A DNA stretch of 63,275 bases, counting the filler, from Licmophora abbreviata (Eukaryota): NCBI GenBank assembly GCA_900291995.1. It is 15 parts of 15 records of this genome, joined end to end, with 100 filler letters (N's around TTAATTAATTAA, not from the genome) between each part and the next. Parts side by side here need not be neighbours in the genome. Positions count along the whole stretch, not along the records: positions 54,374 to 61,132 come from OLMU01001314.1; 14 more parts are not named here. One strand, written 5' to 3'. Position numbers and translations under genes: made by a program. The notes beneath the pieces were generated by a model. That model did no database searches. It saw only the letters and a list, made by a program, of their open reading frames with translations, and was not told the DNA's origin. This document shows positions 1-63,275 of the stretch, in pieces. Each line of letters opens with the position of its first letter. Position 1 is the stretch's first letter.

Positions 1-1921
1 AGAGGTTCCGGATGGACTTGGTTGCACCAAATAGCAGCTGGAGATAAGGAGGGTGATGAGACGAGGAAATCGGAAGCGTCATGGTCCTACTCTACCATAA
101 TGGTGTGGGTCTTACCTTGTCGAAGATCCTTCATTACATTGGACCATCTCTGCGTTACGCGCGACCTTTCTTGTCATTACTTTGGGACCATATCGACATC
201 GCCAGATCTCCAAGACGCCACGCTGTCGCGAGAGAATAGCCAAAAAAGTTTTGCTTTGTCTGGAAGCTCCACCCGGTTGCTCAATCCAGCAACAAGCAGC
301 GTCGCGTGCACCTTTCCACGTCCGAACTATCTGTTTGCTTGACAAGTCAATCAGCAGGACTCGACCCAGATTATCGGTCGCTACAGCAAGAGTGCCACGC
401 GGGTCGATTTTTACGGATGAAATCTGTCTCGGCGCATCGTGAACCTCGAAACCGGCAAATAAGTTTTGTGGCCTTCCGTGCAGTGCTGTTTGGACAGTTG
501 ATTCAAGATGTCTGTCTTCAGCTTTTCGTTCGCCGTCCCCACCATCAGTCTCCAGCTCCTCGTGCTGCATTTTGGATTCACGATTGTGAGCTTTCACTTC
601 CTAGCATCGTTGTCTTTGCCTCAGGACTCACCTTTCCCGCTCCAAGTCCCCACTTGACAGCTCCAAATGCAGCCCCCAACACGCCACCGACTATTGCTTT
701 CGTGCCTCCCACCACGTTTCCAACCAGATCACCATCTTGGTTCAGGTCTTCACGGTTCTGGTCGCCTTTTCTGGCTATTCGACCAGCAAACTGGTCCTCT
801 GATGTGAAGAAGGTGAGAACAGGCAAATGGTCGTTTCCAGAAGCGGCTGTCCCGTTTCCACCGAACGCCAGCGCCTCGTGGAAGCCAGGGACAGTGTCTT
901 CCATTCTAGTATCCACTTCGTCTGTCGGAAAATCGCTTACGTCACGGGTCTGCACTAAGGGAGCCAAAGGTGATGGATAGTACTTGGGCAAGGGCACGAA
1001 GGTTGCACCCTCCTTCGCCGAATAGGAAATTGGTAGAGCTACTTGAATCCGAAGGGTTGCATTGGTCACGTGTTTTGCAAGGGCTTCGTCCACAATGGCA
1101 GGCGGGAAGAACGAAGAATTGTGCAACCTTAGTATTGTACCATCACGATATGATATCCAGACGAGTGTAGTCTTCAGTCCATTTTGACGAGGATCGGACA
1201 TGACGTACGCTGCCAGATCGACAACCCCACCCTCGGGATGGAAGGCGCAGGTCGAATGATTGAGCGATCCGTGCCTCCGATCAGTAAATTTTCCTCCTGC
1301 GCCTCCGTGTGGAGATGCAGCTAGCGTATCGGCAATGCTGTGTCCGCCATGTCTCGATGTCACGAGCGAGTCCGCAACCGATTTGTCCTCGTCGACTGAA
1401 TCCAGCGGATCCAATGGAGCTGGCTCAAATGGCGCTTGTCCATTATCACAATGGACTGTTCCAGTACCCTGTGCAGACACTTGTATTTGAATCTGTACAG
1501 CCAATACTCGAGTCAGATTCGTTCCAAGAACGATCGCTGCGGCACGCGTAGCAATTTCTTGTTCGGCATCGATTGGTCGGAGCGTCGGCTCTAGATTCAG
1601 AATGGTTGCGCAAGTGATCTCTTCGCTCACCTCATCCTCGACAGGTGCCAGTCGGACCGCTTCAACTGGGTTACCACAAGAAACAACATCGGAGCCGTCG
1701 TTCGAGTACATCCACAGCTGGATGGATACAGATCGACTCGTCTGGGCCGCGAGCAGGTAGACTGCGCCCGAAATCTGCACAGGAACCTGAACCATATGCA
1801 GCACAGGTGGCGGAGGGTGCCCAAAATAGGCATTCTCGAGAGGCGGAAGCGATGATTCGATCTTCTGTACATGGCTTAGTACATCCGAGCAGCTGAACTT
1901 GGGAGCTGGCAACGCCATCAT
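1..1921 (-). CDS. RAB3GAP2: Rab3 GTPase-activating protein non-catalytic (regulatory) subunit; 3' end runs off the window
   Basis: ORFs 578..1921 and 112..597 join in phase 0 via intron 565..631 (AAG|GTGAGT...CAG). The motif HDAPRQISSVKIDPRGTLAVATDNLGRVLLID...RTWKGARDA matches the RAB3GAP2 N-terminal family. Another GTAAG donor lies near 116. Confidence 0.8.
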
Positions 1922-2698
1922 CTAAACCGTCGACCAAGAGGCGCCAAATTTGCTTGATTTTCTCCAGTTCTCGAATTTCGAGACAGACCTTAATCTCACT
2001 ATGAGGGTCTAAGCCTTTGAAACGATAAAGCTTTTCAACGCTCACGCAGCTTGAGTCGAAGGAAAGCATCCTCCAAGAGTCGAGTCAAACTGATACGGCA
2101 AACGCGACAACATTCTCATCGCGCAGGCACGCGGTGTCGCGCGAGCATCACGGGCCTCAACAGGATGCAGGAGTAAGTAAAAAGTAGGCTACGAAACCAA
2201 GTGGGTAGAGATGTTGTCGTCGATCTTTGTGTCGTTTTCTTCTAGTTGTCATGTCGGGGGAGTCCCATTCCAGCTCCGTCTTCACTTTCTAGACGTCGAT
2301 TGCTCATCTGGCCGGTAGACTAGGGACCTTGGCTGATTGATTGATTGATTGATTGCAATGATTGTTTAACATTTAAGATGAATTCTGATATGAGTAATAC
2401 AAGAAACGAGGTCCTTGGGGTTAGATCCAACACGAAGCCAACCATAGACAGTCAAGTCCGGTTAGCAAAATGTTCTCTAGGACGACGACGGTTACGAAAA
2501 GTGTCGACATTTTTTATCAAGAGCTCGAATCACCTCTAGTAAAAAGGACGACATACGAGCTCATTTCTAGGGAATTGTTTTCGGAGCCAAAAATGTGCAT
2601 CAGTACAAACAACCAGCGGAAATCACTAATATGAGAAATAGATCACGGTCCCGGCTTGTCAGAGAGGTGTTTCTCGGCGATCCCTTCCTGTTATTGCT

Positions 2699-2798
2699 NN
2701 NNNNNNNNNNNNNNNNNNNNNNNNNNNNNNNNNNNNNNNNNNTTAATTAATTAANNNNNNNNNNNNNNNNNNNNNNNNNNNNNNNNNNNNNNNNNNNN
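2699..2798. other. Artificial assembly linker (N44-TTAATTAATTAA-N44), first of 14
   Basis: Identical 100-nt linkers start at 2699, 10638, 19831, 21122, 22538, 24271, 29627, 32618, 36256, 39678, 43535, 48387, 54274 and 61133. TTAATTAATTAA gives stops in all six frames. Confidence 0.98.
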
Positions 2799-2949
2799 GA
2801 GATTCATTCCTTCGCGGGACGGACTCGTGATGCGACTGACTCGACTCGACTGACTCAATCGACTGACTCTTTCGTTGGCCCTAAGGCCTCACAAATTGCA
2901 CGTCCTTGCCAAGCACACAGTCAAACGTGCTACATTCTCAGATTTTGTC

Positions 2950-3543
2950 CCTACCAATGATCCCTCTTCGACTTCTCTGCCATTCAGTTGCAGAAACAAC
3001 AGTACAAACGTGCTTTTGCTGTTACCTCTGTCCGTTACAGTGCAGAGTAGTTGATTCTAGCAAGCTACTACGTCGACTTGCTTCACGTGGTCTTCTGTCG
3101 TCCAACAGAAGACGAAGTCAGGCAAGCCGCTGCAGCATCTAAAACACCTCAGCCAGTCCCTCTTACAAGACTCTCTCCTTTTACCTTTCTTCTGGGCTGG
3201 TACTCTTCCTGGAAAACTTTCCGTAACCCTTGTGGTCGCTCCTAAAGAACATTTGCTTCGCTATCTGTCATTTTCTTAAACGTTGGATAATCATTGCAAT
3301 CCTCACAAATTCCTCCATTTCCTTAGGTTCTCTTCTAGAAATGACTACCAGTACTCGTATTGAGGACCAGTGTGCCATCCGTGTCTTGGGCTAGGCAAAA
3401 CATACGGTTGTGGACTAGCTAGCTTTACCTGCAAGGTACATTGGAAGGCCGCCCGTCCTACGTACAAACCCACGTACGAGTATCTTATATTGTTGCTTCT
3501 GCAACTGAATGGCAGAGTATGTCGAAGAGGGATCATTGGTAGG
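2950..3543. repeat. Inverted repeat pair (arms about 2950-3001 and 3491-3543); possible MITE/foldback relic
   Basis: cctaccaatgatccctcttcgacttctctgccattcagttgcagaaacaaca is nearly the reverse complement of tgttgcttctgcaactgaatggcagagtatgtcgaagagggatcattggtagg. Weaker gactcga/tcgagtc similarity extends outward to about 2834 and 3663. Confidence 0.75.
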
Positions 3544-4046
3544 ATCATTTTGACTTGATCATTTTGATCGATTGATGACCTCCTTGCTTCGGCGACAATT
3601 GTTTTATAGGAGCGAAACCTCGAAACCTCGCACTCGAATGAGTCGAGTGAGTCATGTCAGTCGAAATCAATTGAACATACTCGTAGTTCCTAGTGTTGCA
3701 AGTTGAAGTTCCGTATCGGGATCTTTGAACTTCATTCATCTACCGATACCTCTGTAGAGTTGAGAAAAGAGGGAATTTTGAGCTGGTTTCTACCGCGATC
3801 CAACCAGCCTTGAACAACCGGTAACAACAGGTAAAACAAGAAATACTCTACTCGCGGGTTACAAACAGCGCACACACAACAAAGAAGCGGGAGCGATGCA
3901 AGCTGTTGTTCACACTAGCGATTCTACCGTGTACTGATTTACCATTTGCGACTCTGCTGCAGTAGGAAGAGCCAAATCGTCTTCATCAGAACTGCGTCGT
4001 AAACTCAGACGTCGACTGGAACCAATCCTTTCGACCACCTACTGCC

Positions 4047-6667
4047 ATGAGATCGTACGCGGAGGAACCGAGACTGACTCGGCCCCGCCCTACATCTGGT
4101 GCCGGCATTGGATACCGATCTGCACTTGGTGTCTCTGTCGTGACATTTTGGTCATTTGCATACTCCTTAATACCATCGCATGTGATGCCACTGGGTCGAT
4201 CTCGGAGAATATCTGGCGTTCCTCTTGGAATGGTCGCTGTCCCCATCGGCAGGGACGCCTTCGACGGCACTGGGTCGACCGAGGCGCAGGACAGCTGTCC
4301 GAAACGACAGGTTCGCAAGAAGTATAAACGGAAACGAGAAAAACCGCGAACAGAAAAGGCCAACGATAGGCTGCGAATCATGCGCCAAGCGAAGTACGAA
4401 GAAATTCAGTCGTCGGGGAACCCCTCCATATTCAGTTTTGATTCCTTGTTCCCCGCACCTGTCTGGGACGAGGAGACTATTCAAAAAGACCTTTATGGAA
4501 TCTCAGAGAGGGATAACGCTTTAGGGAGGGTAAAGGCACAAACGATAGATAGTCCGCAAGGACCAAGCGGGAAGCCCGACGAAGCTGGTCAAGTCCTGAG
4601 CAAGTTTCGAAGCTCGACGATCTCGTCCTCATCGATCGGTGGGTCGTCGATGATGCGTGTCTGGAGAGCTCCCAAAACGAATAGTCCCGTCCTGTCTTAT
4701 GAAAATCCTGACCATGCTAAGGTTCCGCATTCTGACTGTGATACGAAGGATGCGAGTTCTGCCAAGGAGAACGAGAACCCACGGCTTGTTGATCATGCTC
4801 TGACTCGAATGGTGGAAGACAAGGTGTATGGTTACCGAAGGTCGCAGTCTGGAGATTTCGAATATGACACGTCTCTCATGGGAGATGGTGCAGTGCAGTT
4901 TCGCGACGGGGTCCGGATTGGAAACGCGCTGAAAGTGAATGCGGACCGACTGAACTATCACGCGAAGAAACAGTTTGCACGTGGTCGAATCGAAGAAGCC
5001 GAAGAGTTATATGATCAGGCGATTGAGATGGACCCCCGTGACGGTCGTGCTTATCTAGGGCTTTCTAGGGTGGCACAGCGAAGACGAGATTTCAAGCTTG
5101 CCAGAGGGTACCTTCGTGCTGGAATTGCTCGTTCGGTTTCGCTCAGAAAAGGTGAAAAGCTCGACCGTGGGGCCAACCCCTTCCTTCTTCAGGCACTTGG
5201 TTGTCTCGAGGAGAAAATGGGAAATCTGGCAGAGGCAGAAGCGCTATATATATCAGCCGCAAGGTCAAGACCATCGCATGCGGCGGCATGGGTATCTCTG
5301 GGACAGCTACGCACCCGGAAGCTTCGCCAGAGCGCCGCGGCGGGCCGCATTTGCTTCCAGTCAGCTGAGAGGGAACTGGAACGGGCAGGTTCACCACCAT
5401 CTGCACACGTCTATACCGCTTGGGCATCGCTTGAGTACAAGAAAGCGGGAGATGTTCGACGTGCACGCGAGCTCTTCGAGGAAGCCCTCAAGTGCGATCC
5501 TAAATGTTCGCCAGCATGGTTGCAGCTTGGAGTTATGGAAGCAGACAAGGAGAATTGGGGTAAGGCACAAGATTGCTTCGAAGCTGTCCTACGATTTGAC
5601 CAGCGAAACTCTCGCGTGCTGCAAGCCTACGCTATCATGGAAACGAAACGGACGGACGGGGACAGCAGGAAATCCATCGAACTTTTTGAGCGAGCTTTGA
5701 AAGCGAATCCGAGAGACGCTGGTGTACTCCAGGCCTATGCTCTTTTCGTCGCCAAGCTTGGTGAAATCAGCGCTGCTCGCGACTTGTGAGTGCTCTTGAA
5801 ATGTCGTTTCGCATTACACCTCTTTCTCTTTCGTCGATCCTAACGTTAGATTCATATCTCTACATCAAGGTTGCGCTCTGGGACTGACGTGAACAAGCGC
5901 CATGCTGCCGTTTGGCAGGCTTGGGGCGTTCTAGAGACTCGCCATGGCACTCCCGACGCGGCCAGACGGATATTCCAGCAAGGTATTTGGTCGTGTGCAC
6001 AGCTCGCTGGTGGTCAGAGTGGAGGATACCGGTGTGCTCGCCTCTGGCAAGCATGGGGTGTTCTGGAGGCCCGAGAGGGGGACCACGCGGCAGCTCGTCG
6101 TTGTTTCAGTCGGGCACTGGATGCGGACAGTCGCAATATTGCCGCAGTCACGGCGTGGACTCAGATGGAACAAGATCTTGCAAACTTCCTTGACGCGCGT
6201 TCCATTTTTGAACGTAAGTGCACTCTTGGCTTGGTACTACCGGTGTGCTCGATAACATGTATCATCGGCTGACTAACCCTCGAACGTTTTTCTTCGGCTA
6301 CTCAGGTGCGCTGAAGCAGCTGCCGGCAGCGAGTGACGAAAAGATGTCACTGTGGCGTGCGTACGAGCTCATGGAAAAGAACGTTGGAAATACGAATGAA
6401 GCACTGCAGGTGTACCAGAGGTCGATGCGAGAGGCAATGATCGTACAGGATGATCTTGCGGTACAGGAGTCAGACGGCGCCAGTCGACTCGAAACGGACA
6501 AAGTGGAGGGATCAATCGACACTGTATTGAAGAAGAGCGAAGAAGTGGAAGTGGAGAGATGGAACACCGAGTCAATGAGAGGAGAAGTATGGATGAATAA
6601 CGGCTCGATCGAAGGGAAAATACCAAGATCAGTCATGAGAAAGCGCAAGTCCGAGATCAATCCCTGA
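4047..6667 (+). CDS. HAT/TPR-repeat RNA-binding protein, Mbb1/HCF107-like (plastid psbB/psbH mRNA maturation factor)
   Basis: Exons 4047-5785, 5870-6213 and 6306-6667 (introns 5786..5869, 6214..6305). Tandem HAT repeats include DPRDGRAYLGL, NPFLLQALGCLE and VWQAWGVLE (two similar copies). Confidence 0.75.
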
Positions 6668-7051
6668 ACGTTACCGACAATCAATCTATGATAGAAACAA
6701 TAGACCGTAACTGTTGAAGCTTCTAAGTGCCCAATCAGGTCCCAGTGTGAATCCATGTCCGCCCATGGGTTTCATTGATTAATCAAATCGGATCGAGTCT
6801 AGTAGTCCACTCTAGACTACTCCGAGCACTCGCAGAGCTCTACCGGTATCGTACCGGTTCACCTGTAACTGTATGATACGATACCAGTGTTAACTGCGGT
6901 GCAAGTACCAGGTACATCGTACCACGTCACGCGCGCATGCGTGTTCTATTTGAACTTTTCCTCGCGCCTTCTGTCAGTTTGGCGCCCACACAATGATGAC
7001 GAACGTCGGGCACTCGCGCACAATTTCGAATTCTGGACGGCGCTGTTGAAG

Positions 7052-8284
7052 ATGAAAGTCTCGGCTCTGTCGCTTTTTGGCTTCCTAGCAGGCACATCGG
7101 CCTTCGTGTCTAACCCGGCGCTCCAGGGGCGATCGCCGGGGTCCCAGCTCTCTGCGCGAAAGCCATTTATCACAGGAAACTGGAAGCTGAATCCATCGAC
7201 TCGAGATGAGGCCATTGAACTCGCCAAAGGAGTTGCCGAGGCCTTCACTGCCGATTCACCTTGTGATGCCGCTATCTTTGTACCTTACCCATTTATTCCT
7301 TCTGTGATAGATGCTGTCGGTGACAAGATCTCCGTCGGCGCTGAGGTGAGCCTGTCCACCCCATTCAAGCTAACGCGAATGACACTCTTTCCAAGTTGTC
7401 GGACTATTGATCTCACCATCGCCTGCATTGTCTTGAAATTTGACGTGTTCTCCTTTTTCAGATGGTGACGCCAGAAATTGCTGGTGCCTTTACAGGCGGT
7501 ATATCTCCTTCCATGTTGAAGAGCTGTGGTGTCGAATGGGCTCTGGCTGGGCACTCAGAGCGCCGAACTATCAATAAGGAAACCGATGAATACATCAACG
7601 ATCAATGCCGAATGCTTATCGAGAACGACATGAACGTTGTTCTTTGTATTGGTGAGACAGAAGCGGAGTTTGAAAAGGACCTTGTAGGCGGTGTGTGCGA
7701 GGTTCAGCTCAAGAAAGGCCTTGCTGGAATCGACCCAAGTGAGATGTCAAAGGTGACCATTGCCTATGAGCCGGTGTGGGCCATAGGAACAGGAAAGGGT
7801 ACGTGGAGAATTTCAATTGGGGAATGCTGATACTGTGGTGCTAGGTACTGGTTGGGATCTCGACGGTCGTGCAGTGGTGTCTGTGGCTATCGTTGCGAGA
7901 TTCGTTGTAGAGTTCTCACAAACTTCATCGATCCAACTCCTCTTACTCCAGTTGCGACACCCGAAATTGCCCAGAAAGTCCATGGCATCTGCCGAAACAT
8001 TCTGAAGGAAATGTATGGAGAAAAGATTGCCATGGACACTCGAATTCTGTATGGTGGTAGTGTCAGCCCAGACTCTGTCGACGCGCTTCTCGCTGAGCCC
8101 GATATTGATGGGGCACTGGTTGGAGGAGCGTCACTGGATGCTTCCAGTTTTGGTCGCATTATCAACTTCAAACCACTTTTGCAGGTCAGTACTTGTGTAT
8201 TAAACGGAAGTGCACATCATTGTCCCCTTTTCACTTTCTTTCTATTTCGCGTCCTAAATTTCTACCCTCAAGCAGGCTGCCTAA
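7052..8284 (+). CDS. TPI: Triosephosphate isomerase, plastid-targeted
   Basis: Motifs [36 protein letters not shown] and [10 protein letters not shown]. Introns 7346..7461, 7799..7951 and 8185..8275. Presequence [18 protein letters not shown]. Confidence 0.97.
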
Positions 8285-8493
8285 GGAACTTTGTGGTAAC
8301 TACAACGTACCTGGTACGACACTTCTACTGTAGAAAGCATGCTGCCGTTCTCCTACTCTAGAAGCAATTCCTTTCCCCTGTAGTTTGTTCACCGTAGGTA
8401 CCTTCTTGTACCAGGTACGTAGCAGCCACGGCAGGCTTCCATGGAAAAAATCTGGCTGGATGACGCAGCCCGATGGTCATCGAAAAAACGAGG

Positions 8494-10191
8494 TCACCCT
8501 TTATTCACCGCGGATATGTCGTCTGCACTAGAGTAATCTGAAGGTGGAGTATCCGAGACCGGTAAGAGAGGCTGATCTTCGCCATTCCCATCGGCCCCCT
8601 GGAGACATTCCGCCCTTTCGGGATCTTCCGTCTCATCTTCACCGTCGAGCTGGTATCCTTCGTCAGTGCACTCAGCCGTGCCCGATAATTTTCTAACTAT
8701 CGCGTACGCTGGTTGAAAGATGCCTCCTCGAGAGGCCGGGCGTTCATTCTCCTGTAGTGTGGGGGGCAGTTCGTGTTGCGCTTCATCCACGTCGTTTGCC
8801 AGACGCCTGAGAGATAACCAGTTCAGCTGTTGATTCAATACGCTTGCCCGTGGCATTGCAACGTCCTCCTCTCTTATCTCCTCTTCGTCGTCTGATGGCA
8901 AGTCCGGTGGGGGCGGCGCCCCGTATAGAACTCTCGCCTCCGTCTCGTCGTCCCACTCAGAGTGAAGGTCCCTATGATGATGGTTGACGAGATGTTTCAT
9001 TATTGCGGTGCTCTCCCTCCGAGCGGCTTTCATTCGAGCCTTGACTGAATCTGGAATCTCATGACTGGTAGAAAGAGAGAATGGCTCTGTTTTTACGCGG
9101 AGCGGAGATGGACGAGGGGGCCTCCCACTTGTCGACGAGTTATCCAGCTCCATAGAGGACTCGCTATCTGAATCCTTCAATCCTGTTGGTGTGTCAACTG
9201 ATTCTCCGAGTGGTGAGTTCTCTAGGAAACGAGGAGAGAAAGCCCTTACACTATCCATGATTCGAAGCTCTTCGTCCTCGCCAATCACAAATGAATCGTG
9301 CCCAAAAGAACTCTGCTTCGCTGGTTTTCGCGTCGCTCTGCTGCCTCCACTTTGAGTATTATTGGACCGAACACTGTCATCATCACGACGGCCGGATCGT
9401 GTAGAGGAAGCAGTCTTATACTGTGTAACGACGCTGGTCCGTTTGCGCTGTCTGTCAGTCGCTTTGATTAATAGGCAGGCGTGTAGGCCGCTGGGAAGAA
9501 GGCAACTCTCAAACTCCTCGTCAAGGATTCTCTTCTCTCCCATGGCCCCGCAATGAATGATGAGGCGTCCAAAGCAAGAGAACGCTACGACGCATTGAAA
9601 GAACAACAGCAGGATCGTAAAGACCAGAATGAAGCGCAGGAAGCCGCTGAGCATGTCCACCAGAAACAGAATAACCCAAAGCAAGAAGAGATACAACGCT
9701 GAGACAACGAGGCGACTGGGGAGGTGCGTTACGTACTGTCCAATTGAACTTCGAATGACGCAGTGTAGATTGGCGTCCGATACGGACGATACCATTCCCC
9801 ATGCCGTAAAGGTCGCAACTAATGCCGTAATGGTGACGCAAACGGACAAGATGATGACGACCCCGATCCAGAACTTTCCATTCCACATGTTGTTGTCTTC
9901 AAGACACTTTCGCATGTCTGTGGTTACTGAAGCTGAATTGAACAGTACCTGAAGCTCTGAGGCCAGCAACAAACTCATGAAGACCATAGAGGAGCTAAAC
10001 CGCTGAGTGATTTGGATGCGAAGATCGTGGCTCGACTTGGACCAGGACAAATGGCGCCTCCAATGAGGAAAATGGTCCACACTGACAACGAATTCAAGAG
10101 GCCTAAGCAGCCCTAAGAGACTCAACCATGTATCCTCTGAGAAATCACTCTCCTTCTCTGTCTTTCGGTCCGACGGGGAACGAGTCGACAT
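8494..10191 (-). CDS. Uncharacterised membrane protein (about 4 N-terminal TM helices, long disordered C-terminal tail)
   Basis: 565-aa intronless ORF with hydrophobic stretches between about aa 65 and 215. Confidence 0.7.
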   Translation of the reverse strand: MSTRSPSDRKTEKESDFSEDTWLSLLGLLRPLEFVVSVDHFPHWRRHLSWSKSSHDLRIQITQRFSSSMVFMSLLLASELQVLFNSASVTTDMRKCLEDNNMWNGKFWIGVVIILSVCVTITALVATFTAWGMVSSVSDANLHCVIRSSIGQYVTHLPSRLVVSALYLFLLWVILFLVDMLSGFLRFILVFTILLLFFQCVVAFSCFGRLIIHCGAMGEKRILDEEFESCLLPSGLHACLLIKATDRQRKRTSVVTQYKTASSTRSGRRDDDSVRSNNTQSGGSRATRKPAKQSSFGHDSFVIGEDEELRIMDSVRAFSPRFLENSPLGESVDTPTGLKDSDSESSMELDNSSTSGRPPRPSPLRVKTEPFSLSTSHEIPDSVKARMKAARRESTAIMKHLVNHHHRDLHSEWDDETEARVLYGAPPPPDLPSDDEEEIREEDVAMPRASVLNQQLNWLSLRRLANDVDEAQHELPPTLQENERPASRGGIFQPAYAIVRKLSGTAECTDEGYQLDGEDETEDPERAECLQGADGNGEDQPLLPVSDTPPSDYSSADDISAVNKG

Positions 10192-10739
10192 GAATGAATC
10201 CTCCCTCGGCTCTATCTAATCTACCTCAATGCTATCTGGGAATTCAGACCTTGTTTCGTGTTTGCGAAAGGTCAATGCAATGGCGATCAAAGTACCGGGT
10301 ACACAATGAGAGGCAAACAAGAAATTAACTTGAAACTGCCGCCGAGACCCGAGAATGCGAGAATGAAGGAATCGAAGGAAAGAGACAAAGAGATCGATCG
10401 GTATCATACCGCGGTACCGCTACCAGGTACAGCCGTACAGGTACGATACAGGTACGACACAGGTACCGGGAGGTTGCTTAACAAGTATAGTACTCGAGTA
10501 CGATACTCCGAGTATTAACAGTGTGTATCATACATACCGGTGGGCGTAGTCGAATGAGTCACTCGAGTCACGCGAGTCACGTGACACAGTCGCTCTGCAA
10601 AACCCAGTGACGCCGGCTTGATACCGTGTGTGTGTGTNNNNNNNNNNNNNNNNNNNNNNNNNNNNNNNNNNNNNNNNNNNNTTAATTAATTAANNNNNNN
10701 NNNNNNNNNNNNNNNNNNNNNNNNNNNNNNNNNNNNNAA

Positions 10740-10962
10740 CGTGCAACGCCATTGCTGTAGATGCACGGCACCGTCAGACACAGCTAGGTCACCAGAGATT
10801 GACCGGATTGCAACGGCAAGTCTGGGCCCGAAGCATCTTGTCACTACGCCGTTGATAGGTGTAGCGCCGGTTGATTCAATTCCACATGGGGGAAAAGTGT
10901 TCAGACCGGGCAGAGCATTACCTCGCCACAGGTGGAACACTTCTCCTCGCCCATGCTTCCTC
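10740..10962 (+). repeat. Dispersed ~220-bp repeat, copy 1 (inverted copy at 20894-21119)
   Basis: gctgtagatgcacgg...cagacacagctaggtcaccagagattg...gtctgggcccgaagcatctt...gttcagaccgggcagagca...caggtggaacacttctcctcgcccatgcttcctc reappears reverse-complemented, with a few substitutions and indels. Confidence 0.9.
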
Positions 10963-11500
10963 AAAGTTTGGTATGGGGTGACCAACGCAAGCTGCACTTT
11001 TAATTACGGTCATTAAGCTATGTAATCTGCGGTAGCCTATGTCGTCTTTGTCGACGCCTCCGATTTACAAGTTTTGGTGCAGCAGCATTTCCATTGACTT
11101 CGAGACGTATCAAACATGTTACGCCCCGGAGGTCGAGGTCCGTGCCCGGTAGCACACATGTAAGTGCATTCTTTATGACGGGTCGAGCTTGTAGTCCGAT
11201 AGTTTCAGGCATGTTGGTGCCGTCGGGGATAAGGCCGAGTCGAGACGCCGGATCAAGCAGAGTCATCGGATCGCGAGCAAACCAGTTAAGTAAAAAGCAG
11301 CTGTTGAGGATTGCCCATATTCCGCAATCCAAACCTACTTGGCATGGAGTTGATACATGAACTCATCGTGTTTTGCCTTGGGCGTGATTCCATAGAGTAG
11401 TACGCTGGAGGAGGCTTTTTGCAAATCTGGTGTCGTTGGGTCAAGTCAGCAAATTCATATAGAAGAAAGTGATGCATCCGTTTGGATCGTTGTGGGAAGT
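10963..11500 (-). pseudogene. Degenerate, probably transposon-derived coding relic with a Ulp1/C48-like protease motif
   Basis: The minus strand gives PCQVGLDCGIWAILN (resembles the Q..DCG catalytic-Cys motif) and, in another frame upstream, HHFLLYEFADL. The frames are broken and the segment adjoins the dispersed repeat. Confidence 0.3.
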
Positions 11501-11885
11501 GTGGTCCTCGGGTGGTGGTCCCGTACGGACACGGATGATGGTGAACCAGTGATACCAGATACCGTACTCTGTATGATATAGACGGAAACAATCAGATGGG
11601 GCTAGTCAGCAGAATGTTTAGACGGTTACGGGAGTCCTGTTGCAAATGCATCGTGATTAACGATACACCCGATCGTAAGTCTGGATACCCACCTACCCTG
11701 GTACCTGGTAGACTACCGGAAAGGGGGGACACACGTGTGTCGCCTGGGATCCACTGGGTCGTTGCTTGGCTCGCTGGCACAGAAGGCGCAGTGAAAGAGA
11801 TCAAGAAGGTTCCATAATCGAGTAATAATACAACTTTCAGACTAATGATTGCTTGCTCATTCTCTATGAAGATGTTTTGCTTCTT

Positions 11886-12818
11886 TTAGAGTCGAATTGC
11901 CGAGATAGATGTGTCATAACATGAATAGTTCATGACGTGGGGCGACACATAATTTCCTGAAGAGTTTGGAGGAATGCCCCACCCTCTTCCTCCCGGCTGG
12001 ACAGTGAAGACAAGGCGACCATGAGCTTCACGTGAGTACCCACTGGCGAGCGGTAGAACATCGACAACCCCATCTGCGAGTTCTATAAGATGCCGCTCCC
12101 AAGGAATATGTCGGTCGCCGACGACATTCGAGGGGCCTCTCCCTCCCGCTGCCATCCAGTCGACATGGAAGCTACCACCCGGGCGCACCCAATTATCATC
12201 CCGTGCTTTCATCAGAATCTGGTCAAAATCCTGTGAGCACCTCACCATGAGTCCGAATGCTCCAGTGCGAGCGGCTAGTGCCTTCACAGAGGAGACAAAA
12301 GCGTACGACAGTCGCTCACCCACGAGACCTGCCAAGGCGGATACGTCGTCCAGAACAAGCCAGCTGGACTTTCTTGTTTCAGCTGCCCATACCCGAATGT
12401 TATGGTAGAGCTCTTTCATGTACAGTTCCATGTGCACATCGGACGAATCTTCATGCGACAGTCTTTCTCCAAGTTCGGCCGGTACACAGCAGATGCGCAG
12501 GGGCGTTTGTTCCTCTGATCCCCGTCCCACCGCATGCCGTACCACTCCAGTTCGTCTCAACTGATGCGCTGTCACATCCATCTTTTTCAATGCATTGGTG
12601 ATCAAATGTTCCGGACAGGGCCCGCCTGAAACCCACAGCACACTTGCAACAATAGTACTCTTGTGGGCCAGCAAAACCTGCGACGTCAATGTGTAGAGAA
12701 GAAAACGTCCATTCGATTCCACAGAATCGCATACGAGAAAACATCGGCCATCCCCTGGAGGAGATGAGGGCCATGGAAGCGCCTCGGTTAGGAAAACGGA
12801 TGAAGTGTGACTCGTCAT
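11886..12818 (-). CDS. ELP6: Elongator complex protein 6-like (RecA fold)
   Basis: FLVCDSVESNGRFLL, WLVLDDVSAL and ADGVVDVLPLASGYSREAHGRL match the ELP6 signature. Confidence 0.8.
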   Translation of the reverse strand: MTSHTSSVFLTEALPWPSSPPGDGRCFLVCDSVESNGRFLLYTLTSQVLLAHKSTIVASVLWVSGGPCPEHLITNALKKMDVTAHQLRRTGVVRHAVGRGSEEQTPLRICCVPAELGERLSHEDSSDVHMELYMKELYHNIRVWAAETRKSSWLVLDDVSALAGLVGERLSYAFVSSVKALAARTGAFGLMVRCSQDFDQILMKARDDNWVRPGGSFHVDWMAAGGRGPSNVVGDRHIPWERHLIELADGVVDVLPLASGYSREAHGRLVFTVQPGGRGWGIPPNSSGNYVSPHVMNYSCYDTSISAIRL

Positions 12819-13157
12819 GTCTGATCCTCATGAATAGAGGTGGTGTGGAAGAGTGAGATGAATTTTGATGATGCGTGTTTTGTGTTTGTGGTGTTGGGTG
12901 TTGGATCGCCCTTCGAAACTCACGGATAGACGGCTGGTGTACAGACGTTGGAAGGTCTGTACCTGGTATGTACCGGTACCACCGCTCCACGCTCCACCGA
13001 CCATCACAAAAAAGCCGACCACATCGACCATCCGACACACCACACACACACGCGCGCAATCACAAAAGCAAACACTCACTTGACTTGGTGCGTTGGTGTG
13101 TTCATGTTCCATCATCTTCAATCTCCTTTGGTTCAAACGCTTCTCGATCCTAGCAAA

Positions 13158-13915
13158 ATGCCCGAAGAATCTACGGCGTTACATCAGAACTGGGTTTTGT
13201 GGTACGACAATCCCCGCTTGGCACCTGCCGACAGCGACTGGAAGGACAATCTAAAGCACTGCGGTACCTTTGACGACGTCGAGACGTTTTGGCGCGTCTT
13301 CAACAATGTCAAGCCTGCTAGCGATCTAGGCTTGAACTCGAACTACCATTTATTCAGAGGTAAACTTTGCTTTCCTGAGGGCTTCGTAAAAAACTTCTCC
13401 TTTTCGTGTTTCGAACCTCGACTAACCCTTTGTCGCGTCGACCTGTCGCCTACCAAAACAGAGGGTATCTTTCCCATGTGGGAAGATCCTGCCTGTGTCA
13501 ACGGAGGAAAGTTCATTCTGACAATTCCTAAGAAGGACAGCAAGAGTGGGCGATGTAATGAATGGTGGCTTTACACGGTTCTTGCGATCATCGGCGAGAC
13601 GCTAGACCTGAACGGAGATGAAGTATGCGGCGCAGTAGTGTCAATTCGGAAGTCTCAGGATCGAATCGCATTGTGGCTCAAAAGTAGTGACAAGGGTAGA
13701 TGCGTCGCTATCGGCGAACGCTGGAAGAAGTCACTTGAACTGAACAAGACGTCTCTCAAGTATCAAACACACAAGGATGGTAAGGTTTGGGTGCATTGTG
13801 AATGTGACTTCTGTAGTCATACTGAGATCCCCTCAACGCGTTCATGCTTGTATTCACTTTTCTAGCTGCGGCATCTGGTCACTCTTTCAAGAACGAAGTC
13901 AAATTTGAGGTGTAA
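13158..13915 (+). CDS. eIF4E: Eukaryotic translation initiation factor 4E
   Basis: Motifs LHQNWVLWYD, FDDVETFW, YHLFR-EGIFPMWED, VCGAVVSIRKSQDRIALW. Introns 13360..13461 and 13780..13865. Confidence 0.95.
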
Positions 13916-14179
13916 CGGGGAATGAAATGCCTTCAGCCTGCAGACTGATCATTCCATTCGGGTTTTTCCACCTTGAACACGTTCTCCCGTCCATCGGATA
14001 GCTTGAACTGCGGCTGGGATCCGGAGGATTCGAATTGGCGTTGGTCTGTATAAATAGGTGAACTTCTCGAATGTATTGAATTAGCTTGCTTGGAGTGACA
14101 TACCTGTACGATCATATTTTTTCTGTACGATGTCCACCATCATCTCGCCTCTCACGTTCACAATCACATCATTGATCGC

Positions 14180-14200
14180 GGGTTAGGGTTAGGGTTAGGG
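14180..14200 (+). repeat. Interstitial telomeric tract (GGGTTA)3GGG
   Basis: gggttagggttagggttaggg lies 128 nt upstream of the BEACH gene ATG. Confidence 0.9.
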
Positions 14201-14327
14201 GATGAACTTCTCCGTATACTGTTAATGTTGTATATGATGTTGCCGGTATACGACGCCGTGGAATCCACGCCTCCGATTTCCAGGCATCCCTGATGATCCC
14301 TGACCTTATACTTTTCTGTTCCCAACC

Positions 14328-17300
14328 ATGGTGGTTCTCTCGTCGTCATGGTTTCGACGGGATGCCTCTGTGGCACCGTCCCATGCCGCCAAGGTATCTA
14401 TCAAGGACGCGGTGCAGGCATTGACACCGAAAAATGTTGACGCAGAAGAAAGAAATCGATTTTCGCAGCTACTCTTGGAGCACGGAGAGGGACATCTTCA
14501 GGATTGGGCCGTTTTTGCTTCCTCGCAGTCTATTCCGGGCTCATCCCCGACGTATGCGACACCAAAATCTCGTCAACAGACGCAATGGGCACAGGCTTCT
14601 TCGATGAGCCCGAGAAAAGGGTCAGCGGGCAGGTTTCTGTTGAATTCGAAGCGTCCCAGCATTCACATTTACGAGAATGAATTTGCTCCCTCGGTCAACA
14701 TGAAAAAGATCGAAGGCAGATTACACCTTTGCAGTCGATCGATTGTCTTTGAACCAACAGATCCCACTAGAGGTATCGTTAGATGCCCCTTTCGTCGCAT
14801 GGGGACGCCTCCCCGATCCTACACGCTAGACAAGGACGAGTACAAAGATCTTTCGAACACCATGCCGCTGGCGATTGCATTCCCTTGTAGCCGACACCTG
14901 GTCATCAAGGCAAACAACCTCATTGGACCATTTGAAAGTGTAGAGGTTCCTGTTCAGCTACGATTTACGTTTCTTCACTCCTCCCCAGATCGATTTCTTG
15001 AGCTCTGTCAGGAACTGTATCGACTTGTCAATCACAACGCCCGCAGGGGATTCGACACGCCCGAACTGGATCGCATTATGAAGCCCATGCTCGATCGACC
15101 GTTTGATCCATCTAATCTAGTCGATATTCGGGAACGCCCTCTAACCGCAAACTTGAGGTGCATGCTCGTCTCTCCCCTTCAGTCACGACCGGGCTGTGTC
15201 ATTGTTACAAGTGATCGTCTCTATTTTCAGCCAGCGGAAGGTGTTCTGTCAGATGTGACGACGGCGAAATGCCTGTCTTGGTATTTGGCCGACATTGTGG
15301 CATACGCCCGCCGCTACAAGGGCCTCAAAGATAGCGCTCTGGAATTGTATTGGAAAGATGGATCTTCTGTATTCTTGGCATTTGAACGGCCGCGGGAACG
15401 AGAACGTGTCGTGAGGCTAATACCCAAGCACGTGCCGTCCCACACCGATCGAGACTTCATTGTCGAAGCAGTGCGAGAGTGGCAACAGGGTAGTATTTCG
15501 AACTACGACTATCTTATGTTGCTGAATTCCGCGGCAGGTCGGAGTTTCCACGATTTGTCCAGATATCCAGTCTTTCCATGGGTCATAGCAGACTATGAGA
15601 GCGAGACGCTGGATCTCACGAAAGAAGAAACCTTTCGGGATCTGTCGAAGCCAGTTGGAGCTCTAAACGACGAGCGTTTACAATACTTTCGCGACAGGCT
15701 TCAGGGTATGCATGGAATGGAAGAGCCCTTTCTTTTCGGAACGCATTACTCCGCTCCTGGGTACGTTTTGTACTATCTTGTCCGAAGCATGCCGGAACAC
15801 ATGCTATGCCTTCAAAATGGAAAATTTGATGCTCCAGACCGTTTGTTTTACAGTATCGCCCACTGCTACTCGTGTGCGTTATCAAACCACGCTGATGTCA
15901 AGGAGCTCATTCCTGAATTTTACAACCCCTCCGGAGGTTTCGACTTTCTCATCAATGCTCGTGGGCTTCAACTGGGTGCAACACAGACTGGCGATCGTGT
16001 GAACGATGTCAAATTGCCGCCATGGGCTAGATCGCCTCGAGACTTCCTGCGGAAGAACCGTAAAGCGCTTGAGTCTGAAATGTGCTCTCGTATTCTGCCA
16101 AGATGGATCGATCTTATATTTGGTGTCAACTCTCGAGGTGAAGCGGCCCTGGAGGCCTCCAATCTATTCCACCCAATGGCGTATTTAAACGCGAAGACAC
16201 TGGAAGCAATGGAAACGGATCAAGAGCGCTTCCAAGCGGAGCTTCAGGCCGTGGAGTTCGGTATCGTTCCCGATCAATTGTTCACCGAAGCGCATCCCGA
16301 CTCAGGCGTTCCTGCAGAATCAGACGATTTTGTGATTAAGGACTTGGGCAGAGCCATCATCGATGGTGAGATGGATGGCTCTGTTGACGCAGATGGAGAG
16401 TCGACTCGATCAGGTGAACAAGCGTGGGAGCTGTTGGATAATCCATCGACCAATAGTGTTGATGAAAGTCGCAACATCGACCGAATCGGATCCTCCGAAA
16501 GTGTTCTGTCGAGAAGGTCTCCGAATGTCGGTTTTGGTTCATCGGAGATGGTCTCCTCGGCTATGGAGAAACTGCTTTACGAAAAGCAGAATTCTGGACC
16601 AGTAAGGAAGAACGTGGCGCCGACGTCCGGAGAGAAAGCGAAGTTATCTTGGGTATCGTCCGCTTCTTTTTCCTCCCCCGGGTCACAGGCTGACGTGATG
16701 CCTTCGCCACCCTCTGACTCAGCTACTAGTCAGGGACAGGTGAATGCTGGGACGAACACTGGGCAAGCGCATCAGTCGATGCAAGGCCTTCTTGAAGATC
16801 GATCCCGATACCTCGGAAGCTCGTCAACGGATTCTGAGAAGCAGAGTACCGGTACAAGTAAATCTCAGCCTCTGCGAAGTGCAGAAGAGTCTGCTCGCTT
16901 TGCCACACCATCCGCCGCGCCAGCCAGTTTCGAAGGAGCTTCTCAACAGCGGAGACGTACTAGCGATACGGCTGCTGCCGACGTACCTCGGTCACTGCCG
17001 AACGCATCTACATCCGGTGGCAGTCTTGCTACATGGGACATGACAGTTTTAGAGAGAAAGCACATCCATACTGACTCTCTGAGTGGCTGTTCTCTTCTTT
17101 TGGAGGTTGGGGGCCACAATGAGTCGTTCTTGACAACTGTTTCTCTAGATGGTGGCCTTGGTGTCTACTCACTTTCATTGGACGAGGACAGGGACAAGAC
17201 CATCGGTGATTCTCAGAAACGAGGCTTCACCGGGACTTTCAGTCGCCTCCCGTATATGGGCATGGCCCAGACGCCCGCCTCGCAGTCAAAATTCACGCGG

Positions 17301-18366
17301 TACCGCTCTCACAGTGCGTCAGACCCGTTGGCATGCCTAGCACTTGCGACCGATGGGCATGGTGGGTATGTGGCTTTCGCAGGTGGACACGATGACGTTG
17401 TACTAGCGTACGGCATCAACTCGGCTTGCGCAGTGGCGTCCGTCTATTCCCATCGAGATGCTGTCACTGGAATCGACGTTATTTCGAGATCGCCGGGCAT
17501 GGCTGAGAACGCGATCTGGCGTGACAAGTCGACTCATCTGATGATTAGTGGGAGTTGGGATGCGACAGTCAAAGTATGGTCCGTAGCTGTATCGTCAGGG
17601 GAGACGGTCTCCATAAACCGCGAACCCTTGGCGGAACTTTTCGACGCGGACTCTCCTGTTGTGTCGCTTTCTGCCGTTGCAGTTGCTGACACGGGCATAG
17701 CTATCAGTGCGGGGTGTACGGATGGGAGTTTTGTCGTCTGGATATTCCATGATGACGGGAGTGAGTGGACGAGGTGCTGCTCACCAAATCATTGTTGATA
17801 CCTGGTACCAGGAGGTTTCTAACTTTGCTCTTTTGTCTACCTCAGTGAAAGTGATGATTCACAAGGAGCCTGCGCGAAGAGGGGCCGGCCCTTGCTCGGC
17901 TGTTCGGTGGGCAAAGGAAAGCGGGGCGGCATATCTCTTTGCAGGATTTGCAAACGGACGGATTGCGTCCTTCGGCCTTGTCGACGGGGCTTTGCAGAAG
18001 ATAGGCGCGGTGTCTGTCGGAGTGGCGGTGCGTGTATGCTATCTGCTGTCAAATTTTTTCGAACAGTTGTCGCTCGTTCTAATTGTCATTCATACTTTCT
18101 CCCGTCCTCTCCTCCAGACGAAATGCCTCGTGTATTCTGAGGGAATTTTGCTTGCCGGCTGTTCCGATGGGGGCCTCCGGCTAATTCCGATTCGAGACGG
18201 CGCAAACTTTGATGGTGGAAGGCCAACTCTCTTTCCAGCTCTACATGGGAAATCTGCCTCAGGCGTGAGCTGCGTAAGCATGTCTTTCACAAGAGATCGT
18301 TGTATTTGTTCAACTGGAGCGGATGACGGGAGTGTGGCAGTTTTCGAGCTGAAGAGGGCAATGTAG
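14328..18366 (+). CDS. BEACH-domain protein, FAN/NSMAF-like (GRAM, PH, BEACH, WD40)
   Basis: Motifs GRLHLCSRSIVFEP, WQQGSISNYDYLMLLNSAAGRSFHDLSRYPVFPW, GTHYS, DVKELIPEFY, WIDLIFG and SGSWDATVKVW. Introns 17761..17845 and 18028..18117. Confidence 0.92.
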
Positions 18367-18619
18367 GAGGCGCACGAACTGTACTTGGTACTTGGAACGT
18401 CGGTCTACCAAGCATGTGAGCAACTGATACGACTTCAGGCTGTAGGCGAAGTGGGATAATCGTCAGTAACAGGTAGGTACTCGATCCCCCAATGGATGCC
18501 TATCATACGACTGTAAAAAAGCTGCTCTGTAGCTAGTTAATTCATTCGAAGTGAAGAAGTCGCAAACAGGCGTCTGAGCTATGCTCATTAACTCCTCCTC
18601 TTGCAAACAGGCGTCGGAG

Positions 18620-19078
18620 CTACTCGTCGACCTTTCCACTTGATCCGAAAGCATTTCTTTTCTCGACGAGCTTTTCTTTCATACGAGTGACGGGGCGCAT
18701 TTGACCATCTTCGTCCATCATCCACTTGAAGTATCCAGCTTGTGATGGTCCGGCGTAGTCCTCAGTAATATCAAACGAATCACGATCGAGTTTCTTGTCC
18801 TTGTCGTTCATGCCATAGAAGTTACTCTTTCTCTTTCCATAGAAGGCCGACCCCCCTCCAAGCCGTCGACTGGTGGCATCGTCGACAAATGCATCAAGCT
18901 CCGCAAAGAATTCTGCAAAGAATCCGATTTTTCGGGGTGGTTCCGAGTCTTCTGACATGGCGGGCTTCGTCAGCGTGCGAGAAGACATCGCCGACCGCTG
19001 GACCAGGGGCGAAAACGAATGCGCGGCCCTAACGACACTCTGTAGGATCATCAGAGGGATGACAAAAGACGTTCTCAT
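18620..19078 (-). CDS. Small hypothetical protein, probably plastid-targeted
   Basis: Signal peptide plus AHSF-like cleavage site, then a conserved-looking core ELDAFVDDATSRRLGGGSAFYGKRKSNFYG. Confidence 0.7.
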   Translation of the reverse strand: MRTSFVIPLMILQSVVRAAHSFSPLVQRSAMSSRTLTKPAMSEDSEPPRKIGFFAEFFAELDAFVDDATSRRLGGGSAFYGKRKSNFYGMNDKDKKLDRDSFDITEDYAGPSQAGYFKWMMDEDGQMRPVTRMKEKLVEKRNAFGSSGKVDE

Positions 19079-20893
19079 ACCACTCACTGGTTTTCTTCCT
19101 GTTTTTGAGGAAAGGAATAACCACCAAGCCAAAAGATATCCTGGTAAAAACACAAACCCAAGCCAAATAAATGAAGAAGCCAGGATTCGTTCAACAACAA
19201 CACCACAACACCAACTGTAAATATACTGACAACAACAACACATCAACTGCAAAAAAATGCTTCCAACAAAGTAAGGTCACACGAAAGCAGCGGTTTGACC
19301 ACCGCGCCGACACGTCATCACCACAGAAGAAGCCGACCAGGTACCATACGAGGCTCGCTGTATGCATACTATAGTACTCGTATGTACCTGCGGGCTGACT
19401 TGCAATTTACCAGAATCTACGTATTTCCCGTATGTAGGACTTCAGTCGGAATTTGAACGGGCGCGAGTTACACACATCTCCCTTCTGGAAGAGCTCGACC
19501 ATCTCGCAGCGCGCCAAACGCGATGACTTTTCTTTCGAAACGGCCAAGTCGAAATTGCAATTTTTTTGCGCGAAACACATATCATACAATCACCACGATG
19601 GCATGATCACGGCGTTTGATGTTCCTGATTTCAGTTGCTGCAGTTACGACGACTTGCGTCTCGCTTGGTGTTGTCAGCTACTGGCTGCTTGGATCGATTT
19701 CATTTTCATCCACATCACAAAAGTCGTTCATCGTATTATCGAGTGACCGGTACGACATCGCTCCTACTGGACTATCTGAACGAGACCGTGGACGCCGTTT
19801 GGGGAGGTGCATGCGCCGAAGCGAAGCCGGNNNNNNNNNNNNNNNNNNNNNNNNNNNNNNNNNNNNNNNNNNNNTTAATTAATTAANNNNNNNNNNNNNN
19901 NNNNNNNNNNNNNNNNNNNNNNNNNNNNNNAGGTGCATGCGCCGAAGCGAAGCCGGCCGCCTTTCAAGGGAGTGTTTGTTTCTCCAAAACAGTGTCAGCG
20001 CAGCACCAGGAAATGCTTGCGATTGAGGTAGCTAGTAGAGTTGCGGCCCTGTTGCGTGGCTGACATCGCTTCGCTTGCAGCTATCACTGGCTCCAGTGCC
20101 ATGAGTGAGTTGTCGTCAACGTGATTGACGTCGACACGAATAAATACAAGAGCATCCGGGAAATCAACTTGCGAACTACAGTATTTTTGCCGAATGATGA
20201 CGTCTTGAGAAGGAAAGCAATTCTTTCGTCTCTTCCTCGTGGGTGCTGGGTGTGACTTCTAAGTAGACGTTCGTCGCGCCGGTGTGATTCATAGAGAAGA
20301 GCTGTCGACTGGCTCCCTAGACACAGCCCCTGAATGATAGGAGCTTTCGACTAGGCAGTGGATGAGACTGAAGGATACTCACATGAGGCTTCTACGACAT
20401 AAATGGTTTATGACGTCTGGTATCCTGCTGCAGCCATGAGGGGATGTGGTGGGTGGCGTCGAGTAGTCCCGTCTGGTGAAGTTGAGTCTTCTGGAAAGCA
20501 TGGCGAACTCATCGTCGGCCTGCAAAAGCAAAGATATTGTCCTGCAAGATATGACAGCCGCGTTCCTGGATTGCAAAAACGACGCACGATACGTTGACAT
20601 TTTGCGGTTACTTTGTTGACATTTTGCCGTTACTTTGGCTGGCTGCTTTGGTTGCTTGGAGACTTGTGTACGGCTGGTGCGCCGGCATACAATATCTACT
20701 ATAGAACTTCCGACCTACTAGACAGCAATCCACGGGCAAGCTGTGTTGACAAATTAATAACTAGTTGCTACAAGTGTTTGCTTCTCTTCTTCTTGGGTTG
20801 GATCCCCTCACTGTTTTTAGTGCTTGTTGCTCTCCACCTTAGTCTTGTGTGCTTGCCTGTAGCCGTCCGGACTCCAGTGGTCTAATAAAACTC

Positions 20894-21119
20894 GAGGAAG
20901 CATGGGCGAGGAGAAGTGTTCCACCTGTGGGCAGGTAGTGCTCTGCCCGGTCTGAACACTTTTCTCCCATGTGGAATCCAACCGGCGCTACACCTATCAA
21001 TGGCTTAGTGATAAGATGCTTCGGGCCCAGACTTGCCCTTGCAACCCGGTCGCGATGCAATCTCTGGTGACCTAGCTGTGTCTGAGGGTACCGTGCATCT
21101 ACAGCGATGGCATTGCACG
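20894..21119 (-). repeat. Dispersed ~220-bp repeat, copy 2
   Basis: Reverse complement of 10740-10962. Both copies run into an assembly gap at the same end of the repeat. Confidence 0.9.
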
Positions 21120-21231
21120 GTNNNNNNNNNNNNNNNNNNNNNNNNNNNNNNNNNNNNNNNNNNNNTTAATTAATTAANNNNNNNNNNNNNNNNNNNNNNN
21201 NNNNNNNNNNNNNNNNNNNNNAGGTACCGTA

Positions 21232-21340
21232 CCATTGTTTTTGTTGTTGTTTTTAAGAAACTAGAGGGTCTCTTCCACTAGTAGGGACGGACTCCGCCAT
21301 TGTTTTTGTTGTTGTTTTGAGAAAACTATAGGTCTCGTCC
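21232..21340. repeat. Imperfect tandem duplication of about 45 bp
   Basis: ccattgtttttgttgttgttttaagaaactagagggtctc and ccattgtttttgttgttgttttgagaaaactataggtctc. Confidence 0.75.
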
Positions 21341-24300
21341 CTCCTTTAACATGTCTACGAGTATAACGTCACCTCTCAGAGAAGCTTCTGGGAGCGTATG
21401 GACATAGTCGCCCCCGACGTAGGCCCTGCTAAGCAGTCCCATAGCCCGCACACCTCGATCCAGCAGGTACGTATTTCTTTTGTTTCACTAGCAAACAAAC
21501 ATACTGGACCTTTGGTATCCATACAGACAAACCTGGTACCTGGTACTGCTTTTGCTGTTGCTGTTTGCTGTTACTTTAATTTGGGGAGTACCTAAAGAGG
21601 GAGGGATCGATAGTCAACTCAAAGGCGATCACTAGTCGAAACTAAGGATGACTCCCCCCTTAAACATTCCCGTAGTCACTCCTCTAAGACTCTTAGAGGC
21701 TACTCTACGAGGACAAAGTAAAGTGCCTCGCCCATCGGCCGTGCACGCTAGGACCAGATAAATTGGTGCCAGCTTGGACCTAACCTGGTATGGATGCACC
21801 TGCTCGTCGACCAGACAAACAAAAGTGAGCATAGCATCCCTTCTTGGCTGGTTGCAGCCTTGGCCTGCAAATGGTAGAAGTAAGTAGACTGAAGTACATG
21901 CCGTCATCGTTAGTGTACAGTTTCAACGTGTTCTACACAAAACTCCATCCCGTTTTGTTTCTTCAATTCGACCGCACTGTAGCCGCGCGAGACGCCTAGA
22001 ATTCTCACTGCGCCCTAATGCTGGCACCTAGTAAAGCTACCATATAGCCCTCACTGAGCAATTTGATATCTGAAATGAAAGAACTTCAAGACGACAAACG
22101 GGGCAAAAGTGCTGCAAATATTTGATACCTGAGTTGAGAAAATTTCAAGGCATTAGAGGGATACAAATCAGAAGTCTTCTGACTGAAGCTTCTCTGTTAA
22201 AAGGAGAAAGAATCTCTTTGCTTTCAAACACTATGAGGCAGCGGGTAGAAATGCCATAATCGCATGTGAAAGCTTTAGTTGTCGGCACTGATCCTCTATC
22301 GCACAGGGAGTATAATTATGCCGAGCCTCGAAGTCATACTTCACCGAAGCTCAGATGGACAGTTGCGTCAATTTTCAATGTAAGGGAGATTAGGTAGTGA
22401 GTAAGGCGAAAATAGCGACCCATTGGGTCTGATATTCAAGTCCCGTTTCAAGCCAGTGACTTGGAGGCCTCCTCGCCAAAAACTTTTCAGTCATACTGAC
22501 TTTCAATGCAGCCCATTTCCAGTTCCCAGTTTTCGAGNNNNNNNNNNNNNNNNNNNNNNNNNNNNNNNNNNNNNNNNNNNNTTAATTAATTAANNNNNNN
22601 NNNNNNNNNNNNNNNNNNNNNNNNNNNNNNNNNNNNNCCAGTTTTCGAGTACAAAAGTCTGTGAATAGGTAGAGCACAGTAAAATTCTACGAAGTCGCAG
22701 AGCGAGGAGAACTAGCCGACACTCGCACATGTGCATGCATTGCTCCACCTTCAAGGGTCATGAGCTAAACAAATGTTCCGCGCCGCTTTTTGGGCTTCGG
22801 CCACTTCCTAAGCAAGTTTATACTAAGTTCTACGTAATTCCTACAGTTAGTCAAGGAGAGACCGGGCACCGGACTCGGGATTACTTTTACGTCGTACTCA
22901 AAGAAGATCGAGAATAATGAACAAAGTACCAGATACCGGATTTTTCTTGAACATGGAAGGCGTTTGTCTTAAAGGACTATACAGCAGTACTGCACAACCA
23001 AGGCATTTTTTTTCTCACACAGTATATCGGATGCTCGAAAGTGTTGCCTAGCTGGAATTTTTCTGATATTTCAAGGATTTGCTTCAGCGAGGAAAACATT
23101 CTTATCACAGGAAGTTGAAATCAAATGATGATACATCGAGAGACGTTGCTTCATCTACCTGGTATGGTCTCATGACTTAGAGAAACTCTGGCCCAGGTTT
23201 GGTTTATCAATAGCAATAAAGGCACTGTCCTGGGTATCAACTGAAAAGCGTAATCCGACTTTTCCAACCTTGCTATCGAAATGTCGCGTGCCATGCTCTA
23301 ACCCAGGAATCGCTAACGTAAATCGTTATCCTCAATCCCACCTGTCTCTTTCTTATCCAGGTGCAACCAGTGGGGTATCTGAATGCCGGCTGAGCTGATT
23401 GTTTGCATCTGCCTGGTGTTCGGTTGCACAAATTACTCGCAATTGAAACTGCTACTGTCGGGTAAATCGCCTAGGTGCTACTGTCATGTAAGATCAGAAG
23501 TTATCACGATAGCTTGTTGTCCTTGCTGCTGGAGTAGTACCCTAAGGTTGGCATGGCACGATTTATTAGCTCTTTTTCCATAGGTGACCGCTCTTGGTTT
23601 CCATACTTGACCGCCGGTTCCAAATAGGGGAGCGTCCCAAGAAAGAACGCACTAGATACAAATCAGGCAGCGAGAGCTTTGCTGCGCTGGAAGCAAACAT
23701 CCCAGCCACCCTGACTGCGGTGGCGAGGAATACTAACTAGAGAGGCATCATCGCTACTGTAGTAACGCGTAGTTATTCTCTGCTAGAGAAAGAGTAGACA
23801 GAGAGAGAGCTACCCCGTAGAGTTAAAATATATATGATAAGCGAGCGAAGATGACTGCCAGGAATATGGGTACAGTAGCTGCGATTGCCCCGGAACCGGC
23901 AGCTTTGTTCCTCGTGATGAACAAGTTTTGGAGTTTTGATAACTTGATTAGCCTAGGGTACCTCTATGAGTAGAGCACAAGATTTTGGTTTGTAGCCACG
24001 AGGACATCTATGGGACTGAGCTGATTCATTCATTGAAGAACTTGCCTGCACGACGAATATGGAACTGCTGAGCTGATTCATTAAAAAAACACAGGTGCAG
24101 GCTAACCCTACTAGGGAGAGAAAGTCTCCCAGCTTGATAGCAGTAGACGAGCTCTTGCTCTGAATCGTCTTGGGATCTGCATATACGGCAGAAGTGCTTG
24201 CAAGGCGTCGGTGAAAGGAAGAAATTCCTGAGGCTGACTGGATTGTCGACTGTGAGTTATCTCGAGAGACNNNNNNNNNNNNNNNNNNNNNNNNNNNNNN

Positions 24301-24835
24301 NNNNNNNNNNNNNNTTAATTAATTAANNNNNNNNNNNNNNNNNNNNNNNNNNNNNNNNNNNNNNNNNNNNGCTTCGGGACAACTTGGTTTAGAAACGGCA
24401 GCGGACTCCAGAGAGCGAAGACGGAGCTGGAATGGGAGTTACTCGACATTTTTGGAGGTAATAGAAACTGCAGAAACGACTGCATCAATAGTCAAGCCAA
24501 CAAGTGGCTGCAATGGCGATTCGCTCAAAAATAGGCATGATCTAAGCCGACTTGAGCTTGACTTAGAAAACTGCCTGGTAGTCAACGCAAAAGCGCAACC
24601 GGGCGCTTCCACTCTACCGGTACCGGCGGTATGCGCAGAAGAACCCAATGGTGATTATTAATTTTGTAAAGGTTCAATGAAGAACAATACACACATCATT
24701 TGCTAAACAAACTGTACAGTGGAATAACGAATGATCCACTCCTTGGCAGGTTCTGACGTTGTGGGACACTTCTAAGTACCGTACCACTATTTTTCGGATG
24801 CGTTTGAGCTGTGCATATTATAGAATTGGAAACCA

Positions 24836-26101
24836 TCAAACTGCGAGAGTAGCGAGCAGAAGCTCACATTCGGATGCGCACAAAGACAGCCAGTGTAGGT
24901 TGGACGCCATGCAATAGATTACGCGAGCCCATCCCGTATCATCGGAAGGCTCTAGCTGAGCCAATTCACACGGTCCGATTCGACCACGAGACATATCAAA
25001 CGGCAATGGGGGTGTACAGACATCCATTTCTTGCATCATTCCAATCACGTGACGGCAAAGTTGATCCAGCAACGCATTCGCGGCTCGCAGAGCAGAAGAC
25101 ATGTTTGCGCGAGCGTCTCGCAAATTTCCACCAAGATTGAACACTTGTCGTCGTTTGCCTTCCAAGTAAATGAGTTTCGCGCAAGAGGTAATCGGCACGA
25201 TACGCCAATCATTAGAACGAAAACTGACGCTAGCCGCAACCAAGAGCATTAGCTGCGCAGCTTGTGACCAAGCGGCATTGATCTCAGTCCAGTGAACATC
25301 TCCCTTCGGCCGATAGGCCAATCGAAGGTCATTGATCAGTGGGTATCTGAGTCCACGCTTATCGACAACGAGGTCGAACAGCACGGAGTGTACTCGGACC
25401 TCCGACAAAGCCTGAATTTCATCCTGCGTCGAACGAAGCTTGTCAGCAAACTGATGATGAACGTGGCCAAACGCACGGGCTTCAAGGTGAATTGAATTTT
25501 TCTGGTCTTCTATGCAATGAACAGTGTGATCCAGCTCCTGAGATATGGTTGTCTGTTCGTGCTGAAGAAAGCGCAGATTCCTTAGTTCGCTCTCGTGTTG
25601 CTCGCAAGCATCATTGAATGCCCCAATTTCATCAAGAAAGTTTGCTTCGGTCTCTTCAATCATTGCTTCTACGCCCGGTCCGTGACTGGATCCCGAATGA
25701 CTCCATCGCGCTGCCATCAATGCTGCTCGAAGCTTGTCCTGTCGTTCTTTTTCGTCGGTTACGGCTTTGCGATACGCGACGCACTCGTCTTCCAGCCGTT
25801 CCGTGTCGGCATCAATCGCGCGAATCACTCGCTCTATACAATATTGACACAACGCGACTCCTATGTCGTTGTCGTTTTGTGGCAGAGCTTTTCCTTGTCC
25901 AGCTCGGAGAAGCGCCGAAGCGTGACGAGCCGTGTCGAGGAATCCCGGTTCCTGCGCTTCGTGATGATACATGTCGCGTTCATCAAACCAAGACGGATGC
26001 GCTAAATGAACAAAAGACCTCTCCATTCCCTGTCGATCTTCTGGAACTGATGAGTAGTTCCCGCAAGTGCAACTTTGCATCTTCATATGACTGTTCGCCA
26101 T
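24836..26101 (-). CDS. ATG6: Beclin-1 / Atg6 autophagy protein (upstream exon possible)
   Basis: SFVHL, LCQYC, a long coiled coil, then the BARA motif INDLRLAYRPKGDVHWTEINAAWSQAAQL and W..VIYCMASNLHWL. Confidence 0.88.
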   Translation of the reverse strand: MANSHMKMQSCTCGNYSSVPEDRQGMERSFVHLAHPSWFDERDMYHHEAQEPGFLDTARHASALLRAGQGKALPQNDNDIGVALCQYCIERVIRAIDADTERLEDECVAYRKAVTDEKERQDKLRAALMAARWSHSGSSHGPGVEAMIEETEANFLDEIGAFNDACEQHESELRNLRFLQHEQTTISQELDHTVHCIEDQKNSIHLEARAFGHVHHQFADKLRSTQDEIQALSEVRVHSVLFDLVVDKRGLRYPLINDLRLAYRPKGDVHWTEINAAWSQAAQLMLLVAASVSFRSNDWRIVPITSCAKLIYLEGKRRQVFNLGGNLRDARANMSSALRAANALLDQLCRHVIGMMQEMDVCTPPLPFDMSRGRIGPCELAQLEPSDDTGWARVIYCMASNLHWLSLCASECELLLATLAV

Positions 26102-26601
26102 GGTCAAGTTCTATTCAAGGAGTGAGGAAGCCGTCGAACTTCGAGCAGAACTTTATACAGACAATTTGGGAAAAAGAATACGTTGTATACGACAAATATT
26201 CATGCGGGAGCGCCATGATCAGGTTGCTAAAAAATCCCGACGAGCATCACGGTCGGCAGCCGCTTCGTTTCTTGAGCAATTCCACCATCGCGGTACGGCA
26301 TTGAACAACTGCTGATATTGATATCGAACCTTTATATAGTTGACCAGAGATTGAGCTGCAATGGCGTGATCCGAAAGAAGCCGCCTTGGTGCTGTTTGAG
26401 TGTCGCACTGGCTGCCGAATTCGCGTCAATGGTCATCACGCACCGTGAAGGATCTTGACTCGCGAAGTGGAGTTATGTATTATGTCATAGACAAACTGCA
26501 CTGTTCAAGCATACGCTAATTACGCTAGGGCTTACTCACGATGCAGGCGTAATCAATCAGATGATCAGCATTGAATAAAGCACTAGCGACGACCACGACA
26601 A

Positions 26602-27380
26602 TCATCCTGTGTTGCTGCTGCTGCTGATGCTATCCTCACAGTCTTGATTCAATCCGATCGATGACGAGGTGATATCACTGGCCTGAAGGAGCGATTCAAT
26701 CTTCTCCTGCATACTTCCGATTCGAATCTTGTCGATGAAGCTCACAATCTTGAACAGCTCTTCAGCCTGGTAAAGGACACTATCTATGTCATCGCCGTGA
26801 TCCTCGACGTCACGTTCGATCAAGTCAAATTGCTGTCTCATACTCGCCACCTCTCCAGTGAGAATCACTTCACTTGCCTCGACATCAAACACCTCGTGTT
26901 TGATAGTTCCCATCTTTGATTTCAGATCAGAAACATCGTTCAAGACGTCATCGATCACCTCAGCCTTGTTCGAATCGTCAGTCTTCTTTGCAGTGAGGTC
27001 GGCGACAACGCCGTCGATTCTTGCATTAAGCTCCATGGCGAGAATATCCACTTTTCCAAACAATTTCATCGCGCATGCTTCAATCTTGTCGTCAACGCTT
27101 TCAATTTTGGCTTCTAGATCTGCCGCGATTGCATCAATCCTGGCGAGGATTATGTTGGAGACATTTTGCATGCTGCTGACGGGCTTATTTCTTGAGACCA
27201 CTGAGTCTCTAGCAGGTCCCTCGACTCTGTCTGAGGAGATGGTCTGAAAGGGAAAGAGGAATGAACATTAGAACGCGATGCTTGTTGGAGCGAAACCTTG
27301 ACGCTGCCTCGTCGATCGGGATTGTTTGGTCGCGACGTCGGACTTACCGCGTTGCTACTCTTCTTGTTGTTGATCATCAT
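26602..27380 (-). CDS. Hypothetical coiled-coil protein
   Basis: Short exon 27348-27380 (GTAAGT donor) splices to the ORF ending at 26602 (intron about 27244..27347). The sequence is acidic and heptad-rich. Confidence 0.6.
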
Positions 27381-27734
27381 GTGTGAGAGAGAGCCTTTGA
27401 CTATTCAGCAAACTGTGCGACCCTAGTATGACTGTCATGGTTTTCTCTTGACGTAGCAAAGGGAGAGTAACCGCCCTTAGACCTCGTTGCCTGCTGAAAC
27501 CGCCATCATCGCCCGAGCGAGAACCGTAGTAGACTATGGAATTCCTGATTCCGCGCGTCTGTGCTTAGTCCCATTCTGTCAACTAACTTTCGAACTTGAA
27601 GGTATCTTCATAACCGCTCTACTCGTAGTTCTCACTGGGCTGCAGACTCTTCCCTTTTCCATCCCATTGCGCTCTTTCTCATTATTTCTAAGTTTATCAT
27701 CAACCTCCCAGTACTCTGCCTCTTGTGCTTGACC

Positions 27735-28547
27735 ATGAGAATCATTGCCGCCATCGTCGTAGCACTTACAGCTAGTGCTGTATCAGCTTTCTCCACGCCG
27801 AAGGCCACGTTCACGCGTACGTCTCCCATTCGCCTTTCTGAAGTTGCCGCAACGGAGGAAGACGTCTCTGCCCCTGAACCCGTTGTCTCCCCCACATGCA
27901 TACCCAAGGCCGATGTTCTGGCATCGCCTAATACGATCGAATTCCAGACGATGTGGGATCCTCTCAACTTGGCCGACTGGGGAAGTGACGAGACCCTCGC
28001 TTGGTTCCGCCATTCTGAGGTAAAGCACGGCCGCATTGCCATGGCTGCGTTCACTGGATGGTGGGCTGTGGGGGCCGGCTTGCGTATCCCAGGAGAGCTT
28101 TCGTATGGCCTTTCGTTTGAATCGATCCCTTCCAAGGGACTTGAAGCATGGGATGCAGTTCCTGGGTGGGGAAAGGTACAGATGCTTGCTTTTGCAGGGC
28201 TCATCGAGTTCCACGATGAGCTCTTCCATTCTCGCCGGGGAACACACTATCTCCGAGGAGGAACTCCTGGAAAGGTGAGTTGTGGTCACGGTGACGTTCG
28301 TTTTGAGCTGTCTCCTTGCCGGAAGCGTCTCACTGTGAGGATTTCTTGTATCTTGCGTGCCCTGGTATAGAACATGGTTCCTGGCTTGTATGATCCGCTT
28401 GGGCTCTCAAAGAACAAAAGTGAAGAGACCCTGGCCCGCGGGCGCGACGTCGAGATCAAGAATGGTCGCCTTGCTATGATTGGAGTAGCCGGCATGTACG
28501 CTGCTGCCACAATCCCTGGAGCTGTGCCTCTCCAGCCAGATTGCTGA
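27735..28547 (+). CDS. Fucoxanthin-chlorophyll a/c light-harvesting protein (probably Lhcq-type)
   Basis: Motifs WDPLNLA, WFRHSEVKHGRIAMAAF, HYLRGGTPG, YDPLG and EIKNGRLAMIG. Presequence ends VSAF. Intron 28275..28370. Confidence 0.95.
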
Positions 28548-28690
28548 AAAAGCATCGATCTTGCATCCTCTGGCGTATGTCATATCATCCAAGTGATGTA
28601 TCTGTGCACACCGTCACTGTGTGTAGCATGTAGACTATAAGATTCCCCGATATCGACTTTAAACAGAGTGCCGCTCTACTTTCATAACGC

Positions 28691-29365
28691 CTATATGTTA
28701 GTCTCTTCAGAGGCCCGTTTCGGTGAAGCCCCCGTTGTGAGAAAATCCAAATGAATCAACACTCTCGTAACTAAGCACAACGCGCGCCACTTTTCTTGTC
28801 CTTTCCCCTCGTTGATTTTCACAGCCTCTCTACCGTGCAGTTGGATGACAGTATCCCATGTACCTTTATGAGCATCCTCGTTCTCGCGAGGATCTGGAAG
28901 TAGGTTCTCCAGCTCTTCTAATACAGTCGTGCATCCGGGAGAGCATTGTGGTTCCGAGAAGGCACGAATCTGACCGTGATCCGAGCTCGACCTTATTAGG
29001 GATTCGACAATGGAAAACGTTTGAGCAGAAGCTCCAGAGGAATCCGTTGCTTTCTGTGCTTTGTCCAATCGCTTCGATAGAAAGGAGTCTAACATCAGGT
29101 AAATGAGCTCGTTCGCGTCGTTCGTGTCCACCTCTTCATCCAACAGGTTCTGCAGAAATCTCCACCTGTTGAAGTTGTCTGTCAAGTCAAACCTCTCGAT
29201 GACGCTGCCATGAGATATTCCTAAGCGGAAGTTATGCCTTACGAAGCTCTGTCGAACCACGAAGGCCTCGGACGACCGGCGCATCAGCTGGAAGCAAAAC
29301 GTAAGTAGAAACATCACGAAGGGAGTTGTCCGCAAGGATCCTCGGAAAGCTGCACACTCAGTCAT
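28691..29365 (-). CDS. Hypothetical protein, probably plastid-targeted
   Basis: 224-aa ORF with a hydrophobic leader and SEAF site. Core includes RWRFLQNLLD and WDTVIQLHGRE. Confidence 0.65.
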   Translation of the reverse strand: MTECAAFRGSLRTTPFVMFLLTFCFQLMRRSSEAFVVRQSFVRHNFRLGISHGSVIERFDLTDNFNRWRFLQNLLDEEVDTNDANELIYLMLDSFLSKRLDKAQKATDSSGASAQTFSIVESLIRSSSDHGQIRAFSEPQCSPGCTTVLEELENLLPDPRENEDAHKGTWDTVIQLHGREAVKINEGKGQEKWRALCLVTRVLIHLDFLTTGASPKRASEETNI

Positions 29366-29982
29366 GGATATTACCGAGCTAGGTGAGTCCTCAGTTCCTT
29401 TTCCCCCTTTATGCGATAGAGGACTGAAGCAGATGGAACCCCCTGGACAGAAACGTCACGTTGGTGTTGTGGATTGTTGTTATTGCAGATATCGCCGTGT
29501 GTCTGTCCGAGTTTGGCGGGGAAAACGCGCGTGGTTGGCTCTTTCCTACGGTTGCTCATCGATGACGTCACGGAGGTACCCGGTACCCGGTATGCACATC
29601 TGACACTGCAATCAGTGCGAAGAAACNNNNNNNNNNNNNNNNNNNNNNNNNNNNNNNNNNNNNNNNNNNNTTAATTAATTAANNNNNNNNNNNNNNNNNN
29701 NNNNNNNNNNNNNNNNNNNNNNNNNNACAAATCAGAGCATGCGACGCCGTCGAATGTACTTGTACGGCTGTTGTTGTTATTGGTGGTGGTTGTACTACAA
29801 AGGCTGTAGAGGAAGAGCTGAAAGTCGACTTGATCCGTGATCATTTTTCTTGACACCCAGCTTCCATTCTCTGATGTGTCCTGTATTCCTTCTTTGGTAT
29901 TCCAACACTCTCTGATTGCTGATTGATACCCAGTGCACCCAGGAGCAAGGAGACTCCATTGAGGGCATCTTTTAATCCCAAC

Positions 29983-31533
29983 ATGTCAGCTTCCGAGAGG
30001 TTGCCATCCCTTTTCTGTGCGATTGAATCTCAAGATCAACTGTCGGACGAAGATCTCACTCGCCATCTGCACCATTTTCTGGATGCCATTGGCACGCGAG
30101 AAGATGTTATGATCCTTCCTCCCGATTACACTCGCTTTCACTCGCAGGCAGGAAAACTCACCAGAATGGTGACTGAATACTATAAGTTCGTCGAGCCCGA
30201 GAGAAACACGGACGAGACCCCTTCGAAGCTGGCGAGGAAGGACCACTCTGGTACACCGAGCATTCAAATTCTACCTGCTTTGGGCACACATGCCCCCATG
30301 ACCGAATCTCAAATCAAGTCCATGTTTGGAAAGAATTTGGCTGCCAAAGTGCCTAGTCCGTTCATGGTGCATGACTGGCGCAACGACGTCGTGACCATAG
30401 GACATGCCCCCTCGGAGATGGTCAGTGAAGCCACCTATGGGATGGTCAATGAGCCGTGGCCAGCGCAACTCAACAAGCATGTATGGGAAAAACGCAAACA
30501 CGACCCGAGGTCCCAGCCACACAAGTCTCTTGTTCTCTCTATTGGTCAGGTCGTCCCTCATGAAGTTATGGGCATGGCGAACTTCAACAAGAACTTATTC
30601 GTGGGTGCTGGTGGGCTCGATTCATTGAATCTATCTCATTTTATCGGCAGTGTCTACGGAATGGAAAGAATGATGGGACGGGCATCGAATCCGTTGCGCT
30701 CCATCTTGAACTATGCTAGTGAACATTTTCTTCAGGGGGAGCTCGACCTCTGGTATATACTGACTGTCATGGGGACTGACGAAACGACTGGAGATCTGCA
30801 GATGAAAGGCTTCTACATTGGAAACGACATCGAGTGCTACAACAGAGCCTGCGCGCTGAGCTGTAACGTCAACTTTTCGTTGCTTGACAAGTCACCCTCG
30901 AAAATTGTGGTGCACCTAGACAAAGATGAGTTCCATTCGACTTGGCTGGGAAACAAAGCTATTTATCGAACTCGCATGGCGATAGCCAATGACGGCGTCC
31001 TAATCGTTCTTGCTCCAGGCGTCGGTCGGTTCGGCGAGGATGAGCAGGTGGACAAGCTGATTCGAAAGTATGGATATATAGGGACACCAGCCATTATGCA
31101 GGCAATGAGTGAGAACGAGGAACTCAAGGACAACTTGTCGGCGGTTGCGCATCTCATCCACGGGTCCACTGAAGGAAGATTTCGGGTAGTCTACTGCCCC
31201 GGCCACCTCACTCGGGAAGAAGTTGAGTCTGTTGGATTTGAGTACGGAGACCTAACGGAAATGGAACAGCGCTACGAAGCACGTGAAATGAAAGATGGAT
31301 GGAATACAGAGAAGTCTGAGGACGGCGAAGAGATAGACTTCTACTACATTAGCAATCCTGCGCTCGGTCTTTGGGCCGTTCCGAGTCGTTTCGAAGACAG
31401 TGAGAAGGTTGGGGGCGCAGGTGGAGGGGAAGTGAAGCAGGAAGCCCTCACAGGCCTCATCTCGTTGAACCAGCAGGCATCAGGTGGAAGTGGAGGTGTC
31501 GGCGGCTGGGCGCAGCCACCACCATCAGACTGA
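29983..31533 (+). CDS. Lactate racemase (LarA/DUF2088) family protein
   Basis: Intronless. Motifs ILPPDYTRFHS, LPALGTHAPMT, VHDW, IGQVVPHEVMGMANFNKNLF, and GNKAIYR...GVLIVLAPG. Confidence 0.85.
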   Translation: MSASERLPSLFCAIESQDQLSDEDLTRHLHHFLDAIGTREDVMILPPDYTRFHSQAGKLTRMVTEYYKFVEPERNTDETPSKLARKDHSGTPSIQILPALGTHAPMTESQIKSMFGKNLAAKVPSPFMVHDWRNDVVTIGHAPSEMVSEATYGMVNEPWPAQLNKHVWEKRKHDPRSQPHKSLVLSIGQVVPHEVMGMANFNKNLFVGAGGLDSLNLSHFIGSVYGMERMMGRASNPLRSILNYASEHFLQGELDLWYILTVMGTDETTGDLQMKGFYIGNDIECYNRACALSCNVNFSLLDKSPSKIVVHLDKDEFHSTWLGNKAIYRTRMAIANDGVLIVLAPGVGRFGEDEQVDKLIRKYGYIGTPAIMQAMSENEELKDNLSAVAHLIHGSTEGRFRVVYCPGHLTREEVESVGFEYGDLTEMEQRYEAREMKDGWNTEKSEDGEEIDFYYISNPALGLWAVPSRFEDSEKVGGAGGGEVKQEALTGLISLNQQASGGSGGVGGWAQPPPSD

Positions 31534-31630
31534 TTTGGCGATCGACATGCCAGTAGTGCGGCATGAAATGAACACGGAATCTTGGAATGGTTGTATCAAC
31601 AGGGACTTATATCTCTAGCTAGCTTTAAGC

Positions 31631-33099
31631 TCACACGTTGAATCGAAAAAGGATCACATCTCCTTCCTGAACAACGTAGTCCTTGCCTTCACTTCTCAGT
31701 TTCCCCTGCGATTTGGCTGCTGATTCGCTCCCACAATCTACAAGATCCTCATACGAGATGGTCTCTGCTCGGATAAAGCCTCGCTCAAAATCATTGTGAA
31801 TCACGCCGGCCGCTTGTGGAGCCTTCCACCCTCGCTGGATCGTCCAGGCGCGAGTTTCCGTGGGTCCTGCCGTGTAGTATGTTTGTAGCTTAAGAATATC
31901 ATAGGCTTCCCGTACAAGGGCTCTGAGTCCGCAATTTTCAAGGGTGACACCAAGGGATTCGAGGAACTCGTCACGGCTCTCGTCGTCCAGTTCAACAAGC
32001 TCTGCTTCGACCTGAGCAGAAACAATGACCACTTTCGCCCCTTCAGTGTCAGCGACCTCTTTGAGACGGTTTACCATTTCGTTGCCAGACGCCAGGTCTG
32101 AATCGGCGACATTTGCGGTATAAATCATCTTCTTTGCTGTGAGCAGTCCAAGACTCTTGATTGCCTGTTCTTCTTCTTCATCCAATTCCGCGTTGCGTGC
32201 AGGCTCGTCGTTTTCGAGGACAGCAAACACCTTCTCGAGCGCCTGTTTTTCAACGGGGTCCACGTTTCTATCCTTCTTGACTCTGGCAAGTCGTTTCTCC
32301 ACCTGGGCCAAGTCCGCAAATGCCAGTTCGAGATTGATGAGTTCCGCATCACGAACCGGGTCGACTGAGCCGTCAACGTGAACAACATTATCGTCTTCAA
32401 AACAGCGAACGACGTGAACAATCGCATCGCACTGTCGAATGGTGGCGAGAAACTGGTTTCCCAATCCTTCTCCGTCCGACGCGCCCTTGACAAGACCCGC
32501 AACATCGACGAACTCCAGCGTGGCCGGGACGACCTTAGCACTGCTATGAATTCCTTCCAGGACCGAGAGTTTGGGATCCGGAACCTCCACTATGCCAATA
32601 TTAGGCTCGATGGTGCANNNNNNNNNNNNNNNNNNNNNNNNNNNNNNNNNNNNNNNNNNNNTTAATTAATTAANNNNNNNNNNNNNNNNNNNNNNNNNNN
32701 NNNNNNNNNNNNNNNNNGAGGATACGGAAACGGACAGCATGTGAGGATACTTAAATGTCAGTGGCGGCTTTGCAAACAACGACAAGAAGACAGACGACTG
32801 GGATCAGCCTACGCGTGTCCGGAACCCTAACTCACAGGGAAGTTGGCAGCTTGAGCACCTTGCGACTCTGTGAGAGCATTGAAGAGCGTGGATTTCCCTA
32901 CGTTTGGCAATCCTACAATTGCCGTTTGAAGCTTCATGGAAAGCCGCGTAGCCGAGTACCTTCGAAGTGACGAGGAATCAAACTTCGATCCAGCAGCAGC
33001 AGTATTAGTGAAGGTAGAAGAAGAAACGAAGGCCATCGTCCGCTTTGATGCGGCCATGATACCCCAGACCATGGTTAAAGCAGGAATGAAAAACTTCAT
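31631..33099 (-). CDS. ychF: YchF/OLA1 Obg-family ATPase, organelle-targeted (spans gap)
   Basis: Motifs [51 protein letters not shown], and TGS domain [18 protein letters not shown]. The intron starting at 32835 contains the gap. Confidence 0.95.
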
Positions 33100-33541
33100 G
33101 AGAAGACGGCTGAGCAAAGCGGAAACACACGTCGAGTGGCTGTGACGATGAGCCACACAGTGTCCTGGTCGCTTTTCGGATGATGGATGGGTGGTGACGA
33201 AGCGAAACAAGAAACATCAACGCAAATCGCGCGGAAGAGGGAACACAGCTCGGCGAGACGTGGCCGCGGGTGATCTCGCGGATGATTGATAGAACGTAAA
33301 TTTCCTACTGAAAGATACATGCATGAATAGTGGTATGCATCTAGAGTAGAAGACTTCCCTCCGACCGCCTCACATAACACATAATCTTACACGCGCGCAG
33401 GCCGATTTGCGCGTCAGGCACCCTCACCGCGATAAACGTTCCACCGTGCCAAGCCGCACCTCTACCGCGGTACCTGTACCCGTACCAAAGTACCAACACA
33501 CATCCAACCTCCCTTCACCCACCCCGAGGTTCCAAAAAACC

Positions 33542-35029
33542 ATGGGAGAAGCACCCGGGGTTTCAGTCACTGAAGAGCAGACGGACCGGATGATGGGAAC
33601 TGACGCGATAAGAACAGAAGTCATCCACGAGTGGACCAGCACGACGAGCATTCATGGTCTGCAGTACATGTCTGATTATCATTACCGGAGTTGGAAACGC
33701 ATACTGTTTGCCATCTTGTTCCTCACCTGTCTCGGTCTCTTGGGATGGAACCTGGGTGTCATTATCGAGAATTATTTGAGGTTTGACACGACCACGTCTA
33801 GTCAGACCATAGCCCCAACGTCCCTCGACTTTCCCGACATTACTGCTTGCAATATCAACCCTTTCCAAGCATCCAGAGTCGACGCGACGGGTATTGTTTC
33901 TCCGAAGAACGACGAACAGGTTGATCTTGTCTCTCAGCCTCTCGACGACTTCATCTTCTGGACGGAGTTCAGTGGCGAGGCTCTCGACAATGCAGACTAC
34001 TGGACTCAAACCATCACAGACAATGGAAGATGCTGGACGTTTCACACCAACGAAAGGGTCTCCAGGCCTGGATTGTCAAATGGACTATTTTTTGGCGTCT
34101 TCATCGATCGGAATGAATATTACCAAGGATCTGATGTGGAGGGCATCTATATTTATATTACCGAGCCCAACTCCACGAGCACTCTCACGGTCGAACGGCC
34201 GGTTACGGATTTGGGGCCTGGCGTGGTTCACACCGTTTTCCTCGATGTCACCAAGTTCGACAGGGAGGAAGATTCCCCTTGGTCCACGTGTGTCAAGACC
34301 CCCACAAACTTTAACCAACCAGCTTGTCGAGCCGAGTGCTTCTTTGACTCGCAGATACAGCAATGTGGATGCCGTCTCTTAGGAGATAACCGTCCTGCGA
34401 GTCTACAATTTGACTATTGCGAGTTGGAATTTGCCGATGACGATTTTTCAGTTTGCGAAGCGTTGCCTGAGACGCTGGATTGTGCTTGCCCAGATCCTCC
34501 ATGCAAGGAGACTACTTATGACATCCGATCCTCGTCACTTCAATTGTCTCCGGATCTTGTGGAGTTGTCTGGCACCATCCTGCTTGCCGATAGCACTACT
34601 GATGAAGTGGATGCAGAGCTCCTCGATCAGTTTGTGCGGAACAACATTCTTTTTGTGGACCTCAACTTTGAGCAAATTCGGCAGCAGGAAGTCACGGAAC
34701 GCAAAGCTGTCACACCATCAGGCCTGCTTGCCGCCATTGGCGGTTTGCTCGGTTTCTTCTTGGGCATTTCGGTTTTCAGTTTTGCAGAAGTATTTGATTT
34801 ATGTTTCCTTCGACTGCTTCCCCGTTCATGGGGCGAACGACGACTTTACGGCGTCGGAAGCATTGTTGAGAGTGGAACACCTTCTAGAAGGACTGCCAAT
34901 GCAAGCACAAACTTTGTTGACAAGCAGACAAAGTCTACTAAGAGCCTTGAGAAGACAGGCACGGATGAGGTGGACGATGGAGGAACTGGCTTTGCAGTAG
35001 ACTGGACCAATGATGCTCTTGCCGCTTGA
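33542..35029 (+). CDS. DEG/ENaC/ASIC-family ion channel subunit
   Basis: Pre-TM1 TTSIHG, TM1, FPDITACNINPF, GRCWTF, a Cys-rich thumb (C..EC, QCGC, C.C.DPPC), and TM2 LLAAIGGLLGFFLGISVFSFAE. Confidence 0.9.
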   Translation: MGEAPGVSVTEEQTDRMMGTDAIRTEVIHEWTSTTSIHGLQYMSDYHYRSWKRILFAILFLTCLGLLGWNLGVIIENYLRFDTTTSSQTIAPTSLDFPDITACNINPFQASRVDATGIVSPKNDEQVDLVSQPLDDFIFWTEFSGEALDNADYWTQTITDNGRCWTFHTNERVSRPGLSNGLFFGVFIDRNEYYQGSDVEGIYIYITEPNSTSTLTVERPVTDLGPGVVHTVFLDVTKFDREEDSPWSTCVKTPTNFNQPACRAECFFDSQIQQCGCRLLGDNRPASLQFDYCELEFADDDFSVCEALPETLDCACPDPPCKETTYDIRSSSLQLSPDLVELSGTILLADSTTDEVDAELLDQFVRNNILFVDLNFEQIRQQEVTERKAVTPSGLLAAIGGLLGFFLGISVFSFAEVFDLCFLRLLPRSWGERRLYGVGSIVESGTPSRRTANASTNFVDKQTKSTKSLEKTGTDEVDDGGTGFAVDWTNDALAA

Positions 35030-35325
35030 AAGTTGACAACGCTTTGAGTGTAGAGTAGGAATCGATCCAGTACCAGGTAGGCATTTGAAATAAACGGTGT
35101 AGTGACAATCAAGCCAAAATGGCTTTCCCACCTCTACAGCTTGTCACAGCTGCCGTCTGGACTCGTTTAGTTTACAATCTGCTATGACAGCTCTACCTGG
35201 TAGTCTAGTATGACACGAGTCGGGGCCATGCATTTTGTAAAACATTGATTGTACTATACTATAATCACCTTCAACAATCACAACATTCAATCTCGTCATT
35301 ATTCATGCTAATTGAAATGGAGCGC

Positions 35326-37460
35326 TCATACTTCCATTTTGGATGTCTTTCTCCTACCGCTTCCCGAAGCACTACTTTCGCTTGAAGAAGTGGCGTAAAG
35401 ATCAGGAGCACCGCCATCTCCTGTTGACTTTGTTGTCAATTTCTTGTTCGACGACTTAACGAACTCTGGATCTGATTCATTCCTTTGACAAAGCTTACAT
35501 GTAGCAGACGCGCACTGATGCACATTCATGGTAGAATGCTTTCCACCTAGATCTTTTGAGCTGGCCAAAATGAGCCCACCCTCGTCGTACACTTCATCTT
35601 CGGCGATGGTTTCTAATCCGTGTCCCAAGGCGAGCTGGCGCTCGGTTTCGAGGCATGTCGAACAATGCTGAGAGAGGTATCGGACGCCATCCTTCGAGTA
35701 ATGGTAGTAACCTTGGTGGAAGCTCCCCGGAGGATCGGCGGAGCTACTATCATCGTCATCACCGAGAGCGGCCAATGCAGCGGCGTCCAGCTCTTTCTGT
35801 GTCACAACCGTGCGTCGCTTACGTAACAAGAGTAGAAGTAAAGCAAGCAGCGCCACACCTGAGATGGCTGATACAGCAATGATAGCTCCAAAAGCCTCAT
35901 CGTCTTCACTACTTTCGGCAGTCTGCAGTTCGCCACCATCTTCGTTTCCATAGTTGCGTCCGAACCAGGTAGTGCCGGATGATCCGTAGTCTGCGCCTTC
36001 GACACCACCACTGCTGTCAGTACCGCTGTTATCGGTGCCATCATCAGGCCCGCCATTCTCTGTGCCGTCGCCTGTCGTGTCACTTGTATCACTGATGTCA
36101 GTGCCGCTTCCGTCGGTTCCACTGCCATCAGTGCCGTCGTCAGGCCCACCACCTCCACCGCCATTCTCTGTGCCGTCGCCTGTCGTGTCACTCGTATCAC
36201 TGGTATCAGTACCACTACCGTCAGTGCCACTGCCATCAGTGCCATCGTCAGGCCCNNNNNNNNNNNNNNNNNNNNNNNNNNNNNNNNNNNNNNNNNNNNT
36301 TAATTAATTAANNNNNNNNNNNNNNNNNNNNNNNNNNNNNNNNNNNNNNNNNNNNCCATTCTCTGTGCCGTCACCCGTCGTGTCGCTGGTATCAGTGCCG
36401 CTACCGTCAGTGCCACTGCCATCAGTGCCATCATCAGGCCCGCCATTCTCTGTGCCGTCGCCTGTCGTGTCACTTGTATCACTGATGTCAGTGCCGCTTC
36501 CGTCGGTTCCACTGCCATCAGTGCCGTCGTCAGGCCCACCACCTCCACCGCCATTCTCTGTGCCGTCGCCTGTCGTGTCACTGGTATCACTGATGTCAGT
36601 GCCGCTACCGTCGGTACCACTGCCATCAGTGCCGTCGTCAGGCCCGCCCGAGCCTGGAGGTCCACCAAAGGTCCCGGTCCCTTCGAATTCACCAGTCGTT
36701 CTGTTGAAGTAGTCACCCAGGTACGATACTTTCTTGACAGTCGGCAGTAGATCAGATAGCAGTTCGTCATTATCCATGGTAAGTTCGATGGCATCGAGGA
36801 CGGTTGCAATGGTGTACGCCAAGTCGTCCCCCTCATGAGACACAATGGCCATCCTCCCCAGAAGCACGTAGCAGTTGTATTGTGGGAAAGCCACCTTTTC
36901 AGCCGGACAGATGACTTAGAAAAGAGTGACAAGAATGATAAGCGACAAGGTAACTAAAGTCGAACGCTAGTGCATCTTCTGACTTGCCCGTCCCACGTAC
37001 CGTTTGTTTTCACATCTTTGGGGCTAGAAGTAAAGGAGATCAAGCCCAAGTGTCGCTCCTTGTCGACAAGTTTCATGGGAATAGCCTGCAGCTCCCTGTT
37101 TCCACCCTCGTCAGGCATATAGCACCAGGAAACTGATCCTTCGATGGCATGGAAGATCAATCTGTCGAGAAGCGGAACCCATCTCATGTCGTCTACGGTG
37201 CTTTCGACCGAGTACCAGAATTCGAACTGCGTTGGTTTCATACTGCGGGTGTCATCTCGATCATCTTCGGAAACACATTCGAGAGTTTTTGCTTCCATTC
37301 CACTAGCACGGCCTTCGAGCTGTCTTGTAAGTCCAAACCCAGCCTGAGAATCAGCGCGTGGCGAATGGCGATCCCTCAATGAACTACCCCTCATGCCAAA
37401 TGATCCAGCCGATACCGGCGAAGCCACGAGAAACCAGTTTGCAAAAGAGCCAACCTTCAT
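35326..37460 (-). CDS. Type I membrane protein with an extracellular Gly/Asp/Thr/Ser tandem-repeat stalk and Cys/His-rich cytoplasmic tail (spans gap)
   Basis: Signal peptide MKVGSF..., intron about 36915..37000, repeats DDGTDGSGTDGSGTDISDTSDTTGDGTENGG, TM ...ALLALLLLLL then RKRR, tail motifs HCSTC and VHQCASATCKLC. Confidence 0.8.
36035..36650 (-). repeat. Coding minisatellite (~90-115 nt units) interrupted by a gap
   Basis: 36035-36191 is essentially identical to 36425-36581. True copy number is unresolved. Confidence 0.9.
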
Positions 37461-37969
37461 GTTCGTCCTTCTTCCACTGGATCGTTTCACTCAATCTCGT
37501 CCTTGTTATTCAGGCGACCTTTGTGGGAAAGGTATAGGCAGGTACTAGGTAACAAATCGCAGATTTCTGCATCGCTCACGATAATGTGCGCGCAAGGCGG
37601 CTCCGCATCCTCGCCAATAAATAGCGGCGATGTAGCCTGTTTTATGTAGTACATGAATGTTTATCAATTTAGAGAAAGCAACGGACCTCAACGTACTAGT
37701 AATATATACTTCTTCCGTATTACGTGATGATAAATATATATACACTTTCGAAGATTCTTTTTCGAATCCCATCAAAAACTTGACTTCATTTCGTCTGCCC
37801 CCCGCTACCTGGTACCGGTACCTGCGCTGTGTAGAAAAAAAAGACAAATGACTACGGAGTAGACCTCAATGACTTCGACTCGGTCTACTAGGGCTCAACT
37901 GAACATGCTTGCAGAGGTCTCGCCGTCGCTGCAACAAGCCCTCGTTCTCGCCAAGCTGAATTGATCGCC

Positions 37970-39304
37970 ATGGTGTCATCGTCTCTCCCCTCGAGAAATC
38001 CTGCGGGCCGAAACAAACGGCGAAGGGGTCGCGAACAATCCTTTGTCCAGTACCTCTCATTCGGGCTGTGCTCCACCACGATCGTCGGTTGCTTTTGCCT
38101 TGCGTATGCTTTGGTCATGGTGTGTTTGCTTCCGATACTCAAGATACAACCATCGACTTCGTCTGGAACTGCTAGCCACCCTTTTGAGGGAGCGTACATT
38201 CCTCACGCTCCTGGGCAGGAACGATTTGCCGAAGCGGCGTCAGCATTGCGATCGCGGTGGCAACGAATGCGAAAGGGTCACGGCGTGACGGACGAGAGTC
38301 TATTGAACGTCGCCAAGGCAGAGTTTGAAGTGCTTCGTTCCAAAAAGCGAGACGTGTCTGCGCTCAAGGTATCTGAAGAGAACGCTGCCCCAGACGCGCT
38401 GTCCACGAAAAAAGCGGGCTTTGTAGTTCTGGGCATGCATAGGTCAGGTACATCCATGCTGTCGGGTCTGCTGACGACAGGAATGGGATACAATGTAGGA
38501 GGACCCTTGATTGGAGCACACTTTGACAATGAAAAAGGATTCTTCGAAAGAATCGACGTGGTTCTTCAGAATGACGAGTTCATGGACAAACAGCGCATAT
38601 GGTGGTCGGCAGGCGTCCTCAACTTTGATTCCGAGCAGGCTATGGAGCACAAGAAGTCAGGTCTAGTCACCTTCAAGGAGGGTGCAAAGGGACTGCGATT
38701 TTTGAACGATCCGGCAAACGCCCCATGGCTTCAGAAAGACCCTCGTATGTGCATTACGCTTCCAGTCTGGCTGAAGTTGCTCAATGCCGAGCCCGCGGTC
38801 GTCTTTACGTACCGACATCCACTTGAGGTAGCCATGTCTTTGAAGACGCGAGAGAAGAACTTCACTTTGGAGCACGGTCTTCGCCTTTGGATCGTGTACA
38901 ACATGCGAGCCGTTCAAAACTCAGAGGGCCTTTGTCGAGTTCTGTCGAGCAACGATGTGATCCTTGACGATCCGCTCAAGGAAGTGCAACGAATCTCAGA
39001 CGAACTTACGGATCGATGCGGAGTTCCCAGCCCCCCGACAAGAATAGAGAAGGAACATGTAGACCAGTTTGTGGATCCGAAACTTCAACACAACAAGAAG
39101 AAGCGACAGGAGACGGACAAGGAAAAGAGAGTTTTGGCGGATTACAGTGGCTGTATCGCACATGATTTTGAGAGCGACTATTCAGAAGGTTCCGCCAGCC
39201 GGACCAATGAAGTGATTATGTACAAGCAGGCGATGAAGATATACTGTGACTTCCTTTCCGGTGACGCATACAAACCAAGCTATGAATGGCCCTCTCTCCA
39301 GTAG
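37970..39304 (+). CDS. Sulfotransferase-like P-loop protein, type II membrane anchored
   Basis: N-terminal TM, then VVLGMHRSGTSMLSGLL, NEKGFFE, KDPR and YRHPLEVAMSL. Confidence 0.8.
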   Translation: MVSSSLPSRNPAGRNKRRRGREQSFVQYLSFGLCSTTIVGCFCLAYALVMVCLLPILKIQPSTSSGTASHPFEGAYIPHAPGQERFAEAASALRSRWQRMRKGHGVTDESLLNVAKAEFEVLRSKKRDVSALKVSEENAAPDALSTKKAGFVVLGMHRSGTSMLSGLLTTGMGYNVGGPLIGAHFDNEKGFFERIDVVLQNDEFMDKQRIWWSAGVLNFDSEQAMEHKKSGLVTFKEGAKGLRFLNDPANAPWLQKDPRMCITLPVWLKLLNAEPAVVFTYRHPLEVAMSLKTREKNFTLEHGLRLWIVYNMRAVQNSEGLCRVLSSNDVILDDPLKEVQRISDELTDRCGVPSPPTRIEKEHVDQFVDPKLQHNKKKRQETDKEKRVLADYSGCIAHDFESDYSEGSASRTNEVIMYKQAMKIYCDFLSGDAYKPSYEWPSLQ

Positions 39305-40118
39305 ACTAGTTGAAAGCCCAGTAATAAGACTTGCTAGGGGCCAAGAACTTCACGCCTCACTAGAGGGAATCTCGTGACATAGCCGATGCAATCGATTTTG
39401 AAACGGGGCCTTCTCCAGCTCAAAGTCGTAGAAGACGAGTCTTTCTACCAGGTATGATAGGAGTTATATACGAAGTACGAATACAATGATTCGTATCTAA
39501 AAGCGGCGTGTTCCGGTATGAGCAGGTAAGTGGTCGAAAGATGGCCATTAAAAGTGCCAGTTGATATGATGGGCCGTGTGTCCCATTGTATCGAAGGATC
39601 AAAGGATTGATTCATTGATTCACAACATGTTGAATGTTTTATACTAGTACGAGTAGATTGTAGGTAAGATTGTGACCNNNNNNNNNNNNNNNNNNNNNNN
39701 NNNNNNNNNNNNNNNNNNNNNTTAATTAATTAANNNNNNNNNNNNNNNNNNNNNNNNNNNNNNNNNNNNNNNNNNNNCGGGCGTGCGCGACAATGCGAGC
39801 GACACTCACACCTCTCACACAATCGCAACTCTCAACTCCACACACGGCACCACACTCACCTGAAACGAGTTGATCGATAGTAGCGACCCTGCCGCTAGTT
39901 CTGTCTACTGACAGGTCCCGCAGTCCTGTTTCGAGGTCCCGTTTGCTAGCGACAGTCAATAGCCATTCCCGCAGCGCCTCGGTAAGGTCCTGGCTGCCAG
40001 CGTTTGTTTTCAATACAGAGGAAGGATACAAAACCCTGTCCCGGATCGGTTCATTCAGCGGTCGTGTTGATTGAAAGACCTAGACCTATATCAAGTACGA
40101 GTCCAATAGATCATCAGA

Positions 40119-43100
40119 ATGAGCATCGGCACCCCTACAAGGTCAAGGCCACAGTACCATTATTTCTATGGATCAACTGGAGATTCGTCTCCTTCGAGTG
40201 ATCCCGTTCAGCGACCCTTTTCCCCGGGTAGCAGCGAAGGCGAGACTCTGATTGGTGAATCACTCGTGCCCACTGACACAGAGGACACTCCTCCAAGCAG
40301 CGAACAAGACCTCCAGCATCTGCTGGTGACGACCAATGGACAAAACGGTCTGCTTCCGCCTCTGATTGGCACCAGCTTGCCTTCCAGTCCTCAGCTGTTG
40401 CACGCCAACGCACTTCGTCGAAGACCCAAAACAAGATTCGGTCGATTCTGCCAAAGTGCTCTCTGCGGACAAAAAGACAACACGGCCGGCCATGTCACGC
40501 GGATAGTTCTCGTTTTGCTTTTGGTGCTGTGTTTCCTAGCTCTTGCGGTAGTGCTTTCGCCGTATGATTTAGGGAATGCAATGGGGAGATCGGAGACAGG
40601 CTCTCGGAACAGCTCGACACGGAGTTTTCCCTACATCCCATTTGCAAAGGTCGATCGGATAAACTACAACGATCCCGCATCAAATATAATCAACTTGGAG
40701 TTGTTTGATGAATCGCTTATTTATCAGGGCACAAAGGACAGCACGCGCCGTGGGATTGGAGACGCTGTCGATCCAATGCTGAAAGTCCCGTTTCCCACAG
40801 GCGCGTTCTGGACGAACCTTATTCTGAAGCCTACTGCTGATAGAGGCCTCTCCTACCCTGTTGTTGTTTATCCTTATGCGTACAAGTGGGCGGATGAGTC
40901 ACTTCAGGCGTCCTATCCCGCACTGCATCGAAGCGTGGATAGTCTATCGGTTCGCGACAGTTTTCTTCCCGATATGACGTTTACTTCGAGTGAAAGCATT
41001 GTCAGCCGGCATGTCACCAAATTTGACCCTCTTAGCGTAACGGTTCGTTTCACTCTTGACTCAGGAGGGTTTTGGGAGTCATACCTGGTTCAAGGGGCCC
41101 CCTACATTACAGTCAAATACCAACGAGCAAGCCCTGTTCTTCGAGCTTTATCGATCTTCAATAATTTCGGCTGTCCAGTTGACTCCGACAAAAATTATGA
41201 CGATTGGAACTTCAATCTTACAATGGATGCCTCAGATGATACAGATCCAGACTTGAGAAAGCTTAAGTGGGGGGTTTGCACTTCATCGTCGTCATCCCCT
41301 TTGGGTGTGAGTAGACTTGTCTGTGTCTTGTGGAAACGAACCAGTGGAATGCAGTGCGAATGATTCTCTCACAACTTGCACGGGTTTCTTACATGTAGGG
41401 CACTAATCCCACTGCCGACGGCGTGACACTACATGGTGTTCAATTTATTCTGCAGACTCAAGAAGGGCTGACGTGGATGGTGTTTGCGTCGGAGCCGATA
41501 GCCTTGACATTTGACAACCTGCAGAAAACAACTGTCAGCTCCGCCGACAAGTTTACCGGTGTTCTACGGCTCGCCTTAATACCTACTCCACCAGGCAGTA
41601 AGAAAGGTAGCTCTTCGCTGAGTGGGACCGTCCCTCTCTCGTCATCTTCCGGCCTTAGACGTCTTATTTATCACTCTGGAGTGTACCCAACGGGCGGCAA
41701 AGTATCATGGGATTTTCGGACGGGCTCGTCGACAACTTCTCTCTCGTCAACATTGAAGAAAGCAGTAACAGAAGCGGCCTTTGGGATGCAAAAGCCGCCT
41801 GAGAACGGTATTGGTACTGTCAAATTCGAATTCGAGACCGAGGTCATGACTGACAGAACCACTACGAACAGCGTCCAGGATGATCTACTCATGCTCTCAC
41901 TGCCGCACCATGCTCAGCTTCTGAAACCGAGTGTCCTTCTGAGCTCTCCATCCAAATTCGACTTGACTTTTCTTTGCATCAAGGGAACGATGACGCCCGT
42001 TGTTGGCAATACCTGGTCTTACGACGAGACCCTGACCAAGATTGGATTCGACGATTTCAATGTACGGAACTACACCATGGACAGCAGCGTGCGTTCAGCT
42101 ATTCTGAAGAGCATGGAAGTGGACGTCAATCGAGTTCTGCCCACTCTCGACGAGAACATTTACGGTTTTGGAAAGCAGATTGCCAGGCTTGCACAGCTGG
42201 CGCACATTGGGAGTGTCATCGACCAAGGATCGACTGCGTCGGCCTCATCAATCAAGCACAACGGGACCTCGGGTGCGCTCGCTTCGCTTTCCCCTTCAGC
42301 ATCGCTGGCAACACAAAAACTTCATACATATCTGAAGGAATACCTTAAAAGTGAGGTTTCTGATACCCTGCTCTACGATGTGAAATTTGGAGGAGTTGTG
42401 ACACGAGACGGTTTGCTTGATAGCGAAGCTGATTTCGGGAATGGCAGGTACGCCGCGATTGCCAGCTGGTCTGCGAACCATGCATATGCCTTTTTCTTCA
42501 GAGCTCAACTGACCATTCTTCTTCAATCCTGATTCTTGCATTGCAGATACAATGACCATCACTTCCACTATGGGTAAGTCTTATCCGACCAGCATTTAAT
42601 GCTTTGTCTTTCGCACAGATCCAACTGATGCGCGATATGTCTTCTTTCATTCCTCTTTTGTGTCATAGGTACATGCTATACGCTTGCGCCATAATGGGAC
42701 GACTCAACTCAACGTTCATTACTGTGTACGGGTCGTACGTAGATGCTCTGCTATTTGACATTGCCCACAGTGCGAACGGAGACTCGAGTGCGGTCGACGG
42801 GAGTTTCTTTCCTCTGGCCAGACACTTCTCCTGGTTCGACGGTCACTCTTTCGCGTCAGGCTTGTTTCCATTTGGGAACGGAAAGTCTCAGGAAAGCTCA
42901 AGTGAAGCCGTTAACGCTTACTATGGTGCCTATCTGTGGTCCATGGTGCGAGAGATCCACGATGACTCCGAATCAGATCTATCAGATTTTTCCCGATTGC
43001 TTCTTGCCATGGAAATTCGTGGGGCCAAGTCCTATTGGCATATGAAACCTCCGCCGTCCAGAAACACATCATCCAATGCGTCTTCATACCGCTCCTACGA

Positions 43101-43699
43101 ACCTGGCTTTGCCAAGAACTACATGGTTGGGAACTTGGGGATGCTCGATGCTGTCTGCTCGACGTGGTTCGGAACACAGAGTCTCTACGTTCATATGATC
43201 AATTTCCTGCCGGTTACTGCTATCACCTCGCAACTGTTCGATAAGTCTTACATCACGGACGAGTTTAAGAATATCATTGGCCCACTTCTTGCGACCGCCG
43301 AAATGGCGTGGAAAGGATACGTTATATGCGACCAGGCCATTGTTGATCCCTCCGCGGCTTGGACTGAAGCCCAGTCGCTCGTCAGCTTTGAACTTGATTC
43401 AGCCATAAGCAAGAGCCAAGTTCTCTATTGGATCAGTACCCGAAAAGGGTTCGTTCTCAATGCCACGAATGCTTCTAAGACAAAGTTGAAGCCTTCAGCA
43501 GCGCCCATTTCTCACGATTCCACATCATCTTCATNNNNNNNNNNNNNNNNNNNNNNNNNNNNNNNNNNNNNNNNNNNNTTAATTAATTAANNNNNNNNNN
43601 NNNNNNNNNNNNNNNNNNNNNNNNNNNNNNNNNNTATCCGGGCTGTGCTGTCCGACTTCCGAAGGGACAACGCTTTCTTGCTGTTCAAGAGGTTCATAG
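40119..43699 (+). CDS. Endo-1,3(4)-beta-glucanase, glycoside hydrolase family 81, membrane-anchored (spans gap)
   Basis: Motifs PTGAFWTNL, LVQGAPYITVKY, DFGNGRYNDHHFHYGY, FSWFDGHSFASG and QESSSEAVN. A C-terminal GLCCPTSEGTTLSCC module follows the gap (stop 43699). Introns about 41307..41398, 42448..42546 and 42574..42668. Confidence 0.93.
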
Positions 43700-44712
43700 T
43701 GCTACTGCACTCTTTTATTATTTTTAAAATAATATTACTTTGACAAGAAACTATGATGTTGTTTTCTGCTTCCGCAGTATTACCAGGTTTTAACCGAGCC
43801 AGTAAATAAATACCCGTACAAGCTCAGAAGATGGATGTACCAGGTACGTACTCTAGCTAGTACGCTGGAATCTTCAGCCAGTTCCTAACTTGCGTATGTT
43901 AGTGTGATGTGTGCCACGGCACGATACATCTTAGTTGGCCCCTAGACTATGCAGGGTAGCCTAGGTAAAATGCAAGCCGTGTCTCTTGATAGAGAAGATG
44001 ACTACGATAGCCTCTACTTTTAAACATTGCAGGCGCACCAGAAGCATAACCTGTACCAGGTACGAGCAAAAGGCTTCCTTCTTCAGAGGCTATTTCGCCC
44101 GGAAAGACCCTTCTTGCCTCAAGCCAGAGAATGACTCTCTCAGGTGTGGCAAAAGGGAGATGTATTCCCGGAAATGGTCATTCACATAAATCTGAAATAG
44201 TGAAGACCATCCACCGTCTGAAAATCTCTGTCGTTCGTGACTGTAAACGAGCGAATTTCTACCGTTGACAATTTACCTAACTCTACTGAAAAGAGCAAGC
44301 CGGCATACCACAAGCGCTAGATTTTGGTGAACCACCAAAAGCATCTCCCAATGCTCTCGGAAAGTTCTTATGACGGGCTACCGGCATTGGCGTACACTGA
44401 GTACCAAGAATTTGAACCATCACCTTATCCGTGAGCTAATACAACTTCTCGCTAATTATTATGGAGTATTTATGTGGGCCAGGCGGCCATCTCGCCAGAG
44501 GCGAGGGAAGGATGACCGGTAGTAGGTCTTTATCGTCTGAACACTCGTACGTAGAATGCTTACTGGCCCAATCCCGTGGCAACGCAAAATGAAAGCAGTT
44601 GCAGTCTTTGTCTACCGGAGTATACTCAAAAGTTTGCTAACTGACCCCGTGTCTCCCCTCCTTGCTGCTTCTTGCCACGACCCTCCTCGTTCCTCGCAAA
44701 CGCTTCTGTACC

Positions 44713-45896
44713 ATGACTTCTGAGAGCGACAACGAAAGCGGAAGCATCCCTTCGCATCTGGCGGAGGATGCGAACGCTCTGAGCTACAAATACCGAGATT
44801 TCGCCAATGTGCCAGACGAGATCGACAACGATTCGTCAGGCACGCAGCGTCAATCGAACCGTGGCCACGAAAGCTCCATTCGTGTACAGAAATTCCCTGT
44901 CAAGCTCTATGCCATCCTTCGCCAGAAAGAATTCTCCGACATCGTCACGTGGATGCCTCATGGTCGATCGTGGAAGGTTCTCAAACCGAACCTGTTCGAG
45001 AGTCTCATCATGCCGCTCTTTTTTGAGTACAGCAACTACCACTCCTTCAACCGTCTTGTGAACGCCTGGAGCTTTCGTCGGGTGAGCTCTGGACCCGATC
45101 GCGGGTCCTACTATCATGAGGTAAGCATCTCGAGAGACATTTTGGTGCATCGTATTTTTATTCTTTTAAAAAAAGACGGGCGACAAAAGCATCTAGGCAT
45201 CTCGGATGCACTCGAAACCCTCAATGACTCACACATGAATACCTTTGTTGATACTTTTTCCAGCTCTTTCTGCGTGGCAAACCCCACCTTCAGAAGTACA
45301 TGCGTCGTCTCCCCAAGACTCACAAAAAACTCCCCATGAAGAAGGAGGACGAACCGGATTTCTACGAACTCGATAAGACCAGCCCCCTTCCCGACGTGGA
45401 GGAGTCTTCCGTTGGGGCTGCTGCCGGAATGATGGCTATGCGACGTGCCGTTCCGCCTCCGTCCCTACAGATCAATCCTCAGGTCAACCAGCTTACAAGC
45501 TCATACCCTGGATTCTTCAACAAGCCAGTGATGAAGGACGGTATGATGCCACCGATGGCCGATCCCATGGGTGCCCCTGGTATGGGCCTCCCTCCTGGTA
45601 TGGCGTTTGGAGGGGCTCCGCCAAAGTTCCCTGGGCAGCCGCCTGCGGATATGCCGAACACCCCCGAGGCCGCTCAGCTATATCAGCTCCAGCGCATGCG
45701 TCACATGCAGCACATCCAGATGTTCCAGCAGCAGCTGGGCTCCATTTCGAACCTCCCGCCCGAAGAAGCCGCCCGACGCGCCGCTGTCGAAAACGCCCGC
45801 CTGGGACTCTTGGCTCGTGGAGCTGGAGGTCCAGTCGGGGAGGCTACCGGCGCACCAACCGGTAAACCAGCAGCGATGGGAGGGACGCAAATCTAG
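44713..45896 (+). CDS. Heat shock transcription factor (HSF DNA-binding domain)
   Basis: KFPVKLYAIL, VTWMPHGRSWKV, SFNRLVNAWSFRR and YYHE|LFLRGKPHL. Intron 45121..45263. Confidence 0.93.
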
Positions 45897-46453
45897 GGCT
45901 GCGGACGGAAGAGGACTGAATGAAACGGTTTCTTCTGCGGTTTATTCATATCTCATATCCTGACGAAGTAGGCGACGCTATTTCTTCCTCGGGGAGGCCG
46001 ACCCAGTATATGTTCTAGGGGTGAGGAATCTTACTATGCTGGTTGGTACTTTATTCTGTGTAGTTTGTGACATTTGTGTGATCTGCCGATATTTTACGAT
46101 CGTATTATGGCCCCCTCCTTTCCTACGGAGATGTAGAAAGAATTTGCGATTGTCTAGAGTAGCTTCGAGGTACGAATGTGCGACACAACACCATTCCATT
46201 CCTGCGCTCCCAGCTTCGATCTGCAACTCTTGATACCTCCACGACAAACTCCCGACCCTGGACAAGCAGCAGCTATGGGGCTCACTGTTGCGCTGGCAAT
46301 CCTCCCAATAGGAGACCGGGGGAGCCTTGCAAGTCGCGGCTGGCCGGTGGAATGCGCTCCCGGATCTCAGTGAGACCCACGATTCAAACCCATGGTCCTT
46401 GGCACGTCCACTGGGAGTTGTCGGACTTGAAAGCGCCATCTCACAATGTTTGG

Positions 46454-47455
46454 TCAAGGGAGCACCAATACCAATGTCCACGCCACCAGCATCGTGTTCA
46501 CGACATCGTGACCACGATGATAAAAGTTCAAAAAAAGAGACATTAGAAACCCCTCTATTCGTAACGTTCCAAGAACTGCGACTATTGCCGCGAGACTGGA
46601 TGCTGTCATCAGCAACCGCTGGAGAGCCAGCATGTGGCTCTGGCACAGCACATGTCGCTTCACCATCGTCTGAAGGAAGAACTCCATGACATATGAGAGA
46701 TTCAGTGCCAGCCAGAAACTTCGCCATGCGGTGGCATGGGGGATGGCGGCGTGTACTTGGACAGAGGTCGGTCTTGGAGCCTGCGGAACCGCCACTGAAA
46801 TGTTGATTCCATGAAGAATGCCGTGTTTGTAGAATAGGTACTGGCACTTTTTAACGCGATACAGCCACTGTTCTGTCCATGTGTGTTCTCGCTCCGCCGA
46901 TTCCTGCTTCCAATTGGAACTGAAACGATGAACTGGAAAGTACTTTCGAAGATACCACGGTGCGGTGACAAAGAATAAGAGCACGAGACGGGTGTTGCAG
47001 TGTGAGTTCCTCTGGTATACCATAACGTGGAGGTAGACTGCCTGCAGCAGATTTAATCCCTGGTAGAAGCTGTGTTCGATCATTTCCGACTGTGTCACAA
47101 CAGCTTGCTCTGCCAGGGTTCCTGACTGGCCTGCAACATTGTGAACACATTTGTGCGGAAAGTCTCGGGCCGCCGTCAAAGTAGCCAGAATACCAAAACA
47201 TCCAAGCACGGCATCATAGAAGAACCACAGCGTATGGTGCGTCTGGATGACATTGCTGTTCTGAAAGACTAGCCCAGCCCCTAGAGTAATCCACGCAAGG
47301 TGAACTGCCCCCGCCAGGCGGTGAGACCATCCATGCTGGCGGAAAAACAAGACGCGAGATCTTCGCAGCGTAACGATCCAAATAGTAATCAGAAACAGTA
47401 GCAAGCCCCAAAGGCCAGCCGTTTCGGTGCCGGCGGAAGCCTGAGACCAGTCCAT
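46454..47455 (-). CDS. Uncharacterised multi-pass membrane protein, His-rich
   Basis: ORF with about 7 hydrophobic segments and motifs HRLAGAVHLAW, QSEMIEHSFYQGLN, FYKHGILHGINIS and YVMEFFLQT. Confidence 0.72.
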   Translation of the reverse strand: MDWSQASAGTETAGLWGLLLFLITIWIVTLRRSRVLFFRQHGWSHRLAGAVHLAWITLGAGLVFQNSNVIQTHHTLWFFYDAVLGCFGILATLTAARDFPHKCVHNVAGQSGTLAEQAVVTQSEMIEHSFYQGLNLLQAVYLHVMVYQRNSHCNTRLVLLFFVTAPWYLRKYFPVHRFSSNWKQESAEREHTWTEQWLYRVKKCQYLFYKHGILHGINISVAVPQAPRPTSVQVHAAIPHATAWRSFWLALNLSYVMEFFLQTMVKRHVLCQSHMLALQRLLMTASSLAAIVAVLGTLRIEGFLMSLFLNFYHRGHDVVNTMLVAWTLVLVLP

Positions 47456-48089
47456 GGGCAATAAGGGTAAAGCTGCTGGTATCAATACACCATACTAGTC
47501 GTACGAAGAAAGCAAGTGCAGTTTATTGCCATTGATACTGCGCCTTCGGTTGTTCCTTTTTCTGCGGTTCCTCGGTCGTTGATGGTTGCAACGATTGTAA
47601 CACTTTTACCAGTCGTCTCATTATCTTTGTCATTGCTCCATGGGGAACCGACGACGGACCGACGACGGCACTCGCGACCAGGACAGACGTTCAGTCGCTC
47701 AGCAGCCGTCGGCTCCGTTTTGTCTCACTTCGCGAGCAGGTGAGGAATGACGGGAAGAGGACAGCGATGGCAGTGTTTCATTATCCATACAAAGCAGAAA
47801 ATACGCTATACCATCTTCCTGAATGCGCTTGCACTCAATATCTTTCCGGATGATTGCATGTGCTTGGATTTGGAAGCTTGCTCGTGTTGGGGTTACTGGC
47901 GCCTTGTCGACTCAAGCCGGCGTAGGAAATCACGCAAATCCAGTACTGAGAACCGTACCACTTACTAAACCTTGCCCACCGACCATGATCATCTCACATT
48001 CTCCTTGTTTGTTCCCATCGCTTCTCGAAGAGATAAGCTCTCGACCCATCACCACTCGGAAGTCCCTTTTGTGTAAACCATAATCAATC

Positions 48090-48886
48090 ATGTCCAAACT
48101 AAGCTCGGAACTCCTTGATAAGGCCATTGACAACATTCTCAGCTTTGCCTCGGGAGAAGAAGTTACCATTTCCGGCGAGGCCAAACAAGGCAAGAAGCGT
48201 AACTTCACGGAGACCGTTGAGATTCAGATCACTCTGAAGAACTACGACCCCGTCCGTGACAAGCGTTTCAGTGGAACGTTCAAGCTCCCCTCGGTACCCC
48301 GTCCCAACCTCAAGTGTTGCATGCTTGGAAACGCTGCCCATTGTGAACAGGCAGACCGCATCGGCGTCGACCACATGAGTGTGGAGNNNNNNNNNNNNNN
48401 NNNNNNNNNNNNNNNNNNNNNNNNNNNNNNTTAATTAATTAANNNNNNNNNNNNNNNNNNNNNNNNNNNNNNNNNNNNNNNNNNNNTGTGGAGGACCTGA
48501 AGAAGCTTAACAAGAACAAGAAGCTGGTCAAGAAGCTTGCCAAGCGTTACGACTTCTTTCTTGCTTCCGACAACATGATCAAGCAGATCCCCCGTCTTCT
48601 CGGTCCCGGTCTTACGAAGGCCGGCAAATTCCCGACCCTTCTTTCCAGTGGCGAAGACATGCAGGAAAAGATTGACGAGGTGAAGTCTACGATCAAGTTC
48701 CAGATGAAGAAAGTCATGTGCCTTAATGTTGCGGTTGGAAACGTTGAGATGGAAAAGAAGGAGATCGTTGTCAACACTCAGTTGTCTGCTAACTTCTTGG
48801 CCAGTCTTTTGAAGAAGCAGTGGCAGAACATTGGACAGATCTACATCAAGTCGACGATGGGACCTGCCATCCAGATCTTTTTCTAA
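48090..48886 (+). CDS. RPL10A: 60S ribosomal protein L10a (uL1) (spans gap)
   Basis: [28 protein letters not shown]...[16 protein letters not shown]...KSTMGP. The flanks overlap by tgtggag across the gap. Confidence 0.97.
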
Positions 48887-49798
48887 GTCGCTCTATAAGT
48901 ATCTGGCTATCAACGGAGAGTCGTTTTAATGGTTGTGTGTTTCTTAGTATGGTATGATCATGTCATATTATATGCTAGCTGCTGCTCTACAACGAATCTC
49001 ACGATTCCTGTAGTCTGTGCAACTCCATTGTACCGAGGTAACCAAGGCTTATGATGCTGTACAAAAAGGACAAGAATGGCCGCCGTGCCAGTTACCTAAC
49101 CCTAACAGTGCGTGCGGCTCTTTTATGTCATAATTTGAAACGACGCCGTACAGGCAACGGTTCAACTACCTACCGGTAGACCACCGCAAACTTATGACTT
49201 TATTCTTTATTGGCCTCATCATGGACGGGCATCGTTCATTGTCCGTTCGCCTACCGTTCATATCATATAATTTATGCACGTGCTTCTAAGCAAACGCGAT
49301 CGTTAAATATTGTTGACGTCATATTGCCAGAGGACGCAAACATCACGTTTCGCGCTTATCATAGATATCAGCAATCATCAAACAGAGCTTCGCGCGGTCC
49401 ACATTGCGAACTGGCATCGTCGTCGTCATCGCGCGAGATTTCAGTTTGGTCGTCTCCGGGACACAAAATTCTCTGACCATTTTTTCTGGTCGGGTGTGGA
49501 GTCGCCCGCAAGAACGCATCCGTTGTCACCACGTATAAGTGTACCAGAGAGCTACTTGGGCTAGATTCTCGAACTCAGAACTTCCCATCCACGTTGTGGT
49601 TTGCGTTGAATTCTACATGAACCAGTAGTCACGAATGGGATCAAAACCATCGAACGCCTGTTCTCTCACTTCAAGGCGTAGAATCTACATGCGCCGCGGT
49701 ACATTTGTGAATGCCATCGCAACGATCGAGGCGCCACATAAATTTCATTCGTTGCAGATTCACGTTCGCAGCGACCATTGACGACGACCGACAGCACC

Positions 49799-50727
<929 letters not shown>

Positions 50728-51160
50728 ACGCCTCGCTCTTCTTGATGATGGAAGCGTCGCCTTTGGGAGTATTTTCAACGCATTGTGCACACAACTACAT
50801 GTATCGGTATTTGGGAAAACTACGGTCGAAGAATTGGGCCAGTAGGCTGCTGGGATCAGGTGCAACCTTCGTGTCGACGAAGTGAATCTACAATCTTGTA
50901 GCACCTTGCTCTATCTACTAAATCTAGCCATCTCTTCTTCGCCTCGACATCTGTTCTTGTTACCTTCTCGCTTACATCGCATGTTCCGCGTTAAGATATT
51001 GTAAATTGCGTCTTGGGCGCAGACTAGACATAACAACGCTCACACACGTCGAACGTGCCACTCTAACTGCGTTGGATGAACTGACGGAAACGCTATCTGC
51101 CAAGTTTTCGACACGAGCGAAGCACGAAAGCAAAACGCTGAAATTCATCTATTGACTGGA

Positions 51161-52976
51161 CTACGTGTGGACTCCATCTTCCACTGGCAGGTTCCCTTCT
51201 TCCGAGTCGTCTCGGTAGCCCGCCCCAACTCCGTTCGTCGACTCCTCAAAAACCAAATCTTCGTCATCGTCGTCAGCGGCTGAAGGAATCTGTGCACCAT
51301 CCAACATGACTGCACCATTGTCGCTTGTCATGGCCGGGAGTTCCATCACGAACGCGTAGTCTTTAGCACTCGGATTTGGCCTCCAGAGAATAGCAACGCC
51401 TGCCAGTACAAACAAATAGTTCAGCTCCATTGCTGCACTGACAGCCCATCGAGCTTCCTCCTCCACCATTGCCTCTTCCACAAATGAATCCACGGTACCA
51501 AAGACGCCCCAGACAACGGCAGCAAGAATCGATATGAGGAGGATGCAACGCAAGCGAAGATATCGTTGGAGTTTCCTCGTCTGGTTCATGTTTTCTAGAT
51601 ACGCCATTGTGGACCCAAGACTTTCCAAGATCCACAGGTAGAAGATTACGTCCAGCACGTAACCGACCAGCGCGAGAATGATCACAACGTCGAATAACTC
51701 TTCTTCTTCAGAGTTGGACAGTGTTTGATTTTCCGTTACAGCAAAAATAGTCATCACGTCTCGTGTCGCAATAACTCCCGCGTAAACAACACCGAGCGCA
51801 ACAATCTTCTTCATGGTTCCTCCTAACGAGTCCCGAACAACTCCCCAGCCCATAGAAACCATTACGATTAGACAGAGAGAAATGGATCTCTTCATGACTC
51901 CAAGCACCACACCTAAATGAAGGAGAGAATGTTCGAATCTACTTGTGAGTTTGACAGAGTGGTTTTAAACCGAGGGCCTGCCGCTCAAAGGTGTATCGTC
52001 CACTTACCCGAGTAGGTGGAGAACCAAAACCTGATACCATCAGCATTCCAAACAAAGTAATCGCCGGTCTTGAAGAAGACTTCCAAGAACCCAAGACCAA
52101 TCGTACTGACGATCCAGGGCTGAATGGCAATAATGGAATCTTCGTAGCACTTGATGCTAACGCCATACCAGATAAGTAGAATGAAATACATGACAGTCAA
52201 TGCCAAGAAGAAGTACATCTCGCCAAACAAATCTCCCGGAAGGTATCCATGTACCGACTTGAACGTGTACTGTCCATCGACTTGGACATCTCGACCGTCG
52301 TCCTTGCAATTCGCTATAACCAGAACGTACTTTCCACTCCGCGTGGGCTCTTCCAGCTTGCCATATTTGACTTGCGTTTCCATATACCCGGAAGGAGGGA
52401 CAGGGACAAAGCGATGCTGCCCCTTGAAGGTCGTGCTATTCACGATGAGCCGACCGTACTGTTTGCTCTCGCAGAGACCAAGAGCCATTGCTTCATTGTT
52501 GCAGCACCAACTGAGACCATCTGCGACATCCTCTGCACCGACACCGAGCTTTGTCCAGTCGCAGCCCGATCGAGTGTAAGCGCAGGATTTTGGCTGTAAA
52601 ATGGGGAGCAAAATGAATTCATTGCAACGGCGTAAGAGGTCGCTGAGACGAGCGAATCTGGAGTTTCCAGACCAGAGTAGCGCCTTACCTCATGAAAGAA
52701 GGCTATATCTATCGTTGAGCCATGGACACCAGTATCGTCCAGGTATCGTCGATCTCCACCACTCGTCTCGTCTCCGCCGTCTTTCAGGGTCGAAAACACG
52801 AGTCCCGAGAGATCGATGAAGCCTGGCGCAATCAAGTATCCTTCACTGAAATGAATCACATCCGACGTTGCTTCAATAACTCCATGGAACGACCGAATCT
52901 CTCCGTGCACTGCGGTGAGCAGCGAGAGAAGATAGGCGAGGAGCGCAAAGAACTGTGTAGCTTTCATCATTCTCAT
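51161..52976 (-). CDS. GOST / lung seven-transmembrane receptor family (TMEM87/GPR107-like)
   Basis: Signal peptide, luminal domain, then GYLPG..FGEMYFF, KRSISLCLIVMVSMGWGVVR and LWRPN...YA. Introns about 52594..52688 and 51913..52007. Confidence 0.88.
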
Positions 52977-53255
52977 GGTCAATCGTCATTTGCCATGCAA
53001 AACAGTGTCGCCTGTGCGAACCGATGACTCCCGTCCAAGTCCCAGGTTTTACTCACGTTTTAGCTCGTACGCTCGAGCATGCCTCAGGGCCATGGTACCG
53101 GTACCGGTACCCCTGTGACCATGCCTTAGCGTCTTCTTGACTCTTGACCAATGACTATGGATGTGTATCATACACGCTCTGTCATAGCTCCAAAACGCAC
53201 TTGATCCGGTACAGTGAACTTCACTCTATCAAATAACATAAAGCAACCTTAGAGA

Positions 53256-54273
53256 TTACGCCTCCTCATCATCGTAGTACTCTTCTACATCGTATTCGTC
53301 ATATTCATCGTACTGCTCCGCTTCCATAGCTTTCTCCCCTGCTTGTTCAAGCTCTTCCTCGTCATCGGCCTCTTTGCTGTCATCGGTGACCTCTGATGAC
53401 AACTTTGCTTCAACAGATGAGTCGTCCTTGGCTTCAGTTTCTGCTGACGGATCGCTCTTATCTGCTTCATCTTCCACATACTCTGCTGCCGTCAGACCCT
53501 TCTGAAGAATCTCTGGAGAGACACTAGCACCCATTCGCGACGGAAGGAATAACCCATACGCATCCAGTTTAGCCGACGTCCTCTTCACCATCGATCGTGA
53601 CTGAGGGAGCAGATCCTCGCTATAGAACTCACACCATCGCTTGATCGTGCCAGGGTCAGCCCCCTTCAAGCTCCCCCCTTTAAGTGCACGATTCAATGCA
53701 ACCGCAACTGCTGTCGTCAAGCCGATCAGATCAGATGCCACACGCTCGGCTGCAATGGCTGTATTTTCGCATTCCTCTCCATCTTTCAGGCTGCAAGCGA
53801 CACCGGCCTTCAATAGCATCGTGGCTGCCTCCAGGTGCTCAGTGCGAAGCGCTGTAGACGTAATCGGCTTGGCGGGTTTCTTTGAAGACGATTTTCCCGA
53901 TGACGGGTCATGCGAAATTTCGTCAAACATACCTCCAAAGCACTGGGCTCTCAGAAGCACGTAGTGCGCGTAGCGAGACATGAAAGCGCGATACTTTGCA
54001 CTCTCAGGCTGTCATGACGGTTGAGATTACAGTGAAGAGTGAGTACCAGAGGATGCGAACGGAACACATAGTCAAGAATGAAGCCTACATACCGATGCGT
54101 CCCCACCAAGGAGCTGCTTCGAGTTGAAATACTTGTCCTTGCGTTTTGGGTCACGAGTGCGCCGCAACTCGCGCAAACGGGCTTTGAGAGCAGGTGCATG
54201 CTCAGGAGCTCCATCGGCCGCAAATCGATGCAAAACATACAAAGCTTTGATTGTCGTACGCCAGTCCTTTTCG
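53256..54273 (-). CDS. ANTH/ENTH-like clathrin-adaptor domain protein, 5' truncated by gap
   Basis: DWRTTIKALYVLHRF...DG and FMSRYAHYVLLR resemble ANTH helices. Intron about 54009..54092. Acidic tail. Confidence 0.65.
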
Positions 54274-54420
54274 NNNNNNNNNNNNNNNNNNNNNNNNNNN
54301 NNNNNNNNNNNNNNNNNTTAATTAATTAANNNNNNNNNNNNNNNNNNNNNNNNNNNNNNNNNNNNNNNNNNNNGAACTCACTCCTCTGACGGATCTCAGG
54401 TACAGTCCTACTTTCAGGTC

Positions 54421-57400
54421 ATGGGGCGACTCCATTTGGGCCGGGATCATACAATACCGGTCGGGGACTTCGCGTGGTCTCCTGATCACTTGTCCTGCTG
54501 GGAGGGATACCTTGGATACCGGCCAAAGCTGGGTCGCGTGTACTTTGATGCGTTTCGTCTCAAACAACAGACACTACGAGTAGGAGACTTTGTTGAACTA
54601 CAGGAGGGAGATGATGAATTCAAGAATGAGTTTCGAATTGTTTCCGCGTTTCAGGCAATGAAAAGCTTTCTTGGCATTGTCGACGCCGAGAATAATTATG
54701 GGGAATACCAGAAGAGAGGTGAGTTTATGACAATCTCTTCCTTTGAAAGTGGTGTCACCTCTAGAATGTGGCTTACCATTCTTTGTCTGAGAAAGGACAT
54801 GCTTACATAGAGGTGGCGCCGCTGAGAAGCTCTGCAACAGAACGACGTGCTTTGGTAGAACGCTCCAAAGATATTCCAAGACATGTCGATGCACGCCCAC
54901 GATGGCTTTTCGACAAAATGTTGTCTTTGCGCAAGCTTGAGATAACAAGTGCAGACTGTCGCTGTAGCAGTCCACTGGAGGAGGCTGTCCTCGGCGGAAC
55001 AGCCAAAGAACTTGTGGAGAAGTATGTTGGATTCACATGGCCAACGCGCTGGGCTGTGAAGCAGTGTCTCATTGTGGGTGTCAGAAAACTGTATAGGGGT
55101 ACCTGCGATCGCATTCCCGTGTTTGAGGACAACATAAACTTTTCAAGCGATGACAGTGACTGCACGCACGATGAAGGGGACAGAGCTGCTCACGAGAGGA
55201 GTACGCACAGGCAAGTTTCCAGAAAACAGCATGACAGAGCAGTTGCAATGGGAGGTATGCAAGATAGCAAAAAGCCACTTCCAATTGTATTGGTCGTCGG
55301 CGAGATTTCGCTGGGGCAAAGCAGTGGTCGAGAAGTCTTAGAGAAGGAGGCCGAGTCTTTCCACGCTCAAGCAAAGTCTTCTGAGGTTAGGGACAAACTG
55401 GCCAAACTTTGCCCCATTAGCGCATTTCTGAATGTCACTTCCTCACCGAGCGCTGACGCGCATGATAGTACCGAGCTGCTAAGACTAGCGAGGCGGCACA
55501 GCTTGATTCCTCAACAAATGTCGTTCAGGGGCCTCCAGGGCGACGTTTGTCGGGCAGCCATCAGGGCCGAATCACTGGTTGTATACGTTGCGCCCTGTGG
55601 ACATGGGAAGACCTTGTGTTATCAAATTCCTTCTCTGCAGGAATCAGGGATAACAATCGTGGTGGAACCGTATAAGGAGCTGATACGGAATCAGATTGCA
55701 ATTATGTCTGACTTACCGGGACAAACTTTCAACGTGGAGCAGCTGTACTCAAAAGAGGCAGTGGAGATTGGTAACTACCGCACCCACGCGACAACTCGAC
55801 TGAAGTACCTCTTGAGTTTGCACAGACAGGGATCGCAAGACCCAAAACCGAGAGTTATATTTTCGACACCCGAACTTGTAGCGAATGCAATTTCATTGAT
55901 TCAAGACTTGAGCAAACTTGGAGCTCTGAAACGGATAGTCATTGATGAGTTTGATATGGTCAGCGCCTCTGGACGGGAAGCTTATCGAAGGTTGCTACCT
56001 TGTCTCAACGAGAAATGCATGAATGGAACAAAGCTTTTGTTCTTGTCGGGGACTGTAACAAGTGAGAAGCCGTTGCGAGCCTTACTTGGCGATAGGAAGC
56101 CGGAGGTCTTTGTGGAATCCAGCGTTGTGCGCGATTCGCTATGCTACTCTGTTGAGCGAAAGATCGATACAAAGCAGGTACTGGCTAGGCTGATTTACTG
56201 CCATCAGAAAAATAGTGTCGCTCGAGTCTCACTTTTTCCATTTCGTTTAGGTGGCGGAGCGGATTCGTGAGCAAATTGTGGACTATCAACAGCTAAACAA
56301 TATACCGGCAAAAACCGTGGTCTATTGTACAACAAGAAAGAATTGTGATAGAATAGCCGGTGAACTGAAGAAATTGGGCTTCGGAGTGGCGGTCACAACA
56401 AGCATCGACACTGCGGGTTCCGGCATGCGTGAAAAGATGACAAAGTTCAACTCCGGTGAAGTGCAGATTCTATGTACCACTTCAGGTAAGGCACCGCATT
56501 ACCGCGTTTCATGATCATTACAGGCATCTAACTTAAATTGAAATCCATCACAACACATCGGGCAGTCCTTGCACGTGGGGTACATATTCCGGACATCCGG
56601 TTTGTCTTTCATGCTTGGCTGCCTCTATCACTTGAAAGCTATATCCAGGAGACTGGACGAGCTGGCCGGGATGGAAAGGAGAGTTTTTGTACACTCTTTT
56701 ACAGACCGCACGATATCCAAACCGTCAAAGAAGTTCGAGCACCCCGTACTGTGAGCGGGAGTTCTGAAGAAAGTCTGGGCGAGTTGGACCTGACTCTCGA
56801 GAAAGACATCCGTGACATGATCCAGTACTGTACACAAGGCTACAACTGCCGCTCAAAGCTTCTGGCTCATCATGCAGTTCAACCTCTTGTACATCACCTT
56901 AAAGAAAGCTTCCCCGAATGCGGAAAGTGCGACAACTGCAATGCAAAGGAAAGGGAATCCAGCGATGAATCGATTACCAGCTTGGTAGATCAGTTTCTGT
57001 GTCAGATCGGCCAGAACCCTTCATCCTGCCTCAGTCTTGTTACACTTAGGCAAGTGATGACCGACCTACTTACAAAGCATGTTCTCTCTGAAAGAGCCTT
57101 CAAGTGGCTGGCCTTTAAAAAATCAGAGGGGAAGGGATTACTTGAAGACGTCGTACGACTGCTCTCCGGACTCATGGTGACGCACACAGACAATGTAGAG
57201 TCCTTCCGGTCGCTGCTCAGAGACGAGAAAGTAGACATCGTATTGCGATGCATGAAGCACCCAAACGTCGACTCAGACCCAGACCCAGACCCAATAGGAG
57301 ACACTGTCGAGCAAGCCTCGAATTCGTCTCAATGGGGGAATTCGGTGGAAGACATTGCTTTTCCTCAGAATTGGCATGATACACACCATCCCCCGGCTAA

Positions 57401-60377
57401 TCGCACGAGAGACAAGCCGCCACCCCTTATAACTGACATGCTCTTTCGCGACCCAGAAAAACGGCAATATCTCCCTGCTATTCAAAAGAAAATACCTTAT
57501 GCTTCTTTCCTCGTCCAATTTGAAGCTGTTCGGTAAGCTCACTTCCATTGACTTTTCACCGCGAATACCAAGGCTCTCACACTCTTGACCGCCATAAACC
57601 CAATAGGCTCCTGAGGGACCACGAACCAGATATTCAGGCACTCAACGAACCATGCTGGAGTCAAGACGGGCACCTGGATGATTGGTTGTCTCTACACAAG
57701 CTTTTCTACGGCGCTAGCCCTGACCGAAATGCCCAAACAGCAATTGAGTCGATTGCAACTGTCCAACTAAACTCTGCCACCGAATCAATAGATCCCTTCC
57801 TCTATTTCCGAGCGATTCTGAATCCAAATGGGACGATTGAGCTTCTTCCACCCGAGAAAGCTTCAGACCGAAGAGTCTTTCGGAAATTTGGCAGCGACAG
57901 ATTCCTTCACTTAGATGTTGACGCGTCAGACAAGGATTTTTGCCGAAAAAATGTAAGCGAGCTCATTGAAAAGCCGATCTGGATTGCTGGTCGAAAGTAT
58001 GAATTTCTTTGGTGTAAGCAGGCGAAGTCGCCTCAGTGCTATGTGTTGTTTGCCGAAAAGGGCAGGGGAATCAATCTCAACGACGAGATTGAGGTCAAAG
58101 ACGTATGGGACTGGGTCATTCCAGAGGAGATCAATCCTGGCCTCCAGATTGTGAAGGCATTCAAGAGGATGAAGCTTGCCTTTTCAAAGACAGAGCCAGC
58201 CGGACGACTCCCTGACAGATGCATCGAGATACACCGCGATATAATTGGAGAAGACGGCAGCGCTCGAACCGATGGCTGTGGATTACTTTCTCAGAGTGCG
58301 CTTGATTTCGTTTGGAAGAACAATTGCCCTGCCCGAGACTCTACGGACGCGGAAGGATCTGACGACTGCCCATGGTCGTCTTTCCAGGCGAGAATTGGAG
58401 GATTCAAGGGTGAGTTCGTCCTCGATCCAACGCTGGAGGGGTTCCAGATCATCTGTCGCGACAGCCAGAAGAAATTCAGTTTACGGATGAGAAGCTTGAA
58501 GAATCGTCCCGACGACTGGCATTCGTTCGATGACGCGAACGATACAGTAGATGTATGCAGCTGGGATGCGACACCTGAAACTGCATGCTTCAATGTTCGC
58601 GTCATTCAGCTACTTGATCACTTAGCCGAGACAAACCAGAAGCGCGCAGACCTATTGGAGCTACTGCTCAGCCAAGTCGATGTGGGAATTGAATCTAGGG
58701 CCCCAAAAGAAAATATCAAGACTCGTCAGGGCTTCATGCGTCGAAAACACGAAAAGCTCAGTGACTGGAGAACAGTCCTCTACCGAATGGTATGCGCTGG
58801 AGTAGGATCTGACGAGCCCGTGCACCAGAAGTTTCATAAAAAGTATCAAAGAGAAGAAGTCGAGACGATGAGAGACAAGGCAAGGATTATGTCGTTGCAC
58901 TCATCGAAATTCCGTCTGTGTTAGGACACCATATCTCATCTATGCTTTCGCGCTGCTTACTCGTCCTGAAGGCAAGATACCCCCTCCCAAGGAACATGGG
59001 ATTTAACCTGCGTCTCATTCCAGACCATACCGGGATTCTCTGCGAAGGGGAAGCATATGTCGCCATTCACGACTCATGCAAGCAAACTGTATCAAGGGCT
59101 ACACATCTGCTGGCGATGCGATCCCCCTCCTACTTCCCGGGCGACTTGCGGAAGCTCAAACTTCTTGACGACAACACGCTAGAGAGTCGCTGCGAAACTT
59201 ATACCGGAAAGCACCCAAACCCGCTTAAGTTTTTCCGAGGACTCAGAATCGGGCTGGTGCTGAGTACGAAGGGGACCTTCTGCGAAGCCGACGCAATGAG
59301 TGGTGGCGACGTTGACGGCGACAAGGCTTGGGTGTGCTGGTGGCCAAAGCTGGTGGACCTCATTCCTCGTGTCGACCCGGAGAACACGAAGACAGACGCT
59401 TTTCAAACCAGGACACCGCCTGAAGCCACACGTCCCTTCTATGACACATCTATAAAGGAACGGGTCAAGTACGCCCTGCATTTCGGGAAGCATGGCGCTC
59501 ACCTTGGAAAGTTGAGTAACACGCTTGATCGAGTCGCAGACAGAAATGGCTTCGACGACACCGCCACAAAGGCATACGGGACTCAAGCCTTTCTGCAAGT
59601 AAGTACGGGGATGATGCCAAGCGATCAGACCGGTAGCAACATGCGCTTATCGCCGCTCTCCTTTTTATCATAGGTTGATCATCCATACTTTCTGTGTGAA
59701 GTGCCTTCACAGGTGTGGGACAAAGTGAGCAATGAGCACGCTGAAGTTGGAATGCCACACTGGTACAAGTCGCAGCATACTCGAAATCCACGGAACAAAC
59801 AACACACATACCATTCAGAAAGGGCTATGGGAAAGATCTTCGACCATGTTGAGATGCGACTAGCTGCCTTGGAGACGGGCTTACCAACAGAAACAAAACC
59901 CGACGAGCATATTCTGAAGTTCGTCAGGACATGGTCAGATAGCCACCGCTATCTTGCCCACGACAAGCTCGAAGATCTGCGAACAAGTCTCGAAGCAGAA
60001 ATTCAAGAGTGGACGCCAAGAATTAGCTGGAAAGACGAAGACTTTACAAGGAAGCGCCGTCAGCTGATTGAGACATCTGGCTTTGGTAGCGAAGGAACCC
60101 TCGTAGCCGCTGTTCTATACGAAGTGTGCATGCGGGTACGCAAGGTACGTCGGCTTCTGTTGGCGTGCAACGGAATAATATCTGCGACCGTGTCTTACTT
60201 CAAAATGTGCGATCTTTTGCGTCCACCCAGCATGAAGAAATCGTGTGGCTGCTCTTTGTCAAGCAGCTGACACGCATCATCAGTGATGCATCCTGCGAAA
60301 TTGGTGACTGCGCTGCCACCTACGACGACGCCGGGGAAAAGGATTTGATCAATGGCGGTCGACGCTATCGCAGGTGA
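54421..60377 (+). CDS. RecQ helicase - RNA-dependent RNA polymerase (QDE-1-like) fusion protein with a possible N-terminal BAH-like segment; about 1,794 aa, 5' end possibly incomplete
   Basis: Exons 54421-54718, 54811-56177, 56251-56485, 56566-57532, 57607-58879, 58972-59598, 59674-60144 and 60231-60377 sum to 5385 nt with matching phases. RecQ motifs: FRGLQ, APCGHGKTLCYQIP, STPE, IVIDE, VYCTTRK, QETGRAGRDG, CR..LL...CGKCDNC. RdRP motifs: RKFGSDRFL, TDGCG, FQARIGGFKG, RSP..FPGDL, SGGDVDGD. Confidence 0.88.
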
Positions 60378-60559
60378 CACACTTGTTATTAGCTGCTCAC
60401 TTCAGGCAGCCGCTCATCGTTTGTGACAGAGAGATCGATTCCTGCATGAAACGTATCCCGCATTCGTGGTTGCTGAAACTGAGTAACTGGCACCGGTAGA
60501 CTTTTAACAGAGAGAATTTTCGTTGCCTGTACGCGGTGAACAATCCATGCTGTACCGAA

Positions 60560-61531
60560 TTATTTTGGAACGTCGCAGTCACCGGCCTCTCCTGGTGGTT
60601 TCGTTGCTCGTCGTAGTCGCTCCATGTCGTTGCCGGAAAGTTCAAATGAGAACAAGTCCATGTTGGACCGAATGTGTTTCTCATCATCGCTCTTTGGAAT
60701 GACTCCACCGACAAATGTGCCTTCCTCTAAAGCTTGTTGCACAATGAAACGAAGCGACACCTGAGCACCGCTCACACCATAGCTTTCGGCAATTGCAGTC
60801 ACTAGGTCTCCATGCACCAACGAGTCTTTCGGTTCGTATTGGCAAGGCCCGCACAACGGAGAGAAGCTCATGAAGGTGATCTCATGCTCACGGCACTTGG
60901 CAATGACATGGTCGACATCTCCTGAACCCACGTGGTACTCGACTTGATTGAGGGAGGGCATGACGGTTGCCACCCGGACGATGTCGTCGATGTGCTGTGC
61001 ACAATAATGAGATATTCCAATCGAGCGCGCCTCACCAGATTGATAGATTTCTTCCAATGCCAACCACTCTTCTTGTCTCTGGTTTGGAGAGGCATTGTGT
61101 TCCTCCCAGTCTGCCGGAAAGTGCGTCATGAGNNNNNNNNNNNNNNNNNNNNNNNNNNNNNNNNNNNNNNNNNNNNTTAATTAATTAANNNNNNNNNNNN
61201 NNNNNNNNNNNNNNNNNNNNNNNNNNNNNNNNGCCCTCCCGACGCCTTTTTGATTGCCATACCCAAAGGCGGTGTCCACCATGGTATAGCCTGCCTGGAA
61301 AGCTTTGCAGAGTGAATTGTAGGCAACTGTATCATTGTACTGCCAAGTTCCTGCTCCGACCAAGGGCATTCGTACCGGTTCCCCTTGCACATCCTTGCCA
61401 ATCTCAATGAATGGAATTTCATTTGTTAGTCCTGTCCTGGCTGTGCCGCGTTCCATGGAAGGAGTAACCTGACTGCTGCAAAGCAGCACCAGAACAAGGA
61501 CAAGCCGATGTGACGTGGAGAAGTTTGCCAT
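60560..61531 (-). CDS. Aldo-keto reductase with N-terminal leader (spans gap)
   Basis: Motifs MPLVGAGTWQ, VDTAFGYGNQ, GEARSIGISHY, NQVEYH, VIPKS and NMDLFSFELS. Confidence 0.92.
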
Positions 61532-61849
61532 GCTTTTCTTTGGCATCAAATTTGGAGGCACTAGATCTGGACCGTCGCTAGCAACTATACTAAGGTGGCG
61601 ACAATCAGATGCGGGCACATCGATCTCAGAGAAGCAGCCGCTACCTTCCGTCCGGACAGAATACGCCGCCCAGTCCATCGTTCTGCGTTGAGTGATGTTG
61701 AGAGAAACTTGAAATTCGAAAATCACAGCTTTTCTGCCAGTTTCTCAAAAGATTTTGACAGAAACTGATCTTCCCCAGCGCGTCGCGACGTGACAATGAG
61801 ATCGGCACGATGAGCGGGAGGTGTGCCGGAGCACCACAGAGCCCCCAGC

Positions 61850-63275
61850 ATGTCTATGCTCCGCACGAGTCTTCTCGTCGGACTGCTTGCAGCTACTACG
61901 TCGACAGTGCGAGTCTATCCAAGACCAATCGGGTTCTTAGTCGCTACGAATGTACGCCGCAATCGGCGTGTCACCCGCGTGCCGTCATGTCCGGAGCACA
62001 GTTCACCCGACGACATTCCCGACCCAATGGCGATGCTGGACCTCCAAGATATCGACCAGATTTCGGCCTTGGTTCACCAAAGGGCTGAAGCTCGACGAAA
62101 AGGTGACTTTGCGGGGGCAGATCGGATTCGCACTGAAATCACCGACATGACACTACCAGACGGAATGAACATCCTACTCCAGGATATTCCACGAGCAAAA
62201 GGAGGAGGGTCCACATGGACACTGACACGTAACGAAACTGCGAAACCTCTGGATGGTCCGACAGTACTGCAGCTGGCCCATGCTGCTCTGGGACTTGCCG
62301 TGGAGTACTCGGAGCGTGGCGTGGAGGTACCATCATCATCCGATGGCATGCTGAACCACTTGGTAGCGATGGCATCGGACCGACTGCGCATGGGCGCTGT
62401 GGTTGAAGCAGAATTGCGAGGGCGAAAAGCGGCCGACGCAGCGTTTTGGTTTGCCCTCGCTGGTGCGACAGATCAGTATCTCTTTGATTCGCTTGCTACG
62501 ATTTGTACCAGAGAGTTGCAGAGGTTTGGCTTGCGACCCTCATGCAGAGCCAAGGATGTATGGCAGGTTCTGGAGCGGTTGTCGGCTGCTGGGATACGAG
62601 ATAGGCCTGACTTGGAACGCATCGCAGAGATGATACTGGTTGCAAAAGGATCCTTTCGTCGTGACGACAATCTACCGAAGCTTCTTGCCTTGCATTCGGA
62701 TCGATGCTTGCTGATGGTTTGGAAGTTTTCGACTCGCCAGCGCAAACAGCGAGCATTTCTGTTATCGGCCATGGTACATTGGGAGAAGCAACAGCGCGGT
62801 TACAATGGACATATATCGGAGCGAGCGGCCCTCAAGGATACCAGACACAACATATCATGGTCTGAAATTTTCACTGATCCAACACGCCCATTGGTAGTCG
62901 ACTTGGGATGCGGTATGGGAGTTTCTCTACTAGGACTTGCAGGTCTAAACGATGACGACACAACACCGTTGATAGATCGCCCAAGTCGCCTAAACTTTGC
63001 AGGAGTCGATCTTAGCGGACTAAGTATCGGTTACGCTCGCGGCATGGTGAAAAAGTTGGGAGCCAGTGGGAGGTTGCACTTCTTCCAAGACAAGGCTGAG
63101 CTCTTCCTCGAGACAGTGCTTGTTTCATACCCCGGTCCCGTGCAGCTCTGCCTGGTTCAGTTTCCAACGCCGTATCGACTTCAAACCTTGATGGGTGTAG
63201 ATGGGAATGAGGGAAACTCACAGCTCCCGGAGAATGCCGCGAGTGGATTCATGGTCACGACGGCTTTACTCGATC
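61850..63275 (+). CDS. SAM-dependent methyltransferase (TrmB-like) with an N-terminal CysRS C-terminal-like helical domain; 3' partial
   Basis: Open frame from ATG 61850 to the window end (absent from the ORF track because it has no stop). Contains LVHQRAEARRKGDFAGADRIRTEI...LQD...GSTW, then WSEIFTDPTRPLVVDLGCGMG, NFAGVDLS and VQFPTPY. Confidence 0.78.
   Translation, partial: MSMLRTSLLVGLLAATTSTVRVYPRPIGFLVATNVRRNRRVTRVPSCPEHSSPDDIPDPMAMLDLQDIDQISALVHQRAEARRKGDFAGADRIRTEITDMTLPDGMNILLQDIPRAKGGGSTWTLTRNETAKPLDGPTVLQLAHAALGLAVEYSERGVEVPSSSDGMLNHLVAMASDRLRMGAVVEAELRGRKAADAAFWFALAGATDQYLFDSLATICTRELQRFGLRPSCRAKDVWQVLERLSAAGIRDRPDLERIAEMILVAKGSFRRDDNLPKLLALHSDRCLLMVWKFSTRQRKQRAFLLSAMVHWEKQQRGYNGHISERAALKDTRHNISWSEIFTDPTRPLVVDLGCGMGVSLLGLAGLNDDDTTPLIDRPSRLNFAGVDLSGLSIGYARGMVKKLGASGRLHFFQDKAELFLETVLVSYPGPVQLCLVQFPTPYRLQTLMGVDGNEGNSQLPENAASGFMVTTALLD

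Follow-up and report, generated by a model that had tools for sequence, protein, structure and literature searches.

A RecQ-family helicase fused to a QDE-1-type RNA polymerase in one gene of the diatom Licmophora abbreviata, a candidate enzyme for DNA-templated silencing

The analysed window, a stretch of 63,275 nucleotides of joined Licmophora abbreviata contigs, contains a single nuclear gene with introns, which encodes one polypeptide and whose 5' end is cut off where the contig ends. From N- to C-terminus, this polypeptide carries a putative BAH-like domain, an acidic patch and a RecQ-family SF2 helicase with a zinc subdomain; then follow some 90 residues of helical structure, a linker that is disordered and, last, a QDE-1-type RdRP. 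The best overall explanation, to which we give a probability of about 0.55, is that of a fused gene which belongs to a conserved family and acts in DNA-templated silencing. So far the only known pairing of a RecQ helicase with a silencing polymerase has been that of a fungus, in which the two cooperate as separate proteins.

Gene model and continuity of the chain

The gap scan of the whole stretch resolved the window into 15 contigs with 14 spacers (N..TTAATTAATTAA..N) between them. The contig of the gene covers window positions 54374-61132, and no N run was found inside the gene, which agrees with the earlier statement that no assembly gap lies between the domains. The gene spans 54374-60377 on the plus strand, and the splice model joined all eight exons in frame with no internal stops, as the preliminary description had claimed (Table 1). 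The seven introns are 73-92 nt long. The encoded protein comprises at least 1,799-1,814 aa, its 5' end being absent from the contig. The start previously placed at ATG 54421, from which the product would have 1,794 aa with the intron 1 acceptor 54810 and 1,799 aa with 54795, was not retained. The frame upstream of this ATG stays open up to the contig edge, the BLASTP similarity to P0034 and P0041 extends 5' of it, and its Met was aligned to Leu in both relatives. The open frame and the upstream similarity thus indicate that the 5' end of the gene is missing and, as the gene is truncated by the contig edge, that the ATG is internal.

Several exon borders could be compared with those of relatives. 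Exon 1 matched P0034 (residues 185-288, E 1e-12), P0193 (641-699, 50% identity) and P0041 (496-575) in BLASTP. The position of intron 1 is common to a relative whose genomic ORFs P0199 and P0191 end at the same place, and of its two acceptor options the relatives fit 54795 better. The site of intron 3 is matched by a read-through insert in P0002. Intron 5 is bounded by GC-AG and not GT-AG, and only this junction reproduced the K-xx-[YF]P spacing of P0001, P0005, P0006 and P0007. The flanks of intron 6 (FLQ|VDHPY) agree with the relatives, the tblastn matches of P0001, P0005 and P0007 reach to about 60123-60135 in exon 7, and the C-terminal motif of exon 8 was checked visually against P0005 and P0007 at their C-termini.

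Table 1. Exons and introns of the helicase-RdRP gene, in window coordinates.
Feature	Position	Strand	Content
Exon 1, partial	54374..54718	+	first half of conserved N-terminal BAH-like domain (low-confidence model)
Intron 1	54719..54795	+	GTGAGT...AAAG; alternative acceptor 54810
Exon 2	54796..56177	+	second half of N-domain, acidic SSDDSD patch, RecQ helicase lobe 1
Intron 2	56178..56250	+	GT-AG, 73 nt
Exon 3	56251..56485	+	first part of helicase lobe 2
Intron 3	56486..56565	+	GT-AG, 80 nt
Exon 4	56566..57532	+	end of lobe 2, zinc subdomain, helical region, disordered linker, RdRP start motif
Intron 4	57533..57606	+	tcg|GTAAGC...CAATAG|gct, 74 nt, phase 2 (predicted)
Exon 5	57607..58879	+	N-terminal half of RdRP; Pfam RdRP 150 bits
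Intron 5	58880..58971	+	GCAAGG...GAAG, GC-AG, 92 nt
Exon 6	58972..59598	+	catalytic part of RdRP; Pfam RdRP 86.1 bits
Intron 6	59599..59673	+	GTAAGT...ATAG, 75 nt, phase 0
Exon 7	59674..60144	+	C-terminal region of RdRP
Intron 7	60145..60230	+	GTACGT...CCAG, 86 nt
Exon 8	60231..60377	+	conserved C-terminal motif; stop TGA 60375-60377

Exon 4 forms a single stop-free frame from helicase motif VI through the RdRP start motif, and the fusion is therefore independent of any splice call. The motif FLVQFEAVR|LL, which straddles intron 4 (57507-57532 and from 57607 onward), has a match at the beginning of the RdRP module in every relative that was read (P0001, P0002, P0005, P0007, P0008 and P0011). 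The phase and the canonical ends reported earlier for this intron were found exactly as stated, and the central junction 57532/57607 is predicted from the sequence and the relatives. The relative P0001 (1,842 aa) was collinear with both halves in tblastn, and two genomic ORFs from a relative, P0002 and P0003, run across the junction uninterrupted by an intron or a stop. Very probably the fusion is genuine and the gene is expressed as a single chain.

Helicase, polymerase and accessory domains

Pfam was run on single-exon translations. It detected DEAD in exon 2 (55.5 bits), Helicase_C in exons 3 and 4 (24.1 and 28.3 bits) and RdRP PF05183 in exons 5 and 6. Of the domains expected in the preliminary description only RecQ_Zn_bind fell short, its 24.5 bits in exon 4 being just under the cut-off of 25. 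In NCBIfam, recQ_fam (TIGR00614) was the top family for the three helicase exons of the window, for P0001 and for six of six further relatives. The exons follow each other along its profile (exon 2: 10-209, 68.9 bits; exon 3: 212-283, 24.7 bits; exon 4: 289-422, 78.8 bits), but their sum of about 172 bits, and also the 192.5 bits of P0001, are under the curated cut-off of 219.8. All 36 PDB matches of exon 2 belong to the RecQ family, as do the first 38 of the 44 matches of lobe 2, the last six being DEAD-box RNA helicases. The best solved relative of the helicase is BLM.

The helicase motifs include Walker A GHGKT (55599-55613) and DEFD as motif II (55944-55955) in exon 2, and QETGRAGRDG as motif VI (56646-56675) in exon 4, where also the Cys codons of the zinc subdomain lie between 56847 and 56939. 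The motifs of nucleotide binding and catalysis are intact, namely GHGKT, the DE of DEFD, QETGRAGRDG and the DVDGD site of the RdRP. Compared with the RecQ consensus, motif II reads DEFD in place of DEAH and the aromatic-rich loop following it is altered. The AF2 model of exon 4 aligns over residues 2-129 with BLM 950-1070 (Z 7.8), and the fold of the zinc subdomain resembles that of BLM and RecQ. By Pfam on the exon translations and by comparison of the exon 4 model, no HRDC domain was detected and a winged helix was not resolved. These sequence data support a RecQ-family but divergent helicase, for which DNA is the predicted substrate.

The polymerase half is likewise supported as a QDE-1-type cellular RdRP by its sequence. 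Exon 5 shares 40% identity with P0001, and the active site SGGDVDGDKAWVCW (59299-59340, exon 6) aligns to that of QDE-1, in line with the likeness noted before. The solved relatives of the RdRP were QDE-1 chains, three of three in one search and the top three of five in another. QDE-1 is presumably a member of the gamma group of RdRPs. The preliminary description of a single-chain RecQ helicase-RdRP was thus borne out by one gene in one frame on which the Pfam, PDB and NCBIfam matches agree.

An N-terminal domain had been overlooked earlier. The best 13 of 13 structural matches of its model among 48,161 chains were BAH-domain proteins, with middling Z-scores (up to 6.8) and a low-confidence model (mean pLDDT 36.8), and the domain may accordingly be called BAH-like. 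It is present in the relatives from Corethron and Epithemia, and absent from P0228 of Ditylum brightwellii. Other relatives carry PHD fingers (P0102) or AP2 and RAMA domains (P0086), and a sister clade has RNase H in place of the helicase.

Distribution and proposed mechanism

The search for the same architecture in other genomes found RecQ parts and RdRP in one protein in 14 protein clusters. They include transcriptome-derived proteins from Corethron hystrix (P0036, P0182, P0184; among the UniRef records A0A7S1FNS1 and A0A7S1FME2) and Ditylum brightwellii (P0228; A0A7S2A663), gene models of Epithemia clementina (NCBI KAL7568845.1, KAL7560756.1) and records labelled Picocystis and Picozoa. The RecQ-RdRP fusion is a conserved algal family, and in diatoms this RdRP clade usually takes this form. 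The Corethron, Ditylum and Epithemia records share with the window DEAD, Helicase_C and RdRP in one chain, DEFD, QE/QTGRAGRD, GGD.DGD and the same RdRP start motif; their identity to it is 30-50% at most, and they therefore come from different species. In the databases they carry no other name than 'DNA 3'-5' helicase' or 'hypothetical protein'. The suggestion that the protein might be undescribed held in that no description of a RecQ-RdRP protein was found in the literature searched, but the architecture already stands unremarked in UniProt and NCBI records and is not an oddity of one genome.

In the proposed mechanism, the N-terminal reader domain would guide the enzyme to particular chromatin, and the RecQ module would unwind DNA duplexes, or structures that are stalled or recombining, in the 3'-5' direction. 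From the single strand thus exposed, the tethered polymerase would make aberrant RNA and from this dsRNA, which Dicer and Argonaute would convert into silencing small RNAs. Such a chain would parallel the separate proteins QDE-3, RPA and QDE-1 in Neurospora. The BAH-like domain, the PHD, AP2 and RAMA domains of relatives and the RNase H of the sister clade suggest a DNA or chromatin theme and are counted in favour. For the DNA-templated mechanism itself the chances appear even.

The protein could instead be a classical RNA-templated amplifier whose helicase works on RNA or RNA-DNA hybrids, clearing template structure or releasing the product, with DNA never the template. This role has been suggested both for the Dicer-type helicases in the RDRs of Dictyostelium and oomycetes and for the separate helicases that belong to the RdRP complexes of fission yeast and nematodes. 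The DEFD motif with the altered loop after it could signal a change of substrate, and the DEAD-box RNA helicases at the end of the lobe 2 matches point the same way. According to the available part of PMC4791657, pairing of RdRP with non-RecQ helicases is common. Against this, the nearest families are consistently those of DNA helicases, and the protein keeps the zinc subdomain that typifies RecQ DNA helicases. The accessory domains found in relatives and in the window protein bind chromatin or DNA, as BAH-like, PHD and AP2 domains do, or act on RNA-DNA hybrids, as RNase H does. This explanation is rather unlikely.

A role in DNA repair or replication stress is less probable still. An enzyme recruited to breaks or stalled forks would make damage-induced, qiRNA-like RNAs or hybrids serving repair, with little transposon silencing. 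Damaged forks are where RecQ helicases act, and in Neurospora, according to the accessible text of PMC2950127, aberrant RNA and qiRNA arise after DNA damage; the histone-mark readers (BAH-like, PHD), however, suggest standing chromatin states and not lesions. Mainly separate products, whether from two genes wrongly joined or from intron 4 retention with an internal start giving helicase-only and RdRP-only proteins, are very improbable. Retention would close the frame with TAA at 57534-57536, directly after the last exon 4 codon, and P0005, a transcriptome ORF of 976 aa called 'complete', begins just before the RdRP motif. P0005, however, matches residues 857-1832 of the fused P0228 (1,832 aa) with 100% identity and is hence a sub-ORF; the helicase end and the conserved RdRP start motif share exon 4, relatives lack an intron or stop at the junction, and exons 4 and 5 are only 74 nt apart.

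Comparison with known systems

Fission-yeast RDRC consists of Rdp1, Hrr1 and Cid12, and plant Pol IV-RDR2 works with CLSY and SHH1. As in the DNA-templated reading of the diatom protein, an RNA polymerase cooperates with an ATPase and a chromatin-reading component to produce dsRNA from chosen loci. Both differ in that they are assembled from several subunits and use helicases of other families, and in the plant system the template RNA is made by a separate DNA-dependent polymerase.

None of the helicase-RdRP fusions of Dictyostelium, oomycetes, Hydra and Nematostella was among the matches to the window gene (in one search, the best 150). The helicase motifs of the oomycete, Dictyostelium and Hydra RDRs are presumably of the Dicer/RIG-I-like type. 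In the available part of PMC4791657, the fusions (Dictyostelium Rrp, peronosporomycete oomycetes, Hydra and Nematostella) resemble the window protein in having an N-terminal SF2 helicase (DEAD and Helicase_C) and a C-terminal PF05183 RdRP in one chain, and their RdRPs are placed in the gamma group. The contrast drawn earlier with Dicer-type fusions was upheld by the supplement of the same source, as far as available, in which the oomycete, Dictyostelium and Hydra motifs are Dicer/RIG-I-like while those of the window are RecQ-type with a zinc subdomain.

The closest parallel in enzyme types is the QDE-3/QDE-1 system of Neurospora crassa, which acts with RPA in quelling and qiRNA production. In the accessible text of PMC2950127, the DdRP activity of recombinant QDE-1 exceeds its RdRP activity, and the enzyme uses ssDNA but not dsDNA. 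According to the same text, QDE-1 depends on the RecQ helicase QDE-3 for its link to RPA, and QDE-3 is a homologue of WRN/BLM. QDE-1 and the window RdRP have the same GGD.DGD site. In the diatom the two enzymes form one polypeptide with a putative BAH-like domain added, and the helicase, unlike QDE-3, reads DEFD in motif II and lacks a detectable HRDC. The window protein is known from its sequence, and the likeness seen to QDE-3 and QDE-1 is one of enzyme types.

Gene model and contig context

The 15 contigs of the window are separated by 14 spacers of 100 bases (N's around TTAATTAATTAA). As the contigs are merely joined by these spacers, neighbours across a spacer are unlinked and genes reaching a contig end are truncated. 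The contig carrying the RecQ–RdRP gene is 6,759 bases long and the gene includes no internal run of N's, so the preliminary description was right in seeing no assembly gap between the domains. Also the eight exons described there as splicing in frame were borne out by the stop-to-stop frames and the splice check, with no internal stop. Counted from the ATG at 54421, the protein is 1,794 aa long with the acceptor at 54810 and 1,799 aa long with the acceptor at 54795.

The seven introns are 73–92 nt long, six of them being of the GT–AG and one of the GC–AG type (donor GCAAGG). The K-xx-[YF]P spacing of four relatives was reproduced only by the GC–AG junction. The intron proposed to join helicase and polymerase (intron 4, the central junction) reads tcg/GTAAGC...CAATAG/gct in phase 2, as described. 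If this intron is retained the frame stops at once, and an unspliced message would therefore code for a helicase-only protein ending in the RdRP start motif. In tblastn, the database relative P0001 (1,842 aa) was collinear with the window exons of both modules, helicase and RdRP. The last exon includes a C-terminal motif, compared with the relatives by eye.

Exon 1 is genuine coding sequence, matching residues 185–288 of P0034 (E 1e-12), 641–699 of P0193 (50% identity) and 496–575 of P0041, all three relatives with the fused architecture. The genomic ORFs P0199 and P0191 of a relative stop exactly at the end of exon 1, indicating that the position of intron 1 is shared. The gene had been described as starting at the ATG at 54421. 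A contig joint ends 47 bases upstream of this codon, the similarity to relatives extends past it as far as the contig edge, its Met stands opposite Leu in P0034 and P0041, and the relatives matching exon 1 have 185–640 further residues ahead of the matched part. The upstream similarity, the Met–Leu alignment and the longer relatives place this codon inside the gene, the 5' end of which is missing at the contig edge. A single run, X1, the RNA nature of which is only guessed, gave two short contigs, both unspliced through intron 1 and neither extending to the central junction. An aldo/keto reductase gene converges on the RecQ–RdRP gene, the two stops being some 180 bases apart.

Coordinates of the features detected in the window.
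Feature	Position	Strand	Remarks
Spacers (first and last ones)	2699–2798, 10638–10737, ... 54274–54373, 61133–61232		100 bases each
Direct repeat	36008–36645		Another contig; 248 nt, 94% identity, copies 390 nt apart; seven copies of ~42-nt units
Open frames running into the spacer	53256–54273	minus	Preceding contig; gene cut by the contig end
Contig of the RecQ–RdRP gene	54374–61132
RecQ–RdRP gene	54374–60377	plus	Eight exons
Exon 1	54374–54718	plus
Exon 2	54796–56177	plus
Exon 3	56251–56485	plus
Exon 4	56566–57532	plus
Exon 5	57607–58879	plus
Exon 6	58972–59598	plus
Exon 7	59674–60144	plus
Exon 8	60231–60377	plus
Contigs of run X1	54600–55095		Two
Cys codons of the zinc subdomain	56847, 56919, 56928, 56937	plus	After lobe 2
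Intron 4	57533–57606	plus	Central junction
Stop on retention of intron 4	57533–57536	plus	cgG TAA
GC–AG intron	58880–58971	plus
Aldo/keto reductase gene	60560–61132	minus	Pfam 77.3 bits; truncated at the contig end

The fusion and its relatives

Four lines of evidence show that the fusion of a RecQ helicase with an RdRP is real. Exon 4 is a single open frame of 334 codons including the helicase end, the zinc subdomain, the linker and the RdRP start motif, the last of which was seen in every relative compared. As the helicase end and this motif share one exon, their physical link is independent of splice prediction. In another organism, two genomic ORFs, P0002 (928 aa) and P0003 (746 aa), lead from the helicase or zinc part into the RdRP with neither a stop nor an intron at the junction, and P0002 has read-through inserts where the window has introns 3 and 5, which identifies it as genomic DNA. 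The same architecture was found elsewhere as well: when 1.84 billion representatives were searched with a profile and matches were scanned with Pfam, 14 clusters proved to combine RecQ parts and RdRP in a single chain, among them proteins of the diatoms Corethron hystrix, Ditylum brightwellii and Epithemia clementina. Ten of the clusters have the full length, comprising DEAD, Helicase_C and RdRP (P0001/P0193, P0034, P0036, P0041, P0086, P0090, P0102, P0105, P0125 and P0228) and four are partial (P0035, P0044, P0059 and P0066). The 26 top matches scanned included nine with helicase or RecQ-zinc parts, four with RNase H and 13 with RdRP only.

The fused relatives come from different kinds of records, the fourth line of evidence being that some of them stem from transcriptomes. 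P0036, P0182 and P0184 bear 'mmetsp' transcript names, which we take to denote a transcriptome project, and the latter two are also UniRef records of Corethron hystrix. P0228 is a UniRef protein of Ditylum brightwellii (1,832 aa, with DEAD, Helicase_C and RdRP), and Epithemia clementina has two NCBI gene models with the same domain order. EukProt lists P0102 under Picocystis salinarum, and Picozoa single-cell records are among those in the cluster of P0125. Three isoforms in one species together with a second species argue against a chimeric transcriptome assembly. Chance juxtaposition was rejected on the same order in 14 clusters, and a pseudogene on the open state of all frames and the intact motifs. 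The RecQ–RdRP fusion is conserved across diatoms and occurs under two or more further labels of algae or protists; in UniProt and NCBI the fused proteins stand under generic names.

P0005, a 976-aa 'complete' RdRP-only ORF, was considered as a standalone enzyme and rejected, being 100% identical to residues 857–1832 of P0228. As P0005 is a sub-ORF and most of the others are single-exon ORFs from genomic contigs, the 'RdRP-only' relatives cannot be taken as evidence of a standalone enzyme. When exon 2 was used in a word-indexed search for longer proteins, none of 7,998 candidates matched at E ≤ 0.001 and P0001 was missed as well; we read this empty result as crowding by other long proteins. With the helicase–linker part of P0001 as the query, 21 proteins of 1,013–3,224 aa were found, PF05183 being present among these in P0001 alone.

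The quick maximum-likelihood tree of 41 RdRP N-halves, for which no root was inferred and in which many rows are fragments, placed all non-fungal rows in one clade (SH-aLRT 95), with fused proteins bearing non-diatom labels at its base. Nested in this clade is another (support 100), divided into a group of 26 rows and a group of five. The larger group includes the window and all the diatom fused forms, among fragments whose architecture cannot be seen, and the smaller consists of RNase H–RdRP proteins. The row nearest to the window is P0049 (51% identity). When P0005 was recoded as fused, the rows of known architecture needed two changes, the minimum for three states, and the AU test did not reject a single clade of fused forms (p-value 0.16). 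These results are compatible with one old fusion, which the tree leaves unproven because of the missing root and the many fragment rows.

In the RNase H–RdRP proteins of the sister clade (P0008, P0058, P0075, P0077 and P0083) the RecQ helicase is replaced by RNase H (RVT_3/RNase_H), another nucleic-acid-hybrid enzyme fused to the same polymerase family; P0008 has an additional weak UBA match. Two of the fused relatives have further domains: P0086 (3,190 aa) has RAMA and AP2 domains ahead of helicase and RdRP, and P0102 (2,784 aa) has PHD-type fingers flanking the RecQ helicase on both sides, ahead of the RdRP.

Helicase, polymerase and N-terminal domain

Three of the Pfam families expected by the preliminary description were found in single exon translations, namely DEAD (55.5 bits), Helicase_C (24.1 and 28.3 bits, divided by intron 3) and RdRP, while the fourth, RecQ_Zn_bind in exon 4, reached 24.5 bits, slightly below the cut-off of 25. 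The top NCBIfam family for all three helicase exons was recQ_fam (TIGR00614), with 68.9, 24.7 and 78.8 bits on the collinear profile parts 10–209, 212–283 and 289–422, these being scores of single exons and not of one chain, for which the curated cut-off is 219.8 bits. Also in the relatives recQ_fam was the top family in every case (182.6–233.6 bits), P0086 alone being above the cut-off. All 36 matches of lobe 1 against all PDB sequences belong to the RecQ family (BLM, RECQ5, RECQ1, RecQ and WRN), as do the first 38 of the 44 matches of exon 4, the last six being DEAD-box RNA helicases. For P0001, Atlas gave RecQ clusters as look-alikes (0.82–0.84, under the level that counts).

The SF2 core motifs GHGKT (Walker A), (IVI)DEFD (motif II) and QETGRAGRDG (motif VI) are present, the last in a form that we take to be typical of RecQ. 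Motif II reads DEFD instead of DEAH, as it does also in the relatives P0001, P0193, P0036, P0184, P0041, P0187, P0084 and P0086; fused relatives further off retain DEAH, DECH or DEDH. Four Cys codons of the zinc subdomain follow lobe 2. In the AlphaFold (AF2) model of exon 4 (mean pLDDT 57, 70–80 at residues 11–50), residues 2–129 align to residues 950–1070 of BLM (Z 7.8, rmsd 4.1 over 115 residues, 36% identity) and superpose also on residues 296–408 of E. coli RecQ, and all 50 structural matches among the rows listed belong to the RecQ family. According to this model, the superposed part is the predicted end of lobe 2 with the zinc subdomain.

The alignments stop near residue 131. Residues 136–229 of the model are helical (pLDDT 50–70) and this stretch had no match in the structural search, while residues 228–296 are predicted to be disordered. 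Pfam gave no match of the winged helix (RQC, PF09382) in the window exons, and none of HRDC (PF00570) in the window exons or in any fused relative scanned. HRDC is known in BLM, Sgs1, WRN and bacterial RecQ and is not universal.

In the polymerase module PF05183 was matched at full length over two exons, with 150 bits (profile 6–340) and 86.1 bits (profile 319–515); in the relatives the coverage is 4–582. The catalytic D.DGD motif is present as GGDVDGD opposite GGDYDGD of QDE-1, and it was found in all fused relatives covering that region. The likeness of the active site to that of QDE-1, claimed from the sequence, held in the alignment of GGDVDGDKAWVCW to GGDYDGDMAWVCW. The catalytic RdRP exon had three matches in PDB, all of them QDE-1 chains. 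With a full RdRP relative as the query, QDE-1 chains came first (E 8e-11 to 8e-10), followed by two other RdRP entries (E 5e-4 and 2e-3). From exon 7, Pfam at E ≤ 1 gave nothing usable.

The N-terminal domain, which exon 1 and the beginning of exon 2 encode, is conserved and shared with Corethron, Epithemia, P0034 and P0193. No Pfam family was found for it, including a scan of its pieces at E ≤ 1. The model of the Corethron N-terminal fragment P0183 has a mean pLDDT of 36.8 and is all-beta with pLDDT 50–65 at residues 69–155. In a search independent of Foldseek against 48,161 chains, BAH-domain proteins filled the first 13 of 13 rows (Z 6.8–3.5), with matches to ORC1, DNMT1, TNRC18, MET1, ZMET2, EBS, AIPP3, ASH1L, ORC1b and Rsc2. 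The Atlas look-alikes of exon 1 (WAC 0.88, BAH 0.77) are leads only. The model suggests a BAH-like fold for the domain, which is a coherent lead and not a proof. Also the Phaeodactylum tricornutum RDR shares this domain: compared by eye over the first 400 of its 976 characters, the sequence in the supplement starts with the N-terminal domain and the acidic patch of the window protein (PMC4791657). As 976 residues are too short for this domain, a helicase and a full RdRP, the helicase is either absent or was skipped by the gene model, and the gene model and domain content of this published 'RDR' may need re-examination.

Possible function and comparison with known systems

In published work, recombinant QDE-1 acts as a DdRP as well as an RdRP, its activity being higher on ssDNA and absent on dsDNA; it produces dsRNA on ssDNA templates when assisted by RPA, and the QDE-1–RPA interaction depends on the RecQ helicase QDE-3 (PMC2950127). 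The structural half of the earlier interpretation, a RecQ helicase and a QDE-1-like RdRP in one chain, is supported by the present data, while the functional half, DNA-templated silencing by the fused protein, is a reasonable hypothesis. In such a mechanism, the N-terminal reader would pick the loci, the helicase would deliver single-stranded DNA to the tethered polymerase, and the polymerase would transcribe this and next copy the RNA into dsRNA for Dicer.

The main rival explanation is that the helicase acts on RNA or hybrids in the service of an RNA-templated polymerase, with which the change of motif II to DEFD would agree. Against it, the chromatin-, DNA- and hybrid-related partners in the clade (BAH-like, PHD, AP2 and RNase H) suit a DNA-proximal role better than that of a cytoplasmic amplifier. 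A self-contained, chromatin-guided 'DNA-to-dsRNA' enzyme, joining a histone-mark reader, a RecQ DNA helicase and a dual DdRP/RdRP in one chain, has in our estimate a probability of about one in four. Were it true, silencing at marked loci could be started without Pol II transcripts or a separate Pol IV, and the fused form would be ancestral for an entire clade of gamma-type RdRPs occurring in diatoms, a green alga and Picozoa.

Except in plants and Neurospora, it has yet to be explained how silencing pathways choose the template from which they start (the 'aberrant RNA' problem), and the RNAi of diatoms, which are major primary producers, is poorly understood. The conserved fusion serves as independent evidence of the Rosetta-stone kind for a cooperation between DNA unwinding and this polymerase clade well beyond fungi, and together with the reader domains of the family it suggests a direct route from chromatin to dsRNA. 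It also offers a single gene for knock-out and a single protein for assays. In their available parts, papers on the diatom RNAi machinery include RdRP genes and mention no helicase part (PMC2724275, PMC3145265, PMC3155517). A full-text literature search, with most subscription journals outside its reach, gave no description of a RecQ–RdRP protein, which is probably, if not certainly, undescribed.

Compared with the RDRs of Dictyostelium, oomycetes and Hydra, the window protein does not have the motifs NTIVYLPTGCGKT, DEAHHATG and QSRGRAR, which are presumably Dicer/RIG-I-like, and matches RecQ instead. These motifs are present in the RDRs of Albugo, Phytophthora, Hyaloperonospora, Dictyostelium and Hydra in the accessible part of the supplement, and the RecQ-type motifs of the window are absent from the table sequences of the Dictyostelium, oomycete and Hydra RDRs there (PMC4791657). 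According to the available text of the same paper, helicase–RdRP fusions are known from Dictyostelium, peronosporomycete oomycetes, Hydra and Nematostella, and the authors place their helicases in a clade of their own, apart from Dicer helicases (PMC4791657). By its helicase motifs, the window protein belongs to the same broad class of fusions but is a distinct one, RecQ-type and not Dicer-type. Compared with the separate QDE-3 and QDE-1 of Neurospora, it is a Rosetta-stone counterpart. If the protein is indeed a self-contained enzyme, the RNase H–RdRP sister clade would be a second solution for the RNA–DNA hybrid step, and the fungal pair either a split descendant or a parallel solution.
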